Part shown: piece after piece, positions 1 to 64,000 of the stretch | Layout of the letters: every line of letters starts with the position of its first letter | How positions within the stretch are numbered: position 1 is the first letter of the stretch | DNA from: a virus | Taxonomy: Duplodnaviria > Caudoviricetes | DNA: 64,000 nucleotides | IMG/VR virus record: IMGVR_UViG_3300025011_000016 | Direction: 5' to 3' (one strand) | The notes under the pieces: generated by a model | Database searches by the model: none | Seen by the model: the letters and a program-made list of their open reading frames with translations, nothing else | Told to the model about the DNA's origin: nothing | Translations under genes and position numbers: made by a program

Positions 1-23
1 CATGCCTATTTGAAAAAATAGGC

Positions 24-466
24 ATGTTTTTAGCGAATAAAGGTTTTATACTAAGATCAGGCCATGCTCAGGGAGCTGATATTGCATTTGAAAAGGGATG
101 TGATAAACTTAATGGGATAAAAGAGATATATTTGCCATGGAAAAATTTTGAGAATTCTGATTCTAATTTAATTGTTAAGGATATTAAAGCTTTTGAATTA
201 GCAAAGAAAGTTCATCCTAATTGGGATAGATTATCTGACGGCGTTAAAAAGTTGCAAGCAAGAAATACTCATCAAGTTTTAGGAATGGATTTAAATAATC
301 CATCTAAATTTATTCTCTGTTGGACTAAAGATGGTAAAGGTAAAGGTGTGGTACTGGCCAAGCCATTAGAATTGCCAAGTTATATAATATCCCAGTTTTT
401 GATGCTGGTATTTATTTGGGTATTGAAAATATTAAATTAGGATTAAAAACCTTTTTATCAAAATAG
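24..466 (+). CDS. SLOG/DprA-like nucleotide-binding protein, apparently frameshifted near 346
   Basis: RSGHAQGADIAFE motif; the family motif GGTGQAIRIA continues in another frame after ...aaaggtgtggtact and runs to a TAG near 466. Confidence 0.6.
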
Positions 467-470
467 GGGA

Positions 471-1184
471 GTGGTATTTATGTTATGTGAGAACTGTGGT
501 ACAAAACCTATAGCTCGGGGAATAAAAGAAATTGATTGTTTCATTTGCAGTAAAACTAAATTTATACCCGTTAATTATAAAAATATTTGTAATGACTGTT
601 CTGACAGTTTACACTTATGTCAGAATTGTGGTGCTAATGATCATGTAAAATCGAAAGTGAACGCCTACGATTACTATATGAATGAAATTATATCTATTGC
701 TAGACATTCTGAAACTAAGGATGATTTGATAATATCTAAAGATATTAATGGTAATTATTGGGTAGTTCCGTCAGTAGTGTGGAAAGATAAGAAAATATTG
801 GACAATATGACCCCTACTATTGATAATAATTATGTATTTGGAACATCTATTGAGCTTGGTAAATTGTATACCCATTATAAAAAAGGAGATGAATATGAAG
901 CTCAAATTCTTGCCCGACACGTGCTTACACAATCGGAATATATCATATACCAGGCTAAGTATGGTGATAAATTTATATGGGCCCGCCCTTTACCAATGTG
1001 GGGTGTGATGATCCCGGAGAATGATATAACTGAATTTGGTCAAAAGATACGATTTAAATTAAAAATTATTGATGAAGTTAAATCTATGAAACAGTGTATC
1101 ACTTCGAAACAATTGAAAGAACTAACACCTAATCAATTTAGGAAACTATGTACATTAATTTGGAGATGGGTATCATTCGTGTGA
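471..1184 (+). CDS. Zn-ribbon plus DUF1653-like domain protein
   Basis: CxxC pairs at the N-terminus; YTHYKKG..Y...ARH......YQAKYG...WARP is DUF1653-like. Confidence 0.6.
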   Translation: MVFMLCENCGTKPIARGIKEIDCFICSKTKFIPVNYKNICNDCSDSLHLCQNCGANDHVKSKVNAYDYYMNEIISIARHSETKDDLIISKDINGNYWVVPSVVWKDKKILDNMTPTIDNNYVFGTSIELGKLYTHYKKGDEYEAQILARHVLTQSEYIIYQAKYGDKFIWARPLPMWGVMIPENDITEFGQKIRFKLKIIDEVKSMKQCITSKQLKELTPNQFRKLCTLIWRWVSFV

Positions 1185-1230
1185 TCATGATAAAAAAATA
1201 TTAGATAATTTTCAAAAGGAGCATTCAACA

Positions 1231-1458
1231 TTGTATTTTCCAATATTAGAAAAAACTAATATTGGAAAATGTATTGAGATATTAGGATCAATAGAAATAC
1301 GAAATCGCTTACCTGTTATTAAACGAATTCATGAAGATGGGAAAGAGTATATTAAAATTGTGGTAGATACCAATAAAGGTGTTATTACCACAGATCAGTA
1401 TTATGAATCTCATGAACTCATTGATGCTTTATGGGAACTTATTAAATTAATACTGTAA
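1231..1458 (+). CDS. hypothetical protein
   Basis: 75-aa ORF, TTG start with AGGAG upstream, co-oriented with neighbours. Confidence 0.6.
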   Translation: MYFPILEKTNIGKCIEILGSIEIRNRLPVIKRIHEDGKEYIKIVVDTNKGVITTDQYYESHELIDALWELIKLIL

Positions 1459-1469
1459 ATTATTAAGGG

Positions 1470-2072
1470 GTGATTTATATTAAAGACCGAATAGGTAATT
1501 ATTTCGAAACCTATACGGGAAAGAAATTCTATCCTTTAGATCCAAAACCAGAAGAAATTGATATAAGAGATATTGCCCACGCATTATCTCTTATATGTAA
1601 ATTCGGAGGTCATTGTCCTAAGTTTTATAGTATAGCTCAACATTCAATTTATTTATCAACTGAATTACGTAAATTAGGTTATAACTCTACTATGCAATTA
1701 TATGGTTTATTATACAATGCATCAGAAACTTATGTGGGAAGTATACCTAGATCAGTAAAGATTTCTCTTAGTGGTTATTTATTCACTGAGAAAAATATCC
1801 AAAATGCAATTTGGAGAACTTTTAAATTATATATACCTACTGAAAAAGATCATGTTATTATTAAAGAAGTTATTAATAATCTATTAATCCATGAGCGAGA
1901 ACAGCTCATGGGAAATTTTAATGATTGGAAAAGGAAAGTGTATACTAAGTTAGATTTCAAAATAAATATTATGCCTAATTATGAAGTTGAAAAAGCATTT
2001 ATTGATTTATATTGTGAACTTAGATTTCCGTTACTTAAGAAAAGTGATTATAAAGAAGGAGTGTTTAATTAA
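1470..2072 (+). CDS. HD-domain (YfbR-like 5'-deoxynucleotidase) family protein with a degenerate HD motif
   Basis: TYTGKKF..LDP....IDIRDIAHALS..C.FGGH...YSIAQHS; the expected LLHDASE reads LLYNASE. Confidence 0.75.
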   Translation: MIYIKDRIGNYFETYTGKKFYPLDPKPEEIDIRDIAHALSLICKFGGHCPKFYSIAQHSIYLSTELRKLGYNSTMQLYGLLYNASETYVGSIPRSVKISLSGYLFTEKNIQNAIWRTFKLYIPTEKDHVIIKEVINNLLIHEREQLMGNFNDWKRKVYTKLDFKINIMPNYEVEKAFIDLYCELRFPLLKKSDYKEGVFN

Positions 2073-2251
2073 TGAAAGAAGTTAGAATAGTTGCCGGTGA
2101 GGTAGATAACCTAGTTGAACTATTAAAGTCATTACCATCACATAAAAAGACTGAGGTTGGAATTCATACTGCCAATATAAATGGGTTCCACATTCATTTG
2201 GTTGAAGGTAGTAATAAAGGTGGAGGTTTAATGCGTATTACTAAGAAATAA
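2072..2251 (+). CDS. small hypothetical protein (59 aa, MKEVRIVAGE...)
   Basis: Read manually; AAGGAG upstream, overlaps the previous stop, followed by a hairpin. Confidence 0.6.
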   Translation: MKEVRIVAGEVDNLVELLKSLPSHKKTEVGIHTANINGFHIHLVEGSNKGGGLMRITKK

Positions 2252-2388
2252 TTTTTATCATAGAAGACATAATATTCTTCTATGATGAAAAATTAAATGT
2301 AAAATTCTTAATGATACAATATTGTTTTCATAAACTATTTAAATCTAGGTGTTATATACAATTATAATATAACACCTAGATTTGAAAT

Positions 2389-2398
2389 TATATATTAT
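2389..2398 (+). promoter_or_regulatory. TATATATTAT putative early promoter; also at 12648, 19724, 45174, 59550 (+) and 37591, 41702, 59205 (-)
   Basis: Eight intergenic copies, each upstream of a co-oriented gene. Confidence 0.6.
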
Positions 2399-2436
2399 AA
2401 TTGTATCAACTGAAGATTAAGAGGAGGATTTTATAT

Positions 2437-3375
2437 ATGATTATACAAGGACAACCTGAGTTAAATTTGACTGAAGTATTTGTTACAGATTTTGGAGATA
2501 GTTATCATAAGTTAGCAACAGATCCATCTTCTGAATTAGAAAAAGATGCACGTAAAATTCGGCGACGATATAGAAGTGTTGCCGAGTATATGAGAGCTTT
2601 GTCCATATATAATGAGTATATGGAATGGTTGGTCCAGAAACATGGTGGTGGTCAATTGTTCGGTATAAAGAACAAATATGAACTCATTGAAGACTTTGTT
2701 CCCCCTAAACCAAGAATGCGTAATACCGTAATGAATAAGTATATTCTCAAGAATCGTATTTTATTAAGCAATATGAAACATTCTACACCATTAGATTCAA
2801 TTGAAGAATTCATTGATAGGACAGTTGTTATCGATAAAGATGTTGAATTCACAACTGTTAAAATGACAGATAAAGTTGCCCTTCGGATGTTAAAAGAAGA
2901 AGGTAATAACTTATCAGCAAAAGAGATTAAAGAGATAACTAACATTGATTATCTAGAAGAGTATTTCAAAACTAAAAATGTTATGAAGGAGAAGAAAGAA
3001 AAAGAGGTTAATATATCATTAAGAGAAATACTTAGTGGTGCATATGTTGATAAGATCAAAGATACCACTGAAGAAGATACTATTATATGGTATAAGGGTA
3101 ATTACATGAATCGGGAAACTGTTAATGAATTACAAGTATATCAAGATTTAAATGATAGTGGTTGGAACTCAATGAGATTGATGAAACATAAAAATGTTAG
3201 TAAACGTGTTACTAGAGTTATGCAAGACAAAGATCGTAGATCTAAGAAGAAAGGTAAGAAGAATAAAAAGAATGATGATTTCATAGTTAAAATTGTAACC
3301 GATAATGACTATGATACATTTAAAGATTTTGAAGAAGATATGAGAGACTTTACCGCAGGTAATTTATTTAGGTAA
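2437..3375 (+). CDS. hypothetical protein
   Basis: Long ORF; AGGAGG before ATG 2437; TATATATTAT motif upstream. Confidence 0.7.
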   Translation: MIIQGQPELNLTEVFVTDFGDSYHKLATDPSSELEKDARKIRRRYRSVAEYMRALSIYNEYMEWLVQKHGGGQLFGIKNKYELIEDFVPPKPRMRNTVMNKYILKNRILLSNMKHSTPLDSIEEFIDRTVVIDKDVEFTTVKMTDKVALRMLKEEGNNLSAKEIKEITNIDYLEEYFKTKNVMKEKKEKEVNISLREILSGAYVDKIKDTTEEDTIIWYKGNYMNRETVNELQVYQDLNDSGWNSMRLMKHKNVSKRVTRVMQDKDRRSKKKGKKNKKNDDFIVKIVTDNDYDTFKDFEEDMRDFTAGNLFR

Positions 3376-3415
3376 GCGTGTATTATGTTTCTAAAAAGAT
3401 GAGAGAGGTGTTATT

Positions 3416-4963
3416 ATGACAACCAAAGTAATACGTAGTAGAATTCTTGAACATTTTGAACCGGCTCTATTGAAAGATCTTTATAAAGTTTGTAAATCAA
3501 CTGGAACTTCTGATAATAATATCAAAACGGATATTATGTTAGAAGTACTACATCGTTATAAGAAAGATTTTACAGAATTAGGGCCTGGAACTAATAGGCT
3601 TGCAATTCTTATTGATAACTATGTATTTAAATTAGCCTTGGATAAGGCTGGTACTAGAGATAACATTAGTGAGTTTATAACCAGTGAAGAACTACAACCA
3701 TATGTTATTAAAACGTATGAAACCAATGGCTTAATTGCCGTTAGTGAATATATTACTGTCATATCACGTGAGGAATTTATTGATCGCCGAGAAGAGCTTC
3801 GTAAAATTTTATCTATATTATCTGAAAGTTACTTATTAGGTGACGTTGGTACTGTAGGTAAAAACTTCCTCAACTGGGGCTATCGTAATGACGGAGATTT
3901 GGCAATATTGGACTATGCCTACATTTATAGAATTAATGGTGAGGAAATGACTTGTAGGAATTGCCAATCATTAATTATATATGATGAAAATTATCATAAC
4001 TTATTATGTCCTAATTGTCATAGGAAGTATACTTTCACTGACATCAGAAGGCGCATTCCAATGGCTGTCGAAGAGAAGGATAATTTTATGGCCATGTCGT
4101 TAGCATATAAGCTAATAGAGCCATTACAAACATTCAATGATAGTCTTGAAGAAGATAATTCTTCTTCTGAAAATAAAAAGGAGGTCTATGAAATGGGTAA
4201 AGGTTTTGGTAAATTTGATGATTCGGATGAAATGCCGGGTATTGATGATTATCTCAAAGTATTAGAAAAGTTTAATGCCAACAAGAAATCGCAAGTTATT
4301 AATCCACCGGTAATCGATGGTGAGTTAAATGAAGATAATGTTCTTCAAACGGCTCAAATGTTGGTTGATCCAGATGAGACACTATTTGAGGAAGAATCTG
4401 AGGGTACTAATACAGTTACCAATGAATTTTTCCATATTGATAGGGAGATGTCTAATGATCCTGAATGTATCGATGAAACCACTGGTGAAGGTAACTGGCC
4501 ACAATGTTGTGGAAATGAATGTGCTGATACTCCAGTTGTAGTAGAACAGGAGTTTATAGTACTGAATGCTCACAATGCTACAGTCGGAGTGGATATGTGT
4601 GTGGATGGGAAGGACACTACCGTGTTGGTATCAGCCGATACTGATACTGGAAACGTTGAATCGATTCAAGTTATACAAACTTCTTCAGATATGCATGAAT
4701 ATATGTCCCAATTACCATCTAACATTAATATGGATATAGTAGATACTAGTTTAGTTTTGAACGTCGAACTGGAACAAGGTCCTCAGACAATTGATTTGAG
4801 GACCGACACCCCAGATGTAGCAAATTCAGTTCAGAATATGAGAGATTTGCTACGAATGGATATTGGCGATACTGGTCTTTCAGATGCAGAAAAAGACCAG
4901 TATGATAAAATGTTTGAAAAAGCTGGTCAGGATAGTCGGATTCATAGAGGAGGACATAAATAA
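3416..4963 (+). CDS. protein-kinase-like domain plus Zn ribbon plus acidic C-terminal region
   Basis: LGPGTNR (Gly loop), VFKLA, NWG...AILDYA (activation-segment-like), CRNC...CPNC; D/E-rich tail. Confidence 0.6.
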   Translation: MTTKVIRSRILEHFEPALLKDLYKVCKSTGTSDNNIKTDIMLEVLHRYKKDFTELGPGTNRLAILIDNYVFKLALDKAGTRDNISEFITSEELQPYVIKTYETNGLIAVSEYITVISREEFIDRREELRKILSILSESYLLGDVGTVGKNFLNWGYRNDGDLAILDYAYIYRINGEEMTCRNCQSLIIYDENYHNLLCPNCHRKYTFTDIRRRIPMAVEEKDNFMAMSLAYKLIEPLQTFNDSLEEDNSSSENKKEVYEMGKGFGKFDDSDEMPGIDDYLKVLEKFNANKKSQVINPPVIDGELNEDNVLQTAQMLVDPDETLFEEESEGTNTVTNEFFHIDREMSNDPECIDETTGEGNWPQCCGNECADTPVVVEQEFIVLNAHNATVGVDMCVDGKDTTVLVSADTDTGNVESIQVIQTSSDMHEYMSQLPSNINMDIVDTSLVLNVELEQGPQTIDLRTDTPDVANSVQNMRDLLRMDIGDTGLSDAEKDQYDKMFEKAGQDSRIHRGGHK

Positions 4964-4964
4964 T

Positions 4965-5621
4965 ATGGGGTGTGTAATCAGAATGAATTCTGAGGAGTTT
5001 ATTGCAGACTTCTTAAAAGAATTCAATCCAGATGATTTTCAGTTCATATTGATATCTGAAAATATCACTACAAAGAGGCGGTATAAAAATGTTATGCCTA
5101 TAAAGGCATTGATACCTCCACCTAATGTAGCCCAGATATTTATCAACGACGGTATGTGTAAATCATATGAGTCCAAGTATTTTGATTATCTCAAGAAGAA
5201 AGACGTTGAAGCTTTAATTACGATTATTGCTAAGTCGGCTTTATCTGGTATGAACCTAGTTCTTATTTGTTCAAAATCGGAAGATGATTTTAAATATCTA
5301 AAGATCATTTGTCAATTCATTGAAGAAGAGTATAGATTAAAAACATATACTCTCAAACGATTTATGAATGATCCACGTAAAGCCTCTAAGATTAAAAACG
5401 ATAGAGAGGTAACTTCCATCTTGATGAAGAAGATGGAGAAACTTCATGAAAATGTGAGTGAGATAAATCCCAATATAAATGAAGATAGTTTTATTAAGAA
5501 ACTGAAGAAATTTAGTAAAAAGGAGCTTACGAGTTATTGTAAAAATCGGATCAAGATCAAATCTAATATGTCGAAGAGAAAGATCCGTAAGAAGATAATC
5601 GACAAGTTATTTAACAACTAG
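4965..5621 (+). CDS. hypothetical protein
   Basis: ORF; GAGG before ATG 4965. Confidence 0.65.
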   Translation: MGCVIRMNSEEFIADFLKEFNPDDFQFILISENITTKRRYKNVMPIKALIPPPNVAQIFINDGMCKSYESKYFDYLKKKDVEALITIIAKSALSGMNLVLICSKSEDDFKYLKIICQFIEEEYRLKTYTLKRFMNDPRKASKIKNDREVTSILMKKMEKLHENVSEINPNINEDSFIKKLKKFSKKELTSYCKNRIKIKSNMSKRKIRKKIIDKLFNN

Positions 5622-5671
5622 ACTTAACAATGTCGTTATGTGAGTTTATTTCTAAACTCACATAACGACAT

Positions 5672-6442
5672 ATGGAAAGGTGGTATTATATGTTATATAA
5701 TAGACATAACTACTTAAATAAGAATATTGAATTTCTAGTATCTAATGAGATAATTGAATATGATATGCAATCGGCAGGTTTCAATATATTAAAGTATTAT
5801 AAATTAGTTAGTGATGATAAATTAAATTTTTTAGAATCTCTTGGTAAGAAAGAAAGACATGTTCAAATCGGATTGTATCAAAGGGCTGATAAAGTATTAG
5901 CTAGACAACTTAATGACAAATTTATTGAAACACGTAAATGGTTCTTTGAACAAAATGAGTTAATTGATGAAGATATTTTATCTATAAAGAAAGATGCAGT
6001 CATTACTTTCAAACGATGTTTAGTAACAGAACTAGATAATATTAAGTTTATTGAAAAGAATATATATACATCATATTACTATTTAAATAAATTGGAATTT
6101 TATTATAACAATAATGTCATTCATGTCAAAGGTATTAATGATGATTTGTTGAAATTACATTCAGAGTATATGCTAGACTTTTTACATATGTTTTTTCGAA
6201 TGAATGAAACTATTAAGGTTAAAAAGATCATTGAGTATTTAAAAGAGTTTTCACATTATTATAAAAATAGACATCTTGAAATTGGTTATTATAGAGAGTT
6301 GAATAAACAATCATTATTTAAATTAAATGATAGTCTATTTAATTCCCCATTAGGAATACGTGATATTGGTGACGTTGGTGAGATAAATATAGATTATAAT
6401 TATCTAAATTATCTTATTCCTTTGATCGGCATATTAATTTAA
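5672..6442 (+). CDS. small family-B DNA polymerase palm-like protein
   Basis: EYDMQSAGF (motif A-like) and LSIKKDAV (motif C-like). Confidence 0.45.
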   Translation: MERWYYMLYNRHNYLNKNIEFLVSNEIIEYDMQSAGFNILKYYKLVSDDKLNFLESLGKKERHVQIGLYQRADKVLARQLNDKFIETRKWFFEQNELIDEDILSIKKDAVITFKRCLVTELDNIKFIEKNIYTSYYYLNKLEFYYNNNVIHVKGINDDLLKLHSEYMLDFLHMFFRMNETIKVKKIIEYLKEFSHYYKNRHLEIGYYRELNKQSLFKLNDSLFNSPLGIRDIGDVGEINIDYNYLNYLIPLIGILI

Positions 6443-6485
6443 AAAAATAAAGACTATGTATTTCTACATAGTCTTTATTTTTTTT
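6441..6485. terminator. bidirectional intrinsic terminator
   Basis: Perfect inverted repeat flanked by A and T runs between convergent genes. Confidence 0.8.
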
Positions 6486-6844
6486 GTATTTGTGAATTCC
6501 ATTAACATTATTTCAGTATATTTCGCAACATAACCAATTATATATTTACGTGTATAAAAGAATTCTAATTCTTTTATAAGTGAAGGGCTTAATGCATTCA
6601 TTGTCGCTCGGGTGATGTTATCTAATTCTTCTTGAAAGTTATAAAGCATAACAAGATCTTTTAATTCATATTCTAATTTATAACGCATTTCAAATTCACG
6701 TTTCATAGTTCCATTTAATATAAACATACACTCATCATGAGTTAGTCTAAGTTTCGGTTCATTCCAATCGGTTACATGTATAAATAATCGAAATAATAGA
6801 GCTAAGATAATACCAATTTCAATGACCAAAATGTAATTATTCAC
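6464..6844 (-). CDS. hypothetical protein with N-terminal hydrophobic helix
   Basis: ORF track; hydrophobic N-terminus. Confidence 0.6.
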   Translation of the reverse strand: MNNYILVIEIGIILALLFRLFIHVTDWNEPKLRLTHDECMFILNGTMKREFEMRYKLEYELKDLVMLYNFQEELDNITRATMNALSPSLIKELEFFYTRKYIIGYVAKYTEIMLMEFTNTKKIKTM

Positions 6845-7493
6845 TATACTTCCCCCATCTTTTAATGTTTTCTTTTAATTCCAATACGTTTTTATCAAAA
6901 CTATCATATTTTTCTGAGGCTTCGATATATTTATTAATTTTACTAATGTGTTCCTTATGAAGTCCTTTCTTATATTTTTTAATAAATGAATTTAAATCTC
7001 CAAATGCTTGACGGAGATTAATAAATATATTATTAATATGAACTTGTTGATGTACAGTTTTAGTTAACATAACTACTTGGATTAAGTTATTGAAATGTTC
7101 TTCAAGGATAATATCAGCAACTATATAACTATTAATTCTTCTATTGTTGAATATTAGATAATCAATTATTATGGTTACATAGTCAAATAATGTTAAAATT
7201 GGTCCGTGGTGCATCTCAATGTCTACTTCATCATCGTCAGTAATATTAGATAACACTTGACAAGTATTTAAACCAATATCTTTTTTTAGGTATTTGATAT
7301 ATCCAGAATAAAAGGTTGATGTTCTAATAAGTTTCTCAGTTGCTTTTACAAAAGATACAAAATTATCAATATCAGCAAAATATGTGCTATTTTTATAAAA
7401 AGGGAGTTCATATGACGCACTATTAGAATCAATTATAGGGAATTTGTCTTTTTTAAACTCTATGCCTGGTATAATATTCATAAATTTCATCAC
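6837..7493 (-). CDS. hypothetical protein, possible HNH-like fold
   Basis: CQV...EMHH...HQQVH pattern; AACA-N6-TA motif upstream. Confidence 0.5.
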   Translation of the reverse strand: MMKFMNIIPGIEFKKDKFPIIDSNSASYELPFYKNSTYFADIDNFVSFVKATEKLIRTSTFYSGYIKYLKKDIGLNTCQVLSNITDDDEVDIEMHHGPILTLFDYVTIIIDYLIFNNRRINSYIVADIILEEHFNNLIQVVMLTKTVHQQVHINNIFINLRQAFGDLNSFIKKYKKGLHKEHISKINKYIEASEKYDSFDKNVLELKENIKRWGKYSE

Positions 7494-7565
7494 TCTCTTT
7501 CATTCTAATTTTGTACTACATTATAGTAATGTTGAATATTTGAAAAGGGAAGGTGATGATAGTAT

Positions 7566-10136
7566 ATGTTTATGCTTGATAATTTAATTAGAGATATACG
7601 GAGTATCATGAACTCTGTGGTAATAAAATATGAAAAAAATGCTAAGGTAATGGAAACTTTAGATATAGTAAAGGAATCTGATATGTATATATCGGCAACG
7701 TTACAACAAGATTCTTTTAATAGCTATATTAGATTTGATTTAGATTTAATAATGTCCTCTGGTGTAAATGATCCATTAGTTGCTCAAACATACTATGAAA
7801 ATAAAAGTTTAATTCCTTCTATATATAGAGAAATAATATTGGCTAAACAAAGGGCTCGTATCATAAATGATTATGTTGAAAAAAATAATTATTATCGAAT
7901 GCTTAATGGATTACCAGATATTGATGATATTGAAGTTATATATGTTGATTCGGAGATATGTATAGCAAATTCTTTAACCCCAAATACCCCGATTCATTTA
8001 TATCCACTAGAAGATATTTATACTCTAATGTATATAGGGGAAATAGATAAACTTATATTAAAGTATCCAACAAAGAAATATTTATTATATCTAGGACCCA
8101 ATCAGATAGATATAGTTCAAGCTAGGACAGCTAAGAATTTTATGATATTACGAATGACATCAGATATAAGTGACTCACTATACGCACAATTCAATGATTT
8201 TTATTTACAAAGTAGAGAATATTTTATGACTGTATTATATATTAAAGAGTATGCAAAGACTTATGAATTATATGATAATTTTATGGCAATGATGATAATG
8301 GTTATGACAATTCAGAAAACTGCAGTAAATCTATTTAAGAATGGTATTAATAGAGACTTCTATGATTTGGACTCCATTAAAATGTTATTAGATTCATATA
8401 AGATTCCATTCATGGTTGATCTTCCCATTGAATATCAAAGAGCCTTATTAAGAAACTTAAATAATCTATTACGCTATAAATCTACAGATAAAGTCTTATA
8501 TGATATTTGTTCATTAATGGGATTTGAACGAATGAAGATATTTAAATACTTTTTGATTAAAGAACATATCGTAGATGAAAACGGAGTACCTATTTTCCTA
8601 TATAAAGATGAAGTTAATGATGAGGGAGTTACTATAACTGTAGAAGACAAAGAAAATATGTATAATTTTTATTTTCAGAGGATTAATTTAACCGAAAAGA
8701 ATATTGCATTAGCCTTAACTGATGATACTATGAAAGTTGATTATGATATAGTAACTACCAATGATCCTTATTGGTGGGAAGATGAAAATCTGAAGAATAC
8801 TTTACTTACAGAAGATTTTAATTATATAGAATCAAAATATATGAATATGAATCTTATGTATCATTTAAGTGAAATGTTATTCGAAATAATATATGTGTTT
8901 AGATTAATAATAGATAAAAAAGACTCAATAGAATATATAACCATTAGATTGTCTAATATGTTTCTAAATAAACCCATTAAGTTATTCGATACATTAATTT
9001 TATTATGTGCGTTAATAGCTAAACGAGATCATATGGCTGGCAATATTTTAGTAGACCCATCAAAGATTTTATCAATTCTAGGTTTTAATTTTACTAATGA
9101 TTTTAAAATCATTCAAGATACAATTAAGAATAATCCACAAGTATATGATCAAGAGTTATTAACATATTTTGAGAATATGAATAAAACATCACCTCAAGAT
9201 ATTAATAATCTATTTACTAATATAAAAGGTTTGAATACTTTTCTTATCAATAAAATGAACACTAGTAGTAGTATTGAAGAATATAGAGCATATAAAAATC
9301 TATTTACAGCTTTAATGGTTTCCACTGAATCCACTACTTTATTTCAGAAATCAGATGGTACTCCAGCACTAACATTCAAAGATTACTTTAGTGATCATGA
9401 TAGTATAATATATGATTTTATTGATACTGTTGAATATGATAAAATTCCAGGGTATATCGATTATATTATTTTTAACTTAAATGATCTTCTTATAGATCTT
9501 AAGTATATTAAGTTCATAAATGACACTAATAATCCCATAATCAATGCTATTACAACATTAATAAACTTCTTTAAATCATACACAGTTAATTTAACTGACA
9601 TGAATATTTTTTATATATTAGATAGTAAAGCATATAACTTTATAACTTTAGTTGGAGATATCAAAACCATTAGTGGTATTATACCTTTAAATGATGATTC
9701 ATATTTAATGGATTCGTCTATGATAAGTAAAACTATTTCAAACATGGAATCATATAATTCATATGATACATTAAGAGATATAGTTTCTAATATATTAGTT
9801 AAAGATAATTTAAGTCTATTTAATACAATTACAGGTTTTAGTAAATTATTTACATTAAATACTAATTTACACATGGTTGATTTTCTTATTATATCTAAAC
9901 TGATTCAATTGAAAGATATGTGTAATTATTCAGATATGTTAAAACATATATCAACTACTATACTTAATAAAGATAAGTTAGAATTACTTAATATCATTAA
10001 ATCTATCACAACCAATCTACCTATTAATGATTCTAGTTTAATGATGGATTACCTTTTAGCTGATAAGGTTTTATTAATTAAAGATACTCTACTTATACTA
10101 GATAAAAATATTGAATTAATATATGAGCCCCAATAA
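7566..10136 (+). CDS. large putative virion structural (baseplate-like) protein
   Basis: 856-aa ORF next to other structural-type genes; function inferred from context only. Confidence 0.5.
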   Translation: MFMLDNLIRDIRSIMNSVVIKYEKNAKVMETLDIVKESDMYISATLQQDSFNSYIRFDLDLIMSSGVNDPLVAQTYYENKSLIPSIYREIILAKQRARIINDYVEKNNYYRMLNGLPDIDDIEVIYVDSEICIANSLTPNTPIHLYPLEDIYTLMYIGEIDKLILKYPTKKYLLYLGPNQIDIVQARTAKNFMILRMTSDISDSLYAQFNDFYLQSREYFMTVLYIKEYAKTYELYDNFMAMMIMVMTIQKTAVNLFKNGINRDFYDLDSIKMLLDSYKIPFMVDLPIEYQRALLRNLNNLLRYKSTDKVLYDICSLMGFERMKIFKYFLIKEHIVDENGVPIFLYKDEVNDEGVTITVEDKENMYNFYFQRINLTEKNIALALTDDTMKVDYDIVTTNDPYWWEDENLKNTLLTEDFNYIESKYMNMNLMYHLSEMLFEIIYVFRLIIDKKDSIEYITIRLSNMFLNKPIKLFDTLILLCALIAKRDHMAGNILVDPSKILSILGFNFTNDFKIIQDTIKNNPQVYDQELLTYFENMNKTSPQDINNLFTNIKGLNTFLINKMNTSSSIEEYRAYKNLFTALMVSTESTTLFQKSDGTPALTFKDYFSDHDSIIYDFIDTVEYDKIPGYIDYIIFNLNDLLIDLKYIKFINDTNNPIINAITTLINFFKSYTVNLTDMNIFYILDSKAYNFITLVGDIKTISGIIPLNDDSYLMDSSMISKTISNMESYNSYDTLRDIVSNILVKDNLSLFNTITGFSKLFTLNTNLHMVDFLIISKLIQLKDMCNYSDMLKHISTTILNKDKLELLNIIKSITTNLPINDSSLMMDYLLADKVLLIKDTLLILDKNIELIYEPQ

Positions 10137-10182
10137 TAGAAACATATCCATAAAAGAAACTACGAATGGGAGTGAATTGTAA

Positions 10183-11055
10183 ATGACTGATAATATTTTA
10201 AGATTAGAAGATAGACTTGATGCCAGAGACGGTCTACAAATATCATACAAACCTTCGGTTCTACATAGAACTAAGATTATAGGTGGTTATGATCATTTCG
10301 TTGATAAACGTGGTATTAGTCAACTGGGTGAGGTATTATTTGATGAGGAAAATCAGATTGTTCTTGGTGGAGCATTATTTACCCTAGAGAAAATATTTGG
10401 TATACCTTCACCTTTAACAGTAGACTATTTAAATAATATCATGAATATCGCTACAACAGGATTACCCGTTACGGATATCTATCCTAAAGCAAATGTAGTT
10501 TGTTTATTTGGATTAGGTATCGGCGGTTGTGGAGATACTATTGCATCCATTCAAGATGTCAAGTTTTATGAGAGAGAAATAGTTACAATGATACCATTTA
10601 GAATCGCTTTGACGACCACATTAACAGTTCAGGAGAAGTTACAATATTGGTTTAAAAGACTTGATATTGCAACCGGGAAAACATCTTATTATCTCAAAGC
10701 ATTTGATTCGATACCACAAATTAAAGTATTATGGAAAGACGGTATTGGTGATGAAGATGGTACTGTCGTTCAAGATGGTGTGCAAGATACCACTAGAACT
10801 GAACCAATAGAAACATTTGTTGAATTGATATTAAAGATAAGTAAACTGGATGTTCGAGAATATTTCCAAGTCAATGGGAATATTGAACAGACTAGAATCA
10901 ATAGCATTGGCTTATTCACTGGTGTACCCAGTATTCTTGCGGACGGTTCCACTGATTATAAGCAAGTAAAATTATTCTCTAAATTGAATATCAACAATGA
11001 GATGTTGACCCTTGCTAAAGATTTAACTATTATTTATCGTATATATACTTCTTAG
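10183..11055 (+). CDS. putative virion structural protein
   Basis: 290-aa ORF; AACA-N6-TA upstream; beta-rich; ends in IIYRIY. Confidence 0.45.
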   Translation: MTDNILRLEDRLDARDGLQISYKPSVLHRTKIIGGYDHFVDKRGISQLGEVLFDEENQIVLGGALFTLEKIFGIPSPLTVDYLNNIMNIATTGLPVTDIYPKANVVCLFGLGIGGCGDTIASIQDVKFYEREIVTMIPFRIALTTTLTVQEKLQYWFKRLDIATGKTSYYLKAFDSIPQIKVLWKDGIGDEDGTVVQDGVQDTTRTEPIETFVELILKISKLDVREYFQVNGNIEQTRINSIGLFTGVPSILADGSTDYKQVKLFSKLNINNEMLTLAKDLTIIYRIYTS

Positions 11056-11107
11056 TTTTATTAATTAGATGCTGTATTTAAATACAGCATCTAATTTTAT
11101 TTATCAA

Positions 11108-11119
11108 AACATTTTTATA
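11108..11119 (+). promoter_or_regulatory. AACA-N6-TA putative late promoter; also at 10141, 18037, 45835, 54299, 55756, 59260 (+) and 7522, 24340, 27048, 54284 (-)
   Basis: Eleven intergenic copies upstream of co-oriented genes; same as the AR9 late promoter consensus. Confidence 0.72.
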
Positions 11120-11138
11120 ATAGAAAGGGGATTTATAA

Positions 11139-12628
11139 ATGGCTAAATTATCAGAGGCAAATAAGTTATATTTATTAAGTCTAAACCCAGATGATATTAC
11201 TTTTGATCTTTTATTAGAATTATTTGCCCATACAACTAAAAAAGATAAAGATAATAAAGTATCTGTAGTTAAAGGTAGAATGAATATAACTGATGAATTT
11301 GAATTAAAACCTAATGAATACTTTAATAAAGTTAAAGTAAGAACTACTGCAGGTCAGTTCATATATAACAAATTAATTATTGAAACTGAATTAAGTGAAG
11401 TATTAGGATATATAAGTGACCCTTTAAATAGTAAACGATTAAAAGAATTGGAAGATGTTTTATCTAAAGCTTTATTAACAGATAAAATAACTGTTGAAAC
11501 TATGGTTAACTATCTAAATAAAGTACAATGGCTGGCACTTCAGTTTCATTCAGTTATAAGTGGTTCATTTACTATGAATACTTTAAAACCAAACAAAGTT
11601 GTAACTGCAAGACGAAATAAATTGTTAAAAGATAACGCCGAGAAAATAAAAAATGGTGATGTTATTACAGCAGTTAATATTGAAAAAGAATTATTGAAAG
11701 TTGCACAAGAAGAATTGAAAAATGATCACGGTATGGATCTTTATAAATCTGGTGCCAGAGGATCATTTGGTAATAACTTTAAGAATATATCTGTTATAAA
11801 AGGTCCAGTATTCAATCCATCGAAAGGTGTATTTGATATAGTCACTTCTAACCTAATGGAAGGTATACAGAAGAACGAGCTTACATCAGCAGGTAATAGT
11901 ATTATCAGTGGTGCTTACCCTAAAATATATTGGGGCAATATAGCGTAAGGTATATTGAAAACTATTTAAATTGACGGGAAACTCCTTAGGACTTTATATA
12001 ATAAAGATTGGACAATCCGCAGCCAAGATTCTATAATAGAATAAGGTTCAACGACTAGAGTGAGAACTCGTAAATATTAATAGTATTGAAAATGATGGGA
12101 TCTTCGTATTGGAGATTATGATATAGTCTTGTATCCTAATTAATAATAGGGAAGTTCATAAGAGAACTGTATAGATTAATAATCTATATGAAAATAACGA
12201 AAGCCATAGGAACTGCTGTGTCAGGCTATTTTGCTAAACAAATGGTTGCCTCTTTACAAGCAGTAGTATTAGATTCTATTGGTTCAGATTGTAAATCAAA
12301 AGGAACCTTAAAAGTATTTCTTACTAAAAGTCTAGCGAATGATTTCCTATATAGATATATTGTAGAAGGAAGTAAATTGATTCTATTAGACGATAATAAT
12401 ATATCAAAATATATTGATAAATTTATACAGGTGAGATCTCCTATGTATTGTATATCATCCAAGTTATGCAGGGCCTGTGCGGGACAGATGTACAACAAGC
12501 TTAAGATTGATAATATAGGATTAACAGCCGCTAAAGTTTCAACCACTTTAACCAATTTATCAATGAAAAAATTTCATAATTCATCACAAAGTATAGTTTC
12601 CCTAAAAGTGGATGAATTATGTATCTAA
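11139..12628 (+). CDS. rpoC: RNA polymerase beta'-like subunit (middle/C-terminal part); exons 11139-11921 and 12200-12628, about 403 aa
   Basis: SGARGS motif; spliced EGIQ...GAYP|KAIGTAVSGY aligns without gaps to bacterial EGLN...TALKTANSGY; C-terminal C...C..CAG Zn site. Confidence 0.85.
11922..12199 (+). ncRNA. group I intron (ORF-less, 278 nt)
   Basis: P1 CCCU/GGGG; P AAUUGACGGGAA, Q AAUCCGCAGC, R GUUCAACGACUA, S GAUAUAGUC; ends ...AUAACG. Confidence 0.9.
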
Positions 12629-12830
12629 ACACCATCTTGATTTAAATTATATATTATTAAAGTAATAATAAGAAAGGGGTTGATTAAGATGTAAATATAT
12701 TATTAGCCTATTAAAATAAGAGATGATAAGTTTTAAACTTATCATCTCTTTATATTATTTGTTAAAAATGAGAATTTAATATGTAATGGACAATAACATA
12801 AGGTCTACGAATAAAAGGAGGATAATTTAT

Positions 12831-15800
12831 ATGAGCCAACCCACAGGAGTGAAATTAGTTAAATTAGATTGGAATAAGGAGTGTGAAAAAGATTTTATAA
12901 CTGGTAAAGGTTTTGAAATTACTGAAGTTGCTTTTAAGAAAAAGGATGAGAAAACCTTTAAAGGGAAACCTGATGATTCAAATGGTAAGAAAGAAAAATC
13001 ATATAATGGTATGCACTCAAGTAGATACGCTTCGGATTAATTATTAGTCCCTTCATGTAGTAATACATGTTGTAAACTCTCTTAATTGCGGGGATCTCCT
13101 TAGAGCTTAAACTACTTATATAGTAATAACGTTTAAGATTGTATGATCCGCATCCAAAATTCTATTAAATAGATATGGTTCAACGACTAGAGAAATCTCG
13201 TAAATATAATTGTTATATTGAAATAGAGAGCAACCTAATTAATTAGGTTGATGATATAGTCTTGTATCCTAATTAACATTAGGGAAGTTCATTTGAGAAC
13301 TGTATAGAGTTACAATCTATATGAAAGTATCGTGGGGGGATGAAGATGCATTTGCAGAAAGATATTCCTGTAAATGTAAAGATTTAAAAGGTAGAGTTTA
13401 CGAAGATGAAATATGTAAAATGTGTGGTACTAAAGTAGTTTTTAAAGATGTTGATATGAAAATCACAGGATGGATAAAACTACAACATCATGAAATTATT
13501 CATCCGATATTCTATAAGATGATTAAATCTATTATAGGTGATAAAGTATTTAATGAGATAATTGAATATGATAAGGACATAACTAGAGAAGGAATTGCTT
13601 TAAGTAAAGAGGGTAAGAATCCATTTAAAGGTATTGGTTTGATTGAATTCAGAGAACGTTTCGATGAAATCTTGTTTTATTATAAAGATAAGAAAAAGAA
13701 TAAGATTGACTTAGTTAATGAAGTATTAGCTGAAAGAGAAAAAGTATTTACATTTTGTTTACCAGTTTATTCTTCTGTTTTAAGACCAGTATCATTTAAA
13801 GGTGAAAGTTATTACTATAACTTTATTGATAGAAAGTATAATGCCATATTTTCATTATCACGATTATTAAATACTAAAGGTCCAATGCCTAATGTTAATG
13901 GCATGAAAGTTAAAACAAGTAAGATGGATGAACCAACTATATTACAATCAATGCAAAAGAAAGTTATTGATCTATGGCAATTAATCTTCTCTGAAATTAA
14001 TCAGAAGTCGGGCCACATAAAGGATGGAGTTTGTCCCATCGTAGAGTGATTTACGTTGAAAACTATTTTTAATTGCGGGAATATTCTTAGAACTTCTTTA
14101 TGGAAGATTGGGCAATCCGCATCCAAGTCTCTTTTATATAAGAGAAAGGTTCAACGACTATCCTTTAGTGTTGAAATACACAATAGGAGTAGGGCCTAAG
14201 TAGGTGGGTGAGATTCCCTTAAATCGAAATAAAATGCATCTCGTTGGAGATGATGATATAGTCTGAACTTCTATTGAAAGATAGAGAGAGGTGAAATTCC
14301 TTTGCATTATTTTACAAATAATGTCTACGACTGCAAATTCTCGGTGGTAGGATCAACTTTAGTTCAAGAAATGTAATTATACCGGACCCACAACTAAAAT
14401 CCGATGAAATAAGATTAGGGTATCTTGCTTTTCTAGAGCTATTTAAATATGAAATAATTGCTCATGTCGTTAAGATGAATGATATTTCTGAAAATGAAGC
14501 ATATGAGCAATGGTTTAAAGCAAGTATCAACTATAACAAGAAGATTTATGAAGTGATGATGTACCTAGTTAAGAAAAGAAAACCACGAGTGATCATAAAC
14601 CGAAACCCTAAATAATGTGGGGCGTTATAGAGTGATCTATAAGAGTAAACTATTTTAATTGACGGGAAACTCCTTAGGGCTTCGTAAATGAAGATTGGAC
14701 AATCCGCAGCCAAGTCTCTTATATAAGAGAAAGGTTCAACGACTATCCTTTAGTGTTGAAATACACAATAGGAGTAGGGCCTAAGTAGGTGGGTGAGATT
14801 CCCTTAAATCGAAATGAAAGCATCTTTATAAGATGAAGATATAGTCTTATATCCTAATGAAAGTTAGGGAAGTTCATAAGAGAACTGAGCTACGTTACGT
14901 GTATCTCGAACTCGGGACAATTAATTACGGATCTGAACTCTTAATGAAGATAGTTGATATTAAAAATGAATATAAAGATGATTATACTATGAGTTTACCT
15001 ATTCAAATATTACGAGTACTAAACGCGGATTTGTAACAAAGTCCGGTTATAATAGTAATATTATAACGAGTTCCATGTGAACGCCTAACAAGCGGTGTGA
15101 GAGATATATTATGCTCTTGCTAACGGTAGAAGCGAAATATGCAGAATAAGCTTCGTAAGAGAATCTACGGTCCTGAAATATGGATAGCGTGACAATACCG
15201 TGCCAAGTTCCTATTAATTGTAAGTTCGCAAACAATCTACAAACAGTTAGGATGGTGAAATATCTTGCGTATACTGATTAAACCATATGGGGTAGTTTAT
15301 ATAATGAGAAATTTAATAGATACTAAGGTATATATCGGACAGACTGTAAATCTTGAGAGGCGAAAAAATGAACATAAAAACCGTAAATCCTCATCCAGTA
15401 AGAGATATAATTTTCATATTACTAAAGTTATAGAAGAATATGGATATGAAAATTTTGAATTTAAAGTTTTAGATGAAGCGTTTTCTAAAAAAGACTTAGA
15501 CGATAAAGAGAAATATTTTATATCCTTATTTAAATCCAATGATCCTAAATATGGATATAATTCAAGAGGAGGTAATTTACAAGAACCATTAAATCAGAGA
15601 ACTAAAGATTTAATGTCTAGTTCTCATATAGGCTTGACTGAAACTGCCATAACTAAAAGAAAAAAGTCTCATAAAATTTTAGCATTTAAAGATAATGTAT
15701 GTCTAATTGTGGATAGTGGTAAATTATTTGGTGATATGATTGGAAAAGATAGAAATAATGTAACAAATGCTTTACGAAAGGGAATAAAAATAAAAGGTTA

Positions 15801-16515
15801 CTATGTATTTTATCTAAGTAGTAAAAAACGTGAAGAAGTAATTAAGAAATCTGATGATTGGGCTTATTGCGAACTAAGCCGATTAATAGGAAACGGTGTA
15901 GAGGCCATCGAGCAATCGTATGTTATAGATTATATAACATATGATTGAGTAGAGTACTGGTCGGTTTGCGGGCCGATTGGGAAGCGCATGGCTCCAATAC
16001 TATAGATATATAATATTGGATGAAGATATGGTCCACCCCTATATGAAAATATAGGATGTGGTGTTCGACGGCCAATGTATATGACCGGTGATTCTTTAAT
16101 TGACGGGAATATCCTTAAAGCTTAGACTACTAATGTAATAATGTTTAAGATTGGACAATCCGCAGCCAAGTCTCTTATATAAGAGAAAGGTTCAACGACT
16201 AGAGTGAGAACTCGTAGATACTTTATGTATTGAAATGGGAAACCGATAGATTAAATCTATCGAAGATATAGTCTATTATCCTAATGAGTATTAGGGAAGT
16301 TCATAAGAGAACTGTATAGATTTATAATCTATATGAATATAAAGGATATATTGAATATTATTTCACTGAAGACTAAGAAACTAATTAAAGCTTATGATAA
16401 GACATTTAATCCGAGAAAGAATATGTTCATTTCTAGAAATGATGGATTATTTAATGATGATTTCAATCTACTAAAAGATCAACTTATTGGTCTATATGAG
16501 TTTAACAATATTTAA
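12831..16515 (+). CDS. rpoC: RNA polymerase beta'-like catalytic subunit (N-terminal part); 6 exons 12831-13037, 13333-14025, 14334-14609, 14917-15030, 16064-16072, 16345-16515, about 489 aa
   Basis: Spliced product restores the Zn-binding CKC..C..C, GHIKD|QILGGRINF, NRNP|TIN and NAD|FDG|DILN (NADFDGD); AGGAGG before ATG 12831. Confidence 0.9.
13038..13332 (+). ncRNA. group I intron (ORF-less, 295 nt)
   Basis: P1 GGAU/GUCC; P/Q/R/S elements; 3' G at 13332; joins ASD|WGD in frame. Confidence 0.9.
14026..14333 (+). ncRNA. group I intron (ORF-less, 308 nt)
   Basis: P1 GGAU/GUCC; P/Q/R/S; joins HIKD|QILGGR. Confidence 0.88.
14610..14916 (+). ncRNA. group I intron (ORF-less, 307 nt)
   Basis: P1 CCCU/GGGG; P/Q/R/S; joins NRNP|TINY. 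Confidence 0.9.
15031..16063 (+). mobile_element. group I intron (1033 nt, divergent core) carrying a GIY-YIG homing endonuclease
   Basis: P1 CGGAU/GUCCG; P4 ACGGU/ACCGU; S GAAGAUAUGGUC; ends ...GUGGUG just before TTC GAC GGC. Confidence 0.85.
15265..15948 (+). CDS. intron-encoded GIY-YIG homing endonuclease
   Basis: VVYIMRN....VYIGQT, conserved R and E, GYN motif; lies between the Q and R elements of the intron. Confidence 0.88.
   Translation: MRILIKPYGVVYIMRNLIDTKVYIGQTVNLERRKNEHKNRKSSSSKRYNFHITKVIEEYGYENFEFKVLDEAFSKKDLDDKEKYFISLFKSNDPKYGYNSRGGNLQEPLNQRTKDLMSSSHIGLTETAITKRKKSHKILAFKDNVCLIVDSGKLFGDMIGKDRNNVTNALRKGIKIKGYYVFYLSSKKREEVIKKSDDWAYCELSRLIGNGVEAIEQSYVIDYITYD
16073..16344 (+). ncRNA. 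group I intron (ORF-less, 272 nt) with an apparent C at the 5' splice site
   Basis: P/Q/R/S elements; removal joins FDG|DILN; P1 CGGC/ACCG. Confidence 0.82.
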
Positions 16516-16532
16516 AAAGAGGGGTGGGTAGT

Positions 16533-16604
16533 ATGAAACGTTTATTTAGTATTGTCTATTGGTCACTATTAGTGGGATTAATATACTATATATTCTTTAA
16601 ATAA
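16533..16604 (+). CDS. 23-aa hydrophobic peptide
   Basis: MKRLFSIVYWSLLVGLIYYIFFK with GAGGGG upstream; read manually. Confidence 0.45.
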   Translation: MKRLFSIVYWSLLVGLIYYIFFK

Positions 16605-16621
16605 AATGGAGGTATGAATAT

Positions 16622-16930
16622 ATGGCAAAGAAAACTATCGATCATGTATTTAATTTATTTGGAACAAGTTTAGGATATTATGATTTAATTGCTGTAAAGT
16701 TAGTAGAATCTGATAACTATTATGTTATTAATTGTAATTTCACAAATATGTTTATTAATAACAAATTATTAAGTCCAGGTACGATTATATCATCATTTAT
16801 ATTCAGTCAGTTGATCCTCAAATGCAATAGGCCGTTGGTATTAAATGATGATACTGTTGATATGGATAAAGTGAAAGAATATTGTAGACTACTCGGTTTT
16901 TATGGAATATCTAAGATCACAGTGGTATAA
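16622..16930 (+). CDS. hypothetical protein
   Basis: ORF with GGAGG. Confidence 0.65.
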   Translation: MAKKTIDHVFNLFGTSLGYYDLIAVKLVESDNYYVINCNFTNMFINNKLLSPGTIISSFIFSQLILKCNRPLVLNDDTVDMDKVKEYCRLLGFYGISKITVV

Positions 16931-16987
16931 ACTATATGAGGGAGTTAAAAAACTTCCTCATATTCTTAAATTTAAAGGAGGAAAATT

Positions 16988-17356
16988 ATGTTATTTTTGA
17001 TTTATTCAATAATAGGTATATTGATATGTGTTGCTGTTGGCTCAATACACATTTATTTAAAACGACCACTCGCTATTGTGGAAAATGATTTTATATATGT
17101 GAATGATATGTATTTAAAGGTTCATGAAATTTCAATATTCAAAGGTTATTCTCTTGATACCGCTACACTCCGATGTTCACGTAATATTGAGAAACGACAT
17201 CTTAACACATTTAAGAGGATTAATGTTGGTACAACATTAAAAGTATTAGAAAAGAACCTCACAGTACGATCACATATGACTATTGCTCATATTAGAATAA
17301 CAGATAGATCGCCAATAATCGTTGATATTGAGTTAGATAATGATTTCTTTGGGTGA
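16988..17356 (+). CDS. hypothetical membrane-anchored protein
   Basis: AGGAGG; N-terminal hydrophobic helix. Confidence 0.65.
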   Translation: MLFLIYSIIGILICVAVGSIHIYLKRPLAIVENDFIYVNDMYLKVHEISIFKGYSLDTATLRCSRNIEKRHLNTFKRINVGTTLKVLEKNLTVRSHMTIAHIRITDRSPIIVDIELDNDFFG

Positions 17357-17377
17357 TAAATATTTGAAGGGAGGGAA

Positions 17378-17560
17378 TTGATGGACAATAAGTTAAACTA
17401 TTGTATTCATGGAATATTTATTAATTGTAAATTAGAAGTTTGTCTATCTCAAACATGTATCCGGAAAGTGAAAGAATATCCCAATAATTCAAATCTCATA
17501 ATGTCTGATATTACCAAAGTTAACTCATCTAAAGTTAAAAAGGAAATATTAAAAGTATGA
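17378..17560 (+). CDS. small Cys-rich hypothetical protein
   Basis: GGGAGG upstream; 60 aa. Confidence 0.5.
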   Translation: MMDNKLNYCIHGIFINCKLEVCLSQTCIRKVKEYPNNSNLIMSDITKVNSSKVKKEILKV

Positions 17561-17573
17561 GGGGGAGTAAATT

Positions 17574-17981
17574 ATGTGGTTTATTATATGCTGGTTATTG
17601 CTTTCTGTGGGATGTCTTATAGCAACAGGTGTATTGATTATGATTGATGGTATACCCTATAATATTAAAACTGGTGGTATTATAAATATCGATGGATTGA
17701 ATTTAAGAGTTGATAAAGTAAAAATATTATATGGTCCGACGTTTGATACTGTCATTATATATGGATTTCCACTTATACGTAAAGTATCGGGAGTGCGTGA
17801 ATTGATGAACGGAACTAATGTTAATGTAGTAAATTCAAAGAGTGGTATACATATAAAAATGATGGCCGCTAACATTAGTATTGTTTCTCGTACACGGACA
17901 GTTACTATTATCCAAATTGATAATAATATGTTTTATAGTAAGTATAACGGATCAGTCCCTAAAGTGCCACAACGATTATAA
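17574..17981 (+). CDS. hypothetical membrane-anchored protein (similar layout to 16988-17356)
   Basis: Hydrophobic N-terminus followed by a beta-rich domain. Confidence 0.6.
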   Translation: MWFIICWLLLSVGCLIATGVLIMIDGIPYNIKTGGIINIDGLNLRVDKVKILYGPTFDTVIIYGFPLIRKVSGVRELMNGTNVNVVNSKSGIHIKMMAANISIVSRTRTVTIIQIDNNMFYSKYNGSVPKVPQRL

Positions 17982-18089
17982 GTGATAAAAATAAAGGATG
18001 ATTTTTACATCACCTTTATTTTTTTATCTTATGGTCAACATTTATTTAATATAATGATCGTTATAAAATATAGATAGAGGTGATGAAAT

Positions 18090-19334
18090 ATGGAATATGC
18101 ATTAGCTTCAACATCAATGGCTCATACATATGGAAATGTAACTGCATTCATAACAGAGTTTGTTAAGAATATATTTCCCAAGCACTATTTTAAAACAACT
18201 CATATAAGTTCAACTATAGCATATAGAGAATTTAATATATTTCAAAATTCAACTAAAGAATTTATGAAAAAGAATAAACCAATATTATTAATACGACCAC
18301 GTATTGAGTTAAATGATCAAGATAACTTTCTATATGGAACATTTTTAACTCAACGTATTACAGATAATTACATGGATTTAGATTTTAGTAATTTACAAGA
18401 GTTTATTGGAGATACTGAAAAAGGAATTTACATGAAATTTCTACTTAATAGAATAAAGATGTTTTTTGATATATCAGTAATAGTTGAATCTCAAATGGAG
18501 CAAATTAACCAAGTTATGTTTTTAAAAAATAAGATACGACAAGATCATAATTTTTATTTAGAAACTGCTTTAGAAAGCTTTGTTCCTAAGGAATTATTAG
18601 GGGTATTAGCATCGGATATTAATATACCGTTATATGATGAGAATATGAGTGTTAAACCTTTTCTTGATTATATTAATAATAAATCAGCGTATCCCGTAAC
18701 ATACAAAATGAAAAACTCAACTGGTAGAGATGAATTCTTTCGATTTTATCCTGCAAAAATTGATACTGTATTTACTAACTTAAGTGTAGATGATGGTAGT
18801 AAGAAGGGTTTTATATCTGATGCATTTACGATTAATTTTACAATATCCACTGAATTTAATACGGCGGGCCTATACTATTATTTCACTCAAAATCCGGACG
18901 TTATACGCAATATTGATTTATCTATCATAGCTGATAGTAATACAATAATACCAGTATTTACTATAAGTAATTTATTTGATGAAACCATCCCAGAAGGATG
19001 GAATATGTACTCATCTTCAATGTATGGTGTTGATAGTGATCGACAACCGGACGAAATGGATATATCAACATTGTTCAATAATAGTTTAATTGACATCATT
19101 CAATATCATATAGATAAAGGAATACCTACAAGTGTATTCTTAAAAATATCAATTATGAAAGACAATGCATTATTAGATCCACTCAATAATGACTACTCAA
19201 TCGATATGACTAAACTTATACTGACAACTAATGTAGTTAATACAATTTCAACATATAGATTAGTAGTATATGTAAATACGTTATATATTAACAATTTAAT
19301 AGAAACTCTATATGGATTTACTGAAGAAAAATAA
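18090..19334 (+). CDS. hypothetical protein (possibly structural)
   Basis: 414-aa ORF; GAGGTG; AACA-N6-TA upstream. Confidence 0.6.
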   Translation: MEYALASTSMAHTYGNVTAFITEFVKNIFPKHYFKTTHISSTIAYREFNIFQNSTKEFMKKNKPILLIRPRIELNDQDNFLYGTFLTQRITDNYMDLDFSNLQEFIGDTEKGIYMKFLLNRIKMFFDISVIVESQMEQINQVMFLKNKIRQDHNFYLETALESFVPKELLGVLASDINIPLYDENMSVKPFLDYINNKSAYPVTYKMKNSTGRDEFFRFYPAKIDTVFTNLSVDDGSKKGFISDAFTINFTISTEFNTAGLYYYFTQNPDVIRNIDLSIIADSNTIIPVFTISNLFDETIPEGWNMYSSSMYGVDSDRQPDEMDISTLFNNSLIDIIQYHIDKGIPTSVFLKISIMKDNALLDPLNNDYSIDMTKLILTTNVVNTISTYRLVVYVNTLYINNLIETLYGFTEEK

Positions 19335-19351
19335 TAGGGGGTAATAGAAAA

Positions 19352-19678
19352 TTGGATTATGAAACAATAGTCAAAAAACTTTGGTTGACTCCTCATAATA
19401 ATTTAAAGATAACCTTATATATTAAAGATAAATCAATTGTTAATGAAATTGAAGTGAATAAAATGATAACATTAGATGTTCCTATAATTATAAACGGTGT
19501 TGTCACGACATGTGATGTATTTAAAATCGATATAATCGATAAGACATTTTCCATATCTCTATTTAAACATGATAATAATGTTATGTATACAACTAGATAT
19601 AATTCTGTGAATACTAGTATACGAATTACTGAAAGAGAAAAGAATGTAATAATTAATATCTATGAAGATTTTGATTGA
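19352..19678 (+). CDS. hypothetical protein
   Basis: ORF track; GGGGG upstream. Confidence 0.55.
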   Translation: MDYETIVKKLWLTPHNNLKITLYIKDKSIVNEIEVNKMITLDVPIIINGVVTTCDVFKIDIIDKTFSISLFKHDNNVMYTTRYNSVNTSIRITEREKNVIINIYEDFD

Positions 19679-19770
19679 TATCGGAAACGATATCAATCTC
19701 TTTTTTTTATCTATTTTTTTAAGTATATATTATAATGTCATACATAATAAAATAAACGGAGGAATGGATA

Positions 19771-21906
19771 ATGAATTATACTGATATCAATGATGCATAC
19801 CATAAAGAGATACTTGATCTAGCATCTAAATTTGACGCACCGAAGTATTATATAAATCGAGAATTGAGTTTTCTTGATTTTAATAAACGGGTGTTACATC
19901 AAGCATTAAGGAAAGAGATTCCATTATTAGAAAAATTAAAGTATCTTGGAATCACTGCTTCAAACTTAGATGAATTTACAATGGTTAGATTTTCATACTT
20001 ATTAAATAAGCTTGATTTAAATAGTGATCAAGAAGAATTGTCAGGTTTAACAGCTATGGAAGAATATGAACAAACTCTTGATGAAATACTTAAATTTAAA
20101 CATCTTCAATTACAGACATATGAAAAGTTAGTCAGTAAGCTCAATAAAAATAACATTCATATTTGTAAATTTAGTGAATTGAGCAGTAAAGAGAAAGGAT
20201 ATGTTGAAAAGTTATTCTCTCGTAATATATACCCATTAATAACTCCTATCACTTATGATACTTCTAAAGAACTTCCTTCACTGAAATCTAGACAACTTAA
20301 TATAGTGGTTTCATTAAAGGATAATCATAATCGAAATCTAGAGGTCATATCATTAATAACCCTAGATAAATCTTTAGATCGAATCTATAAGATAGAAAGT
20401 GATGACATTGAGGAGGATAAATATATCTTATTAGAAGAGATAGTATTTAATTTCCTTCATAGAATATTCATCAATAAAACTATTTTATATAAAGGTTGTA
20501 TGAGGATACTAAAGGAAGCTAATATAGATCTAGATAATGATACGGATATCTATATCACAGATCGTATGAAACAGAATTTACTTCAAAGGGAGTTAAGTCA
20601 ACCAATATTCATGGATGTGACAGAAGATATTCCCAAACACATTCTAAAGTTATTGGTAAATATATTCGATTTAAATAAACGACATATTTTTAAATCGAAT
20701 ATGATATTAAACTTATCATTCCTATCTAATTCACCAATCAAAAATGCTTCATTGGAATATGTCCCATTCAGTCCTCAGTTTCCTCAAGAATTGATAGGTG
20801 AACATGATATGTTTACAGCAATTGATACTAATGATATAATTCTCCACCATCCATATGAGAGTTATTCCCCTGTTGTAAATTTCATTGAACATGCATCTGT
20901 TGATCCAAATGTACTTGCCATTAAGCAAACTCTATATAGAGTATCCTCACCAGATTCACCAATAGTTGAGGCTTTATGTAGAGCTGCTGAGAATGGTAAA
21001 CAAGTTAGTGTATTATTAGAAATAAAGGCTCGTTTTGATGAAGATCGAAATATATCTTTAATTGAAAAATTAAAACTATCTGGATGTAAATTGATCTATG
21101 GAGTCGAGGAATTTAAAACTCATTGTAAATTTATTATTGTAGTTAGGAAAAGTAATAAGGGTTTACGATTATATTCTCATCTCGGAACTGGTAATTATAA
21201 CGATACTACAGCGAAGATATATACCGATCTATCATACTTTACATCTAAGGAAAAGATTGGTGAGGATTTACTGACAGTTTTCAATATACTATCAGGATTT
21301 TCAGAACCAACTATTGAAGTGAATAAGTTATTCTTTTCTCCTTATAATTTAAGAAGTAAGTTATATGAACTAATTGATCGTGAAATAGCTATAGCCAAAG
21401 AAGGTAATAAAGCTTCTATTACTTTCAAATTAAATTCATTATCTGATAAGGGGATGATTAAGAAACTTTATAAAGCATCCGAGGCTGGAGTTAAAATTAA
21501 TCTCATATGTAGAGGAATTTGCTCAATGAAAGCTATTAACAAGAATATATCCATTAGAAGTATTGTGGGTAGATTCTTAGAGCATAGTCGAATATATTAT
21601 TTCTACAATTCAAATAAACCATTGTTATTTATATCCAGTGCCGATTTATTAACTCGTAATTTAAATAAGAGATTTGAATTATTAATTCCATTAACTGACG
21701 CTGAGGTTAGAAGTAAACTATTAAATATACTAGATTCATATTTTAAAGATAACTTCAATACTTATTTAATGGATGATAAAGGATGTTATAAGTTACTTAA
21801 AGATACCAATGTTTTTAACATTCATGAGTACTTTATGAATAGGGCTATAGAGAATTACAAGCTAAAGAATATACCTAAGATGAGTTTTAAGAAAAAGAAA
21901 AAGTAA
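19771..21906 (+). CDS. ppk1: polyphosphate kinase 1
   Basis: YINRELSFLDFNKRVL, HHPYES, KARFDE, KTHCK, HLGTGNYN, LEHSRIY, SADLLTRNL. Confidence 0.95.
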   Translation: MNYTDINDAYHKEILDLASKFDAPKYYINRELSFLDFNKRVLHQALRKEIPLLEKLKYLGITASNLDEFTMVRFSYLLNKLDLNSDQEELSGLTAMEEYEQTLDEILKFKHLQLQTYEKLVSKLNKNNIHICKFSELSSKEKGYVEKLFSRNIYPLITPITYDTSKELPSLKSRQLNIVVSLKDNHNRNLEVISLITLDKSLDRIYKIESDDIEEDKYILLEEIVFNFLHRIFINKTILYKGCMRILKEANIDLDNDTDIYITDRMKQNLLQRELSQPIFMDVTEDIPKHILKLLVNIFDLNKRHIFKSNMILNLSFLSNSPIKNASLEYVPFSPQFPQELIGEHDMFTAIDTNDIILHHPYESYSPVVNFIEHASVDPNVLAIKQTLYRVSSPDSPIVEALCRAAENGKQVSVLLEIKARFDEDRNISLIEKLKLSGCKLIYGVEEFKTHCKFIIVVRKSNKGLRLYSHLGTGNYNDTTAKIYTDLSYFTSKEKIGEDLLTVFNILSGFSEPTIEVNKLFFSPYNLRSKLYELIDREIAIAKEGNKASITFKLNSLSDKGMIKKLYKASEAGVKINLICRGICSMKAINKNISIRSIVGRFLEHSRIYYFYNSNKPLLFISSADLLTRNLNKRFELLIPLTDAEVRSKLLNILDSYFKDNFNTYLMDDKGCYKLLKDTNVFNIHEYFMNRAIENYKLKNIPKMSFKKKKK

Positions 21907-21944
21907 GTGTGTAAGGCTATAAAAAGCCTTACACATATTTTTTT
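21907..21944. terminator. terminator between convergent ppk1 and holin-like genes
   Basis: GTGTAAGGCT...AGCCTTACAC plus a T run. Confidence 0.75.
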
Positions 21945-22425
21945 AGATCTCCCTCGATACTTCATCTAATTGATCTTGAGTTATATACCCTTTCTCAACC
22001 AATATAGCACCAATCTTTTTTTTATTAGCAATACAATAACAATCAGTTCGCATTTTATATAATACCATCTTATACTCAGTTAATTGACTTATAAATTCAA
22101 TATATCGTTTAGATGATAATTCATCTTGTTTGATAAATAATTCCAACATATCATGTCGGTCTGTAATCCCAATTCCCAATCTATTCGTTATTTCATTAAA
22201 TGATTGCGTGATATGGGCATTTTGATTATTTAGAGTTTGTAGTAAAGCTGCCAGTAAATCTTTAAGGTCATCAAAAGAATCATTCTTCTGTGTTACTAAA
22301 TTAGTTATAAGAAGTTCAAATTGTTTACTTTGTTTGTTAAATAAATTATATGCTACTGTTATAAATACAAAACAAATGACTCCTAAAGCTCCATACTGTA
22401 AGAACGGTTCAATGGTTGGCATCAT
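21943..22425 (-). CDS. holin-like membrane protein with a C-terminal MshEN-like motif
   Basis: N-terminal TM YGALGVICFVFI, coiled coil, then KIGAILVEKGYITQDQL. Confidence 0.5.
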   Translation of the reverse strand: MMPTIEPFLQYGALGVICFVFITVAYNLFNKQSKQFELLITNLVTQKNDSFDDLKDLLAALLQTLNNQNAHITQSFNEITNRLGIGITDRHDMLELFIKQDELSSKRYIEFISQLTEYKMVLYKMRTDCYCIANKKKIGAILVEKGYITQDQLDEVSREI

Positions 22426-22437
22426 TAATCGCCCCTT

Positions 22438-23016
22438 TTAAATATCAAATACAGTTCCCCTCAATACCTGTTCCAATTCACCATTTAAATCATTAATAGT
22501 CTTTTCAGCATCAATAATGGTTAATCTGAAAGCAAATAGTAATATATCTAAAGATGCAGCAATTTTTTCATATGGTGAGTCATAAAAACAACTTTCACCA
22601 ATGGACTTTAAAGCTTCAAATGCAATTTCAATATGACATGAATGCCATTCTCTAAATTTATCTATGAATATAATAGGTATATATTTACGGACAGCTTCCT
22701 CTTCATATTCAGAAATACAATCAAGAAATACTTTCTTTATATTTACATCATTAGTATTACTATCAACAGTATTTATGTAATCTAAGAAATTCTTCTCAAA
22801 TATATTGAATTTAATCTTTAGAAATTTACTAATGACCCTCTTCTTTATCTTATTCTGTACAGGTATATTATCAATTTCCACATTTATCCAGTAATTTATT
22901 AATATAAAAAATTGATGATTTTTCAATCTTTTATATTTACTGGAACGATTTAAGCCTAGGAAGGAACATAGATCTCTAAATGGTTTTAGAATATTCATTA
23001 AACTCACCCCACTCAT
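22438..23016 (-). CDS. hypothetical protein
   Basis: ORF track. Confidence 0.6.
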   Translation of the reverse strand: MSGVSLMNILKPFRDLCSFLGLNRSSKYKRLKNHQFFILINYWINVEIDNIPVQNKIKKRVISKFLKIKFNIFEKNFLDYINTVDSNTNDVNIKKVFLDCISEYEEEAVRKYIPIIFIDKFREWHSCHIEIAFEALKSIGESCFYDSPYEKIAASLDILLFAFRLTIIDAEKTINDLNGELEQVLRGTVFDI

Positions 23017-23100
23017 TTATTTTATATTTATTATAATGTTAATTCATAATAAACAGAATTCATAGAGTTTATTGATAAACTCTATGAATTCTGTTGTGTA

Positions 23101-23661
23101 TTACATATGAGCCACATAAAGATCAGTAAACTCAACTTCAGCAGATGGTTGTAGTTTAGTTATAATAATCTTTACACCAATAGCCCAATTAGATGTCGTT
23201 TTAATGTTATTAGTGAATCCATAAAAAAGCCCATATGAATATTCAGTACTCATTGTTTCCCATGTGGGGACTTCATCAAGAGCATTATTGCATACTTGTA
23301 TTTCGTAAGATAAATTTAGTGGATCAGTAACAATCTTTCTATCAATAACTTTAATCCTTTTTCGTTTATCGTATGTAACAACAGGATTCATAATAAAAGT
23401 TAAACTGGGTGATGCTGAAATCATTAGTTTACCAGGAATGAAAACTCCGCTGATTAAATCAATACTATCGAGACTATCCATATTAATAGTATATATATGA
23501 TTCATTTTAAATGGCTTTGTAATATAAGCAGGCATATTCATTACTAGTGTAAGTAAATCATCAATAATACCATCCTGATTAGTATTAACCAGTGATGTTA
23601 AGATATTTGCTAATCCTAGATTATTCTGTATTTTTTTTATAAATTTAAAAGTAGCGGACAT
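23101..23661 (-). CDS. putative structural protein
   Basis: ORF in the late-type minus-strand cluster. Confidence 0.5.
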   Translation of the reverse strand: MSATFKFIKKIQNNLGLANILTSLVNTNQDGIIDDLLTLVMNMPAYITKPFKMNHIYTINMDSLDSIDLISGVFIPGKLMISASPSLTFIMNPVVTYDKRKRIKVIDRKIVTDPLNLSYEIQVCNNALDEVPTWETMSTEYSYGLFYGFTNNIKTTSNWAIGVKIIITKLQPSAEVEFTDLYVAHM

Positions 23662-24329
23662 GTCGCATCAACCACCTTAATATAATCTTCCGATAAAACT
23701 AAAATGCTATGCACTATATTTTTAACCACACGATCAATAATAATATTAGAATTTCGTACAATAGATATCTCTGTTAATGACATGGTATAATCGACTGGGT
23801 TAGCGGTCAGAGGTAATAATTTTACTGGTTCCAGAACGAATATATTATTTTCTGATAATACCGACACTAATGAATATGATAGCGGAGTATCAACCCCATT
23901 AGTTATAGTAAAGGACATCCTTATAGATGGCTCAACCTCAATTAAAGTTTGATCCCCAACAACTTCAACACAATCCATATCTATACTAATAAGTATTTTA
24001 ACTGGAATATTTGTTATAATGTATGGTTCTAAAAGTAAATTAGATTCATCTAGGATAACCTCAGGTAATTCTATATCACTCAATTCAAGAGAATATAGAT
24101 TACCATCAATATTCAGATTATATGCAACGAATGTTGTATTATCAATATGATTTCTAAGTCTTGTTAAACTGTCGTATGATATAACGTTACCATCAACAGT
24201 CTTAAGTAAAATCTGCCCAGAGGCTTTATGGATCATTAATTCTTGAGGTACTGCATCATCTTTATATTCACGGGACAGTAATGATACTGCAAATCTATTC
24301 AGTAATGTCATAATTCCACTCCTATTCAT
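23637..24329 (-). CDS. putative structural protein
   Basis: ORF; AACA-N6-TA upstream. Confidence 0.5.
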   Translation of the reverse strand: MNRSGIMTLLNRFAVSLLSREYKDDAVPQELMIHKASGQILLKTVDGNVISYDSLTRLRNHIDNTTFVAYNLNIDGNLYSLELSDIELPEVILDESNLLLEPYIITNIPVKILISIDMDCVEVVGDQTLIEVEPSIRMSFTITNGVDTPLSYSLVSVLSENNIFVLEPVKLLPLTANPVDYTMSLTEISIVRNSNIIIDRVVKNIVHSILVLSEDYIKVVDATCPLLLNL

Positions 24330-24387
24330 TATTGTTTTTTATACTATTGTTTGATAATAGTAAAGTAAAGAAATTTACTTAGTTATA

Positions 24388-27018
24388 TTAAAGAGTAGTA
24401 ATAGTGGGAAAAATATTCATAATGATATTTGAACCGACACCATCATCTGGATTCATTAATAATACTTTATCGGGTGAGAATATAAACGGGTATTCATTAA
24501 TAATATCTTGTGAAAATACTCCAGTTATATCTGGATTTATAAACATATTTGAATTCATAATAAGTAAATAGAAATCATATAATTGAGGGCCTCTTTTATC
24601 AATAAGATCAGTTATCATATCGTCGAGTATATCGTTGATTACTGGACGAATAGCAGTCATTGACGTTCCTATTGTTGGTATATTATCCCATAGAGTATCT
24701 GATACTGATACTGGATTTGGCCCCATTGGTAATAATTCATCTTCAATAACCCTTTCAAAAACAGTAAAGTTCTTAAGAGTAATAACATTTTTCACAAATA
24801 TTTTTGTTGGTGAAAGTATATCAATATTATTTTTATTTAGTCTATAACCATTCAGATAAGCATCATACCATTTTAAATCAAAAGGTTTAGTTATGAAACC
24901 TTTCATATCAACAAATCCATTTTGAGGTATAATTTCTTGATAAAAGATCTGTCTATATTTAGTTGGCGTATATTCAACGATATATTTATCACCTATCTGT
25001 ACAACAATATTAGTTGTTACACGATAATCATCACCCGCGTATTTTGGAAAAGCAACATTAAATAACTCAGTCATCATCAATTGACCATTTCTGAATAATC
25101 TAAAATTACGTGGATCATTATTCACTATTTCATTAGAACTAAATGTGGATACATTAAATATATTATCAACATTAGTTATTTCAAATTCATGAGTAAAAGC
25201 AATCTTATTAATATATAATGTCAAATCTTGACCAAGTAAATTAGTATCCGCAATTCTTAATTTGAAATCAGTTAGATTAAATGATGAGGTTTTATCTAAA
25301 TCTATCAGTTCACCGTTGGTTTCAATTGATATAATAAGTGATGTTGGATCTACATATACTCCACCGTTAGAATTATTTATAATAAATATATCATTTATCA
25401 TTACTTCCATATCAGATTTCAGTATTGTGATATCTATTACATCTTCAATTGAAGCGAAACTTAAATTGGTATTAAAAGAGAAACTTTCAGGTTTTTCCAA
25501 TTCGATAATAGAATTTTGTGTTATTAAAGTTACTGGGATATAGTAATAATTATAATCATTATCTACATTAAATTTATCTGGAGTATATAATAACCCATCT
25601 ATAAAAAATTTTAGATCGGTTAAATCATTTGAATACCCATTACCTAATATAAATAAATAACGGGGTTCCAGAAAATCCTCTTGTTCAGACACAACACTTA
25701 TCTCTTGTCTATTATCCAATCTATATTTAGAAGCTAAATCCATAGTGGATACATCAAGATATGATCCAGTTCCATTCGTTAATTGTTTGAATAGATATGA
25801 TTTTAATATCTCACTATTTTGATTACACCAAGCTTGAAATTTATCAAGTTTGTATCTTAAAGGATCAGAAGCTGTATCTGTAAAGTCTTTAATATCATAT
25901 ACAAATTCTATCGGAGAGAAATTCTTTATAATGTCAGGTATGGTACTATCTTTATATTTATCTAAGATATTCGTACTTGCATTATAATATAGAGCTAACT
26001 CATTTTGATAACTTAGAGTTACAACATTAGGGGTATCGTCAGAATATAATACAAAGAAGGTTAAGTCATTATCAGCAGTATTTCCAATTACTTCATAAAT
26101 GTTAGGATAATATAATCTTAGAGTTATATCATGAGCAAAATATTTTATTTCATTGATAGTTTTAAATATCAAGATGTTTTCTACTGGAATGGGCATATTT
26201 TGAATTGGTATATCAAAATATTTTGTCGCTCCAGTAATATCAATCTTCTTTAGAAGATGTGGTATACCAAAAACATTTAAATGCACGTATCGATTATCAA
26301 ATGTATTCTGAGCACTACTATAGAATTTAAGTATTCCTGTCGATTTAACTACATTGGCAATTATAGCTGAGAATTTCAGATTTAATGTATTTATATAATT
26401 AATATAATTTGTCGATGTATCAATATGAGTACCTAAGCTTAATTCAGGTAAAGTTAAATTATTCTTATATTTTTGTAATACTGTATTGTCAGTATTATAT
26501 ACGTTATACGCACAATTTGGTAAAAATAAAATAGTTACTTTTGAATTAGCACTCACTAACGTATTAAAATATGTTTGAGTGATCACAGTATCTATATTAA
26601 ATATTATATAGGTTACATCATCTTTAACCGTTATTGTGGCGGAATCAAAAAACTTACCTTCGATAAAGACTAAAAATGTATATGAGAAAATATCAGAGTT
26701 GGAAACAGTATCAAATACTCCTATTTCTTTATTATAAAACTTAGAATTTTTATACCTTTTTTTGTTTTGATTTGATACAAAATCAAAATCTATAGTCCTA
26801 ATGTATTTCTTAGGATATGTTACACGATCTTTATATGGATTCATCAATAATAAATCACTCATTAGTAAATCAATTCGCTTATATCCAATTAATTGAAGTT
26901 GGGTTGAATAAAGATACTTAAATGAATTTATTTTAACTTCATTTATAGTATCTTCCAACATATCTAAATTAAATGTACCGTTGGTATATAACTGTTTCTC
27001 AAGATCACTTAACGTCAT
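24388..27018 (-). CDS. large putative virion structural protein
   Basis: 876 aa, beta-rich; AACA-N6-TA upstream. Confidence 0.55.
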   Translation of the reverse strand: MTLSDLEKQLYTNGTFNLDMLEDTINEVKINSFKYLYSTQLQLIGYKRIDLLMSDLLLMNPYKDRVTYPKKYIRTIDFDFVSNQNKKRYKNSKFYNKEIGVFDTVSNSDIFSYTFLVFIEGKFFDSATITVKDDVTYIIFNIDTVITQTYFNTLVSANSKVTILFLPNCAYNVYNTDNTVLQKYKNNLTLPELSLGTHIDTSTNYINYINTLNLKFSAIIANVVKSTGILKFYSSAQNTFDNRYVHLNVFGIPHLLKKIDITGATKYFDIPIQNMPIPVENILIFKTINEIKYFAHDITLRLYYPNIYEVIGNTADNDLTFFVLYSDDTPNVVTLSYQNELALYYNASTNILDKYKDSTIPDIIKNFSPIEFVYDIKDFTDTASDPLRYKLDKFQAWCNQNSEILKSYLFKQLTNGTGSYLDVSTMDLASKYRLDNRQEISVVSEQEDFLEPRYLFILGNGYSNDLTDLKFFIDGLLYTPDKFNVDNDYNYYYIPVTLITQNSIIELEKPESFSFNTNLSFASIEDVIDITILKSDMEVMINDIFIINNSNGGVYVDPTSLIISIETNGELIDLDKTSSFNLTDFKLRIADTNLLGQDLTLYINKIAFTHEFEITNVDNIFNVSTFSSNEIVNNDPRNFRLFRNGQLMMTELFNVAFPKYAGDDYRVTTNIVVQIGDKYIVEYTPTKYRQIFYQEIIPQNGFVDMKGFITKPFDLKWYDAYLNGYRLNKNNIDILSPTKIFVKNVITLKNFTVFERVIEDELLPMGPNPVSVSDTLWDNIPTIGTSMTAIRPVINDILDDMITDLIDKRGPQLYDFYLLIMNSNMFINPDITGVFSQDIINEYPFIFSPDKVLLMNPDDGVGSNIIMNIFPTITTL

Positions 27019-27080
27019 AATATATCACCCTTTCTTTTGCATATCATTAATAGTATGTTGAAATAAATAATAATCCCCAT

Positions 27081-27127
27081 AAAAAAGAAAGTGTAATGAG
27101 AGTTTTATTCTCATTACACTTTCTTTT
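27081..27127 (-). terminator. terminator after the endolysin
   Basis: Long inverted repeat AAAGAAAGTGTAATGAGA...TCTCATTACACTTTCTTT. Confidence 0.75.
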
Positions 27128-27132
27128 AATTG

Positions 27133-28173
27133 TTAAAATTTAGTGAATTTACCATTGTATTGTACATAACCACTCTTCGTATTAACGCCCTTTACGGTTG
27201 TATATACAACATGTAATTTACCATTCTTTCTATATAAGGGGGTTGCTGATTCCCCTGGCTCCAGTCTTCCTATGGTTGATCCAACATTATCATATACAGT
27301 TTCGCTACTCGAACCATTTTCCCATTGATTTTGAAAGTAATAGTTGATATTTGATGATAATTTAATATACCCGCTTCTTACAACACCAGAACTTGTGGGA
27401 TATTCTACTAAAGCCAATTGTTTAGAATAACTTACATCTAAAACTGTAATATTATCACCGTTTGATACATATCGTCCAGATAATATATTACCGTTTATAT
27501 CGCGAATGGGTAAGTCCGAATTAATACATTTTGCATTATTATCATATGAAAAGTTTGATGGTGTAGTATGAGTTAATGTAATTATTGATGATGGTTGAAT
27601 ATTGATAGTTCCATTATAATTAATGCCTAAAAAATTCAACACACCTTTTGCAATGGCAACTGCTGCAATATCCATCTTAGCTAAAATTACAGCCTCTTCA
27701 CTATCAATAAATCCATATTCTACAAGACATGCACTCGTTATAGTTTTGTCGAATTTACGAGTAACATATAAATTACTTATTTTAACCCCACGATCTATCA
27801 TTTCTAAGAGAGATGCCATTTGACTCTGAATACTTTCTGCTAACCGATAATCACTCCCAGCGCTTTTATAACAGTGGGTTTCATTCCCCTTTGCTTGCGT
27901 ATTAAAACTATTATTGTGTAAACTTACAAATACATCAGGATTAAATTGTTTTGCAATTGTAATTCGATTTAATAGATCGACATTTACATCAAAAACACCA
28001 GAACAAAAATCTTTATCTGTTGTTCTGGTGTAATGGATATTCATATCATGTTGTTGAAGTATTTTACCAACTTTTAATCCTAGTATTAAATTGTTATTTT
28101 TTTCATAAGTTGTTTTTCCAAGGGCTCCAGGATCTCTACCCCCATGCCCAATATCAAGTACTACATTATACAT
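27133..28173 (-). CDS. N-acetylmuramoyl-L-alanine amidase (Amidase_3) endolysin with SH3-like cell-wall-binding domains
   Basis: VVLDIGHGG.DPGA, FVSLHNN, LVEYGFID; C-terminal SH3-like repeats. Confidence 0.92.
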   Translation of the reverse strand: MYNVVLDIGHGGRDPGALGKTTYEKNNNLILGLKVGKILQQHDMNIHYTRTTDKDFCSGVFDVNVDLLNRITIAKQFNPDVFVSLHNNSFNTQAKGNETHCYKSAGSDYRLAESIQSQMASLLEMIDRGVKISNLYVTRKFDKTITSACLVEYGFIDSEEAVILAKMDIAAVAIAKGVLNFLGINYNGTINIQPSSIITLTHTTPSNFSYDNNAKCINSDLPIRDINGNILSGRYVSNGDNITVLDVSYSKQLALVEYPTSSGVVRSGYIKLSSNINYYFQNQWENGSSSETVYDNVGSTIGRLEPGESATPLYRKNGKLHVVYTTVKGVNTKSGYVQYNGKFTKF

Positions 28174-28294
28174 ATATTATCACCATCCTTCTAATAGTTT
28201 ATAAATTAATTTTTAATTATTATGTCACATAATGCGTCTACTGTTCATTAACGATTTATCACGTTCATTTGTAACCATATCAACACCCTTTAAT

Positions 28295-30034
28295 TTAATT
28301 CTCATACACTAATATCTTAGGACTTACGATCATATCAACAGTTTGACCATTTAAAACCTTAACGCTAATCCCCGTTACCTCTGTATCCACTGTAAAATAA
28401 TTATAAATTTCGTTTATGCCAGACATTACGACCGTTGTACCTGTTTTAAAAATATTCAGCGTGGCCATTGGTGAGCCGACAGCCATCACCTTATGATTTT
28501 TAGGTATGGTGAAAACACTCTCCCCACCATAAGCACCGATGAACCAGAAAGTTGTGTCAGCGATTGCAGTACCTGTCATTTGATATACTCCTGGCTTTAA
28601 AAGTTTAACTGTGATTCCTGTTGTCGTAACTGGCACGACAATTGTAAAATCAGGAGTAATATCATAATAATAATCCCGAAAATTAACCCTGTTTAATACT
28701 ATTTGGTTATACTCCGTTGTGGATAAATCAATTAACTTAGTTGTGTGTAAACCATCAACAGAAGCCACAATATTGTTATTTTTAAAGGTATTGGTTGAAA
28801 TATAAAGCCCTGTTTGTTCATAAATGGCCCCAAAATTAGTATTGTTTTTACAAATAATAGTCACTTGATTTTCTTTTCCGTCTACAAAAACAGCACCATA
28901 TGTCATTGGATTGTTACCCATATTATTTCTATCGCAAATAATATCAAGTTGGTTTTGTATTGCGCCAGTTAGCAACACGCCAGCATAATAATTTTCCTGT
29001 GCTTCAATACAGGAATACTGTGAGGTTGTAGAAGCAATAATAATACCTGGTTTTGCGTTTGCATAATTCCCTGAAAACCATACCTTAACATTACTAACCT
29101 TAGTGTTTCCTCCGCCAAAATACGCGCCCTCTGTCCCGCCAGTAACACCGCAATTGGAAACATAGATACCATTAAGTGTACCGTCATACCCACCATAATA
29201 TAGACCCTGTTTATCGCATAGATCAATATATATGTCTTTAAGATTGGGTATTAAGCATCGACCGTTTACATAAATGCCTTCTAACGCGAAGTTTTGTAAA
29301 TATAAATCTTTGACATAGCACGTACCCACAATATAATTTGCGTCATTAGTATCGTAAAGAATACCTCTAGCAACTGCACCATTAGCTTTATTACCGTCCA
29401 AGACTAACTTACTAAGACTAACATACCATGTATATTTATAAAATTTAAAAATGGCATCAATCGTTGCACCATCTTTAACTTTAATTCTCCGGCCCTTGTT
29501 ATCAGATGTAATATTATAAAAATCATTAATAAGTATAACTTGTGAAACGATTACATCTGAATTTAATTTTAGTTCAAGTCTGTTTGATGCAATAAAACTC
29601 AAAGCTTTTAAAAATTGCGTTGTATCATCAACCAGACCTGTAATACCAAATTGTTTTGTATTGATACTATCCGCAACCATTAGTCCTGCGAATATTAACC
29701 CTGTAATATGGTGATATGATCCACCATCGTCGACAAAAGGGCCACTCACAATCCTGTACTTTGCCCCTCCACCATCGGCAACGGATAAATAACCATGAGT
29801 TGTAACAATAGTCCCTACACTTAAACTAGTGTCAGATTTCATGTCAGCAACGGTTTTGTAATACGTATTCTCCGCCTTATGCGCATCAAGACTACTTTGT
29901 TTAGCCAATTCAATATTTCCATCAGGTCCACCTATAAAGGGCCTTTTTGTATCGGTAGTGAGTGCCAATTCGGATACTGGTAATATTGGTAAGTTAACTT
30001 CTAAACCTCTTTTATGTTGAATTCTTCTAGCCAT
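28295..30034 (-). CDS. tailspike/depolymerase with pectate-lyase-like beta-helix
   Basis: N-terminal MARRIQHKRG...ELA.TTDT anchor; DGGGA motif; NTKQFG....DDT..; G/N/I-rich repeats. Confidence 0.8.
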   Translation of the reverse strand: MARRIQHKRGLEVNLPILPVSELALTTDTKRPFIGGPDGNIELAKQSSLDAHKAENTYYKTVADMKSDTSLSVGTIVTTHGYLSVADGGGAKYRIVSGPFVDDGGSYHHITGLIFAGLMVADSINTKQFGITGLVDDTTQFLKALSFIASNRLELKLNSDVIVSQVILINDFYNITSDNKGRRIKVKDGATIDAIFKFYKYTWYVSLSKLVLDGNKANGAVARGILYDTNDANYIVGTCYVKDLYLQNFALEGIYVNGRCLIPNLKDIYIDLCDKQGLYYGGYDGTLNGIYVSNCGVTGGTEGAYFGGGNTKVSNVKVWFSGNYANAKPGIIIASTTSQYSCIEAQENYYAGVLLTGAIQNQLDIICDRNNMGNNPMTYGAVFVDGKENQVTIICKNNTNFGAIYEQTGLYISTNTFKNNNIVASVDGLHTTKLIDLSTTEYNQIVLNRVNFRDYYYDITPDFTIVVPVTTTGITVKLLKPGVYQMTGTAIADTTFWFIGAYGGESVFTIPKNHKVMAVGSPMATLNIFKTGTTVVMSGINEIYNYFTVDTEVTGISVKVLNGQTVDMIVSPKILVYEN

Positions 30035-30669
30035 TAAAATGTACCCCCGTCTATCGTTTGCTCATCATTAACATCACCGAACATTCCAGCATCAATATCA
30101 GATTCACTTGTGTCTATATCTATCCCAACAGGTATATTTTTTAAGATAATCATTGCAATAGTTGTACTATCGGCAAGTATTCCACTTATTAAAGTCGAAT
30201 CGGTAAATCTAATAAAACCATTTACTGAAGGGGATCTAGTTGCACTAGTTAAAGTATATTTATCTGAAGTTATAAAAGTTGTATTTTTATAAACTATAAT
30301 AGTATCCATGTCTTTATCATAGGTTGGTAAAGGTATTGTAAAAATAGTTTGTCCGTCAGTTTCTGTTGGTACAGCATAATTATAAGATACTAATCTAGAA
30401 AGTTTATTATCAATTAGTGAAGTATTTACAATATCCCAATTACTATTATTAAAAGCTCCTGTAGTTCCATTATATTTACATTTATAGATAATATGTTTAT
30501 TTGTATCAGTATCAAACATATAAACAAATTGATCCATGTTATAAACGTTATTAGGGGTAAAATCCGTGACATCCCCTATATCTGAGAATATAAAATCGGA
30601 AATAAGACTGATTATGTTGTTAGTATCAACTTTTTTTAAATGTCCCTTTAGAATATCAATACTTTTCAT
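30034..30669 (-). CDS. tail-associated protein
   Basis: Adjacent to the tailspike; GQT.FTIP and DGG.F motifs. Confidence 0.5.
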   Translation of the reverse strand: MKSIDILKGHLKKVDTNNIISLISDFIFSDIGDVTDFTPNNVYNMDQFVYMFDTDTNKHIIYKCKYNGTTGAFNNSNWDIVNTSLIDNKLSRLVSYNYAVPTETDGQTIFTIPLPTYDKDMDTIIVYKNTTFITSDKYTLTSATRSPSVNGFIRFTDSTLISGILADSTTIAMIILKNIPVGIDIDTSESDIDAGMFGDVNDEQTIDGGTF

Positions 30670-30682
30670 ATTTTAATACCTC

Positions 30683-31678
30683 CTATTCGTTTAGATTAGC
30701 TAAATCAGAATATATTTTTACACCTTGTTGATCAACAATGTCTTCCATAATATATTGATTATTGATATAACTGCCATTAACAACAGCTAATATATTATAT
30801 AGTAGATAAGGAAAGGATTCTAATGCTAATAAAGCTGATGGATCATACATATTAATATACGATTCAAGATAATTTCTTACAGTTAAATCTTTAAAACCTA
30901 GATTTAATTCTTTCTTAGTAAGAGCTTGAATGAATGTAGATAAATCACTGTAGTCTTCAATCTTCATCATATCATTAACTTCTTTTAATATAAATAGATT
31001 GGCATTAACACAATTCTTAATAGAATAATTAAATGTCATTTCGGTATCTGAATGACCTAATATATTTATCATATAAAATTTAGATGCTAAAAATAAAACT
31101 TTTTGCATTTTATTCTTATCTGTATTAAGAGCATATTTCTTATTTAATACACGTGTAAATAAATTAGAGTATATAGACGAGCCATTAGTAATGATAACAT
31201 TTCGTCCAGAAACTTGATTACCATGATGGTAACATATCTTAGAAAGATAAGCTGCTTCCATGATACAATATAATTTCTTAGCGTCTATATTAATATCTCC
31301 ATTTTCTTTGTTCATTGTACCGTAACTATCAACGACTACAATAGCTACTACATTACCAGAATGATTACGGGTTAAGAAGAAAGGCATACACATTGGTAAT
31401 TTGGCATTATCGGGCGAATATATTAATACTATTTCACCAGATGATACAGCTTCAAGGATTTTAAATTTCAAAGGAAATTTAAAATTCTTATTTATAATTA
31501 TGAAAGATTCTTCTAAATTTTGCTGTTTAAGAATAGTACCATGTTGTAATATCTTATGTATATTACTGGAAAGGGCGTTGCCTGAGTTTAAATGTCTATA
31601 TACAAAAGTTTCTTCTAAAGATCTAAATGCCATATTATCAACCCCTTTATGTGGTTTTATTATAGAAATGTTGCTCAT
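30683..31678 (-). CDS. hypothetical protein
   Basis: Long ORF; GGAAGG before ATG 31678. Confidence 0.65.
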   Translation of the reverse strand: MSNISIIKPHKGVDNMAFRSLEETFVYRHLNSGNALSSNIHKILQHGTILKQQNLEESFIIINKNFKFPLKFKILEAVSSGEIVLIYSPDNAKLPMCMPFFLTRNHSGNVVAIVVVDSYGTMNKENGDINIDAKKLYCIMEAAYLSKICYHHGNQVSGRNVIITNGSSIYSNLFTRVLNKKYALNTDKNKMQKVLFLASKFYMINILGHSDTEMTFNYSIKNCVNANLFILKEVNDMMKIEDYSDLSTFIQALTKKELNLGFKDLTVRNYLESYINMYDPSALLALESFPYLLYNILAVVNGSYINNQYIMEDIVDQQGVKIYSDLANLNE

Positions 31679-31772
31679 AAAACCTTCCAATTAAAGACTA
31701 ACTACTATTTTATTTCAAGAAGAACTTTATAATAAGACAAAGATAAATTTTATAAAAGAGAGGAAGAATATA

Positions 31773-32429
31773 TTGAAATATAGTACAGGACATACAGTTT
31801 ATATGAATGAGTTTGGGGTGGAAGTTCCCTCTGTAACTACGATATTAAAGATTTTAAATAAACCTGCCCTATTACATTGGGCTAACTATCTGGGATTTAA
31901 GCGATTAAATATTAAAGATGTATTAGAGAAGTCCTCAAATATAGGAACTTTAGTGCATTCAATGGTATACGCTTATTTAATGGATAGATATTTTATTTTT
32001 ATAAATACTGAATTATGTAATATAAATACTCTTAAATATTATATGGATAATTTCTTAACATGGCGTAAAACTCATGATATTAAACCTATATTTGCTGAAA
32101 AGCAAATAACTTCTTTAGACTTTGGGGGTACTATAGATCTATATTGTGAGTTTGATAATAAGAAAACAATAATTGATTATAAAACAAGTAAAAGTTTTTA
32201 TTCATCAATGTTTCTTCAATTAGCAGGTTATACAATGCTTTTAGAGGAGAAAGGTTATATAGTAGAGCAAGTTGGTATTGTATTATTACATGAAACTGAT
32301 TATAAAGAAAAGTTTATAAGTCGAGATGAGTTATCAATATATATAGAGAATTTTAAATTAGTAGTGAAGTTATTTCATTCCTGGTTTGATTTAAATGCAG
32401 AAATATGGAAACGTAAACTATATGAGTAG
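31773..32429 (+). CDS. PD-(D/E)XK (RecB/Cas4-like) exonuclease
   Basis: PSVTTIL, GTLVH, GTIDL...IIDYKTS, QLAGY. Confidence 0.85.
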   Translation: MKYSTGHTVYMNEFGVEVPSVTTILKILNKPALLHWANYLGFKRLNIKDVLEKSSNIGTLVHSMVYAYLMDRYFIFINTELCNINTLKYYMDNFLTWRKTHDIKPIFAEKQITSLDFGGTIDLYCEFDNKKTIIDYKTSKSFYSSMFLQLAGYTMLLEEKGYIVEQVGIVLLHETDYKEKFISRDELSIYIENFKLVVKLFHSWFDLNAEIWKRKLYE

Positions 32430-33627
32430 TGAGAAAGCCTATGTGATAATAAATCTCGCTGATGTGCATTTCGGATCTTTACCTGCAAAAGAATTATATG
32501 ATCAGTTAAATAAAATTTTCTTAAAGAAGTTGGAAGAACTTCCCATAGTAGATGCCATAATAATTGATGGTGATTTATGTCATTTTAAGTTATCTATGAA
32601 TTCACCTCATGCAAAGTATTTAGCACAATTTATTTCTAGAATGATAGAGATTGTAAATAAAAAGAATGTTAAAACTAAGAAGAAAACTAAAATCAGAGTA
32701 GTTAAAGGTACTAAATCACATGATGAACTTGATCAGTTAGAAGTATTAGAAGTGTTTGCTAAAAACTCTAAATGTGATTTTAGAGTTATATCAACTGTTG
32801 AAGAAGAATATCTTTTTGATGATTTATTAGTGTTATATATACCAGAAGAATATTTGGACAATAAAGATGAATACTATAAGGATTATTTTTCTACTAAGAA
32901 TAAATATGATATGATTTTTGGTCATGGTTTAGTGGGAGAAGTAGCTTTTGCCGCTAGTAAACAAGAAGGTGAAACTACTTTAGCTAAAGCTCCTATATTT
33001 AAATCAGATCAATTATTATATATATGTCGCGGAATTGTGTTCTTTGGTCACATTCATAATTCGCAAGTTATTAAAGATAGAATATTCTATGTTGGTTCAT
33101 TTTCCAGATATGCTTTTGGTGAGGAGAATGAAAAAGGCTTTTACATAACAACATACTCACCATCTAATGGTAATTTCTTAAATGAATTTGTCGTTAATAC
33201 ATTAGCAAAGAGATTTGATACTGTAATAATAGATTATGGATCGAGTTTATTTAAGAATTCAGATAATCAACAAATTGAATACTTAACAAGTATAGTTAAT
33301 AATTTAGTTATTGATAATTTAAGATTGATTATTAATATACCAGAAGATTATCCTAATGCTTTATTACTTACTAATATGATACATGAAACCTTTAGTAAAC
33401 AAATGAATATTAAAATCATCATAAACAATAATGCTAAGATGAGACAAAAACGAGAAACTGACGAAAAGATTAATTTGTTATTAACTAGATATGGATTAAT
33501 ATTTGATAAATCCATATCACATGAAGAAAAAATATCTGAATTTATTAAGATCAAATATAATAAAGAAATTTCCGTAGAGAAGATTCGTATGTATCTTTAT
33601 GAGAAGATACTTAAGGAGGCTATATAG
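32422..33627 (+). CDS. SbcD/Mre11-like metallophosphoesterase nuclease
   Basis: DVHFG, DGD, GTKSHD, GHG, GHIH motifs; start taken at ATG 32422. Confidence 0.85.
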   Translation: MSSEKAYVIINLADVHFGSLPAKELYDQLNKIFLKKLEELPIVDAIIIDGDLCHFKLSMNSPHAKYLAQFISRMIEIVNKKNVKTKKKTKIRVVKGTKSHDELDQLEVLEVFAKNSKCDFRVISTVEEEYLFDDLLVLYIPEEYLDNKDEYYKDYFSTKNKYDMIFGHGLVGEVAFAASKQEGETTLAKAPIFKSDQLLYICRGIVFFGHIHNSQVIKDRIFYVGSFSRYAFGEENEKGFYITTYSPSNGNFLNEFVVNTLAKRFDTVIIDYGSSLFKNSDNQQIEYLTSIVNNLVIDNLRLIINIPEDYPNALLLTNMIHETFSKQMNIKIIINNNAKMRQKRETDEKINLLLTRYGLIFDKSISHEEKISEFIKIKYNKEISVEKIRMYLYEKILKEAI

Positions 33628-33629
33628 TT

Positions 33630-36600
33630 TTGGTTAATAAGAAATTTAAACTATCTATAAATGAGCAACCAAAAAAAATTGCCATCAAATTTGACATTTC
33701 GATTTTGAATTCTATGATCGGGTTTTTATTTAAACAATCAGTGCAAATTAATAGGAAAGCTCTTAATAATATGAAAAAATTATTTGATATTATTGATACA
33801 ACGATATATGAAGGTAATGATAAACTTGAAGCACGACTTAATTTTATAAAAACAGCTTTGGACGCTCGCATAACTAAACAATTCGAAAATGAAAGTATGA
33901 TTATAAATTTCTGTCGCGGTGATACTTATAATAAAGATACTGAAGAAATTATATCAGCAATCGGGGCCTATCGCAGAATAAACTACGAGGAGATAAAATT
34001 TATAAACAAAGCAATCCAAGATAGATTGAAATACTCTTATCTATTAGATATTAAAGATAGAATGTATAATGTTGTAGAGAAAATAGATTCTGGGGATTTT
34101 GAAAGCTTTCAGGATGTTAATGATGAATTAGTTGGACTATGTTCTCACCTATTGAATAAAACCAGAAAAACAAGTGTTCTTGATGATGTGACAACTTTTA
34201 GTTTAGATTCAGAATCATTTGAAACATCGATTACAGATATAGTCAATGCTCTCAGAGATCCATCAAAAAAATATAGGTGGCATTGTAGAGTAATTTACAA
34301 TGATAAACTTCTTTAATTGCGGGAAATCTCTTAGAGCTTCTTAATTGAAGATTGAGTAATCTGCATCCAATATTGTTAATACAACAATAAGGTTCAACGA
34401 CTAGAGTGTAAACTCGTAGATATATGAAATATATCGAAATGGGAAGCATCCTTGATGAAAAAGGTTGATGATATAGTCTTGTATCTTAATGTAAATTAAG
34501 GAAGTTCATAAGAGAACTGTATAGGAGTACATACCTATATGAAAAAACGCACGTATTTTGAAAACAGGCTTGAAAATGCTGAACCAGATACTGGCCCCTG
34601 GCTTTATATCTAAACGATTGTATATGTTTTTAGGCTTACCAGCTTATAAATAAGGTTGGCTCATTGGTAACAATGTGATATAAACTTCTTTAATTGCGGG
34701 GAACTTCTCATAGCTTTATACTAATAAAGATTGGACAATCCGCATCCAATATTCTTATAATAAGAATAAGGTTCAACGACTAGAGTGTAAACTCGTAGAT
34801 ATCGATAATATTGAAATGGGAAGCTCTCTTATTATATAAGAGATGAAGAGATAGTCTGGTATCCTATATTAATATAGGGAAGTTCATTTGAGAACTGTAT
34901 AGATTAATTATCTATATGAACATATCGGGTTTTAAATCAGGTATATTATTGAAAACTGCTAGAGATATAAAAAAGTATAATAAAGGAATTAAACCTAAAA
35001 AAGCAGGTAAAAAACCATGTGTATTATTACTAACACTTGAAAACTCAATTAGTGAATCCGTAGAGAGATTATTTAACATGGTTAGTACTTCTGAGGATAT
35101 TAGGAATTTTACTCCTAAGCAAGTTATTAAGAAATTAAAAGAAGATGGTGAATTAGTATTAACTGATGATGACGATATTGATATTATTATTAAATATTAT
35201 CCAAATAGAAGTATTGATACCTCTGATATATATACTATAGTTGAAGAATTAGCTGATGATGACAAAGAGGTAATAGCTTTAATTTTAGACTATATTAAAA
35301 GAATACGACCTGCTGAAAAAGCTAGTGACGAAAAAGAAGAATTAAAGAATATTACCAATGAATTGAAGAATCTAGCTACAGAATTAGATATACCAGTTAT
35401 TTCAGCCCATCAATATAGGGTGGCTTTATAGAGTGATTTATAAAGAGAACTTTTTTAATTGCAGGAAACTCCTTAGGACTTTATATAATAAAGATTGGAC
35501 AATCTGCATCCAATATTGTTAATACGACAATAAGGTTCAACGACTAGAGTGTGAACTCGTAGATATATAAGTTAATGATATATCGAAATTGAAAGCATCT
35601 AATAAGATGGTGATATAGTCTTGTATCCTATAGAAATATAGGGAAGTTCTTAAGAACTGCATTATATTACGAATAATGTGAAAATCGCAAATGAATAGAG
35701 CTGGAGCAAGTTCAGTTGATGCCGCATTACAAGCTAATAAAGAAGACTTGGCTAAATTTGTAGGTAGAGCCAATGTTGGAAGTGCCTATATTTCATGGGC
35801 CGCATGATGGTAATGTCATGTTGATACTTTTTTAATTGCAGGAAACTCCTTAGGACTTTATATAATAAAGATTGGACAATCTGCATCCAAGATTCTTACA
35901 TAAGAATAAGGTTCAACGACTAGAGTGTGAACTCGTAGATACTTTATGTATCGAAATGGAAAGCAACCTAATTTATAGGTTGAAGAGATAGTCTGGAATC
36001 CTAATGAGAATTAGGGATGTTTGAATAGAACTGGATTATATTACAAGTAATCTGAACATTACGGGGAAGTTTGTATAGAAGCTTCAACATACAGTAATGT
36101 ATGTTTTAAATTTTCTTTAATTGTCGGGGATCTCCTTATAGCTTAAACTACTTTCAATATAGTAATAATGTTTAAGATTGGACAATCCGCATCCAAGTCT
36201 CCCAAAAGAGAAAGGTTCAACGACTAGAGTGTAAACTCGTAGATACATTACGTATCGAAATAAGAAACCCCTTTATATAAAAAATATAGAGGGTGAAGAT
36301 ATAGTCTTGTATCCTAATTAATAATAGGGAAGTTCATAAGAGAACTGTATAAGTTTATGACTTATATGAAAATAACGACTTGAAAACTCAGATTGGGTAT
36401 GTATCATAAACGTCGAGCGTAAGAAAGGAACCGATCAATATTACTTAACCTTTAAAAGAGTTAAGATTCGTTATAGAGATCCAAATGATTTAGGTTATTT
36501 CAATCATCCATTTGATATTCAAAATAGAATGAAGCTTATTGACGACATATATTTAGAAAAATCATTATCTGAAGAAAGTCTAATGAGTGATTTTGAAGGT

Positions 36601-36717
36601 ATTGACGAGAATGTAAATAAAAAAGGTAAACGTAATGCTGTTGAAAGAGACGTTATTGATGATGATGATAAAAATGATTTATTTGACTTCACTAGAGCTA
36701 TTAATAAAACTGCATAA
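33630..36717 (+). CDS. dnaB: DnaB-like replicative helicase; 6 exons 33630-34263, 34550-34644, 34928-35410, 35688-35787, 36064-36070, 36378-36717, about 552 aa
   Basis: Spliced length 1659 nt, open; restores Walker A GLPA|GFKS, LTLEN, ILDY, ISAH|QMNR and A|WEV|LENSD. Confidence 0.88.
34264..34549 (+). ncRNA. group I intron (ORF-less, 286 nt)
   Basis: P1 CCAU/GUGG; P/Q/R/S; phase-1 junction T|CA gives Ser. Confidence 0.85.
34645..34927 (+). ncRNA. group I intron (ORF-less, 283 nt) inside Walker A
   Basis: P1 CCAGCU/GGUUGG; P/Q/R/S; joins LPA|GFKS. Confidence 0.9.
35411..35687 (+). ncRNA. group I intron (ORF-less, 277 nt)
   Basis: P1 CCAU/GUGG; P/Q/R/S; joins SAH|QMNR. Confidence 0.88.
35788..36063 (+). 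ncRNA. group I intron (ORF-less, 276 nt)
   Basis: P1 GCCU/GGGC; P/Q/R/S; T|GG gives Trp. Confidence 0.88.
36071..36377 (+). ncRNA. group I intron (ORF-less, 307 nt)
   Basis: P1 GAAGU/GCUUC; P/Q/R/S; GT|A gives Val. Confidence 0.88.
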
Positions 36718-36758
36718 AAAAATAAAGAATACACTTAAATGTGTATTCTTTATTTTTT
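36717..36758. terminator. bidirectional terminator after dnaB
   Basis: AAATAAAGAATACAC...GTGTATTCTTTATTT. Confidence 0.78.
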
Positions 36759-36767
36759 AAGGTTTTA

Positions 36768-37103
36768 TTATAAGTTCATATCAATCCGCTTGAAATTTAA
36801 TGTTAATCTATAACCTTCATTATAATGATCATCTGATTGTTCCAATATACCTAAAGTGACTAAATGTCTAATACCTCTTGAAACAGCGGATTTATGTATA
36901 TTGAGCAATCGACTTATTTTCACTTGGGTTATCTGTTTAAATTTTTTATCGTCTAAAGCAACTATTAGATAAATTAGTATTCGATACTCCGCTTTCGTTA
37001 AATCAACTTCCCCTTCAATAATAGTTTTACAAAAATTAATAATAAAATCATACCCATTATCACATTCCATCATAATAATAACCTCCGTTATTTTATACTG
37101 CAC
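36768..37103 (-). CDS. winged-helix DNA-binding protein
   Basis: ITQVKISRLLNIHKSAVSRGIRHLVTLG HTH. Confidence 0.75.
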   Translation of the reverse strand: MQYKITEVIIMMECDNGYDFIINFCKTIIEGEVDLTKAEYRILIYLIVALDDKKFKQITQVKISRLLNIHKSAVSRGIRHLVTLGILEQSDDHYNEGYRLTLNFKRIDMNL

Positions 37104-37155
37104 TAATGAGATTGGATAACTGGTAATATAATATTACCAGTTATCCAATATTTAA

Positions 37156-37548
37156 TTAGTCGTCTTCTCTTGGTGGATGTTTAATTTTAGATTTGGAACG
37201 ATCTTCTCTTGGGAATTTTAGACTTAGGCGAAACGTCCCTTTGTCCTCATCAATCAATCCACATACCCTTAACTTCTTTAGATTACGTAAGAAGGTTTTC
37301 TCTCTAATACCTAGCTCACGCATCATGGATGGTGGATGGATTACTCTGAAGGTTTGATGTGATAAGGTACGTAGAAAATAGATTAACATTCGATACTCAT
37401 TACGCCCCAGTGTTTCACCATCAACGATCATTTTAGAAAATGCTGTAAGATACTCCTCTCTTGTAAGTGATTTGGTGGCATCTGAATTGTCTGATAATTG
37501 TCTCAAAATCTCTTTTCTTCTTGCTGATTCAACTTGTCTTTGTGACAT
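37156..37548 (-). CDS. winged-helix DNA-binding protein (related to 36768-37103)
   Basis: LGRNEYRMLIYF resembles LTKAEYRILIYL; MMRELGIREKTFLRNLKKL HTH. Confidence 0.65.
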   Translation of the reverse strand: MSQRQVESARRKEILRQLSDNSDATKSLTREEYLTAFSKMIVDGETLGRNEYRMLIYFLRTLSHQTFRVIHPPSMMRELGIREKTFLRNLKKLRVCGLIDEDKGTFRLSLKFPREDRSKSKIKHPPREDD

Positions 37549-37680
37549 ATAAAATCATCCTCCCTTTAATATTATGTAGTATTCTTAGTAATAATATATA
37601 TTTATATATAGTAATAAATATTTTTCGTATTAACGTATTTAAACATAATGGTAAAGATATTATATAAGGAGGTTATTGAT

Positions 37681-39351
37681 ATGGCTAGAAAGATAAAAGT
37701 CCGACGAGGACTTGAAGCTAACATAAAACAACTTGATGAAGCCGAATTTGGATTTACTGTTAATACCAAAAAGACCTTTATAGGTTCTGATATTGGTAAT
37801 ATTGAATTGGCTAACCAGGGTAGTCTTGATGAGTATAAGGCTGATAATGCGAAATACTTTATTAATGCCTTACGTCCACCAGTACCTATAGTTGGAGTAC
37901 CTACAGATGGGAGCGACATTGGGCCTGCACTAACAAATATAATTAATTATGCCAATGGGATTAGAGTATTTTTACCGGAAGGTGACTATAATCTTTACAC
38001 TGAAATTGTCAGAAACAATACTTTAGCTGAAACGGAAAAAATTCCGTTAAAACTTTTCGGTGCAGGACTTGATAAGACTAGAATATTTAACTTTGTGGAA
38101 AATGGTAGTGCTATTAGAGCTGAAGCTAATATTGGTGCTGATGGTGTCGGATTTGGTGTATTCGCAAAGGGAGGGTATATTGAAGACCTTAGTATATTAG
38201 GGCAGATAGGTGTCGCTAATTCTAGCGGTTTAACAATATCTTCTAATTGGTTCTTTGATCTTAGAAAAGTATTGATATATGGTCACTCGGATTACGGTGT
38301 AAATGTTACGGGAGTTGTAGGCATAAACCCTGACTACGTAGCATCTTTAGGGCTTAATATTAAGTCATGTATCCTAACGAGTAATAGAATTAATCTCTAT
38401 TCAGATTTTTATAATGTAGTACCCATGTTATTGGTAGAACTATCTATGATTTCAACTGCAACGGAATATGGTGTGAAAATGGGACCATCAACACACATTA
38501 AGTTTTCGCAAAATAGTATATCTGGCAATACTTTGGGTGGGATATGGCTCTATGGTACAAGTTACAAGGGAAAGGGTATTGAAATTCTAAATAATGAATT
38601 TGATGATAATGGTAGTGGTATAGGAGACTTTAATATCCAACTTGAACGTGCAAGTATGCCCGATATTAAACACAATATGTTTATCCTTCGGACTCCGGGT
38701 GTCGATGGTGTTGTGTTAGGTACTGACACGGCTATAACTACAGAAAATGTTTGTTATTTTGCCGATGTAGACAAAAACACATTCAATGTAAATTATGACA
38801 TCACAACAGTCTCCGGTAATCCAGTTGGATTAAGGTGCAAAAATAGTGCTGACAATACCCGATATGGTAAAAGTTTTGTAAATTTATTAGGTGAAACTAG
38901 TGGTAAATTTATTCATGTTGCTGAAACATTGAAAACAGATGCCTCTAGGGGGTATATAAATACCGCTAATACACTTATAGAAAATGATTACAGAGATACT
39001 CCAGACAGGTATATAGTTGGACCATTCCGAAAAAAACGCTTCGAGGTAACAATAGCACAAGATTCCGTTTTCTCTTTTATTCCTGCTAAAGCCAATGGGA
39101 AGTTATACATTAGTAAGGATGGCTATGCCAACCAAACCGCTGATATAAGATATAGGTGTATTGTAGGAGCTGAGGTTTGTGCCCACAACGTTGTCATAGT
39201 CGGAACGATTGTTGATGTATCTATATTACCGTTGACGGGCACGACAGGAACGGTTAATCGCATGACTGTTAGTGCATCTGGTCATACAATAATGTTTGAA
39301 AATCGCCAAGGTGGGCCTGTGACTATCACGTTTGAGCAAGGTTCTGTTTAA
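37681..39351 (+). CDS. second tailspike/depolymerase (beta-helix)
   Basis: N-terminus MARKIKVRRG...NIELANQGSL is homologous to 28295-30034; VFLPEGDY pectate-lyase-3-like motif; AGGAGG before ATG 37681. Confidence 0.8.
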   Translation: MARKIKVRRGLEANIKQLDEAEFGFTVNTKKTFIGSDIGNIELANQGSLDEYKADNAKYFINALRPPVPIVGVPTDGSDIGPALTNIINYANGIRVFLPEGDYNLYTEIVRNNTLAETEKIPLKLFGAGLDKTRIFNFVENGSAIRAEANIGADGVGFGVFAKGGYIEDLSILGQIGVANSSGLTISSNWFFDLRKVLIYGHSDYGVNVTGVVGINPDYVASLGLNIKSCILTSNRINLYSDFYNVVPMLLVELSMISTATEYGVKMGPSTHIKFSQNSISGNTLGGIWLYGTSYKGKGIEILNNEFDDNGSGIGDFNIQLERASMPDIKHNMFILRTPGVDGVVLGTDTAITTENVCYFADVDKNTFNVNYDITTVSGNPVGLRCKNSADNTRYGKSFVNLLGETSGKFIHVAETLKTDASRGYINTANTLIENDYRDTPDRYIVGPFRKKRFEVTIAQDSVFSFIPAKANGKLYISKDGYANQTADIRYRCIVGAEVCAHNVVIVGTIVDVSILPLTGTTGTVNRMTVSASGHTIMFENRQGGPVTITFEQGSV

Positions 39352-39449
39352 GTCGTATTTGACGCATTATACGACATAAAAACGTATATTTAAATAATAT
39401 AATTAGAGATTTAAAATCTCTAATTATATTATTTTTTTTCAAAATTATA

Positions 39450-39881
39450 TCATAAACCATTCTCCTGTCTATTCTTTTTTAATTCATTTTTCTCTAAGAT
39501 TAATATTTCATTTAATAAATTAAAGACATCTGTAGTAAATAGTTTTAATTTCTTTAAATTGAATTGTGTTATGCTGGTTAAATTATTTATTCGTAATATA
39601 GATGACCATAATTCTGTAGTCCCATACATTTCAAAGCATAAAGCTTTCGGTTGATAAATATATTTAATGAATTCAGTTTCTGTTAAAGTAACGTCCATTA
39701 TTACAGATTGCAGATAATCAATATATTTATCAATTAAAGAGACATTATTTATAACAATAGTGGTTAAATCAGGTAATATTAAAGTTGATTTATAATGTAA
39801 CTTATCATGAGATATGTCTAACCTCTTATTATATGAAATAAGAGACTCTAAAGTATTACATTTGGTTATTTTATTAGCCAT
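39450..39881 (-). CDS. putative baseplate/LysM-like protein
   Basis: Y..QPKALCFEMYGT.ELW..IL..NNL pattern. Confidence 0.45.
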   Translation of the reverse strand: MANKITKCNTLESLISYNKRLDISHDKLHYKSTLILPDLTTIVINNVSLIDKYIDYLQSVIMDVTLTETEFIKYIYQPKALCFEMYGTTELWSSILRINNLTSITQFNLKKLKLFTTDVFNLLNEILILEKNELKKNRQENGL

Positions 39882-39908
39882 TATATTAGCCTCCAATTAT
39901 AATATTAA

Positions 39909-40499
39909 TTAAAGAGTATATTCCCCAGCTTTCTTATGTACCCCTAAGATTTTATCTGGTGTTATAGGAGTTCCATTTACCATAATACCCCAGTCTCCTT
40001 TAGATGATACTGTGCCACTTGATGAAGACGATCCGGTTGAATATCGTACAGTATCTCCAACATTTATCATTTCCAATATATCGTATGCTGGATTTCTAAT
40101 AAAAACAGGTTTACTATTATCAGCATATTGCTCATTGAATTCATCATCTATTAACCATATATTACGAATATTTTTATCAACTACTTTACACGCCAATCTA
40201 GTTCCTTTTAATATATTACTAGGGGTAAATCTAAACCAACAATTTTTAAATCGTTTTAATGTTACATAGTTTTGTACTATTATATCATTATTAGGGGTAG
40301 GTTTATTAGTTTTATCATTGATGAAAATATTGGTATCCACGACTTCTTTTAATCTTGATGGAATATTGGTATAATTAAAAAGTGGCATCAACTTAGGTAT
40401 AAATACTTTAAATATTGAACTGTTGTTAGGAGTATCCTCCATAATGAAACAATACTCTGTTGAATTTAATTCTAATTTCTCCAATGATTCAAATCCCAT
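39909..40499 (-). CDS. putative baseplate-associated protein
   Basis: FKVFIPKLMP; TACA-N6-TA upstream. Confidence 0.4.
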   Translation of the reverse strand: MGFESLEKLELNSTEYCFIMEDTPNNSSIFKVFIPKLMPLFNYTNIPSRLKEVVDTNIFINDKTNKPTPNNDIIVQNYVTLKRFKNCWFRFTPSNILKGTRLACKVVDKNIRNIWLIDDEFNEQYADNSKPVFIRNPAYDILEMINVGDTVRYSTGSSSSSGTVSSKGDWGIMVNGTPITPDKILGVHKKAGEYTL

Positions 40500-40584
40500 A
40501 AATTCACCTCATTTGTATCTTATATTAATATAATGTAGTTTAAAATAAAAAAATAAGTGATTGCTCACTTATTTCTTAAATGAA

Positions 40585-41460
40585 TTATTTAACCATTCTG
40601 TATTCAAGTTTAGTAATTAACTTAGTTGTCTTATCAACATTGGCTAAAATTTCTGTCGTTTTAGTATCATTGATAAATTTACAGTGAGTTTCATTCGTTA
40701 CGGCATTATCTATAGATTCATAAGGAGAACCGATATCCTTAGTTAGATCATCAAAAGGTGATCCAACCGTTATTCCGAAGATATCATACATACTTTTACC
40801 AGTTATCTTAACTGACTTAATGATACCTGTTGTACCATCAGTACAAAGTTCTAGATTACTAGAAATTAAATATAGATCATCAGACTCATTGGTAATGTAT
40901 TTACTTCTGATAGTTAAAGTGTCACCACTATTGATACGTTTCATAGTGGAATCCAGATAATTGGCAGCATTTAATGTCAACATATCATCCATAAGTGAAT
41001 GTGGTACAATTGACACTGTAGAAACTTTATCATTTTTAACTCCAGTTATCAACACAAGAAAACTAGATTTATCCCTTAAGTATATAGCCATAGTCCTATC
41101 ACCTTTTGGTATCAAACCATCGGGTGTGCCCAATCGTTTAACATTTTCATCGAACGATGAATCTAGAGTAACACCCGATAGTTTATATATGTCTGAAGTT
41201 TCTTTTGTGACTAGGTTATTGGCTAAGGTTATACTATTTACACCAGAATCCGAACCGATGAGCGAAACACCTGTATTATATTCATATTCAAATTGTTCTT
41301 TGTCATCACGTATAACTGTACTAGGCTTACCGACTTGCTTAACAACTTGTTGTTTATCGACAGCCATTAAATCAGATAAATCCCCTTTAGAAGTAGCACC
41401 ACAACCTGTTAACAGCATTAACATAATGGAACATAGAGTCATTAGAATGAATTTGCACAT
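40585..41460 (-). CDS. lipoprotein
   Basis: Signal peptide with lipobox LLTGC; internal repeats VVKQVGKP / VKRLGTP / DIGSP. Confidence 0.75.
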   Translation of the reverse strand: MCKFILMTLCSIMLMLLTGCGATSKGDLSDLMAVDKQQVVKQVGKPSTVIRDDKEQFEYEYNTGVSLIGSDSGVNSITLANNLVTKETSDIYKLSGVTLDSSFDENVKRLGTPDGLIPKGDRTMAIYLRDKSSFLVLITGVKNDKVSTVSIVPHSLMDDMLTLNAANYLDSTMKRINSGDTLTIRSKYITNESDDLYLISSNLELCTDGTTGIIKSVKITGKSMYDIFGITVGSPFDDLTKDIGSPYESIDNAVTNETHCKFINDTKTTEILANVDKTTKLITKLEYRMVK

Positions 41461-41498
41461 TTCTCTTTAACCTCTTTCTCTCTTTTAATTTATATGTT

Positions 41499-41663
41499 TT
41501 AGATAGTGGTACGTTGGGATACTTCAGTGAACTTGGAGAAACACAGTCGCATAGCATCTAGATTATCAGTAATAAGGGCTTTATTCATTTCAACTCGTAT
41601 TTCATCATACTTTCCTTTCCTTTCTTCAGCTTCCCTGTTTAACTTTTCAAGATACTCTTCCAT
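41499..41663 (-). CDS. small helical hypothetical protein (54 aa)
   Basis: Read manually, MEEYLEKLNREAEERK...; AGGAG and a TATATATTAT motif upstream. Confidence 0.6.
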   Translation of the reverse strand: MEEYLEKLNREAEERKGKYDEIRVEMNKALITDNLDAMRLCFSKFTEVSQRTTI

Positions 41664-41792
41664 AAAATAACAACTCCTTAATTTAATTATTGCTTAATAT
41701 TATAATATATATTTGAAATTCACTATGTTACGTTTTTATTTATGTCAGTACATTTATATAAATGGATCTAGTGATAAAAAGGATTTGATGTT

Positions 41793-44615
41793 ATGAAAAT
41801 TGTACCTAATAAACAACAAAAGAAAGCTGTTATTGAATCAGTGAAATGGTTAAAGAGTGGTTATAAACAAGTCTTTGAAATATCAGGTCCTCCAGGATCA
41901 GGTAAAACCTTTATAGTTTATTTAATACGAAAGGCAATGAAGCTAAATCCCTTGGATGTTCTATTTATGGCATATGTAGGAAAAGCTACAATGGCTTTGA
42001 CATTACAAGGTAATAATGCAAAGACAATGCATAGTTCTATTTATGATAGGGTTGATTTACCTAAGATGGATGAGAATGGTAAGTTTATTTTAAAAAATGG
42101 TAGAATACTTACAACTCCTGGTTTTGTTAAGAAAAAATCTTTACCTGATAATATAAAACTTATAGTGGTGGACGAAGGTTCTATGATTAATGAAAAATAC
42201 GCTTTAGATATTTTAAGCTTCAAGTTACCAGTTTTAGTGCTCGGGGACTTAAATCAGCTTTTTCCTATCTTTGGGAAACCTTATTTCTTAAGACAACCTG
42301 ATATTATATTAACAGAAATTATGAGACAGGCTAAAGATGATCCTATTATTCATTTAAGTCAAAAGGCAATTAATGGTGAAATTATTGAGATAGGAAAATA
42401 TGGTGATAGATGTTTTGTTATTAATAAAGAAGATATCACAGACAATATGCTTACAAAAACAGATATCGTTATTTGTGGTAAAAATAAGACACGGGATCAT
42501 ATAAATAAATATGTTAGAGAAGAAATATATAAAATAGACAAGCCTTATCCAGTAAAAGGTGAGAAATTAATATGTAGACAAAATAATTGGGATATGTCTG
42601 TCGATGAAGGTAAAATATTCTTAGTTAATGGTCTTGTAGGTTACGTTGAAGAAACACATTTAGACACTTATAATAAAAGATCTTTATGTATTGATTTTAG
42701 GCCTGAGTTTTTAAAAGAAACTTGTTTTGAAAGAGTAGCAATTGATTCTTTTATGAGTCACGTTGCATAGTAATATGCAATTGCAACTACTTTAATTGCG
42801 GGAAACTCCTTAGAACTTTATCTACTAATGTAACATGATAAAGATTGGACAATCTGCAGCCAATGATCTATTCATAATAGATTTAGGTCCAACGACTAGA
42901 ATGGGAAAGTTCGTAGGGCTCAAGTGAGTGGGTGAGACTCCCTTAAATCGAAATGGGTGGCCCCATTATAATAATTAGTATAATGGGTGAAGATATAGTC
43001 TGTGCTTTAAGGAAACTTAGAGAATAACTAACCGTAAGTCTTAATAACTATTCTGTATATAATTATATTATACAGTTAACAAATAATATAAGAACGGGGG
43101 TGATATAAAATGATTAAGACTTTTAAAACAAGAATACGACCGAATAAAGAACAAGAGGTATATTTAAATAAGTGCTTTGGGTATAGAAGGTTTATATATA
43201 ATAATGCGTTAGAATACTTTAATACTCTTTTAAAATATAATAATAATGTTATTGATAAGGATTTAAAGAAGTTCTTTGATAAATTTGATTATATTACTCA
43301 TATATATTCTAAGAAAGAAAAGGGACCGGGATTTGAATGGACTAAAGAATATAATAAGTCCATAAAGAATGAAGTGGCTAGTGATGTTAACTTAGCTGTT
43401 AATAGATTTTTTAAAGATATTAAAAATAAGAAGCGTTGTAAACTGCATTTTAAAAGAAAGGTTCATGGAAATGGATCGTTTAGAATATATAGTAAGCATA
43501 AAACTAATGTTATGATTCTTGATATGAAATTATTCTCTTTTATTATTAATAGAGAATTTGGTCATATGTCATTAAAAACATATGAGGACATAAGTTTCTT
43601 ATATCATCATGATATAAAAACAATGACTATTAGTATGAAGAATTTTAAATATTATGTCTCATTTACTTATGAAATAGATGTTCCAAAGCATAAGCATGAG
43701 AAAGATACCATAGGTATAGATTTAGGGATACATAATCCGGTAGTTTGTTTTGATGGAAAAGATATCATAAATCCTAAATTTCCGAAAGGAATTATTAAGA
43801 AACTAGAGAAGAGAGCCGATAAATTTTCAACGATAGTTTCTAAGAAGAAATATGATAAATGTAATCCATCAAAGAACTATATAAAAGCGAGAACCAAGCT
43901 TAATTATATTCATGGTAAGATAGTGAATATTAGAATGGATTATATTCAGAAGGTTTCAACCTTCTTAACTAAGACTTATAGAAATATCGTAGTTGATGAA
44001 TTTAGTTTTAAAGAATTACTAACAGAGTCTGATGGTATTAAACGTATTAATAGAGGTATACATAGAGTAGGTGCCTTTACGTTTATGCAAGTGTTAAAAT
44101 ATAAATGTCACTTTTACGGCAGTGAATATATTTTAGCCGAACCTAATAGTACCATTACATGCTCTGAATGTAATCATAAACTTAAAACTAAGTTGAAGTT
44201 ATCCCAAAGAGTCTTTAATTGTCCTGATTGTGGATATATAGATGATAGGGATAATAATGCGGCTATTAATATTTATAAGTCATATAAGAATCTTTATTAA
44301 CTAACGTAAATAGAGATTTCGCCGTTGGTCGGACGGTTTAAAGAACCTTGACGGTTAAGTTATTGTGGTATCTAACGAATACTACTAACACGACAGTATA
44401 AGCATTTATTTACACCATATGAACAGAGAGATAATAAACGTAGCTATTATAATAAATTTGAATTTGCCAACGCAATAAGCGTTCATTTATCACAAGGATC
44501 ACAATATAATACAGTTTTAATATATAATGAAAGAATGGGAGATAAAGAGTATTATAAGAAATGGTTATATACAGCAATATCGAGAGCGGTATCCGGATTA
44601 GTATTGGCCGTTTAA
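41793..44615 (+). CDS. RecD/Dda-like SF1B helicase; exons 41793-42746 and 44397-44615, about 390 aa
   Basis: GPPGSGKT, VVDEGSMI, LGDLNQL, LTEIMRQ; exon 2 supplies FANAISVHLSQGSQY and LYTAISRA. Confidence 0.9.
43110..44300 (+). CDS. tnpB: TnpB RNA-guided endonuclease (IS605 OrfB family)
   Basis: N-terminal KTFKTRIRPNKEQ HTH; RuvC GIDLG, VVDEF, DRDNNAAINI; CSEC...CPDC Zn finger. Confidence 0.93.
   Translation: MIKTFKTRIRPNKEQEVYLNKCFGYRRFIYNNALEYFNTLLKYNNNVIDKDLKKFFDKFDYITHIYSKKEKGPGFEWTKEYNKSIKNEVASDVNLAVNRFFKDIKNKKRCKLHFKRKVHGNGSFRIYSKHKTNVMILDMKLFSFIINREFGHMSLKTYEDISFLYHHDIKTMTISMKNFKYYVSFTYEIDVPKHKHEKDTIGIDLGIHNPVVCFDGKDIINPKFPKGIIKKLEKRADKFSTIVSKKKYDKCNPSKNYIKARTKLNYIHGKIVNIRMDYIQKVSTFLTKTYRNIVVDEFSFKELLTESDGIKRINRGIHRVGAFTFMQVLKYKCHFYGSEYILAEPNSTITCSECNHKLKTKLKLSQRVFNCPDCGYIDDRDNNAAINIYKSYKNLY
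44300..44396 (+). ncRNA. putative omegaRNA scaffold / IS605 right end (5' limit uncertain, may extend into tnpB)
   Basis: Nearly identical block at 56285-56381; hairpins GCCGUU/GACGGU and GUGGUAU/AUACUAC. Confidence 0.65.
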
Positions 44616-44646
44616 TACATAATATTATTTGAAAGGAGTTAGTATA

Positions 44647-44799
44647 ATGCAACCACCTAAGGTATTAACAGACTTAATGAAACCATTAACTGAGCAGAAC
44701 AATAGATTAATATCTGAAACTCTTACTGATAAGATCAATAGAGTTAAATCAAAGTTTAATTTATATCACGGTAAAGGTAAAAAGAAACGACGTAAATAA
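44647..44799 (+). CDS. small basic hypothetical protein (50 aa)
   Basis: Read manually; AAGGAG upstream. Confidence 0.55.
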   Translation: MQPPKVLTDLMKPLTEQNNRLISETLTDKINRVKSKFNLYHGKGKKKRRK

Positions 44800-44820
44800 A
44801 ATAATAGGAGGTTCTATTAT

Positions 44821-45099
44821 ATGAGTTTGGAAAGTTTACTAGCATTTGTAGCTAATGTTGGAGAAGATAAAATTGCAGGTTTTTCATTTAATAATAGTGG
44901 CAGGGTAATGTTTACATCAAGTAAAAGTTTCTCATTGGACGGAAATGTGACTGATGATGGATATCTTAAAATTGGGGATAGTGATACCGATGGGAATATT
45001 TACTACATGTATAAACCGATTGCTACTATCGAATCGATTATTGTAGTAGATGATGCTCTTGCCCGTGACAAACTTAATCTACGATACATCTTCGGTTAA
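44821..45099 (+). CDS. hypothetical protein
   Basis: AGGAGG; 92 aa. Confidence 0.65.
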   Translation: MSLESLLAFVANVGEDKIAGFSFNNSGRVMFTSSKSFSLDGNVTDDGYLKIGDSDTDGNIYYMYKPIATIESIIVVDDALARDKLNLRYIFG

Positions 45100-45240
45100 C
45101 CATTAAAATATAGAGAGGGAATTTATCCCACTCTATATTTTATCATTATGATAAATTTAACTATAACTTCAATTATATATTATTAGCTTAGAAACAATTA
45201 ATCAATGTAGAGTAAATAAAAAAATAGGGGGAATTTTAAG

Positions 45241-45723
45241 ATGAGAGACAAAGACATTAAAGAGTTCGAACATTCCATGGAAAGAATCCAGGAAAAGAAA
45301 AAGTTAATTGAGCGAGAAGAAAAACAAATTATGGTTAGATGCGCGCATCAAAACCGTCGCCGTAAATTGAAGATCAAGCCAATAGATGAACGAGGTAATT
45401 TCAAGTGTAAAGATTGCAGCACCGAATTCAATATGAATCCGATTATCCGTGAGGATCTAAAGCGGGCAATTCAAATTCTGCATGATGCCATTCAGCAAAT
45501 TCGCTGCTTTGCAGATCCTGACGAGGATGGAAAGATGATCCGTCTTCTCGGAGAAGCTGACTTCAACAACGAAGAAATACAACGCTTATACGCCCGGACT
45601 CTGGACGCGTATAGTAAGAATCGGAAGAAAGATAAATTCGGTGATCGAGATCGTGACAATTTCGGTTCTTATGGAACTGGCGCTATTAGCTTCATCGGTT
45701 CTCGTAAGAAAGACCGCAAGTAA
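45241..45723 (+). CDS. hypothetical Zn-binding protein
   Basis: CAH...CKDC; TATATATTAT upstream. Confidence 0.65.
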   Translation: MRDKDIKEFEHSMERIQEKKKLIEREEKQIMVRCAHQNRRRKLKIKPIDERGNFKCKDCSTEFNMNPIIREDLKRAIQILHDAIQQIRCFADPDEDGKMIRLLGEADFNNEEIQRLYARTLDAYSKNRKKDKFGDRDRDNFGSYGTGAISFIGSRKKDRK

Positions 45724-45898
45724 TCATTCTATTTTACAAGTGCATAAGATGGGCAACTATCTTATGCACTATTTATATCTCTTTTATTTAGGGAATTATT
45801 TTTTAAGGATAATTGATTCCGTAACATAGAAAATAACAAATTATTATTAGAGTAACATATCGATAAGTAATAGAAGAAGGAGATGTGAAATAAAAAAT

Positions 45899-48800
45899 AT
45901 GGCTAAATTTACAGATGATCAAATAGAACACATAGAAAGTGACATAGAGAAGATTCAGACTAAGCCTAAATATAATTGGGCTATTATATAGTGATATATA
46001 ATATAAACTTTTTTAATTGACGGAAACTTCCTTAGAGTCTAAACTACTAAATTGATATTTTAGTATATTGATGGCTGAGTGTAATTAACTCAGGTATAGT
46101 AATAATGTTTAGGATTGGATAATCCGCATCCAAGTCTCTTATAATAAGAGAAAGGTTCAACGACTAAATGTAGAGCTCAAGTGAGTGGGTGGAAATCCCT
46201 TAAATCGAAATGGAAAGCATCTTTAATAAAAGATGATGATATAGTCTTATATCCTAATGAAAATTAGGGAAGTTCATAATAGAACTGCACAGCTCAGCAA
46301 ACTGTGTGAAATAATGAATATGTACGTCAGCTATTTAGCACACCTAGGCGCATTACATTTATCTAAAGAGGTAATAAATAATTCTATAGATGAATGTATT
46401 AATCAAAATTCACCAGCTAACGAAATTAATATATATTTAGATGAAGGTGAGAATACTTTACTAGTTGCTGATAATGGTAGAGGAATAGCTTTCGATAAAA
46501 TGGAAATTGTGTGCACTAAATTACAAGCAGGTAGTAAGTTTACCAGAGAGGGTAGTGGTGGAGCTTCTGCTGGAGAAAACGGGTGTGGCATTACGGCCGT
46601 GAATTCGCTGTCGGAACACTTTGAGATAATCTCAACTCGTTATGGTGAAAGGGCTATAATTGAATTTGAATCTGGTAAGTTGGTCAGGTCACCAGTAATT
46701 AAAAAAATCGGTGATAAAACTAAACACGGTACTACAGTAAAATTTAAACCCAATCCATTTTACATGGGTGACGATTGTGATATCCCAACAGATTTATTGA
46801 TTGAATGGATTGAAAAAATAGTTTATTTAATGCCATCAAATATAGAAATATCACTAAGTGTCTCCAGAAAAGGTAAAGAATCTGCAATAAATAAAAAGTA
46901 TCGTAATAAAAATGGTTTAAAGGACTATATTTTGAAATTGTGTAAAAAGCCTATTTTAGATCCAATTCATTTTATGAAATCTTTAAAAATTAAAGAATTT
47001 GATAAAGGTAGAGAGATCGAAAGATTCATTGGATTAGAAACAGCTTTTACTTACAATTCAAATAGTATGGAACCTATTATTGAATCATTTTGTAATTTTG
47101 TGGTCACTGTTGAAGGGGGTATTCACAACGATGCTGTTAAACAAGGTGTTGTCCAATTCTTAGTTAGGAAAACTAAGGAGGGTTTATCTGATAAAGAATC
47201 GAAAAATATTGATATACTACCTATAGACGCTACTCAAGGATTAGTGTTGACATTATACTTAAGTACCGATATGAATATGATGTTTGCATCACAAACGAAA
47301 GAAAAACTTTCTAATAATGCTTTCTTCAAACCACTCAGAAACATGACATTTAATTCATTGGATGAATACTTTAAAAAAGAAGTTAATGATTTAAAGAAGA
47401 TAACAAGTTTTATTAAGACTAATGCTAAAGCAAGAATTGAATCAAACAAAGCTAGAAATGCTGTTATTAAAGGTGAAACTACTTCATTCGAAGAACACAA
47501 AATGAAGAATTTCTCTCCTGCAAATAATTTAGGGAATGATTACAGAGAGTTATTTGTTATAGAAGGTAAATTAGATTGCCTTATTTTCTTTAATTGACGG
47601 GAAACTCCTTAGAACTTCTTAATTGAAGATTGGACAATCCGCAGCCAAGTCTCTTTATATAAGAGAAAGGTTCAACGACTAGAGTATGTAAGCTCGTAGG
47701 TTTATTTATAATCCGAAATGGGAAAACAATAGATTTATTCTATTGAAGAGATAGTCTAATATCCTAATTAACATTAGGGAAGTTCATAAGAGAACTGTAT
47801 AGAGTTATAATCTATATGAATGATTGGATTCAGCAAAGGGTAGTGCAAGGTTAGGTAGGGATACGGATACTCAGGCATTATTTGCAATGCGAGGAGTTCC
47901 ACTTAATAGTTTTAATCTAAAGTTAGATAAAGTTTTATTGAATGATGAATTTAGGGATTTAACTAAAGTATTAAAATGTAATATCGGTGAACGATTTGAT
48001 ATTACAAAACTAAATTATAAAAAAATAATCATACTTACGGATGCGGATTAATTCATAGTCCCATTATGTAGTGATATATAATGTAAACTTCTTTAATTGA
48101 CGGGAAACTCCTTAGAACTTCTTAATTGAAGATTGGACAATCCGCAGCCAAGTCTCTTTATATAAGAGAAAGGTCCAACGACTAATAGTAGGGCTCAAGT
48201 GAGTGGGGTAATAACACCCTTTAAATCGAAAATAGAGGCATCTTTTATAAGATGATGATATAGTCTACACTTTATTGAAAGATAAAGAAAGATAGCATCT
48301 TTACATTATCTAACGAATAATGTTAATATGAATGGATTGATGGTTTGAGAATAGCCTCACTAATTTGTGTATTCTTCTTATGTCATATGCCAGAGATAAT
48401 TAAGCAAGGATATTTATATAAATCAGTATCACCACTATATTTATTAAATGATACTAAGGGTCATTTTATTATTGATAAAAAAGAGTATGTATCAGTTTTT
48501 GAAAAAGCTGTTAGAAATAACATTAAAGTTATTGATCCAGAAACTAATATTGTTTATACTAATAATGAGATGAAAGAGTTACTATTAAAGAATAGGGGAT
48601 ATTTAGAGGAGTTATACCGAGTTAGTAATCATTTTGCAGTTAATCCTTTTATCATTGAATACATCACCATATATGGGGATCAATCAAATTTCATAAATAA
48701 AATGAAAAAGAAATTCCCTGAGTTAACACTTGATGAAGAAAATGTTTTATCTGGTATATATGAAGGAAAATATCAGATTATTATATTGGATAAAATATTC

Positions 48801-49172
48801 GAAAAGAGAATTGCAACTCTTCGTAATATGATAAGGATAGTTAATGATAATAAAATCCATTATATAGTGAATGATAATCATGGTAATCAAGTTGACTCTA
48901 GAGGAATATTAACTTTAGGGGAATTCCTAACAGTATGTCAAAAATATCAACCAGAGATCGTGTCCAGGTTCAAAGGTTTGGGTGAGCTACAGCCCAATGA
49001 TTTATGGAAAACCACTCTTGATTTTGAGTCCCGTACCTTGATACGTTTAACAATGTCAGATGTTTTAGATGAATTAGAAAAGTTCAAAATATTACATTCT
49101 AACGACTCTATAGAATCAAGGAAAAAGCTTATGGGTAACTTCAAGATCGATAGAGAGGACTTAGATAATTAG
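45899..49172 (+). CDS. gyrB: type IIA topoisomerase B subunit (GyrB/ParE); 4 exons 45899-45967, 46317-47567, 47827-48048, 48336-49172, about 792 aa
   Basis: KP|NMY, EVINNSIDE, DNGRGI, GENGCG, IEG|DSA, TDAD|IDG, RFKGLGE. Confidence 0.92.
45968..46316 (+). ncRNA. group I intron (ORF-less, 349 nt)
   Basis: P1 AGCCU/GGGCU; P/Q/R/S. Confidence 0.88.
47568..47826 (+). ncRNA. group I intron (ORF-less, 259 nt) in the TOPRIM EGDSA motif
   Basis: P1 AAGGU/GCCUU; P/Q/R/S. Confidence 0.9.
48049..48335 (+). ncRNA. group I intron (ORF-less, 287 nt) in the TOPRIM DxD motif
   Basis: P1 GGAU/GUCC; P/Q/R/S; joins TDAD|IDG. Confidence 0.88.
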
Positions 49173-49191
49173 TTTTATATAAGATGAAAAT

Positions 49192-49887
49192 GTGAAATTC
49201 AACCCAACTATTCATTTAAAAGGAGTGTTTGTTATTATTAATGATTTAACTGGTAGGGAATTTGGTAGGTGGAAAGTTATTAAAATAACTGATGAGAGAA
49301 CTAAAGATGGTAATGTTAAATGGTTATGTGAATGTAGTTGTGAGAAGCGCACAACAAAAACTGTCAGTGGATCAAATTTAGTAAAAGGAGTTTCAACAAA
49401 CTGTGGATGTGTTCGTACAGAAAAAGTGAAAAAGCGGGCAAAACATGGTCTGTGGAACACTAGAATTTATAAAACATGGCATAGTATGAATAGAAGGTGT
49501 TCAAATCCTAAAGATTCGAATTATGTGAATTATGGAGGTCGTGGAATTACAGTATGTGAAGAATGGAAAGAAGTCATACCTTTTTATAATTGGGCTATAA
49601 ATAATGGTTATTCCAAAAAATTAACTATTGATAGAATAGATAACGATAAAGGATATTATCCTGAAAATTGCCGTTGGGTGAGTATGTATGTTCAAAGTAG
49701 GAATAAACGGAGTAATAATTTTATCACCTTTGAAGGTAAAAGTAAAATTATTACTGATTGGGCAAAATATACTGGATATGATATAACTACTATTAGACAT
49801 AGGATAAATAATAATTTACCTATTGAGGAAATATTAGCACGTAAACCGAATAGATATTTTATTGATATAAATATATTGAGTAAATGA
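49192..49887 (+). CDS. free-standing HNH-type homing endonuclease
   Basis: DLTGREFGRWKV, WLCECSC, NCGC, YGGRGITVC..W, TIDRIDNDKGY.PENCRW. Confidence 0.85.
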   Translation: MKFNPTIHLKGVFVIINDLTGREFGRWKVIKITDERTKDGNVKWLCECSCEKRTTKTVSGSNLVKGVSTNCGCVRTEKVKKRAKHGLWNTRIYKTWHSMNRRCSNPKDSNYVNYGGRGITVCEEWKEVIPFYNWAINNGYSKKLTIDRIDNDKGYYPENCRWVSMYVQSRNKRSNNFITFEGKSKIITDWAKYTGYDITTIRHRINNNLPIEEILARKPNRYFIDINILSK

Positions 49888-49900
49888 TGTGGAGGGTATA

Positions 49901-52303
49901 ATGATGTCAGTAAATGATCGGAAACTGAATAATCAGGTTTATGATAAAAATATAGTGATTGGAAATATTGGTGATATATGCACTGGATATATGAAGATAT
50001 TTGGTGCAAATAATAATTTAATGCGCCACATCCCAATAATCGCGGACGGTTTGAAGCCCGGAGAACGACGTATTTTATATACAATGTCAGAAGTTATGGG
50101 TATTACACATAAGGGTAAACATAAGAAGTGTATGGGAATTGTGGGACGTACGGCTGATATACACCCTCACGGCGACCAGGCCTTATACAGCACATTAGTT
50201 AAACTAGCGCAGAAATGGCAAAATACAATTTGTCTGATTGATGGATCTGGAAATTTCGGTAGTCCGACTGGAGAAACTGAGGCTAGTATGCGATATACGG
50301 AGGCCCGTTTGAGTTTTTATTCATATAAATGTTTCTTTGAAGAATTTAACCCAAATATAGTAGATATGAAATTATCATATAATGGAGAAATATATGAGCC
50401 TGAATTCTTACCATCTAAATACCCAAATGTTTTAATTAATCAAGCATTTGGGATTGGATACGGTTTATCTAGCTCCATTCCAACATATAATTTCAAAGAA
50501 GTTATTGATTTAACAATTAAATTAATGAATGATCCTGATTATGGAGATATTGTTTTAATACCTGATAGTCCTTCAGGTTCTCATATTATTGATGATGGTC
50601 AGTTTGAGACTATATCGAAAACTGGTAAAGGTAAATTTAAAATGAGGGGAACAATTGAGATTGATAGTGAAAATAATATAGTAACCATTACTTCAGTACC
50701 TCTATATGTAAATAGTGATGATGTAAAAGCCGATATAATTGATTTATTCAAGGAAAATAAGATGCAGGGATTGAAGAAAATCGATGACCAATCTTCTGAA
50801 AGAAATGGTACTAAAGTAATATTTTATTTAAAAAAGGAAGTCGATCCCGTTTCGATTATGCATAGTATCTACACTAAGACTAATATGGAAAAGACTTATC
50901 CGATAAATTTTAAACTCATAGATGACTATCAAGATGTTGATTATAATATACGATCCCTTTTGTTAACTTGGCTAGACCAACGGAGAGAAGTTAAACGCCG
51001 TCTATTTAATCATACTCTCATCAAAGCGAAAGAAAGACAACATGTTTTAACCATTCTATTATTCATATTAAACAAAGATAATGCTGAGAAAACTATGAGT
51101 ATCGTTAAGAAGTCTGAAAATAAAAAAGAGATTATTAAGAAATTAATGAATTCATATGGCATTACATCATTACAGGCGGATACTATTGCCGAAATGAAAT
51201 TAACTGCATTTTCTAAAGAATCACTCAATAGATATATAAAAGAGAAAGTTGATATTGATGAGAAGGTTACTAAATATGAAAAACTTGTGCGTTCCATTAA
51301 GAAAATTGATAAAATTATTAAAGAAGAATTAGAAGAAGGAATTAAACTATTCGGTGAGCCAAGACGGAGTAAGATTATTAACATTGATGGTGAGGTTAAA
51401 ATTCGAGATACTAATCATTTAGTTTCATTTACATTAAATGGATTTGTTAAGAAATTACCTGAAGGATGTACATCTATTGGTTTCATTAATCAGAATGATT
51501 ATCCTATAGAGATTATTGAGATAAGGAATACAACAGATTTATTGATCTTTGATGAAAGTGGAAAAATATCTAAGCTTCCTGTTCATTTATTACAAAACAG
51601 TGAATTAACAGGAGAAGGTGAAAAGCTAAGTAAATATTGTAATATTAATGGTAGTATAAAAACTATAATACCAAAACCTACTACTGAGATATTATCTCAA
51701 GTTAAAATACCAATATATTTCTTAATGATAACTACCAATGGTATTATTAAGAAGACTTTAGCAAATTCATATACTAATATCAAAAATGATTTAATAGGTC
51801 TTATTGTTAAAGATGGCGATACATTAAGATCGGTTAAGCTATTGGCTGGAGACAAAGACGTGGTTATTTATACTAATAAAGGATTCGGTGTCAGACTTAA
51901 ATCTGATGACATTAAAACTACAAGTAGAATGTCTATTGGTATTAAAGCTTTAGAATTAGGTCCTAATGAGATAGTTATTGGTATGGATCTTGTTAATGAA
52001 AAGGATAAATACTTATTTGCATTAACTAATCATGGCACGGGTAAGAAATGTTTACTTAGTGCATTTAAAACTATGGACAGAAATAGTAAGCCCTTAAGAA
52101 TTATATCATTAGAGACTAATGAAGAGGTCATATTTATAAAAACTGTTAAAGGTAATGAAAATTTCAAAGCTTATATGAAAAATAAGATCGAAACTATAAA
52201 TATTGAAGAAGTATTTGAGTTGCCACGCTTATCAAAGGGTAAGAAGATACTGGGTGTACTCAAAGGAGATACTATAATTGACATCAAAGAAGTAACTAAG
52301 TAA
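49901..52303 (+). CDS. gyrA: type IIA topoisomerase A subunit (GyrA/ParC)
   Basis: DGLKPGERR, HPHGD, GSGNFG, SMRYTEARL; beta-pinwheel C-terminal repeats. Confidence 0.92.
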   Translation: MMSVNDRKLNNQVYDKNIVIGNIGDICTGYMKIFGANNNLMRHIPIIADGLKPGERRILYTMSEVMGITHKGKHKKCMGIVGRTADIHPHGDQALYSTLVKLAQKWQNTICLIDGSGNFGSPTGETEASMRYTEARLSFYSYKCFFEEFNPNIVDMKLSYNGEIYEPEFLPSKYPNVLINQAFGIGYGLSSSIPTYNFKEVIDLTIKLMNDPDYGDIVLIPDSPSGSHIIDDGQFETISKTGKGKFKMRGTIEIDSENNIVTITSVPLYVNSDDVKADIIDLFKENKMQGLKKIDDQSSERNGTKVIFYLKKEVDPVSIMHSIYTKTNMEKTYPINFKLIDDYQDVDYNIRSLLLTWLDQRREVKRRLFNHTLIKAKERQHVLTILLFILNKDNAEKTMSIVKKSENKKEIIKKLMNSYGITSLQADTIAEMKLTAFSKESLNRYIKEKVDIDEKVTKYEKLVRSIKKIDKIIKEELEEGIKLFGEPRRSKIINIDGEVKIRDTNHLVSFTLNGFVKKLPEGCTSIGFINQNDYPIEIIEIRNTTDLLIFDESGKISKLPVHLLQNSELTGEGEKLSKYCNINGSIKTIIPKPTTEILSQVKIPIYFLMITTNGIIKKTLANSYTNIKNDLIGLIVKDGDTLRSVKLLAGDKDVVIYTNKGFGVRLKSDDIKTTSRMSIGIKALELGPNEIVIGMDLVNEKDKYLFALTNHGTGKKCLLSAFKTMDRNSKPLRIISLETNEEVIFIKTVKGNENFKAYMKNKIETINIEEVFELPRLSKGKKILGVLKGDTIIDIKEVTK

Positions 52304-52369
52304 TAAAAAATATACATCTGTTCACATATATAGGTAGTATATTAAGAGAAAGAGTGGGGTTTTAATAGA

Positions 52370-52933
52370 ATGGGAGAATTCATATTCTTAAGTAACTATG
52401 TAAAAGATTCTGAACGTATTACCGATATAACAGGATATCTATTAAGTCAAAAGATACAATATTATATTGGTGAGCCTTTAGAAGTTTCTGAAGGTTTGGA
52501 ATCAGAACTTGTTGGAATATATATTATTTTACCTACTACTTATGAAACTATTAATGATATATTCGATCGTAGGGAATTCATAAAGAATATACCCATTCAT
52601 CGAAGATTCATTATGACATATGAGGAAGAATTTAGACCAAAGATAGATAAGTTTTTATCTATATTATCAAATAAGAAATCGATACAATCTTTCAATTATA
52701 CTAAGAGTAAAGGAATACTTATGCTAATTACTGAAGTTGATGATAAAGTGGGATGTATTCCTGCTGATGTATTACTTAAATTAAATAAGAGTTTTGATAC
52801 CTTGACATATAGTTTAGACATGGACAGAGTAACACAGATATGCAATATATTTGGTTGTGATGTCGACGAGTTAACACATATACTTAGTGATGGTTTATGG
52901 ACTAAATTTGGAATTGATATATACAATCTATAA
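52370..52933 (+). CDS. hypothetical protein
   Basis: ORF track. Confidence 0.6.
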   Translation: MGEFIFLSNYVKDSERITDITGYLLSQKIQYYIGEPLEVSEGLESELVGIYIILPTTYETINDIFDRREFIKNIPIHRRFIMTYEEEFRPKIDKFLSILSNKKSIQSFNYTKSKGILMLITEVDDKVGCIPADVLLKLNKSFDTLTYSLDMDRVTQICNIFGCDVDELTHILSDGLWTKFGIDIYNL

Positions 52934-52939
52934 ATGATT

Positions 52940-52985
52940 AAAATAAAAGATATACGATTTAAATCGTATATCTTTTATTTTTTTT
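52940..52985. terminator. bidirectional terminator
   Basis: AAATAAAAGATATACGATTTAAATCGTATATCTTTTATTT. Confidence 0.75.
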
Positions 52986-54252
52986 AAGCCTCATGATTAG
53001 ATACTAACTCGAATAACTCTCTAAAATCTACCATATTATGAAATACCTTTATTGTCATGTAATTAAGCATCCACGAGAAAATCCGCCTACTATTGTCATT
53101 CTTATTGAAATCGAGATAATATTCATTAATAAATTTTTCAGAACTCTCTATATCATCTTCAAGAGTTTTTCTTAATCTGGGATTTAAATCAGGATCTTTT
53201 AAATCCCTCTTTAGTTTATCTAATTGAGAATTTATTCTAACGGCGTCCTGTGGATGAGGATCGGCGATAGCCGTTAACATTCCCAAGGTTACATTAAGCA
53301 GATCATAACCCCAGTTTAATAGGGGAATTTTGTATATAATTTGATCGGAAATAAGGTTTTCTCGTTTATGTAGTTTATTTTGGAAGCTCATCATGGCTGG
53401 ACCATATCCATATGTGGAAGCAAAACTATCTGAGTATTTTTCTCCAGCATAACCAAATATATTTCTTGAATTTAAAGCACCCAACACTATAAGTTCGGGA
53501 CCTTTAATTACATTAATAAAACTCTTAACTTTAAAATACGCCATAATATTTAAATAACCTTCCCAAAAAGTTGTAGCTGCTCTAAGTAATCCAGGAAATT
53601 TATTTATCAATAATGACTCGACTAATTTTATCGTATTTGTATATTTACCCCCTAAATTAAACACATCATATATTCCTAAAACCATAAGTGTGTTTATAAT
53701 ATATACAGGACCATTTTTTATAAATTCTGGGACTAACATAATATCTAGTGGTAATTTAGACAGGAGTGTGAACATTGATATATCCATATTATGACCTATT
53801 TCATGAAGTATGACTGCCATAATTTCTTCTGCTGTTAAATCAGCGTATAATACTAACAGTATATCTATATTCACACCCACGTGCATAGTAGATACATCTG
53901 TAGATCCCGTATTATCTCGATGAAAGAAATTAAAAGCTCTTGGTATAGTAAATGCATTAAACGGGGTTGTTAATAATACAGGCTTCATAGGATAATAGAA
54001 ACATAAATAGAATTCACCAAATCCAAATTTCTGTTTAAATAACTTCTCTATAAGAATAACACTATCATTCTTATTCAGATCAGTTATTTTTATTGGGGTA
54101 TTAATTTTTTCTTTTAAATCGGAAAATTTGGGATTATCTTTTCGTATTATTTGTATTATTTTATCCAGTTCTTTTTCTATAATAAGAAATTCTTTAGGTT
54201 TACCATAATATGCTTCGGTAACAGGTTTCATAAATGATGTTAATATGCCCAC
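52984..54252 (-). CDS. zinc metallopeptidase-like protein
   Basis: ILHEIGH zincin motif plus EKYSDSFA; AACA-N6-TA upstream. Confidence 0.7.
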   Translation of the reverse strand: MGILTSFMKPVTEAYYGKPKEFLIIEKELDKIIQIIRKDNPKFSDLKEKINTPIKITDLNKNDSVILIEKLFKQKFGFGEFYLCFYYPMKPVLLTTPFNAFTIPRAFNFFHRDNTGSTDVSTMHVGVNIDILLVLYADLTAEEIMAVILHEIGHNMDISMFTLLSKLPLDIMLVPEFIKNGPVYIINTLMVLGIYDVFNLGGKYTNTIKLVESLLINKFPGLLRAATTFWEGYLNIMAYFKVKSFINVIKGPELIVLGALNSRNIFGYAGEKYSDSFASTYGYGPAMMSFQNKLHKRENLISDQIIYKIPLLNWGYDLLNVTLGMLTAIADPHPQDAVRINSQLDKLKRDLKDPDLNPRLRKTLEDDIESSEKFINEYYLDFNKNDNSRRIFSWMLNYMTIKVFHNMVDFRELFELVSNHEA

Positions 54253-54342
54253 GATAAATCACTTCCTTCTATATATTCGATATTAAACTATTGTTTAAAA
54301 CAATCATTTAAATAGATAATGTTGATAGGTAGGTGTATTTAT

Positions 54343-55506
54343 ATGGCTAAAGATGACAGTGTTTTATTAGATGAGTTATATCCTTTAGTTGAAAAGGGTT
54401 TATCTAAAAAGGAAAATAGTATGAAGATAAAGAAAGCTGTTGGTGAGTTCTTAGATAGAAATTCTGAGAAATTAACTACTATTGGCCCGATCCATCAAAT
54501 GATGTTTACAGATGAAGATATGAAAAAACTATACGATGCTATCGAAGTTCCACCTGAGCAGATAAAAGAGATAATTAAGAAATCTCCATATATACAAACT
54601 CAGTGGAAGATTATGAATAATCCATTTAATTCAGCTTGTGTATTAGCACTCAGATTTTATAAATTACATAAGAATGATGAAATGGTTAATTCAGTCTTAA
54701 TATATCTAACTATGTCTATGTATCCATCATTATTTCATAAATACTTTCAGTTTGAACCCAATGAAAACATAATGAATTATACTATTAATAGCTTATCTAA
54801 TAAATTTAAAATTAAACAAACTGGTACTATATATGGGGCATTAATAGATACTGTTAGAGTGAATGATACAAAATATGGAGATGAGGTATTACATGGGACT
54901 GATAAAGAATTAGTAGATTATATTAACTCTATTAAAACTCGTTTGAATAGTTTATTAAAACATATCTCTATTGAGTTTTATAAGAATCATGAAAATAAAA
55001 ATTATATGAATTCAGACTCTGATAATTTAGAAGAAGAAAACTATCATGAAGCTGACAGTAATTTATATGCAATTGAAAGGATAACTAATAATGTAGTTCT
55101 TAAATTAACAGTAGAAGGGCCTAATATTAAATTGATCAATATGGCTGCTGAATTATCACAAGTTAGTAGAAATGAATTAAGGAATTATGTAAATTCAATG
55201 GTCTTAAATAATAATAGAGATGATATCAAAATTATAGTAGAGAGTATATTATTCTTATTTTTATTTGATTCACAAAATCAAATTCAAGAATTAAGTAGTA
55301 ATAAATTTCTATTGTATTGTAGAGAGATGTATCGAAAGTCTAATACAAATGATGAAAACATAATAAAGATAAAGAAGATATTAGACTCATGGTTAACTGA
55401 CTTAGGAACATATAAAAAGACCCAAAGATTAGCTACTATTAACTCATTTAGAAAAGCTTTATTTATGTTTTTTGTTATAAGTATCCAGAATGCAAATGTA
55501 GTTTAA
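54343..55506 (+). CDS. hypothetical protein
   Basis: Long helical ORF; AGGTG; AACA-N6-TA upstream. Confidence 0.65.
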   Translation: MAKDDSVLLDELYPLVEKGLSKKENSMKIKKAVGEFLDRNSEKLTTIGPIHQMMFTDEDMKKLYDAIEVPPEQIKEIIKKSPYIQTQWKIMNNPFNSACVLALRFYKLHKNDEMVNSVLIYLTMSMYPSLFHKYFQFEPNENIMNYTINSLSNKFKIKQTGTIYGALIDTVRVNDTKYGDEVLHGTDKELVDYINSIKTRLNSLLKHISIEFYKNHENKNYMNSDSDNLEEENYHEADSNLYAIERITNNVVLKLTVEGPNIKLINMAAELSQVSRNELRNYVNSMVLNNNRDDIKIIVESILFLFLFDSQNQIQELSSNKFLLYCREMYRKSNTNDENIIKIKKILDSWLTDLGTYKKTQRLATINSFRKALFMFFVISIQNANVV

Positions 55507-55790
55507 AGATGATACGAATATGATTTAAATCATATTCGTATCATCTTTATCTTCCTCTATATAGACATCTTCACATTTTAAACCTCTAATTAACATACTC
55601 TCAAATATATCATCGGGAATTTCATTTACCAAGTATTTATTATATGAGTTGAGTTTACAACCGGCTTCTACATCTTTGACACCTATGAATTAGTTCATTC
55701 ATTAACATATCAGCTCCTTTATTTATATGTAAACACTTTTTTATAGTATAATGAAAACATTTTATTAATTGAGACATTATAAAGGAGGAT

Positions 55791-56381
55791 TCATATTGAG
55801 TCTCGTTGCATAGTAATATGTAATTGTAACTACTTTAATTGCGGGAAACTCCTTAGTGCTTAAAACACTTTTAAAGTAACAAAGTTTAAGATTGGACAAT
55901 CCGCAGCCAAAGTTATTATTTAATAACGAGGCTCAACGACTATCCCAATGGTACTAAAATGTACATTAGGAGTAGGGCTCAAGTGAGTGGGTGAGATTCC
56001 CTTAAATCGAAAAGGGTAGCCCCATTATTATAATGGGTGAAGATATAGTCTGTGCTTTAAGGAGACTTAGAGATATAACTTAACCGTAAGTAAGTCTTAA
56101 TAATTCATTCTTAATAAGATATTATTATAGTTATAACAAATAATATAAGAAGGGGGTGACGATAAATGTTTAAAACTTTTAAATACATCTGACTAAAAAA
56201 GCTATGTATTGACACGAAACTTATAAATAATGGCGATAACCAAGCCTATTAATAATATTTATAAGTTGTAAAAATCTTTATTAACTAGCGTAAATAGAGA
56301 TTTCGCCGTTGGTCGGACGGTTTAAAGAACCTTGACGGTTAAGTTATAAGTGGTATCTAACTAATACTACTAACACGACAG
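55791..56381 (+). mobile_element. non-autonomous IStron-like group I intron (591 nt, tnpB deleted) between the SD and start codon
   Basis: 5' end, core and 3' end are homologous to 42747-44396; residual tnpB ends (ATGTTTAAAACTTTTAAA ... AATATTTATAAG...AATCTTTATTAA). Confidence 0.88.
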
Positions 56382-56385
56382 GAAT

Positions 56386-58063
56386 ATGTCTATTACTAAA
56401 CAGGCTAGAAAACAAATGGAATTATTAATTTATTCAGTATTTACAGCTTTAGATCCAACTGGTTCTAATACTGCTAAATATAAAGAATTATTTGGTAAAA
56501 TGAATGATACTCAATTTGATAAATTCTTCAAAGATTTCTTTAAAGAGGAAGATGAGTATCTTATATTAGACGTTATTGATTATGAGTTAAATCTTCAAAT
56601 GGAAGATGTAGAAAGAGCTGCAAAGATTCTTGATGTACCTTTATTCGAAAAAGTTGCAATGCCATTTATTAACAACAATACAGAAAATCCTGTTGTTACT
56701 CAATATGAAGTTCCGGTTGGTTACATTAACTTGAAACGGGTTCAACAAATATTAGCTAAAAAAAATACTACATCTACAGAAATATCAACACGTTCTGCTA
56801 TAACAGGACAAGTTGTTGGTAAGGATAAAAATGCCAGAGATTCAGATCAGGAGAATTTTGCTCTTGTCACTTTAAATGCTACGAACACATTACGTGAGCT
56901 TTTGGGTTATGTTGCTTAGCCCCTATATACGGTAACGTATATAGCAAACTTCTTTAATTGCAGGAAATTCCTTAGAGCTTATTATATGAAGATTGGATAA
57001 TCTGCATCATATTTTCTAATGATTAAAATATTTTCTTACTAATAAATATACAATATTTTAAAGGATGTGAATTATAAAAATGTATATAGTCATTCGTAAA
57101 GATAGAGAAATATTTAAACTTGTAACATATCCTAAAGTCAAACCTGATACTTATGAAGTTAGTAATTATGGTAATATTAGAAATTTAAAAACTGGCAAAT
57201 TAGTAAAATTATTTCCCGATACAAAAGGTTATCCTTTTGCAAATCTTATGTATAAAAAATCCATTGCTCGTAGTGTTAATATCCATAGGTTGGTAGCGTG
57301 GGAATTTGTAGATGGATATGATATAGATCGAGGGAGAACTAATGTTAATCATCTGGACAGCGATCCTACTAATAATTATTATGAAAACCTTGAATGGGTT
57401 ACAACTAAAGAAAATAATCAACATGGTATTAAACATGGTAAGATTAGATTTGGTGCAGGTGGTAGTCTAAATTATAAAGCTAGATATAATGAAGAATTTT
57501 GTTCGTAAACTATGTCCATACATTGAAAAAGGACTCACTCAAATGGAAATAATGCATATTTACGGTTATAAAACAAGAAAAGAAAATAAAAGTTTATATT
57601 CTTTAATAGATGGAATTTACTGGGGTGTGTGGAGAGAGGTATCAAAAGAATTTAATATTAATATAAAACAAGAAAAATGTTCAACGACTATCCTTTAGAT
57701 GTGAAATTCATCATTAGGAGTAGGGCCTAAGTAGGTGGGTGAGACTCCCTTAAATCGAAATAAGAAGCATCTTATATAAGATGATGATATAGTCTTGTAT
57801 CCTATATAACTATAGGGAAGTTCATAAGAGAACTGCATAGATTAACGAACTATGTGAAAGTATCGCCCAGGAGTGATGACCTTGTGATGAAAAATCAAAT
57901 GTATGCTAGTATAGCTCAAAAAGGATATGTATCACTAGATGAACTACCGAACGATGTTGCCAATAAAACAACGCTGAATACAATTGATGTGCATCTTATT
58001 GGCTTAGGTATTAAAAGCGATTTAATCACTCAAGGATTATTAGTTAGAAAGACTATGAAATAA
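56386..58063 (+). CDS. rpoB: RNA polymerase beta-like C-terminal subunit; exons 56386-56907 and 57866-58063, about 239 aa
   Basis: VPVGYINLKRVQQ, TGQVVG, TLRELLG|PRSDD match the bacterial beta C-terminus (VGYMY.LKL, TLQEMLTVKSDD). Confidence 0.82.
56908..57865 (+). mobile_element. group I intron (958 nt) carrying an HNH homing endonuclease gene
   Basis: P1 GGGU/GCCC; P/Q before and R/S after the ORF; 3' G at 57865. Confidence 0.9.
57080..57698 (+). pseudogene. NUMOD4-HNH homing endonuclease, frameshifted near 57497-57500
   Basis: YEVSNYGNIR, IHRLVA..F, VNHLD....NN...NLEW; the C-terminal part continues in another frame after a TTTT run. Confidence 0.75.
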
Positions 58064-58103
58064 AAAAATAATAAGATGAGTTTAACTCATCTTATTATTT
58101 TTT
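58062..58103. terminator. bidirectional terminator
   Basis: AATAATAAGATGAG...CTCATCTTATTATT with A and T runs. Confidence 0.78.
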
Positions 58104-58672
58104 CAATATGTTATTATACCTCTATTAGTACGAAACCATCCAAAATCAGTTTTTTCCATGGGATGTATAATAAAACCCTTATTATTGAGCTTCTGAAAAT
58201 ATTTCAAGTAATCAGGCTCATTATCACCAATTAATAATTTATTTAACAAAGCTGAAGCTTCTTCCTCTAATGAACCCGGACGGAGCTCTATAAAAATATA
58301 ACCCATGCGTACTTCAGATTTGATAGGCGTGGTACCTTTATGTATTAGATTGAGGATATTTACTAATGTAATGAAATTCATTTCTGATGTGCAGTGTAAT
58401 TCAGTCGAGAACCTTGATGTAATATTTGATAATTTCTTAACGCCGCTCTTAATGAGATAATCAATAGCTTCAAAATCAATTATGCCGTCCAAGGGTTTAT
58501 TTTCATCGAAGGTTACTTGTAAACAATCCAATTCATTTATAGTGCTAACACTATCCTTCCCCTCAATAATACAACCCACGACAGGATTATATCCTCTGAT
58601 TTTAAAGACCCTTCCATTTGGTAATTTGAAATATACATTTTTATCAAACATCACTATATCACTCCGATTCAT
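58103..58672 (-). CDS. hypothetical protein
   Basis: ORF track. Confidence 0.6.
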   Translation of the reverse strand: MNRSDIVMFDKNVYFKLPNGRVFKIRGYNPVVGCIIEGKDSVSTINELDCLQVTFDENKPLDGIIDFEAIDYLIKSGVKKLSNITSRFSTELHCTSEMNFITLVNILNLIHKGTTPIKSEVRMGYIFIELRPGSLEEEASALLNKLLIGDNEPDYLKYFQKLNNKGFIIHPMEKTDFGWFRTNRGIITY

Positions 58673-58675
58673 TTA

Positions 58676-59167
58676 TTACATTGATTTTAAAACATCTAGT
58701 CGTTTTATCAATTCAGTATTTTTAGGTAATTGAGTAACTATGTATTCTAACCCATGTATGGATTTTTCAATACCAATATTATTAACAGCATATGTATCAG
58801 CATCCAATTCTTTTTGATCAACTTGTTGAAATTTAGCTTTAAATGGACGCAGGAATGCATTCCATTGAGTTAATTGTTTACCTTCAAAATGACCACATTT
58901 AAAATGACCAATTTCATGAGCCAGTATAAATATTCGAGTATCTTCATCAGCATTCATATATAGTTGATCGACATATATTATTAAATCATTTAAACAGGTT
59001 TGGACTAAGGCAAATTTTATATTTTTAAAATTAAGTAGAGCCTCATCTAGAGCAACCGATATGTTTATACCATCATAAACAAATTGACTTAATAATGGGA
59101 CGGGTCGTTGTTTACCACATATTTCACCGAATATTAATTTAACATTACTAATAAAAGTTTTTAACAT
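58676..59167 (-). CDS. M48-like metallopeptidase domain protein
   Basis: FILAHEIGH ... ELDADTYA. Confidence 0.7.
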   Translation of the reverse strand: MLKTFISNVKLIFGEICGKQRPVPLLSQFVYDGINISVALDEALLNFKNIKFALVQTCLNDLIIYVDQLYMNADEDTRIFILAHEIGHFKCGHFEGKQLTQWNAFLRPFKAKFQQVDQKELDADTYAVNNIGIEKSIHGLEYIVTQLPKNTELIKRLDVLKSM

Positions 59168-59297
59168 TTGTCAAAACACCTTTCATTTTATTATACCTAC
59201 TATTATAATATATATTTATTTTATCACATATTACTAATATTGAATATTATTAGTATTGGAACATAGAAATAATTAAATTAAAGGAGTTGAGGTTATT

Positions 59298-59468
59298 ATG
59301 AATAATGAAGACACTGAATTATATGTAGTTACTGAAGTAGGAACTTTCGGGGAATTGAATATTGATGATCCTACCAAGAAAAAACTAAAAAGAAAAGACG
59401 AAGATATCATGTCAGTTATAAAAGAAGCCACTGAAATTAACCTTAGTAATATTATACCACAAAGATAA
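59298..59468 (+). CDS. small hypothetical protein (56 aa)
   Basis: Read manually; GAGG; AACA-N6-TA upstream. Confidence 0.5.
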   Translation: MNNEDTELYVVTEVGTFGELNIDDPTKKKLKRKDEDIMSVIKEATEINLSNIIPQR

Positions 59469-59594
59469 CTTATTGAATGTATATAAGAAGATATTAATAT
59501 CTTCTTATATACATTTTAAGTTTTACTAAAAGTTAATTATCAATATAAATATATATTATCATGGTATAGATCAAGCCTATTAATATATTAAGGA

Positions 59595-60740
59595 GTGATA
59601 ATATTGCTAAAGTTATGTATTATTGGATTGGGTAATTGTGGTAATCAAATCGCTGAATTAGCAAAGAAAGAGAAGAATATTCCGGGTATCGCTATTAATA
59701 GTTCTGAAAAAGATCTTACTACTATCAATACTGTTGATAAGATCCTAATAGGCGATATGATGGGTAGTGGTAAAGATCGGAATGAAGCTAAACGCTTCAT
59801 AACTCAAAATATTCAGTTGATACTTCAACAAGAAGTATTTAAAAAGCTGATAGAAGAAAGTAACGTGATATTCATAGCTTCTTCTACTAGTGGCGGAACT
59901 GGCTCTGGTATGACACCGATCTTAACTGAAATACTTACGAAAATTTACCATGGGAAAAGATTCGTTGTCATTCATGTTTATCCGGCAATTAGTGAGTCTG
60001 TTGCGGCTCAACAAAACTCACTGGACTATTTAAAAGAGTTGAGACAATTTATTCCCAATATTACCTATATGGCTTATGATAATCATCGTAGGTCAAATGA
60101 GCCGACTGACAGAATGATGACTGAAATCAACATGCAAGTGGTTAATGACATTTGTGTGATCCGTGGAGATTATCAATACTCAACTCAATATAGTTCAATT
60201 GATGAAAAGGATATGCTTAAGTTAATTGAAACTCCAGGCCGGTTGTTGATAACAACTGTAAATGGTTTAAAGGAAAAAGATCTTGATGAAAAATCTGTTG
60301 AGGATATCTTAATATTTGATATCAAGAACACTTCAGTAGCAGTGGAAATTGAGCGTGACCGACTTATAAAAAGAATAGGTCTGATCACGAACTTAAATGA
60401 TAAAATCCATAAAGCATTCAATACTAAGTTAATTATCTTCAAAGAATTTATCGGTGAGCCGGTAGAAGGATTCGAACATATCCATATCAATAAAGGCCCA
60501 GATGAATCTAATCAAATTATTGTAATAATGTCTGGCTTATCAGTTCCAGACGATCGTATTCAGAAAATGATTCAAAGGATTGAAGAAGTTCGATCGGAGT
60601 TAATGAAAGTTCAAGGATCATCTATCCTCGATTCCATAAAAACCGAGGATATTGATATATTACGAGAAAACTCTGGACGGTTTGATCCAGAGAGTCAAAT
60701 TAACCTGACTGACGTTATGGCAAAATATCTTAAGCGTTAA
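59595..60740 (+). CDS. tubulin/FtsZ-family GTPase (PhuZ/TubZ-like)
   Basis: IGLGNCGNQIA, GSGKD, STSGGTGSG signature. Confidence 0.9.
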   Translation: MIILLKLCIIGLGNCGNQIAELAKKEKNIPGIAINSSEKDLTTINTVDKILIGDMMGSGKDRNEAKRFITQNIQLILQQEVFKKLIEESNVIFIASSTSGGTGSGMTPILTEILTKIYHGKRFVVIHVYPAISESVAAQQNSLDYLKELRQFIPNITYMAYDNHRRSNEPTDRMMTEINMQVVNDICVIRGDYQYSTQYSSIDEKDMLKLIETPGRLLITTVNGLKEKDLDEKSVEDILIFDIKNTSVAVEIERDRLIKRIGLITNLNDKIHKAFNTKLIIFKEFIGEPVEGFEHIHINKGPDESNQIIVIMSGLSVPDDRIQKMIQRIEEVRSELMKVQGSSILDSIKTEDIDILRENSGRFDPESQINLTDVMAKYLKR

Positions 60741-60834
60741 AACATTCAAATGATATCTTTATGAGGTGTAGTAATAAAATACATTTCATATAACAAAAAA
60801 GTAATCGTATAAAAATTAAGGAGGATTTATTGAG

Positions 60835-61704
60835 ATGAGTTTTAAAGATGTTTTGGAAGCAAAGATGCGTAAAATGAGCAAGGGTGAAAAAGTTGAGTTG
60901 CTGAGCGATAATGCGTCGGCCATTGTCAGCTTCTACATTAAGAAGGCATACCGAGAGCAGGATAATGTGACGGCATTGTTTGACAAAATGGAAGATGATC
61001 GGGAGAAGTTCGCTCCCACATTGATAAAAATGTTAAAGGAAGCTAAGAAAGAGGAACGGGATATTGATCTCGGCCTTGCCAGTGTTATCGGGGATTTCCT
61101 GGAGAAACGTAGCCCGAAATTAACTCAAGAAAACATTGATCTTTATGCCGATGCAGTTGATCAAATTCTAAAAGGCCGGGTAAAGAAAGTCAATAAGAAA
61201 CTTCAATTAGACAAAGGACTTATTAAGGAATTACTGGTAATTGTCCCAGATAAAGACTATGTATCCGATGTCAAATATATCGGCAACTATGTCGGCAGAA
61301 TTCTACGAAAACTATACTACATTACCAAAGATGATGAAATCGGTATCACTACCGTTAAAACTTTAACGAAACTCTTTAAGGAATTATTTGACGAGGAAAT
61401 GTTACCGGCCATCGCGACCGCTATTCTTCTCGAACGGAAATCCAGTATGGGTAATTTTAATGATAAACAAATCGCCATCTGGAATCTGTTAACAGATACT
61501 GCTTTGACAATCTACAATAAACTCGATAAAGATGTTCTTATCGATCAGATTGAGAATTATGTTAAGCGACGAGTATGGGATGCTGAAAAAGGAAAAGACT
61601 TTGCCCGCCGCATTCAACTGGATCAATTACCGGAAGATTATGACAAAATTTCCAAAGTTGTCAAGAAGCTTTCTTCCAAAGAAAAGACTAAGAAATATCT
61701 ATAG
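60835..61704 (+). CDS. hypothetical helical protein
   Basis: AGGAGG; 289 aa. Confidence 0.7.
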   Translation: MSFKDVLEAKMRKMSKGEKVELLSDNASAIVSFYIKKAYREQDNVTALFDKMEDDREKFAPTLIKMLKEAKKEERDIDLGLASVIGDFLEKRSPKLTQENIDLYADAVDQILKGRVKKVNKKLQLDKGLIKELLVIVPDKDYVSDVKYIGNYVGRILRKLYYITKDDEIGITTVKTLTKLFKELFDEEMLPAIATAILLERKSSMGNFNDKQIAIWNLLTDTALTIYNKLDKDVLIDQIENYVKRRVWDAEKGKDFARRIQLDQLPEDYDKISKVVKKLSSKEKTKKYL

Positions 61705-61841
61705 ATATATTTAAAGAATGGGAAAGAATTCTCATATATATTCTTTCCCATATCTTTTTAATTTGACGGTCATAATTCCAAAATTTGACTGTTATATGTA
61801 AGTAAAAGAGAGAAAAAAATAAGAAGTGGGGAGAGATTAAT

Positions 61842-62717
61842 ATGATTTTAATGTATAATGAAACCAGAACTCCTTGGGTTGTAAAAGTTATCAACGATAA
61901 GGCTATTTGTTTAACTAAGGTTAAATCCTATACCCGAGGCGAGGAAATCGTTAAGCGCAGCGCACATATTTTCAGTTACAGTAATATCTTCGATGTTCCT
62001 GAAGGTGTTAGCATGGAAGACATAACGAAGAAATTCGTCAATATGAATGACGTGAAAATACTCATGGGGAAATCTTCTTCTGTTACTTTCAGTAAGAAGG
62101 ATTTCAATCCTTTCATTACGGCAAGTGACTATCTGCTCAAAGACATCTGTTTAATTTCTATCGACCTAAAAGGCCGTAAAATTATCAACGTCTCACATGA
62201 AGACATTTTCATTTTGGAGAATTTCATCCTCGGTGGCGAACTGACTATGATTGCATCTCTAAATGCATTCGACAGTGCTCTCAAAATTAAGTTATGGGAT
62301 TCTGAAACTAATACTGTTAACGTATACACCTTTACTTGTGAAGGTGTAGTACCTTGTCTAGTATGTAGTGAAGAAGTCCCACTCGGTAATGAAGAGGAGT
62401 ATGTGTTATATCTAAGAAAATTCAGACCGGGTAGACCGACTCACACCATTTTAGCTCTTGAAAAGGATCTAGCGAAGGTTAACAAAGCCGTTGACCCTGA
62501 ACGCTATAATATTATTACCATAACGGCGGATAATACCGACGAGATTCTTAAACCACTTATATTGGATAACCATAAAGCCATTACGCTGTTTACCGGCAAG
62601 CAACTTACAAAACATAGCGATATTCGCTATAGGGAACTAGCCAATATCCTTTTCACCAATTTCAATTTATTCTATGAGCTGTTTGACAACGGCAAGGTAT
62701 TCAAATCTAAAATCTGA
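61842..62717 (+). CDS. hypothetical protein
   Basis: GGGGAG; 291 aa. Confidence 0.65.
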   Translation: MILMYNETRTPWVVKVINDKAICLTKVKSYTRGEEIVKRSAHIFSYSNIFDVPEGVSMEDITKKFVNMNDVKILMGKSSSVTFSKKDFNPFITASDYLLKDICLISIDLKGRKIINVSHEDIFILENFILGGELTMIASLNAFDSALKIKLWDSETNTVNVYTFTCEGVVPCLVCSEEVPLGNEEEYVLYLRKFRPGRPTHTILALEKDLAKVNKAVDPERYNIITITADNTDEILKPLILDNHKAITLFTGKQLTKHSDIRYRELANILFTNFNLFYELFDNGKVFKSKI

Positions 62718-62723
62718 TAAATA

Positions 62724-62758
62724 AAAAATAGCTAACCTTATTGGTTAGCTATTTTTTT
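62724..62758 (+). terminator. intrinsic terminator
   Basis: AATAGCTAACC...GGTTAGCTATT plus T7. Confidence 0.75.
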
Positions 62759-62839
62759 ATATCTCCTATATATTTTTAAGTTTATATTATGTGTTAAACT
62801 ATCTATTAAAGGAATAAAAATAATAGGAGGAAAAAGAAA

Positions 62840-64000
62840 ATGGCTAATAGCTTCTTAGATCGTTTAAGATCAATTGATAAAAAAGGGTTATTCACCCCAA
62901 CACAAACATCAATCAGTTATGCCAGTGGTTTTGTACCATTTGATTATCGAAATGGGTATATGGTTGAGGTAAGAGATTTACAAGAAACCTTAATAGATTC
63001 ATATCCATCAGTCGGTGTTATTGGAGGTACCTTTTTAACGATTATTGGAAAATCTGGTGTTGCAAAAACAACATTTGCCGCTCAACTGGCAGCTCAGATA
63101 GTTAATAGGTTTACAGATAATGCATTCGTGCAACACTATGATCTTGAACAAGCATTGACATATACTCGTATTAAGAATATCACAGGTATGACTCAACAAC
63201 AACTTGATGATAAATATATATTAAAACAAGAAAAGAATTATATTGAAGATATTTATGACGCAATTATGTTAGTTGCAAATCAAAAAGAGGAATTTAAGAA
63301 GGATTTTATTTATAATACAGGATTAAAAGATGAATTCAATAGACCCATACATGCGTATGTACCAACTGTAATGATCATAGATAGTCTCCCTACACTAGCA
63401 TCCAAAGAAGCCTCTGATTCAATAGAAGGTGGTACGTATACACTCAGACTGGCAAAAGCTGTTACTCAATTTTACAAACGATTGATGCCGATCATAAAAA
63501 CATATAATATTACGGTTATAGCTGTAAACCATATAAATGTTAAGATGGACATAAACCCCTTGGCTAAGACTCAGCCACAGCTATTGTATTTGAAAATGGA
63601 TGAGAGTATACCTTGCGGCCATGCAGCAATATATTTCGCAAATCTATTAGTAAAATTTATTGCTGTAGGTTCTAGTAAATTTACTACTGAAAAAGATGGT
63701 TTCGACGGTGTTACTATAAGATGTGAATTTCTTAAATCACGCACTAATAAGGCCGGTCAATCCTGTAATATGGTATATAATCAATCAACGGGTTTTGACC
63801 CCATAATGACACAATATCAATTTGCTAAAGATAATAATTTAATTGATGGACGGAATCCATATCAATATGTAATTGATAATAAAGATATAAAATTCGATTC
63901 GAGGCATTTTAGAAAAGCTTTTCTTACTGATGAAAAACTCAGATTTGCATTATTTAATAAAACAGTACCCATTCTCGAAAAACAATTATCTCATGTAGAT
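62840..64000 (+). CDS. recA: RecA/UvsX-like recombinase (runs off the window end; missing from the ORF track)
   Basis: AGGAGG; GKSGVAKTT Walker A, DLEQAL, MIIDSL, VIAVNH, KSR motifs. Confidence 0.85.
   Translation, partial: MANSFLDRLRSIDKKGLFTPTQTSISYASGFVPFDYRNGYMVEVRDLQETLIDSYPSVGVIGGTFLTIIGKSGVAKTTFAAQLAAQIVNRFTDNAFVQHYDLEQALTYTRIKNITGMTQQQLDDKYILKQEKNYIEDIYDAIMLVANQKEEFKKDFIYNTGLKDEFNRPIHAYVPTVMIIDSLPTLASKEASDSIEGGTYTLRLAKAVTQFYKRLMPIIKTYNITVIAVNHINVKMDINPLAKTQPQLLYLKMDESIPCGHAAIYFANLLVKFIAVGSSKFTTEKDGFDGVTIRCEFLKSRTNKAGQSCNMVYNQSTGFDPIMTQYQFAKDNNLIDGRNPYQYVIDNKDIKFDSRHFRKAFLTDEKLRFALFNKTVPILEKQLSHVD

What the first reader, a model, noticed from the sequence alone, without database searches (positions are those of the whole stretch)
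42780..43020. The IStron ribozyme core belongs to the phage's own mini-intron family, suggesting in situ assembly or decay
Seen: both IStron-like cores share TTAATTGCGGGAAACTCCTTAG, AAGATTGGACAATC(C/T)GCAGCCAA and GTAGGGCTCAAGTGAGTGGGTGAGA(C/T)TCCCTTAAATCGAAA with the ORF-less introns (e.g. 46160-46210, 48185-48230). They differ mainly after the S element, where tnpB and the right end replace the usual P9 tail. The same family also hosts an HNH gene in the Q-R loop (56908-57865). Inference: one ribozyme scaffold alternately recruits HNH or TnpB, giving a snapshot of IStron birth, or of mini-introns derived from IStrons.
Basis: inference. Interest (0 to 1): 0.72.

Follow-up and report, generated by a model that had tools for sequence, protein, structure and literature searches.

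The report
Phage IStron built on resident intron family
A jumbo phage carries self-splicing introns armed with an RNA-guided nuclease gene (tnpB), and their RNA core belongs to the same family as the phage's many gene-less introns. The nuclease module is an older, shared lineage, so this is not an IStron being born in this genome.

Summary
The two IStron-type cores (42747-43022 and 55791-56072) share the quoted motifs with the window's ORF-less group I introns. An HNH gene sits in the P6 loop of a sister intron (56908-57865).

In trees, the phage's four IStron cores form one clade. Their nearest relatives are the resident mini-introns. They do not group with C. difficile, C. botulinum phage c-st or 15 other bacterial IStron cores, so the stated refutation is not met. 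Formal AU support is weak, and Staphylococcus phage introns are about as similar by raw identity.

"IStron birth in situ" is not supported. The TnpB, the GAT| target and an unusual layout are shared with unannotated IStrons in Staphylococcus jumbo phages Machias and LY01, and with two other IStrons: a Waltera intestinalis genome and an unassigned metagenome contig. In this layout the cargo replaces P9.1, directly after P9, instead of following P9.2 as in described IStrons. In the Staphylococcus phages the IStron cores again nest among the local mini-introns.

A related phage has an uninterrupted helicase at the insertion site. Decay is seen once, as the 591-nt tnpB-deleted copy. Most mini-introns keep the canonical P9.1 and are not IStron remnants.

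I rate this a new architectural variant of a known kind, of moderate interest.

The parts
41793..42746 (+). Exon 1 of a RecD/Dda-like helicase. It ends in ...GCA ATT GAT, so TTGAT immediately precedes the 5' splice site.
   Evidence: Pfam AAA_30, AAA_19 and PIF1. Reading frame. Similarity between the IStron copies starts exactly after GAT (alignment A3).
42747..43022 (+). Group I (IA2, Twort-like) ribozyme P1-P9 of IStron-1. P1 is GAUUC/GAGUC with a U.G pair at the splice site. P2 is 42763-42780, the long P7.1/P7.2 motif is 42913-42953, and the P9 hairpin is 43004-43022.
   Evidence: RF00028 at 80.8 bits, model positions 1-253. Rfam alignment. Trees.
43023..43109 (+). Left-end spacer. It holds the 5' strand of the long-range P9.1-position helix (43023-43038, AATAACTAACCGTAAG), a 23-nt palindrome (43053-43075) and the tnpB ribosome-binding site.
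   Evidence: Alignment A3. MFE fold of the natural deletion copy shows this strand paired to the right end.
43110..44300 (+). tnpB, 396 aa. It has the HTH_OrfB_IS605, OrfB_IS605 and Cas12f1-like TNB domains. RuvC-I D204, RuvC-III D381 and the CxxC...CxxC zinc finger are present. The RuvC-II position reads D296-E297 where homologues read E-D.
   Evidence: Pfam. Alignment A1 invariant columns. Column check. TnpB trees.
44301..44396 (+). Right end and presumed omega-RNA scaffold 3' part. It holds the 3' strand of the P9.1-position helix (44347-44363), a P9.2-like hairpin GGTAT-CTAACGA-ATACT (44367-44383) and the terminal ACTAACACGACAG (44384-44396). The 3' splice site lies after G44396.
   Evidence: Alignment A2: near-invariant up to CGACAG, then unrelated sequence in all 4 copies. 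The 13-mer TATCTAACGAATA occurs elsewhere in the window only in the P9.2 of intron 48039.
44397..44616 (+). Helicase exon 2 (...ANAISVHLSQGSQ... motif). Its first ~16 nt (TATAAGCATTTATTTA) would be the omega-RNA guide.
   Evidence: In frame with exon 1. A related phage has the uninterrupted sequence ...ATAGAT|TATCG... at this position. The guide role is inferred from IS605 TnpB biology (PMC10690162).
55791..56381 (+). tnpB-deleted mini-IStron, 591 nt. It keeps the same P1-P9 core, a remnant of the tnpB start (ATGTTTAAAACTTTTAAATAC...), a remnant of the tnpB 3' end and an intact right end. It sits between the RBS (AAGGAGGAT|) and the ATG of ORF 56386-56919.
   Evidence: Sequence. 78-84% identical to the other cores. 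Alignments A2 and A3. Fold.
56908..57865 (+). Sister intron of the resident family. It carries an HNH/NUMOD4 homing-endonuclease ORF (57080-57508) in the P6 loop and keeps the canonical P9.1 and P9.2 tail.
   Evidence: Pfam HNH_3 and NUMOD4. Sequence. It nests among the resident mini-introns in the tree. Canonical P9.1 at 57818.
48049..48330 (+). One of the two most IStron-like ORF-less introns; the other, intron 68782, lies outside the window. It has a GGAT| target, the long P7.1/P7.2 motif, an IStron-type P9, a non-canonical short P9.1, and a P9.2 loop identical to the IStron right-end hairpin. The 3' end coordinate is approximate.
   Evidence: It branches next to the IStron clade, together with mini_L007_7201.

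Best explanation
The element at 42747-44396 is a working-type IStron. It combines a Twort-like IA2 group I ribozyme that splices the element out of the helicase mRNA with a TnpB nuclease gene and a right-end guide-RNA scaffold. TnpB would cut intron-less NNGAT|exon-2 alleles, so that repair copies the element in (homing).

It belongs to an old and distinct IStron lineage. In this lineage the cargo (tnpB plus omega-RNA) occupies the P9.1 position, directly after P9 and closed by a left-end:right-end helix. The P9.2 hairpin and the last ~13 nt lie downstream of the cargo. The lineage also occurs in Staphylococcus jumbo phages and in some bacteria.

Its catalytic core (P2-P8) belongs to the same phage-borne intron pool as the genome's ORF-less introns. 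I infer that cores and cargo are reshuffled within a phage lineage, so an IStron core comes to resemble its co-resident mini-introns. The routes would be recombination between co-resident introns, occasional cargo loss, and possibly cargo gain.

Shown here: the anatomy, the family relationships, the shared architecture and one decay product. Inferred: splicing, TnpB activity, homing, and the recombination route.
For: Anatomy. Similarity among the 4 copies starts right after GAT and ends at CGACAG, with unrelated flanks. Both exon joins are in frame or restore RBS-ATG spacing. RF00028 covers the full model. The TnpB domains, two of the three RuvC acidic positions (D204, D381) and the zinc finger are conserved; RuvC-II reads D-E (see evidence against).

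Kinship. The IStron cores form one clade (100/99). The clade of all 25 introns of this phage has 99/93 support in the 126-row tree and 52/87 in the 154-row tree. After the other IStron cores, the best BLAST hits are resident mini-introns (66-129 bits) and 3' halves of Staphylococcus phage introns (72-118 bits); no bacterial IStron is among the 32 best hits listed per query.

Old cargo lineage. The TnpB clade of this phage (4), Machias/LY01 family A (5) and the Waltera IStron has 100/98* support under LG+C20. Its sister P0005 is also an IStron with cargo directly after P9. The LE:RE helix, the ...CAG| end and the GAT| target are shared.

Different cargo site. C. difficile, Leptotrichia, Anaerovibrio and Paenibacillus IStrons keep P9, P9.1 (AAGTTCATAAGAGAACT), P9.2 and GAACGA upstream of the IS. 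That 17-mer is present in 14 resident introns and 12 of 20 bacterial IStron cores, and in none of the three IStron-type copies in this record.

Replication. The five Staphylococcus family-A IStron cores nest inside a 100/99* clade with 30 co-resident compact mini-introns. Forcing the IStron cores of this phage and of Staphylococcus family A into one clade, as their TnpBs are, costs 70.5 lnL (p-AU 0.026).

Insertion. A related phage has an uninterrupted helicase site.
Against: AU tests on a ~290-column alignment are weak. Grouping the phage IStron cores with the C. difficile cores costs 48 lnL but gives p-AU 0.175, so it is not rejected. Support for the joint IStron-plus-mini-intron clade varies with the alignment (52/87 versus 99/93), and the position of mini_68782 is unstable.

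By raw identity the IStron cores are no closer to the resident mini-introns (mean 69%) than to the Staphylococcus phage K and MarsHill introns (67-74%).

Trees of the 5' and 3' halves give no resolved recombination signal.

The TnpBs in the shared clade are only ~32% identical and sit on long branches, and the tool gave a long-branch warning. At that depth the ribozyme sequences would be saturated anyway.

No tnpA was found in the 100 kb held. RuvC-II reads D-E instead of E-D. No expression, splicing or cleavage data exist.

The bacterial IStron sample is limited to the first 120 loci that match exact R and S motifs.
Confidence: 0.55

Rival explanations
1. In situ birth. A plain TnpB insertion sequence landed in, or was captured by, one of this phage's own mini-introns, and the window shows the new chimera.
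For: The cores are closest to the resident mini-introns. The cargo sits in a peripheral helix position, like the HNH ORF of the sister intron. No close TnpB relative (>35% identity) exists outside this phage among 5.8 billion proteins.
Against: The same TnpB clade, cargo position, LE:RE helix, GAT| target and ...CAG| end occur in Staphylococcus jumbo-phage IStrons and in two further IStrons, L086 in a Waltera genome and L016 on an unassigned metagenome contig. Four or five copies are already 8-19% diverged in the core and 12-17% in TnpB. The mobile unit's ends coincide with the splice sites, not with an internal IS. The helicase site is empty in a relative.
Confidence: 0.08
2. Decay. The phage's mini-intron swarm as a whole descends from IStrons that lost tnpB.
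For: One certain deletion derivative exists, at 55791-56381. Mini-introns 48039 and 68782 have the GAT| target, an IStron-type P9, a non-canonical short P9.1 and a P9.2 loop like the right-end hairpin, and they branch next to the IStron clade. ORF-less IStrons are known for BcISt1 (PMC4227781).
Against: Fourteen resident introns carry the canonical P9.1 17-mer, which is shared with Staphylococcus phage introns and CdISt1-type IStrons but absent from every member of this cargo lineage. They would have had to regain it. Most mini-introns sit at CCCT|, GCCT|, CCAT| or TCCT| sites rather than GAT| (read by eye). The proven decay product keeps ~300 nt of IS sequence, and the mini-introns keep none.
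Confidence: 0.12
3. Import as a unit with no special relation to the residents. The resemblance is only what any two Twort-like IA2 phage introns share, and the tree signal is an alignment or base-composition artefact.
For: Much of the quoted motif set is the universal P/Q/R/S core. Identity to Staphylococcus phage K and MarsHill introns (67-74%) equals that to the residents. AU tests are weak. The genome is AT-rich, and shared composition could pull sequences together.
Against: Three independently aligned trees put all 25 introns of this phage together, with up to 99/93 support. The same pattern appears, with 100/99 support, in Machias and LY01 with a quite different compact core. IStron-3 shares exact runs of 36 and 29 nt in variable peripheral elements (the P5 extension and P7.1) with mini-intron 16056 and the HNH intron. 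The 5' block AAGATTGGACAATCCGCAGCCAA found no match in 50,697 phage records.
Confidence: 0.2

Closest known systems
Group A (IS200/IS605-type) IStrons: CdISt1 / CdiIStrons of Clostridioides difficile and relatives (Tourasse 2014, PMC4227781; Zedaveinyte 2023, PMC10690162)
   Same: An IA2 Twort-like ribozyme sits at the 5' end, with tnpB and the right end at the 3' end. Element ends coincide with splice sites. The target is TTGAT-like, with GAT pairing to the guide sequence in P1. There is no target duplication. Copies lack tnpA. ORF-deleted derivatives exist.
   Different: The cargo follows P9 directly and replaces P9.1, whereas in every IStron described by Tourasse et al. it lies after P9.2 and a GAAYRA motif. 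Ribozyme cores are only 56-63% identical and lie in a separate tree clade. The TnpB lies in a different clade, at ~27-30% identity. The host is a jumbo phage.
IS607-type IStrons CbISt3/CbISt4 (CboIStron) of C. botulinum phage c-st and plasmid p1BKT015925
   Same: These are IStrons carried by a phage, combining self-splicing with TnpB/omega-RNA.
   Different: They use a serine-recombinase TnpA and a TGGG target, and keep P9.1 and P9.2 upstream of the IS. In the c-st loci scanned here (which include CbISt3), right ends match Rfam RAGATH-18 and the ribozyme is not detected by RF00028 at all. TnpB identity is 27%.
Unannotated IStrons of Staphylococcus jumbo phages Machias (MW349128) and LY01 (OR836606), 'family A'
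   Same: They share the TnpB clade (100/98*), cargo directly after P9, the LE:RE helix, a ...ACAAGACAG| end and a GGAT|/AGAT| target. There are several copies per genome, and the core resembles the co-resident ORF-less introns.
   Different: The ribozyme is compact (~190 nt) and lacks P7.1/P7.2 and the long P5. TnpB is only ~32% identical. GenBank records call the gene 'transposase' or 'hypothetical protein'.
HEG-bearing Twort-like introns of Staphylococcus phages (K lysK, MarsHill RNAP beta, Quidividi Mre11)
   Same: The ribozyme family is the same: P7.1/P7.2 motif GTAGGGCTCAAGT..., an almost identical P9, and 67-74% identity to the IStron cores. The cargo sits in a peripheral loop.
   Different: The cargo is a protein-guided HNH-type endonuclease in the P6 loop, and the canonical P9.1/P9.2 tail is retained.

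Membership tests
IStron (group I intron + IS200/IS605-family element) | A group I ribozyme at the 5' end of the element | tested here: met
   RF00028 at 80.8 bits over model positions 1-253 at 42738-43022. P1-P9 alignment.
IStron (group I intron + IS200/IS605-family element) | An IS605-type ORF B (TnpB) downstream on the same strand, inside the intron | tested here: met
   Pfam HTH_OrfB_IS605, OrfB_IS605 and Cas12f1-like_TNB at 43110-44300. The ORF is intact and 396 aa long.
IStron (group I intron + IS200/IS605-family element) | Element boundaries coincide with splice sites, and removal restores the host gene | tested here: met
   Copy-to-copy similarity begins after GAT and ends at CGACAG. 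The helicase frame is restored. The relative's uninterrupted helicase aligns across the junction.
IStron (group I intron + IS200/IS605-family element) | A conserved short target / TAM at the 5' flank (TTGAT for group A) | tested here: met
   The 5' flanks are TTGAT, AGGAT, TAGAT and ATGAT in the four copies. Only GAT is constant.
IStron (group I intron + IS200/IS605-family element) | The IS component lies downstream of P9.2, after a GAAYRA motif (stated as universal in PMC4227781) | tested here: not met
   The cargo begins right after P9. The canonical P9.1 is absent, and a P9.2-like hairpin lies downstream of the cargo. This is a layout feature of the described members, not the definition of the class.
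IStron (group I intron + IS200/IS605-family element) | Self-splicing and TnpB/omega-RNA-guided cleavage actually occur | not testable with these tools
   No transcript or biochemical data are available. RuvC-II reads D296-E297 instead of E-D.
IStron (group I intron + IS200/IS605-family element) | A TnpA (Y1) transposase in cis or in trans | tested here: inconclusive
   Only one sub-threshold PF01797 hit (18.6 bits, cut-off 23) in the 100 kb held. The other ~148 kb of the phage was not searchable.
The phage's resident ORF-less IA2 intron family | Nearest relatives in an ML tree are the resident introns, to the exclusion of bacterial IStron cores | tested here: met
   Support for the joint clade ranges from 52/87 to 99/93. 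The AU test does not reject the clade (p 0.44) but also does not reject a C. difficile grouping (p 0.175).
The phage's resident ORF-less IA2 intron family | The canonical tail: P9.1 (AAGTTCATAAGAGAACT), then P9.2, then GAAxxxxCG| | tested here: not met
   The P9.1 17-mer follows P9 in 14 resident introns but in no IStron-type copy. The P9.2-like hairpin and the AACACGACAG end are retained.

The most novel reading that the evidence does not exclude
In jumbo phages with intron swarms, a single ancient TnpB/omega-RNA cassette rides in the P9.1 position and keeps its own ends: a P1 that reads GAT|, the LE:RE helix, P9.2 and ...CAG|. Its catalytic middle (P2-P8) is repeatedly exchanged with co-resident ORF-less introns. 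The IStron and the mini-intron swarm would then be one recombining population. The RNA-guided nuclease could seed or maintain the swarm, and cargo loss and gain would run in both directions.
Probability: 0.3. Interest if true: 0.75.

Novelty: new variant of a known kind. Interest (0 to 1): 0.5.

Why it matters
IStrons are the one known place where a ribozyme, a transposon and an RNA-guided nuclease share a single RNA. How such chimeras form and diversify is an open question. Tourasse et al. proposed multiple origins but reported a fixed cargo position. Zedaveinyte et al. reported recurrent gain and loss of cargo among close introns.

This window adds three things:
- A second cargo position, in P9.1.
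- A jumbo-phage branch of TnpB IStrons that public annotation has missed. Machias and LY01 call them 'transposase' or 'hypothetical protein'.
- A replicated pattern in which the ribozyme core tracks the local intron population while the nuclease module is old.

If the nuclease is active, these phages use a programmable TnpB as a homing endonuclease in essential replication and transcription genes. That matters for phage-phage competition, and these compact TnpBs (396-413 aa) have an NNGAT-type target.

Tried and rejected
- Megablast of the IStron against 50,697 phage records found no match.
- blastn of the core against PLSDB plasmids found no match.
- Single-protein search for related loci in viral and genome contigs found no relatives.
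Loci L004, L007 and L163 are not in a held record.
- Rfam RF00028 failed on the known CbISt3 ribozyme in phage c-st, on the Machias/LY01 IStron cores and on L016. I therefore discarded my first reading that the nearest TnpB relatives lack introns, after inspecting L016 by eye.
- I first placed the 5' splice site after ATGAGT and the 3' end at 44391. Both were wrong. P1 pairing, copy-to-copy alignment and recounting give 42746|42747 and 44396|44397.
- The AU test of 'phage IStron cores + C. difficile cores' did not reject that grouping, despite a cost of 48 lnL.
- Separate 5'-half and 3'-half trees, built to detect recombination, were unresolved.
- The TnpA search gave only a sub-threshold hit.
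- Related phages L166 and L167 have few or no RF00028 hits and no TnpB, so they gave no orthologous-site series beyond the empty helicase site in L163.
Full report
**What is there**

The window is the minus strand of an IMG/VR record of 100,486 bp, estimated 42% complete. Its last 5 kb is 100% identical to a 248-kb groundwater metagenome scaffold, so the phage is a ~248-kb jumbo phage. RF00028 finds 14-15 full group I introns in the window and 22 in the record.

The stretch named in the finding is the ribozyme of a 1,650-nt element at 42747-44396. Its parts are:
- P1-P9, at 42747-43022 (RF00028 80.8 bits, whole model).
- A spacer.
- An intact tnpB, at 43110-44300 (Pfam HTH_OrfB_IS605, OrfB_IS605 and Cas12f1-like TNB).
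- A 96-nt right end.

The element splits a RecD/Dda-like helicase. Exon 1 ends ...ATT GAT and exon 2 starts TAT AAG, in frame.

A second copy (55791-56381, 591 nt) has the same core and right end but has lost almost all of tnpB. It lies between the ribosome-binding site and the ATG of ORF 56386-56919. A third copy splits the DNA ligase gene just outside the window. A fourth (L004) lies elsewhere in the 248-kb genome. A fifth TnpB (P0002) sits on a short contig.

**The observation**

All three quoted motifs are present and far above chance. The third motif is exact only in the two IStron-type cores and is diverged in the ORF-less introns. Parts of the motif set are the universal P/Q/S elements of group I introns, so I did not treat motif sharing as evidence of close kinship and went on to quantitative comparisons.

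**True ends**

Aligning the four copies shows that similarity starts immediately after GAT and stops at ...AACACGACAG. The four 5' flanks are TTGAT, AGGAT, TAGAT and ATGAT, and the sequence downstream of the end is unrelated in each copy. P1 is GAUUC/GAGUC, with the U.G pair at GAU|U. The conserved GAT is therefore both the P1 exon strand and a TTGAT-like transposon-adjacent motif, as described for C. difficile IStrons (PMC10690162). A phage with a 60%-identical helicase has the uninterrupted sequence ...ATAGAT|TATCG... at this point.

**Is the core kin to the resident mini-introns or to bacterial IStrons?**

I collected comparators by scanning genome contigs for the R...S motif pair. This returned 120 loci. 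Twenty of them are IStron cores:
- Fifteen have a TnpB ORF downstream (hmmsearch), among them Leptotrichia, Anaerovibrio, Lysinibacillus and Paenibacillus.
- Five are C. difficile CD160 copies at contig ends.

I added CbISt3 of phage c-st, using coordinates from the supplement of PMC4227781. I also added the Staphylococcus phage K and MarsHill introns.

| Comparison with the phage's IStron cores | Identity over kept columns |
|---|---|
| Each other | 81-92% |
| Resident mini-introns | 63-80% (mean 69%) |
| Phage K and MarsHill introns | 67-74% |
| C. difficile IStron cores | 56-63% |
| Other bacterial IStron cores | 48-66% |

BLAST with each IStron core ranks the other IStron copies first. Resident mini-introns (66-129 bits) and 3' halves of Staphylococcus phage introns come next. 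No bacterial IStron is among the 32 best hits listed per query.

ML trees agree. The IStron cores form a clade (100/99) that is sister to, or inside, the clade of resident introns. The joint clade has 52/87 support with 154 rows and 99/93 with 126 rows. The C. difficile cores and most other bacterial IStron cores lie in a separate clade (90/88).

There are caveats. AU tests on ~290 columns are weak: IStron plus mini-introns is not rejected (p 0.44), and IStron plus C. difficile costs 48 lnL but gives p 0.175.

**The cargo is in a different place than in described IStrons**

CdISt1-type elements (C. difficile, Leptotrichia, Anaerovibrio, Paenibacillus) and CbISt3 keep P9, P9.1, P9.2 and a GAAYRA motif upstream of the IS. 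Tourasse et al. state this for all IStrons (PMC4227781). Their P9.1, AAGTTCATAAGAGAACT, is the same 17-mer that follows P9 in 14 resident introns of this record and in the Staphylococcus phage introns. It is absent from all IStron-type copies here.

Here the cargo starts right after P9. The left-end strand ATAACTTAACCGTAAG pairs with the right-end strand CTTGACGGTTAAGTTAT. This helix appears in the MFE fold of the natural deletion copy and is conserved in all copies, with one C-to-U change that keeps a G.U pair. A hairpin follows, GGTAT-CTAACGA-ATACT, whose loop matches the P9.2 loops of the mini-introns. The 13-mer TATCTAACGAATA occurs in the window only in the IStron right ends and in the P9.2 of intron 48039. 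The last element is ACTAACACGACAG|.

So tnpB sits in the P9.1 position, as a peripheral-loop insertion comparable to the HNH ORF in the P6 loop of intron 56908-57865.

**The cargo lineage is old and shared**

The nearest TnpBs outside this phage are only ~33% identical. In a careful LG+C20 tree, the four TnpBs of this phage join five TnpBs of Staphylococcus jumbo phages Machias and LY01 and one from a Waltera intestinalis IStron, with 100/98* support. The sister pair is P0005 plus P0019, at 95/90* (the tool flagged long branches).

Reading the DNA shows that all of these are IStrons with one shared layout: cargo directly after P9, an LE:RE helix, an end in ...CAG|, and, for the Machias/LY01 and Waltera copies, a GAT| target (CGGAT|, TAGAT|, AGAT|). 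P0019 was not inspected. L016, the locus of P0005, shares the layout, but I read its target, tentatively, as TGGT|. GenBank annotates the Staphylococcus phage copies only as 'transposase' or 'hypothetical protein'. The fusion therefore predates this phage, and the window is not a snapshot of IStron birth.

**The cores track the local introns, twice**

In Machias and LY01 the family-A IStron cores are compact (~190 nt). After the other IStron copies, their best matches are the co-resident compact mini-introns, at up to 85% over 130 nt. In the tree the five cores nest inside a 100/99* clade with 30 such mini-introns. Forcing the IStron cores of this phage and of Staphylococcus family A together, as their TnpBs are, costs 70.5 lnL with p-AU 0.026. 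I named that group after seeing the tree, so the p-value is indicative only.

A second LY01 IStron family (B) has no resident look-alikes, so the pattern is not universal.

**Direction**

Decay is directly visible once, in the 591-nt copy. Mini-introns 48039 and 68782 are candidates for older decay products. They have the GAT| target, an IStron-type P9, a short non-canonical P9.1 and an IStron-like P9.2, and they branch next to the IStron clade.

The bulk of the mini-introns keep the canonical P9.1 and P9.2. They sit at CCCT|, GCCT|, CCAT| or TCCT| sites (read by eye). They are therefore ordinary Twort-like introns and not IStron remnants.

IStron-3 shares exact runs in variable peripheral elements: 36 nt with mini-intron 16056 and 29 nt with the HNH intron. 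This hints at module exchange, but the half-alignment trees do not resolve it.

The reading that fits best is one intron pool per phage lineage. In it, an old TnpB cassette keeps its ends while the catalytic middle is shared with, or exchanged with, co-resident introns. This last step is inference.

**Function**

By analogy with characterised IStrons (PMC10690162, PMC13521648), the RNA either self-splices, restoring the helicase, or is bound by TnpB as an omega-RNA whose guide is the first ~16 nt of exon 2. TnpB would then cut intron-less TTGAT-plus-guide alleles in co-infecting phages, and repair would copy the element in.

RuvC-I D204, RuvC-III D381 and the zinc finger are conserved. The RuvC-II position reads D296-E297 where homologues read E-D. 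No tnpA was found in the 100 kb held. None of this function was tested.

**Novelty**

Several things are already published:
- IStrons in general, including two in phage c-st.
- Multiple origins of IStrons.
- ORF-less derivatives.
- Recurrent gain and loss of TnpB or HEG cargo among close introns (PMC4227781, PMC10690162).

I found no paper on IStrons in jumbo phages in the searchable library. The P9.1 cargo position, the jumbo-phage TnpB-IStron lineage and the replicated 'core tracks local swarm' pattern appear to be new variants of a known kind.

Earlier notes of this scan on the same genome had already reported the ligase IStron, the mini-IStron between the RBS and the ATG, and the intron swarm. 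My anatomy agrees with them.

Noticed in passing
L001 (MW349128 Machias 228 kb), L156, L157; L002, L159 (OR836606 LY01): Five TnpB genes annotated 'transposase' or 'hypothetical protein' in Staphylococcus jumbo phages are IStrons. Each has a compact ~190-nt group I core, cargo right after P9, a ...ACAAGACAG| end and a GGAT|/AGAT| target. In Machias one copy appears to split gyrB. RF00028 misses these cores.
   Followed up: partly
L161, L162, L014 (LY01 183 kb, 53.8 kb, 230 kb): LY01 carries a second, unrelated IStron family ('B'). It has a ~320-nt core, a ...TATATAGCAG| end and a different TnpB clade. No co-resident mini-introns resemble it.
   Followed up: partly
L016:1090-2900 (Logan SRR8925765 contig): The sister TnpB (P0005) is also an IStron with cargo directly after P9. 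It interrupts what looks like a Peptidase_S8 gene on a probably bacterial contig. The Rfam scan missed it.
   Followed up: partly
window 57080-57698: The HNH/NUMOD4 ORF of intron 56908-57865 stops at 57508. A second ORF (57489-57698, 69 aa) overlaps it in another frame. The homing endonuclease may be frameshifted or decaying.
   Followed up: no
window 43110-44300, residues 296-297: All TnpBs of this phage read Asp-Glu at the RuvC-II position where 27 of 31 aligned homologues read Glu-(Asp/other). The acidic pair is kept but swapped. Its effect on activity is unknown.
   Followed up: partly
window ~6161-6280 (inside ORF 5672-6442): This is the only Y1_Tnp (PF01797) signal in the record, at 18.6 bits, below the cut-off of 23. 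It is probably not a TnpA, so no transposase for the IStrons was found in the 100 kb held.
   Followed up: no
L036, L040, L061 (genome-contig scan): Twort-like IA2 introns with exact R and S motifs also occur in candidate-phyla-radiation MAGs (Dojkabacteria, Gracilibacteria, Patescibacteria), some from groundwater. This is a possible lead to the unknown host range of such phage introns.
   Followed up: no
L010-L013 (phage c-st): Rfam RAGATH-18 matches sit at the 3' end of each IS607-type tnpB in phage c-st, and a HEARO RNA lies in L010. The right end of the present IStron matches no Rfam family.
   Followed up: no
window 35778-36329, 15916-16296; record positions 68061-69038 in window-equivalent coordinates: Introns stand in tandem, separated by exons of only 9-55 nt. 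For example, 36016 to 36061 is 44 nt, and 16055/16056 are nearly adjacent.
   Followed up: no

Follow-up and report, generated by a model that had tools for sequence, protein, structure and literature searches.

An ORF-less IStron between the Shine-Dalgarno sequence and the start codon of a giant-phage RNA polymerase β-subunit gene, with splicing probably needed for efficient translation

A complete intron of 591 nt, referred to as copy A, was found in the leader of a gene for the C-terminal part of an RNA polymerase (RNAP) β subunit in a giant phage, where it lies between the Shine-Dalgarno (SD) sequence and the start codon; its ribozyme is intact and its nuclease gene is gone. We consider it likely that copy A is a mobile IStron sitting in the ribosome-binding site (RBS), that its splicing is needed for efficient translation, and that it represents a tolerated selfish insertion made harmless, not an evolved switch. 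The window is the whole 64,000-nt stretch analysed from a caudoviral record (IMG/VR IMGVR_UViG_3300025011_000016), and all positions refer to it. The coordinates and sequence statements of an initial annotation, made from the letters alone, were all found to be correct. The features of the gene and its leader are as follows.

55709 to 55790, + strand: 5' exon, leader of the β C-terminal gene, with the SD AAAGGAGG at 55781 to 55788
56382 to 56388, + strand: start of the 3' exon, GAAU followed by AUG, of which AAUAUG (56383 to 56388) pairs with CAUAUU (55792 to 55797) as P10
56386 to 56907, + strand: first exon of the gene for the RNAP β C-terminal subunit, 174 codons long, matching phrog_3233 (RNA polymerase beta subunit)
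56908 to 57865, + strand: second group I intron of the same gene, with an HNH/NUMOD4 endonuclease ORF at 57080 to 57508
57866 to 58063, + strand: second exon of the same gene, 65 codons and a stop codon, 86% identical to residues 175–239 of the homolog P0002

The proposed assignment of the gene to an RNAP β C-terminal subunit agreed with phrog_3233, with the homologs and with the profile hits to bacterial β. The homologs (n = 200) are mostly about 240 aa long, and their N-termini coincide with ATG 56386. A PDB search with the single protein returned nothing; the homolog profile was required, and it matched bacterial β subunits only, at E. coli residues 1224–1309. As judged from sequence comparison, the product is the C-terminal piece of the β subunit of a phage multisubunit RNAP, with ATG 56386 as the homologous start. 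The second intron was located by tblastn of the intronless homolog P0002, the match breaking at LRELLG/PRSDD; it showed Pfam HNH_3 and NUMOD4 domains and a weak Rfam match at 57669–57817.

Upstream of the SD, the leader aligned to that of the intronless L004 with a score of 98.5, compared with 64.3 ± 4.9 for shuffled sequences (0 of 300 as good); this alignment shows orthology between the part of the leader 5' of the intron and the leader of L004, the closest intronless relative. In the comparison with intronless relatives, which had been suggested as a check, six of the eight carry GGAGG or GAGGTG 5–8 nt before the homologous start (L048, AAAGGAGGtttaataaATGTCTATT; L004, GGAGGtttagctaATG; L007; L001; L002; L003), and in the other two the SD lies 0–3 nt before it. 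The usual SD of the phage is AGGAGG(AT), with AGGAGG 6–11 nt from start codons and AGGAGGAT recurrent.

The 5' flank of copy A reads AAAGGAGGAT (55781–55790), with T55790 as the last exon base, and its 3' terminus ...CACGACAG, followed by GAAT (56382–56385) and ATG 56386. The intron was confirmed to separate the homologous start codon from its cognate SD, and its removal gives AGGAGG-ATGAAT-ATG, a spacing inside the normal range of the phage. In unspliced RNA, as had also been claimed, AUG 56386 is preceded by nothing but an AGGA, 2 nt upstream. Exon ligation also creates an in-frame AUG at the junction (A55789 U55790/G56382). As the true start this codon was rejected: all homologs have 10 residues before a conserved Met-Glu, which fits ATG 56386, and the 14-mer AAAGGAGGATGAAT that also occurs in L009 is therefore partly coincidental.

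A sigma-70-type promoter scan performed no better than on shuffled sequences, and a search for k-mers enriched ahead of SD-led genes yielded AT-rich words only; with no promoter identified, transcription could begin inside the intron. A TATAAT at 55747–55752 is a hint at most.

The features of copy A and of the paralog used for comparison are given below.

55791 to 56381, + strand: copy A, an ORF-less IStron made up of a group I ribozyme and what is left of an IS605-type TnpB module (Rfam; both ends set by paralog alignment; 591 nt)
55781 to 56072, + strand: group I core, P1–P9, from the Rfam alignment
55796 to 55813, + strand: five-codon ORF TTG AGT CTC GTT GCA TAG, overlapping P1/P2
56074 to 56087, + strand: 5' arm of the closing stem, bounding the IS-derived part and pairing with 56335–56348
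56148 to 56192, + strand: remnant of the tnpB start, with RBS AGAAGGGGGTGA, ATG 56166 and MFKTFKYI followed by a stop, aligning with the tnpB starts of paralogs B and C
56250 to 56381, + strand: right-end block with tnpB 3' coding remnant, presumed omegaRNA scaffold, 3' arm of the closing stem (56335–56348), terminal hairpin and omega-G (G56381)
42747 to 44396, + strand: paralog B, a full-length IStron that interrupts an SF1 helicase gene and carries tnpB at 43110–44300 (Rfam 80.8 bits when scanned alone)

The identity of copy A as a group I intron was upheld far beyond chance, Rfam RF00028 matching 55781–56072 over the whole model (1–253) at 86.3 bits (E 1.4e-20; gathering score 50). In P1, exon GGAU (55787–55790) pairs with the internal guide sequence (IGS) GUCU (55800–55803), with a U55790-G55800 wobble at the 5' splice site, and exon and IGS covary between copy A (GGAU/GUCU) and its paralogs (B, UGAU/GUCA; C, AGAU/GUCU). 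Compensatory changes were seen at nine pairs among the three cores, with P3, P5a and P6a included. P10 comprises 6 bp, an exact match with a chance of about 9e-4 at one fixed register, and copy B forms 5 bp in the same register. Omega-G, G56381, ends the block common to copy B and L025. The closing stem is a 14-bp inverted repeat, its 5' arm being the perfect complement of 56335–56348, and is present in the minimum-free-energy fold (z −5.6). An Rfam scan revealed no aptamer or other family above threshold in or beside copy A.

The five-codon ORF begins 7 nt past GGAGG, as described in the initial annotation, and the same place in copies B and C reads ATG AGT CNC NTT GCA TAG. Its significance, and with it the suggested competition of ribosomes on this ORF with P1, is doubtful despite this conservation, since the identical bases form P1/P2; in the intragenic copy, its TAG is a plain in-frame stop for ribosomes entering from exon 1.

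Paralogs B and C lie in the same phage record with tnpB intact, their cores being 78–82% identical to that of copy A and their TnpB proteins 396 aa (B) and more than 382 aa (C) long. Paralog B was absent from the first Rfam scan owing to a speed-filter artefact and was found when scanned alone. Its TnpB, for which Pfam OrfB_IS605, Cas12f1-like_TNB and HTH_OrfB_IS605 were detected, is a possible source of the protein in trans. Paralog B served as a control for the element boundaries: excision at TTGAT/...CGACAG/ is in frame and restores the C-terminal helicase motifs. The 3' boundary of copy A at G56381 comes not from Rfam but from alignment to this paralog, and it is fixed independently because the homologous ends of B restore the helicase reading frame.

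The claim of an IStron remnant was substantiated both by the paralogs with their intact TnpB and by what copy A retains, namely the RBS of tnpB, six codons derived from that gene, and the right-end block. The aligned tnpB starts read MIKTFKTRIRPNK in B and LIKTFKTRIRPTK in C. The right-end block (last 132 nt) is 93% identical to B 44264–44396 and nearly invariant in L025; by analogy with the IStron literature, the region is expected to overlap the omegaRNA (10.1101/2023.11.20.567912). Since only the tnpB RBS, the six codons and a C-terminal coding remnant survive, copy A is classed, on the strength of these alignments, as descended from a TnpB-carrying IStron and now ORF-less. No Y1 TnpA or remnant thereof scored above cut-off in the 100-kb record (about 42% complete), the best Y1_Tnp match, in an unrelated ORF, reaching 18.6 bits where the cut-off is 23; many published IStrons are likewise without ORF A (PMC4227781).

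The insertion flanks were AGGAT in copy A, TTGAT in B and TAGAT in both C and the chimeric L036 copy, with TTGAT or ATGAT in the other sampled copies. Copy A thus has GAT in common, its first two bases being off the published TTGAT/ATTAT/TTTAT consensus. All copies end in ACAG (CGACAG), and the published group A terminus TCAG was not found among them; with this variant terminus, the family is best called group-A-like. The departures of flank and terminus from the group A consensus count against the proposed reading. In a comparison limited to the phage collection, TnpB showed about 32% identity to its best hits. Among viral_contigs, neither TnpB relatives nor a match to a right-end 19-mer was found, and a right-end 17-mer matched 19 metagenome contigs, L025 alone being a true copy.

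On the proposed course of events, a mobile IStron, composed of a group I ribozyme and an IS605-family TnpB/omegaRNA module, would have inserted directly 3' of the TAM-like AGGAT, which happened to be the end of the SD of the β-C gene, and a later internal deletion would have removed nearly all of tnpB. In the primary transcript, the SD (55781–55788) would lie about 600 nt from AUG 56386, which would be left with the misplaced AGGA. The ribozyme would pair the terminal exon GGAU with the guide GUCU in P1, GTP would attack after U55790, and, while P10 keeps the AUG region in place, U55790 would be joined to G56382, which follows omega-G 56381. Ligation would restore AAAGGAGGAU/GAAUAUG, in which the SD is normal and the spacer 6 nt long. 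As splicing would restore normal SD spacing, efficient β-C translation most likely requires it, and good translation of the RNAP subunit is probably obtained only from spliced RNA. We infer from the sequence that splicing takes place, that transcription starts upstream of the intron and that translation depends on splicing; SD-independent initiation may occur on the AT-rich leader. Published IStrons, ORF-less constructs included, splice exactly at the transposon ends (10.1101/2023.11.20.567912; PMC4227781).

None of the sequencing runs containing this DNA is catalogued as RNA, and three SOLiD metatranscriptome runs of the same study, the only ones from the aquifer site, had zero coverage of 55600–58100 and are uninformative on splicing. 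The strain yielded no intronless DNA allele, no 55790-to-56382 joint being present in four DNA runs, and the intron was present in 9/9 other assemblies with an identical protein. The assemblies that encode this protein reach 272 kb. L036 was rejected as a differing allele; it is an assembly chimera entering via another IStron copy (TTTAGAT/TC...).

We regard it as unlikely that the arrangement is an evolved or exploited switch, in which splicing, and hence translation of the RNAP subunit, would be tuned by the TnpB of a sibling IStron acting on the omegaRNA region that copy A retains, by the way the omegaRNA folds or by SD-bound ribosomes. Such tuning is suggested by the strong repression of C. 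botulinum IStron splicing by TnpB and omegaRNA structure (10.1101/2023.11.20.567912; PMC13521648), by the nearly invariant right-end block kept in copy A, by the intact TnpB genes in the same record, by the overlap of the SD with P1 (GGAU being the exon strand) and the location of the AUG within P10, and by a regulated 5'-UTR group I ribozyme in C. difficile, as related in PMC3984707. However, the insertion is not conserved in any relative seen, the leaders of the eight relatives being intronless, and copy A is without a sensor domain. Conservation of the right-end block is just as high in intragenic copies and therefore needs no leader-specific function. We likewise give little credence to the idea that transposon RNA gates translation of an essential RNAP subunit, with sibling TnpB or ribosome access to the SD in P1 setting the amount of β-C; if gating were true, RNA-guided transposon maintenance would be linked directly to the phage transcription machinery.

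Copy A could also be an inactive relic that no longer splices, with the gene using a start or promoter without the upstream SD or being poorly expressed. Although tnpB is decayed, an AGGA stands 2 nt before the AUG and the scan gave no promoter, this is decidedly improbable: the core scores as high as those of functional paralogs, P1, P10, omega-G and the closing stem are kept, the gene is intact and encodes part of an essential enzyme, and an AGGA at 2 nt falls outside the SD spacing range of the phage.

Small hairpins bridge RBS parts in some T4 genes, and P1 and P10 of copy A put the SD end and the AUG on one internal guide. It is nevertheless very unlikely that folding of the ribozyme places the SD close enough to the AUG for translation without splicing, as both would be sequestered in base pairs inside a tertiary structure of 591 nt; we know of no precedent for an RNA-bridged split RBS of this size. 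Scarcely credible is a 3' splice site just past P9 (about 56072, where the Rfam model stops) with 56073–56381 as an ordinary leader with IS debris, given that P9 extensions are never part of the Rfam model, that paralog B needs the homologous CGACAG/ to restore the helicase, that G56381 is the boundary favoured by the closing stem and by P10, and that the SD would then be without a nearby start codon.

Among known systems, the group A IStrons of the IS200/IS605 type (CdISt1 of Clostridioides difficile and relatives) resemble the phage family in having a 5' ribozyme and an IS605-family ORF B (TnpB) in the 3' part, in inserting after a pentanucleotide ending in GAT/T (TTGAT for copy B) with the whole unit spliced out, in the absence or decay of ORF A in most copies, and in being multicopy at unrelated sites (PMC4227781). 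They sit in Firmicute chromosomes, whereas the family of copy A resides in a large virulent-type phage and differs in the ACAG terminus, the AGGAT flank of copy A and the absence of a TnpA trace from the 100-kb record. ORF-less IStrons, such as the 482-nt BcISt1 variants of emetic Bacillus cereus and the C. difficile PATE with IStron ends, have similarly lost transposase and nuclease genes while keeping ribozyme and end structures (PMC4227781; 10.1101/2023.11.20.567912). Unlike copy A, BcISt1 belongs to group B (IS607 type), and copy A differs from the ORF-less IStrons in retaining about 190 nt of the right end and a recognisable tnpB start, and in splitting the SD from the AUG.

Joining of an RBS to a start codon by a 5'-UTR group I ribozyme is already known from C. 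difficile (Lee et al. 2010, as cited in PMC3984707), where c-di-GMP-dependent leader splicing puts the RBS at a working distance from the start. According to the same source, that ribozyme is a domesticated regulator, equipped with a riboswitch aptamer and open to GTP attack at alternative sites; in copy A, by comparison, no aptamer was found, nothing points to regulation and the insertion looks recent and mobile. The likeness between the two would stop at the joining of RBS and start codon by splicing.

Introns of T4 td/nrdB, Twort and SPO1 are likewise self-splicing and lie in essential phage genes. Classical phage group I introns are located within coding sequence at conserved motifs and spread by protein-guided homing, and the second intron of the β-C gene, with its HNH ORF, is of this kind. 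Copy A differs from them in lying in a leader and in descending from a TnpB/omegaRNA element.

The premise of the initial annotation that bacterial and phage group I introns normally lie in coding regions or structural RNAs was overstated for this class, only 58% of 202 surveyed IStron insertions being intragenic and about 42% non-intragenic (PMC4227781). Given this share, the ORF-less IStrons already known and the RBS-joining C. difficile ribozyme, the novelty is modest; the locus is a genuine and elegant example of a selfish element of known type, its biology is a variation on described elements, and neither a regulator role nor an adaptive one has support. Under the preferred reading of a tolerated IStron, it offers a clean natural case of a self-splicing transposon relic parting an RBS from the start codon in an essential viral gene, where splicing would serve translation initiation itself, beyond reading-frame repair. 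If splicing is needed for initiation, its cost and benefit and the known repression by TnpB/omegaRNA could be easily measured by a simple reporter.

The phage encodes a PhuZ-like tubulin and possibly separates transcription from translation, which would let leader introns fold ribosome-free; no phage-nucleus shell protein was recognised among ten large ORFs, so that the idea of a nucleus derives from the tubulin alone.

These copies extend the range of TnpB-type IStrons to large RNAP-encoding phages, in which they seem to function as homing introns of an RNA-guided kind beside classical endonuclease introns. A counterpart is the gyrB intron of the Staphylococcus jumbo phage Machias (MW349128.1), also an RNAP-encoding host, which follows exon ...CGGAT/, has a compact group I core and a tnpB 32% identical, and ends in GACAG (...AAGACAG/ATGTACGTTGG, after which GyrB continues). 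It differs in being intragenic (codon 24 of gyrB), in its intact tnpB and in its much smaller core, which scored 43.7 bits (E 4e-10), below the Rfam gathering score. Cultured Staphylococcus jumbo phages thus include at least one with an unannotated TnpB-type IStron, the Machias tnpB intron being annotated only as 'transposase'.

Re-reading of the sequence found all coordinates and strings given in the initial annotation for copy A, the 591-nt ORF-less IStron at 55791-56381, to be correct, and its identification as a group I intron was confirmed by an end-to-end match to RF00028 (55781-56072, 86.3 bits, E 1.4e-20). The Rfam alignment revealed P1 to be formed by GUCU (55800-03) opposite the exon sequence GGAU (55787-90), a pairing by which U55790 becomes the last base ahead of the 5′ splice site. 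Since the Rfam model ends at P9, another line of evidence was needed for the 3′ end. BLAST revealed two paralogs of copy A in the record, copies B and C.

Features of the window and of comparison records (bars mark splice junctions)
Window 42747-44396: copy B, identity to copy A 78% for intron positions 7-393 and 93% for the final 132 nt
Record end: copy C, core as in A and B, TnpB 84% identical to that of B and interrupted by the contig end
Window 56908-57865: second intron of the RNAP beta-C gene, after codon 174, LRELLG|PRSDD (about residue 1300 of E. coli beta)
Window 57866-58063: exon 2 of the RNAP beta-C gene
Window 11911-57865 and locus L011 5406-7779: group I introns (Rfam, gathering score)
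Staphylococcus phage Machias MW349128.1 1158-2890: gyrB element, compact group I core and tnpB annotated only as 'transposase'

In a three-way alignment, likeness starts directly after ...GAT| (AGGAT in A, TTGAT in B, TAGAT in C) and stops at CGACAG| in copies A and B and in a copy on a metagenomic contig (L025). At the boundaries of copy B, the SF1 helicase gene is rejoined in frame (…RVAID|YKHLF…) and its C-terminal motifs are regained; because of this restoration, ...GAT| and CGACAG| were taken to be functional splice sites. The guide covaries with the exon (GGAU/GUCU in A, UGAU/GUCA in B, AGAU/GUCU in C), and nine predicted pairs in the three cores (P3, P5a, P6a) stay paired although both sides have changed. 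A potential P10 between the start of the 3′ exon and the 5′ end of the intron comprises 6 bp in A (AAUAUG/CAUAUU; chance of this exact match in fixed register at this base composition about 9e-4) and 5 bp in B in the same register. As copy B reached 80.8 bits when scanned alone, copy A scores as well as a necessarily functional copy.

Between its parts matching copy A, copy B contains a 396-aa ORF with the Pfam domains HTH_OrfB_IS605, OrfB_IS605 and Cas12f1-like_TNB, which identify it as TnpB. Copy A retains the RBS of tnpB and an ATG with six tnpB-derived codons (MFKTFKYI*, 56166-56192) and about 190 nt of the right end, in which part of the coding sequence for the TnpB C-terminus survives. 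Its IS-derived part is closed by an inverted repeat of 14 bp without mismatch (56074-87 with 56335-48). Judged by these sequence remains, copy A is the same element as B and C with tnpB removed by deletion, and its initial description as an IStron remnant is thus upheld. TnpA was not found in the 100-kb phage record.

The ORF downstream of copy A is a member of phrog_3233 (RNA polymerase beta subunit) with 200 homologs, most of about 240 aa. In the PDB, a profile of 23 homologs matched bacterial beta subunits and nothing else (E. coli residues 1224-1309), with a weak best E-value of 0.006 and all 27 matches in agreement. The second intron of this essential gene carries an HNH/NUMOD4 endonuclease ORF (57080-57508). 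An intron with an HNH ORF lies at the same site in relatives L009 and L046; most relatives are without it. The homologs' N-terminal position (M-x-I-x-K-x-x-R-x-x-M-E) coincides with ATG 56386, which, together with the Shine-Dalgarno (SD) sequences in leaders of intronless relatives, corroborates the placement of copy A between SD and start codon.

Eight distinct relatives with an intronless leader were examined. Six of them, including L048 (AAAGGAGGtttaataaATGTCTATT) and L004 (GGAGGtttagctaATG), carry GGAGG or GAGGTG 5-8 nt upstream of the start; the spacing is 3 nt in L046, and L009 has none. The 120 nt upstream of the window SD aligned to the L004 leader with a score of 98.5 (shuffles 64.3 ± 4.9). 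The L004 protein is 83% identical, and gene order is shared, with a small divergent gene upstream; because of leader alignment and gene order, L004 is regarded as an orthologous empty site. None of four DNA runs and none of nine other assemblies with an identical protein showed this strain without the intron. In this record, start codons follow AGGAGG at a distance of 6-11 nt, AGGAGGAT being a frequent form. The 6-nt spacer of the spliced RNA is normal; AGGA 2 nt before the AUG, as in the unspliced RNA, falls outside the range.

A TnpB-bearing IStron likely landed after AGGAT and then likely lost tnpB. Self-splicing of copy A would likely reunite AAAGGAGGAU|GAAUAUG, so that ribosomes could start at AUG 56386. 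Splicing, the site where transcription begins and the effect on translation are all inferred; no promoter was recognised for the gene, and three SOLiD metatranscriptome runs of the same study gave no coverage of 55600-58100. Exon ligation (55789-55790 + 56382) also makes a new in-frame AUG (AU|G) two codons ahead of the homologous one, which is probably unused because it lies directly against the SD. Competition of ribosomes on the TTG mini-ORF with P1 folding, as initially suggested, is possible, since the GGAU of the SD is the exon strand of P1; P1/P2 account for conservation of the mini-ORF in B and C, and in B the mini-ORF also supplies an in-frame stop after exon 1. The structural reading of copy A is supported, dependence of RNAP beta-C translation on splicing is plausible, and a regulatory role is unsupported.

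The architecture of the three copies and insertion after TTGAT-like pentanucleotides resemble group A IStrons, but the terminus is ACAG instead of TCAG (PMC4227781). IStrons are multicopy, often miss ORF A and include ORF-less forms (PMC4227781). The premise that group I introns normally lie in coding regions or structural RNAs was overstated: only 118/202 surveyed IStron insertions are intragenic (PMC4227781), so a non-coding position is not exceptional. ORF-less IStron constructs are spliced out at the ends of the transposon without a scar, a reaction repressed by TnpB and the omegaRNA fold (10.1101/2023.11.20.567912; PMC13521648). A C. difficile 5′ UTR group I ribozyme, in that case controlled by c-di-GMP, likewise joins an RBS to the start codon by splicing (PMC3984707). 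IStrons were already known from C. botulinum phages (PMC4227781). The gyrB of Staphylococcus jumbo phage Machias contains a group I intron that carries TnpB, has no annotation as an intron and shares the ends ...GGAT| and ...GACAG|; gyrB apparently starts at locus 1158 (MTSTYSGSNIKHLEGLEAVRHRSD|) and resumes at ...GACAG|ATGTACGTTGG, its first exon being unannotated because the recorded CDS begins only past the element. Three points are new: the environmental host, a large RNAP-encoding phage in which such copies are numerous; ACAG as a variant terminus; and a location precisely between SD and AUG of an essential gene.

The virus record to which the window belongs, as its minus strand, comprises 100,486 bp, stems from a groundwater metagenome and has an estimated completeness of about 42%. 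Its PhuZ-like tubulin, topoisomerase II, UvsX-like recombinase and pieces of multisubunit RNA polymerase mark it as a large RNAP-encoding phage, and the phage collection searched contained no close relative. The tubulin/PhuZ-like gene lies 1.5 kb downstream (59595-60740) and hints at a possible phage nucleus, which would uncouple splicing from translation; of ten large ORFs, none could be recognised as a nuclear-shell protein. The Rfam gathering threshold was passed by 14 group I introns of the window and by 6 elsewhere in the record, an extreme load. These figures are an undercount, since some copies escape the speed filters, as B and C did in long scans. In the source metagenomes, the right-end block 56276-56336 is covered about 16 times as deeply as the sequence on either side, implying on the order of 15 copies of the IStron end in the community, most of which probably belong to this phage. 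Short matches at 57817-57858 (42 nt, 97.6%) and 55956-56017 (62 nt, 93.5%) to intron-like sequence in RNAP beta′ genes of Vibrio jumbo phages and in an Enterococcus phage suggest intron modules common to distant phages.

A small Cys-rich divergent gene (55550-55722, minus strand) is frameshifted relative to a 62-aa homolog in L004: the reading MLMNELIHRCQRC... ends after 17 codons and the remainder (GCKLNSYNKYLVNEIPDD...) lies in another frame. Since several assemblies carry the same sequence, a pseudogene or recoding site is indicated. Between this gene and a convergent 395-aa gene, a perfect 23-bp palindrome (55504-55549) forms a hairpin, which was left uncalled by a terminator scan requiring G+C-rich stems and is probably a two-way terminator.

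Follow-up and report, generated by a model that had tools for sequence, protein, structure and literature searches.

The window analyzed here is a 64,000-nt stretch of phage DNA from a 100-kb contig with a GC content of 29%. On its plus strand, positions 55791 to 56381 hold a 591-nt group I intron (E2) from which a tnpB gene has been deleted and which runs through an omegaRNA right end to the omegaG at 56381. Sequence comparison and Rfam identify it as a complete, tnpB-less IStron-like element. An earlier note on this DNA had placed the feature at 56160 to 56400, which is only the 3' part of the larger element; the start lies at 55791, with a complete group I core. The ribozyme core (55791 to 56072, plus strand) comprises P1, P10, P7 (55938-55942 with 56046-56050), and P9, and it matches the full Rfam model RF00028 at 86.3 bits, with P3 to P7, P9, and the terminal G present. 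It is closely related to the core of E1 (42747 to 44396, plus strand), a tnpB-bearing sibling in a helicase gene.

Downstream of the core, a 13-bp long-range stem (56075-56087 with 56335-56347, plus strand; pair probabilities of about 1.0) closes the loop that holds tnpB in the siblings. Such a gene within a loop closed by inverted repeats, with a shared 3' end, is the IStron layout; E2 keeps only the stumps of the gene. The earlier note described these as the first codons and the last ~40 nt of tnpB. The 5' part of this description was borne out. Comparison with the siblings revealed a retained promoter-like stretch with AACA, a Shine-Dalgarno (SD) sequence, and an 8-codon mini-ORF (56135 to 56192, plus strand), of which the SD and mini-ORF (56152-56192; ORF 56166-56192) match the first six tnpB codons. 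This 5' stump is the same as in the siblings at 24 to 25 of 26 to 27 nt. The AACA spacing is 7 nt versus 6 nt in AR9, and a sigma-70 promoter scan gave matches at chance level. The 3' remnant is longer than described, at about 80 nt (56200-56283), and is frameshifted and decayed, with 55 to 65% identity to the siblings. It folds as a 12-bp hairpin of -11.5 kcal/mol, versus -3.0 to -9.1 kcal/mol in the tnpB-bearing copies. This refolded, stronger hairpin (56219 to 56266, plus strand) is common to a second orphan copy, E7, and is the probable 5' part of the omegaRNA.

The deleted form of E2 was present in 10 of the 10 assemblies examined, with eight identical over the overlap, one carrying a single substitution, and one being a probable chimera. 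Assembly L018, in which the left flank and first ~110 nt of E5 are joined to the E2 body, was treated as a probable assembly chimera and is possibly a recombinant.

The host gene follows directly. Its exon 1 (56386 to 56907, plus strand) encodes a phiKZ/AR9-type RNA polymerase beta C-terminal subunit that matches proteins of AR9, PBS1, and phiR1-37 annotated as RNA polymerase beta subunit; the protein has ~240 amino acids in intron-less relatives. The 5' exon end (55782 to 55790, plus strand) contains the SD of this gene and the insertion flank AGGAT (55786-55790), a candidate TAM. Because the homologues start at the same methionine, E2 sits between the SD and the start codon, which have an ordinary SD-AUG arrangement in an intron-less relative. 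The SD:anti-SD energy is -13.8 kcal/mol when spliced, with the SD six bases before the AUG, versus -4.3 kcal/mol when unspliced. Since E2 parts the SD from the AUG, splicing would be needed for efficient translation.

The intron fits its exons closely. The P1 guide GUCU of E2 pairs with exon GGAU, forming the splice-site U-G pair on the 5' side and a G-U wobble at -4, and P1 covaries with the flank in five of five introns. Its P10 pairs the P1 loop with its own exon 2 over 6 bp, covering the AUG, and only 1.9% of random 9-mers were as good; the cognate intron/exon pairs ranked 5 of 120 permutations. Removal of the introns yields open reading frames in the siblings and restores the SD spacing in E2. 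We infer from sequence that the splicing of E2 is very likely under selection. A second intron of the same RNA polymerase gene (56908-57860) carries a NUMOD4-HNH endonuclease ORF (57080-57508).

The right end and its sibling copies

The right end of E2 had been called almost unchanged relative to that of E1, and the alignment agrees: 56284-56381 and 44300-44396 differ by three substitutions and one indel over 98 columns (94 matching), and blastn gave 93% identity over 134 nt (E = 1e-52). The scaffold (56273 to 56381, plus strand) is predicted to fold, after the 5' hairpin, into SL1 (56273-56302), SL2 (56305-56321, loop GGUCG), SL3, and SL4 (56350-56370), and it overlaps the tnpB 3' end at the right end of the element, as in TnpB omegaRNAs. 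The SL2 loop is complementary to CGAC (56376-56379), directly before the final AG, and this partner overlaps the likely intron P9.0. The pseudoknot (-5 to -3, with a non-canonical G paired with -2A) has the ISDra2 geometry (PMC10097598). By folding, every omegaRNA hairpin and the 3'-end pseudoknot are kept in E2. The pseudoknot is invariant in seven of seven right ends, so there is no covariation inside the phage's own family; in a parallel family, carried by the Staphylococcus phages Machias and LY01, the loop pairs with the end in the same way, and one copy shows two compensatory changes. An intact omegaRNA-type scaffold at the right end of E2 is supported by these comparisons. No Rfam model matched the right end. 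A search of the 100-kb contig with a model built from the seven right ends added no copy, and the only other matches to this model were weak and lay near distant tnpB genes.

All copies are alike as far as GACAG and diverge sharply beyond it, so that the guide would begin at 56382, as proposed earlier. With a length of 16 nt taken from ISDra2, the predicted guide is the 3' flank at 56382 to 56397 (plus strand), which includes the host start codon (56386). A self-target search of the DNA examined found no GAT-plus-guide site for E2, the best candidate having five mismatches. The guide of another copy, E6, resembles 50540-50555 in gyrA, after CTGAT, with two mismatches, one of them at the first position, which is near chance level.

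The earlier note envisaged one TnpB, from 43110, serving two guides. Both counts were too low. Protein look-ups revealed five TnpB paralogues, with 83 to 88% identity to the TnpB from 43110, on one ~272-kb groundwater contig of an AR9-like phage; one other, an intact-looking gene 83.5% identical, lies on the same 100-kb contig beyond the window. At least seven right ends give at least seven guides. The tnpB of E1 (43110 to 44300, plus strand) encodes 396 amino acids, with D204, D381, and a C4 zinc finger intact and D296 at the RuvC-II position. E3 (in a ligase gene; flank TAGAT), E4 (flank ATGAT), and E5 (flank TAGAT) also bear tnpB, and E6 (L009:1380-2788) keeps tnpB and the right end, with the ribozyme core lost. 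E7 (L029:2415-2607, 193 nt) is a second gene-less copy; it has no ribozyme, follows CTGAT, and interrupts a small ORF that is restored on its removal. The remnant hairpins of E2 and E7 match at 47 of 50 positions, compared with 31 to 38 of 50 for the tnpB-bearing copies. Because E2 and E7 share this derived tnpB remnant, the gene-less right end is present at two unrelated sites.

None of the elements contains tnpA, and the 100-kb contig gave no match to it above the cut-off; a weak Y1 transposase match at 5672-6442 fell below the cut-off and was treated as spurious. Viral contigs searched with the TnpB protein, the right-end motif, and the core motif yielded no close relatives, and JGI metagenome contigs yielded only E6 again and one chance match in GC-rich DNA. 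An exact search for the empty-allele pattern gave eight matches, none in the RNA polymerase subunit gene, and a literature search found no report of this element family. On sequence comparison, E2 is best explained as a non-autonomous element of an AR9-like jumbo phage, belonging to an IStron-like family that lacks a transposase and combines a group I intron, tnpB, and an omegaRNA.

Conservation of the scaffold

Between E2 and E1, SL1 to SL3 are identical at 58 of 59 positions, compared with 28 of 54 in the adjacent tnpB remnant, 213 of 298 in the core, and 52 of 74 at tnpB fourfold sites (p = 1e-5 or lower for the excess in SL1 to SL3). Overall, identity ranges from 71 to 82% for the intron core and from 62 to 77% at the fourfold sites of the tnpB paralogues. 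When E2 was compared with E3, its nearest core sibling, the excess conservation was marginal (p = 0.048). It is just the tnpB segment overlapping the omegaRNA that the deletion in E2 has left in place, and E7 keeps the same ~190 nt as E2 without any ribozyme.

Conservation of this kind may result from selection or from exchange among copies. Within SL1 to SL3, E2 carries E1-type variants and E7 carries E5-type variants, with derived bases common to both on either side. Such a mosaic is typical of gene conversion, a process able to maintain the scaffold even in the absence of selection; the pattern points to conversion rather than selection, and gene conversion among the copies probably helps to keep the scaffold intact.

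E2 might be a passive relic in which splicing alone is selected, the 5' hairpins are tidy self-contained folds refreshed by recombination with the five siblings, and the guide has no use. We regard this as a possible but rather unlikely explanation. The strong need for splicing, seen in the SD-AUG separation and the site-adapted P10, is in its favor, as is the mosaic of diagnostic sites in both the right end and the core. Because the 13-bp stem closes the loop, the 3' half of the right end (loop-closing stem, SL4, and P9.0) is also intron structure, with SL1 to SL3 and the 5' hairpin inside the loop. Resident introns without tnpB (48307-48331 in the window; L007:6210-6520) carry the same 3' tail as the element. 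Since this tail also occurs in introns without an omegaRNA, the final ~30 nt of the right end come from the intron family of the phage itself. Neutral template switching can produce hairpin perfection, and ORF-less BcISt1 copies are inherited vertically.

A passive relic accounts less readily for the sharp onset of conservation at SL1 and for the intact pseudoknot loop. The 5' hairpins, lying in the loop of the long-range stem, are not obviously needed for splicing alone. The ORF-less BcISt1 copies retained only the stem, not the full scaffold, and E7 has the scaffold but no ribozyme. In CboIStron, splicing does not require the upstream hairpins and is repressed by them (bioRxiv 10.1101/2023.11.20.567912, PMC13521648), so loss of the scaffold should be favored at E2. 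They have been kept at a site that must splice, which suggests that the E2 hairpins are retained for some use.

One conceivable use is as a domesticated switch, with TnpB binding blocking E2 splicing to tune translation of the RNA polymerase subunit and the scaffold being kept for this role. The position between SD and AUG would suit a switch. The pseudoknot and the likely P9.0 share bases, in line with the published splice-versus-guide conflict of IStrons, in which the same 3' bases take part in both structures. TnpB supplied in trans also repressed mini-IStron splicing in single assays. However, in a later library study splicing showed no effect of TnpB at the population level (PMC13521648). 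Relatives that lack the intron express the gene, the site is an ordinary GAT, and E7 has no such role. We therefore consider a switch very improbable.

Flanking motifs and the TnpB proteins

Use of the E2 scaffold as a guide RNA would depend on which flanks the TnpBs can read. As noted previously, the 5' flank of E2 is AGGAT and not TTGAT, which precedes E1 (42742-42746). The six known flanks (TTGAT, AGGAT, TAGAT, ATGAT, TAGAT, and CTGAT) have only GAT in common; given the terminal T, GAT in six of six flanks has a chance of about 1e-6, and positions -4 and -5 resemble background. In ISDra2, K76 reads -3G, Q80 reads -2A, F77 and T123 contact -4T, and N124 contacts -5T (PMC10097598). In an ungapped helix alignment, K76 corresponds to an invariant K83, Q80 to N/D87, and F77 to S/T/N84. 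T123 and N124 align to a loop that is variable among the five TnpBs, with the -4 and -5 contacts lost or variable.

The relaxed NNGAT TAM put forward in the earlier note agrees with the six flanks and the protein alignment, and NNGAT fits as the predicted TAM of the paralogues. On the other hand, G at -4 occurs in no tnpB-bearing copy, only in the gene-less E2. The introns share the P1 guide GUC, with a fourth base that tracks the flank, being A for TGAT and U for AGAT or GGAT. As GAT is the complement of GUC, a TAM and a constraint on splicing or insertion would leave the same flanks. The two copies that follow TAGAT have the same TAM-contacting loop, an identity that copy-specific TAMs would explain as well.

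Four other introns following GGAT had been cited in favor of a relaxed TAM. Three of them are clear (5' splice sites at 13038, 14026, and 48049), and the fourth (~16021) is only possible. These introns have their own GUCC guide sequence and none has the right end, so they have no bearing on the TAM. At 15900-16060, an upstream ORF ends at 15948, and GGAT is followed at ~16021 by a second P1-like hairpin, possibly representing nested introns.

All five tnpB ORFs are intact, with D204, D381, and the four-cysteine zinc finger. The RuvC-II position is Asp in five of five phage TnpBs, versus Glu in 115 of 116 homologues; the motif is swapped from Glu-Asp to Asp-Glu (D296/E297, strand end) in all five. 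With Asp in every paralogue, nuclease activity cannot be assumed. An AlphaFold model of TnpB (pLDDT 76) confirmed only the secondary structure and is unfit to judge the active site.

These features raise the alternative that the paralogues bind the E2 scaffold but leave AGGAT uncut, owing to 5-nt TAMs of their own or a weak Asp296 site, so that the RNA is a decoy or passenger. Variation among the five TnpBs is highest at residues 81-100 and 121-140, the TAM-contact regions, where the TAGAT pair shares its loop. Cleavage by GstTnpB is abolished by single TAM changes, and the flank of the parallel Staphylococcus family is fixed over 5 nt (CGGAT in four of four). The E-to-D change at RuvC-II points the same way. 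The same variation would nevertheless be expected from relaxed selection on residues that no longer read -4 and -5. Moreover, the five ORFs are intact and retain D204, D381, and the zinc finger, predictions often class altered RuvC-II sites as active, and flexible TAMs are known (PMC11043419). Overall, binding without cutting appears improbable.

The reading that we prefer, and to which we give about an even chance, is that E2 transcripts either splice or fold as an omegaRNA that is loaded by a sibling TnpB for homing in trans into intron-less alleles. An unspliced transcript, from the host promoter or the retained internal one, would fold the pseudoknot. The scaffold could plausibly be borrowed by any of the phage's five TnpB paralogues, with the 3' flank as guide. 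The intron-less allele (GAT plus guide) in a co-infecting phage would be cut by the complex and would receive a copy of E2 during repair. This scheme requires a TAM read mainly as GAT.

A broader version may be imagined, which we regard as a speculative outside chance. Five interchangeable TnpBs with a three-base (GAT) TAM and seven or more guides would form a shared homing network, in which selection keeps nuclease-less, transposase-less introns such as E2 for the guides that they donate. These introns would home in trans, entering co-infecting phages, and would have spread to new sites. The guide-or-splice choice of E2 would then gate translation of the RNA polymerase subunit.

If the E2 RNA is loaded, a phage intron would home on after loss of its nuclease gene by supplying the guide only, amounting to RNA-guided collaborative homing. 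A natural TnpB with a three-base TAM, if confirmed, would be a useful lead for a compact editor. The SD-AUG position makes E2 a simple reporter for the splice-versus-guide conflict.

Relation to known systems

ORF-less IStrons and IStrons in phages (of Clostridium botulinum) have been published (PMC4227781). Standalone omegaRNAs act in trans in other systems, as summarized in PMC10691335 with reference to Altae-Tran 2021. The advance is thus incremental unless a short TAM or homing in trans is demonstrated. What is new here is modest: an ORF-less intron that has its full scaffold, the occurrence of a derived gene-less form at two sites, the three-base flank, and the SD-AUG position.

E2 resembles the ORF-less or tnpA-less IStrons (CdISt1/CdiIStron, BcISt1 "no ORF," and CboIStron) in being a group I intron with a TnpB omegaRNA as its 3' end. 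It shares with IStrons the looping out of ORFs by an inverted-repeat stem, the pseudoknot over the 3' splice site, and the loss of ORFs. Unlike IStrons, the E2 family has no tnpA or remnant of it in the elements, ends in ACAG rather than TCAG or CGG, and follows NNGAT rather than a fixed pentanucleotide. Assignment to IStron group A (target TTGAT, ATTAT, or TTTAT; end TCAG) was rejected since the flanks share only GAT and the end is ACAG, and assignment to group B (insertion after GG; end CGG) was rejected since every flank has a final T and every element ends in ACAG. In contrast to the ORF-less IStrons, E2 keeps the full scaffold, has its derived form at two unrelated sites, and belongs to a jumbo phage, where it lies between SD and AUG.

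The cultured Staphylococcus jumbo phages Machias and LY01 (MW349128.1 and OR836606.1; L039, L040, L129, L130, and L131) carry the parallel tnpB family, annotated only as transposases or hypothetical proteins. Their TnpB is 32% identical, with a different scaffold mostly ending in GACAG, and in four elements the left end is of the intron type. Neither the Machias nor the LY01 genome yielded a Y1 transposase. An ORF-less LY01 intron (L132; OR836606.1, ~59900-60200) shares the 3' end of the LY01 tnpB elements and in part resembles their right ends. This family offers a tractable test system.

PATEs are gene-less elements with an omegaRNA and an effector elsewhere in the genome (PMC10055086). Like these and the standalone omegaRNAs of IS200/IS605, E2 is gene-less, encodes an omegaRNA, and needs its effector from elsewhere in the genome. 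Unlike PATEs, its scaffold lies inside an intron of the self-splicing type, no TnpA-type end hairpins were identified, and the phage has five TnpB paralogues. The proteins resemble ISDra2 TnpB (PMC10097598) in the D191/D361 equivalents, the zinc finger, the K76 equivalent, the pseudoknot geometry, and the GAT core. They differ in having ~30% identity, Asp at the E278 position, no conservation of F77 or the T123/N124 region, and an unrelated scaffold sequence.

Finally, E2 recalls the homing of phage group I introns, collaborative homing included (reviewed in PMC13565253), in that an intron residing in an essential phage gene could spread by means of a nuclease encoded elsewhere. In collaborative homing that nuclease is a free-standing endonuclease; here it would be guided by RNA, with the intron itself as the source of the guide.
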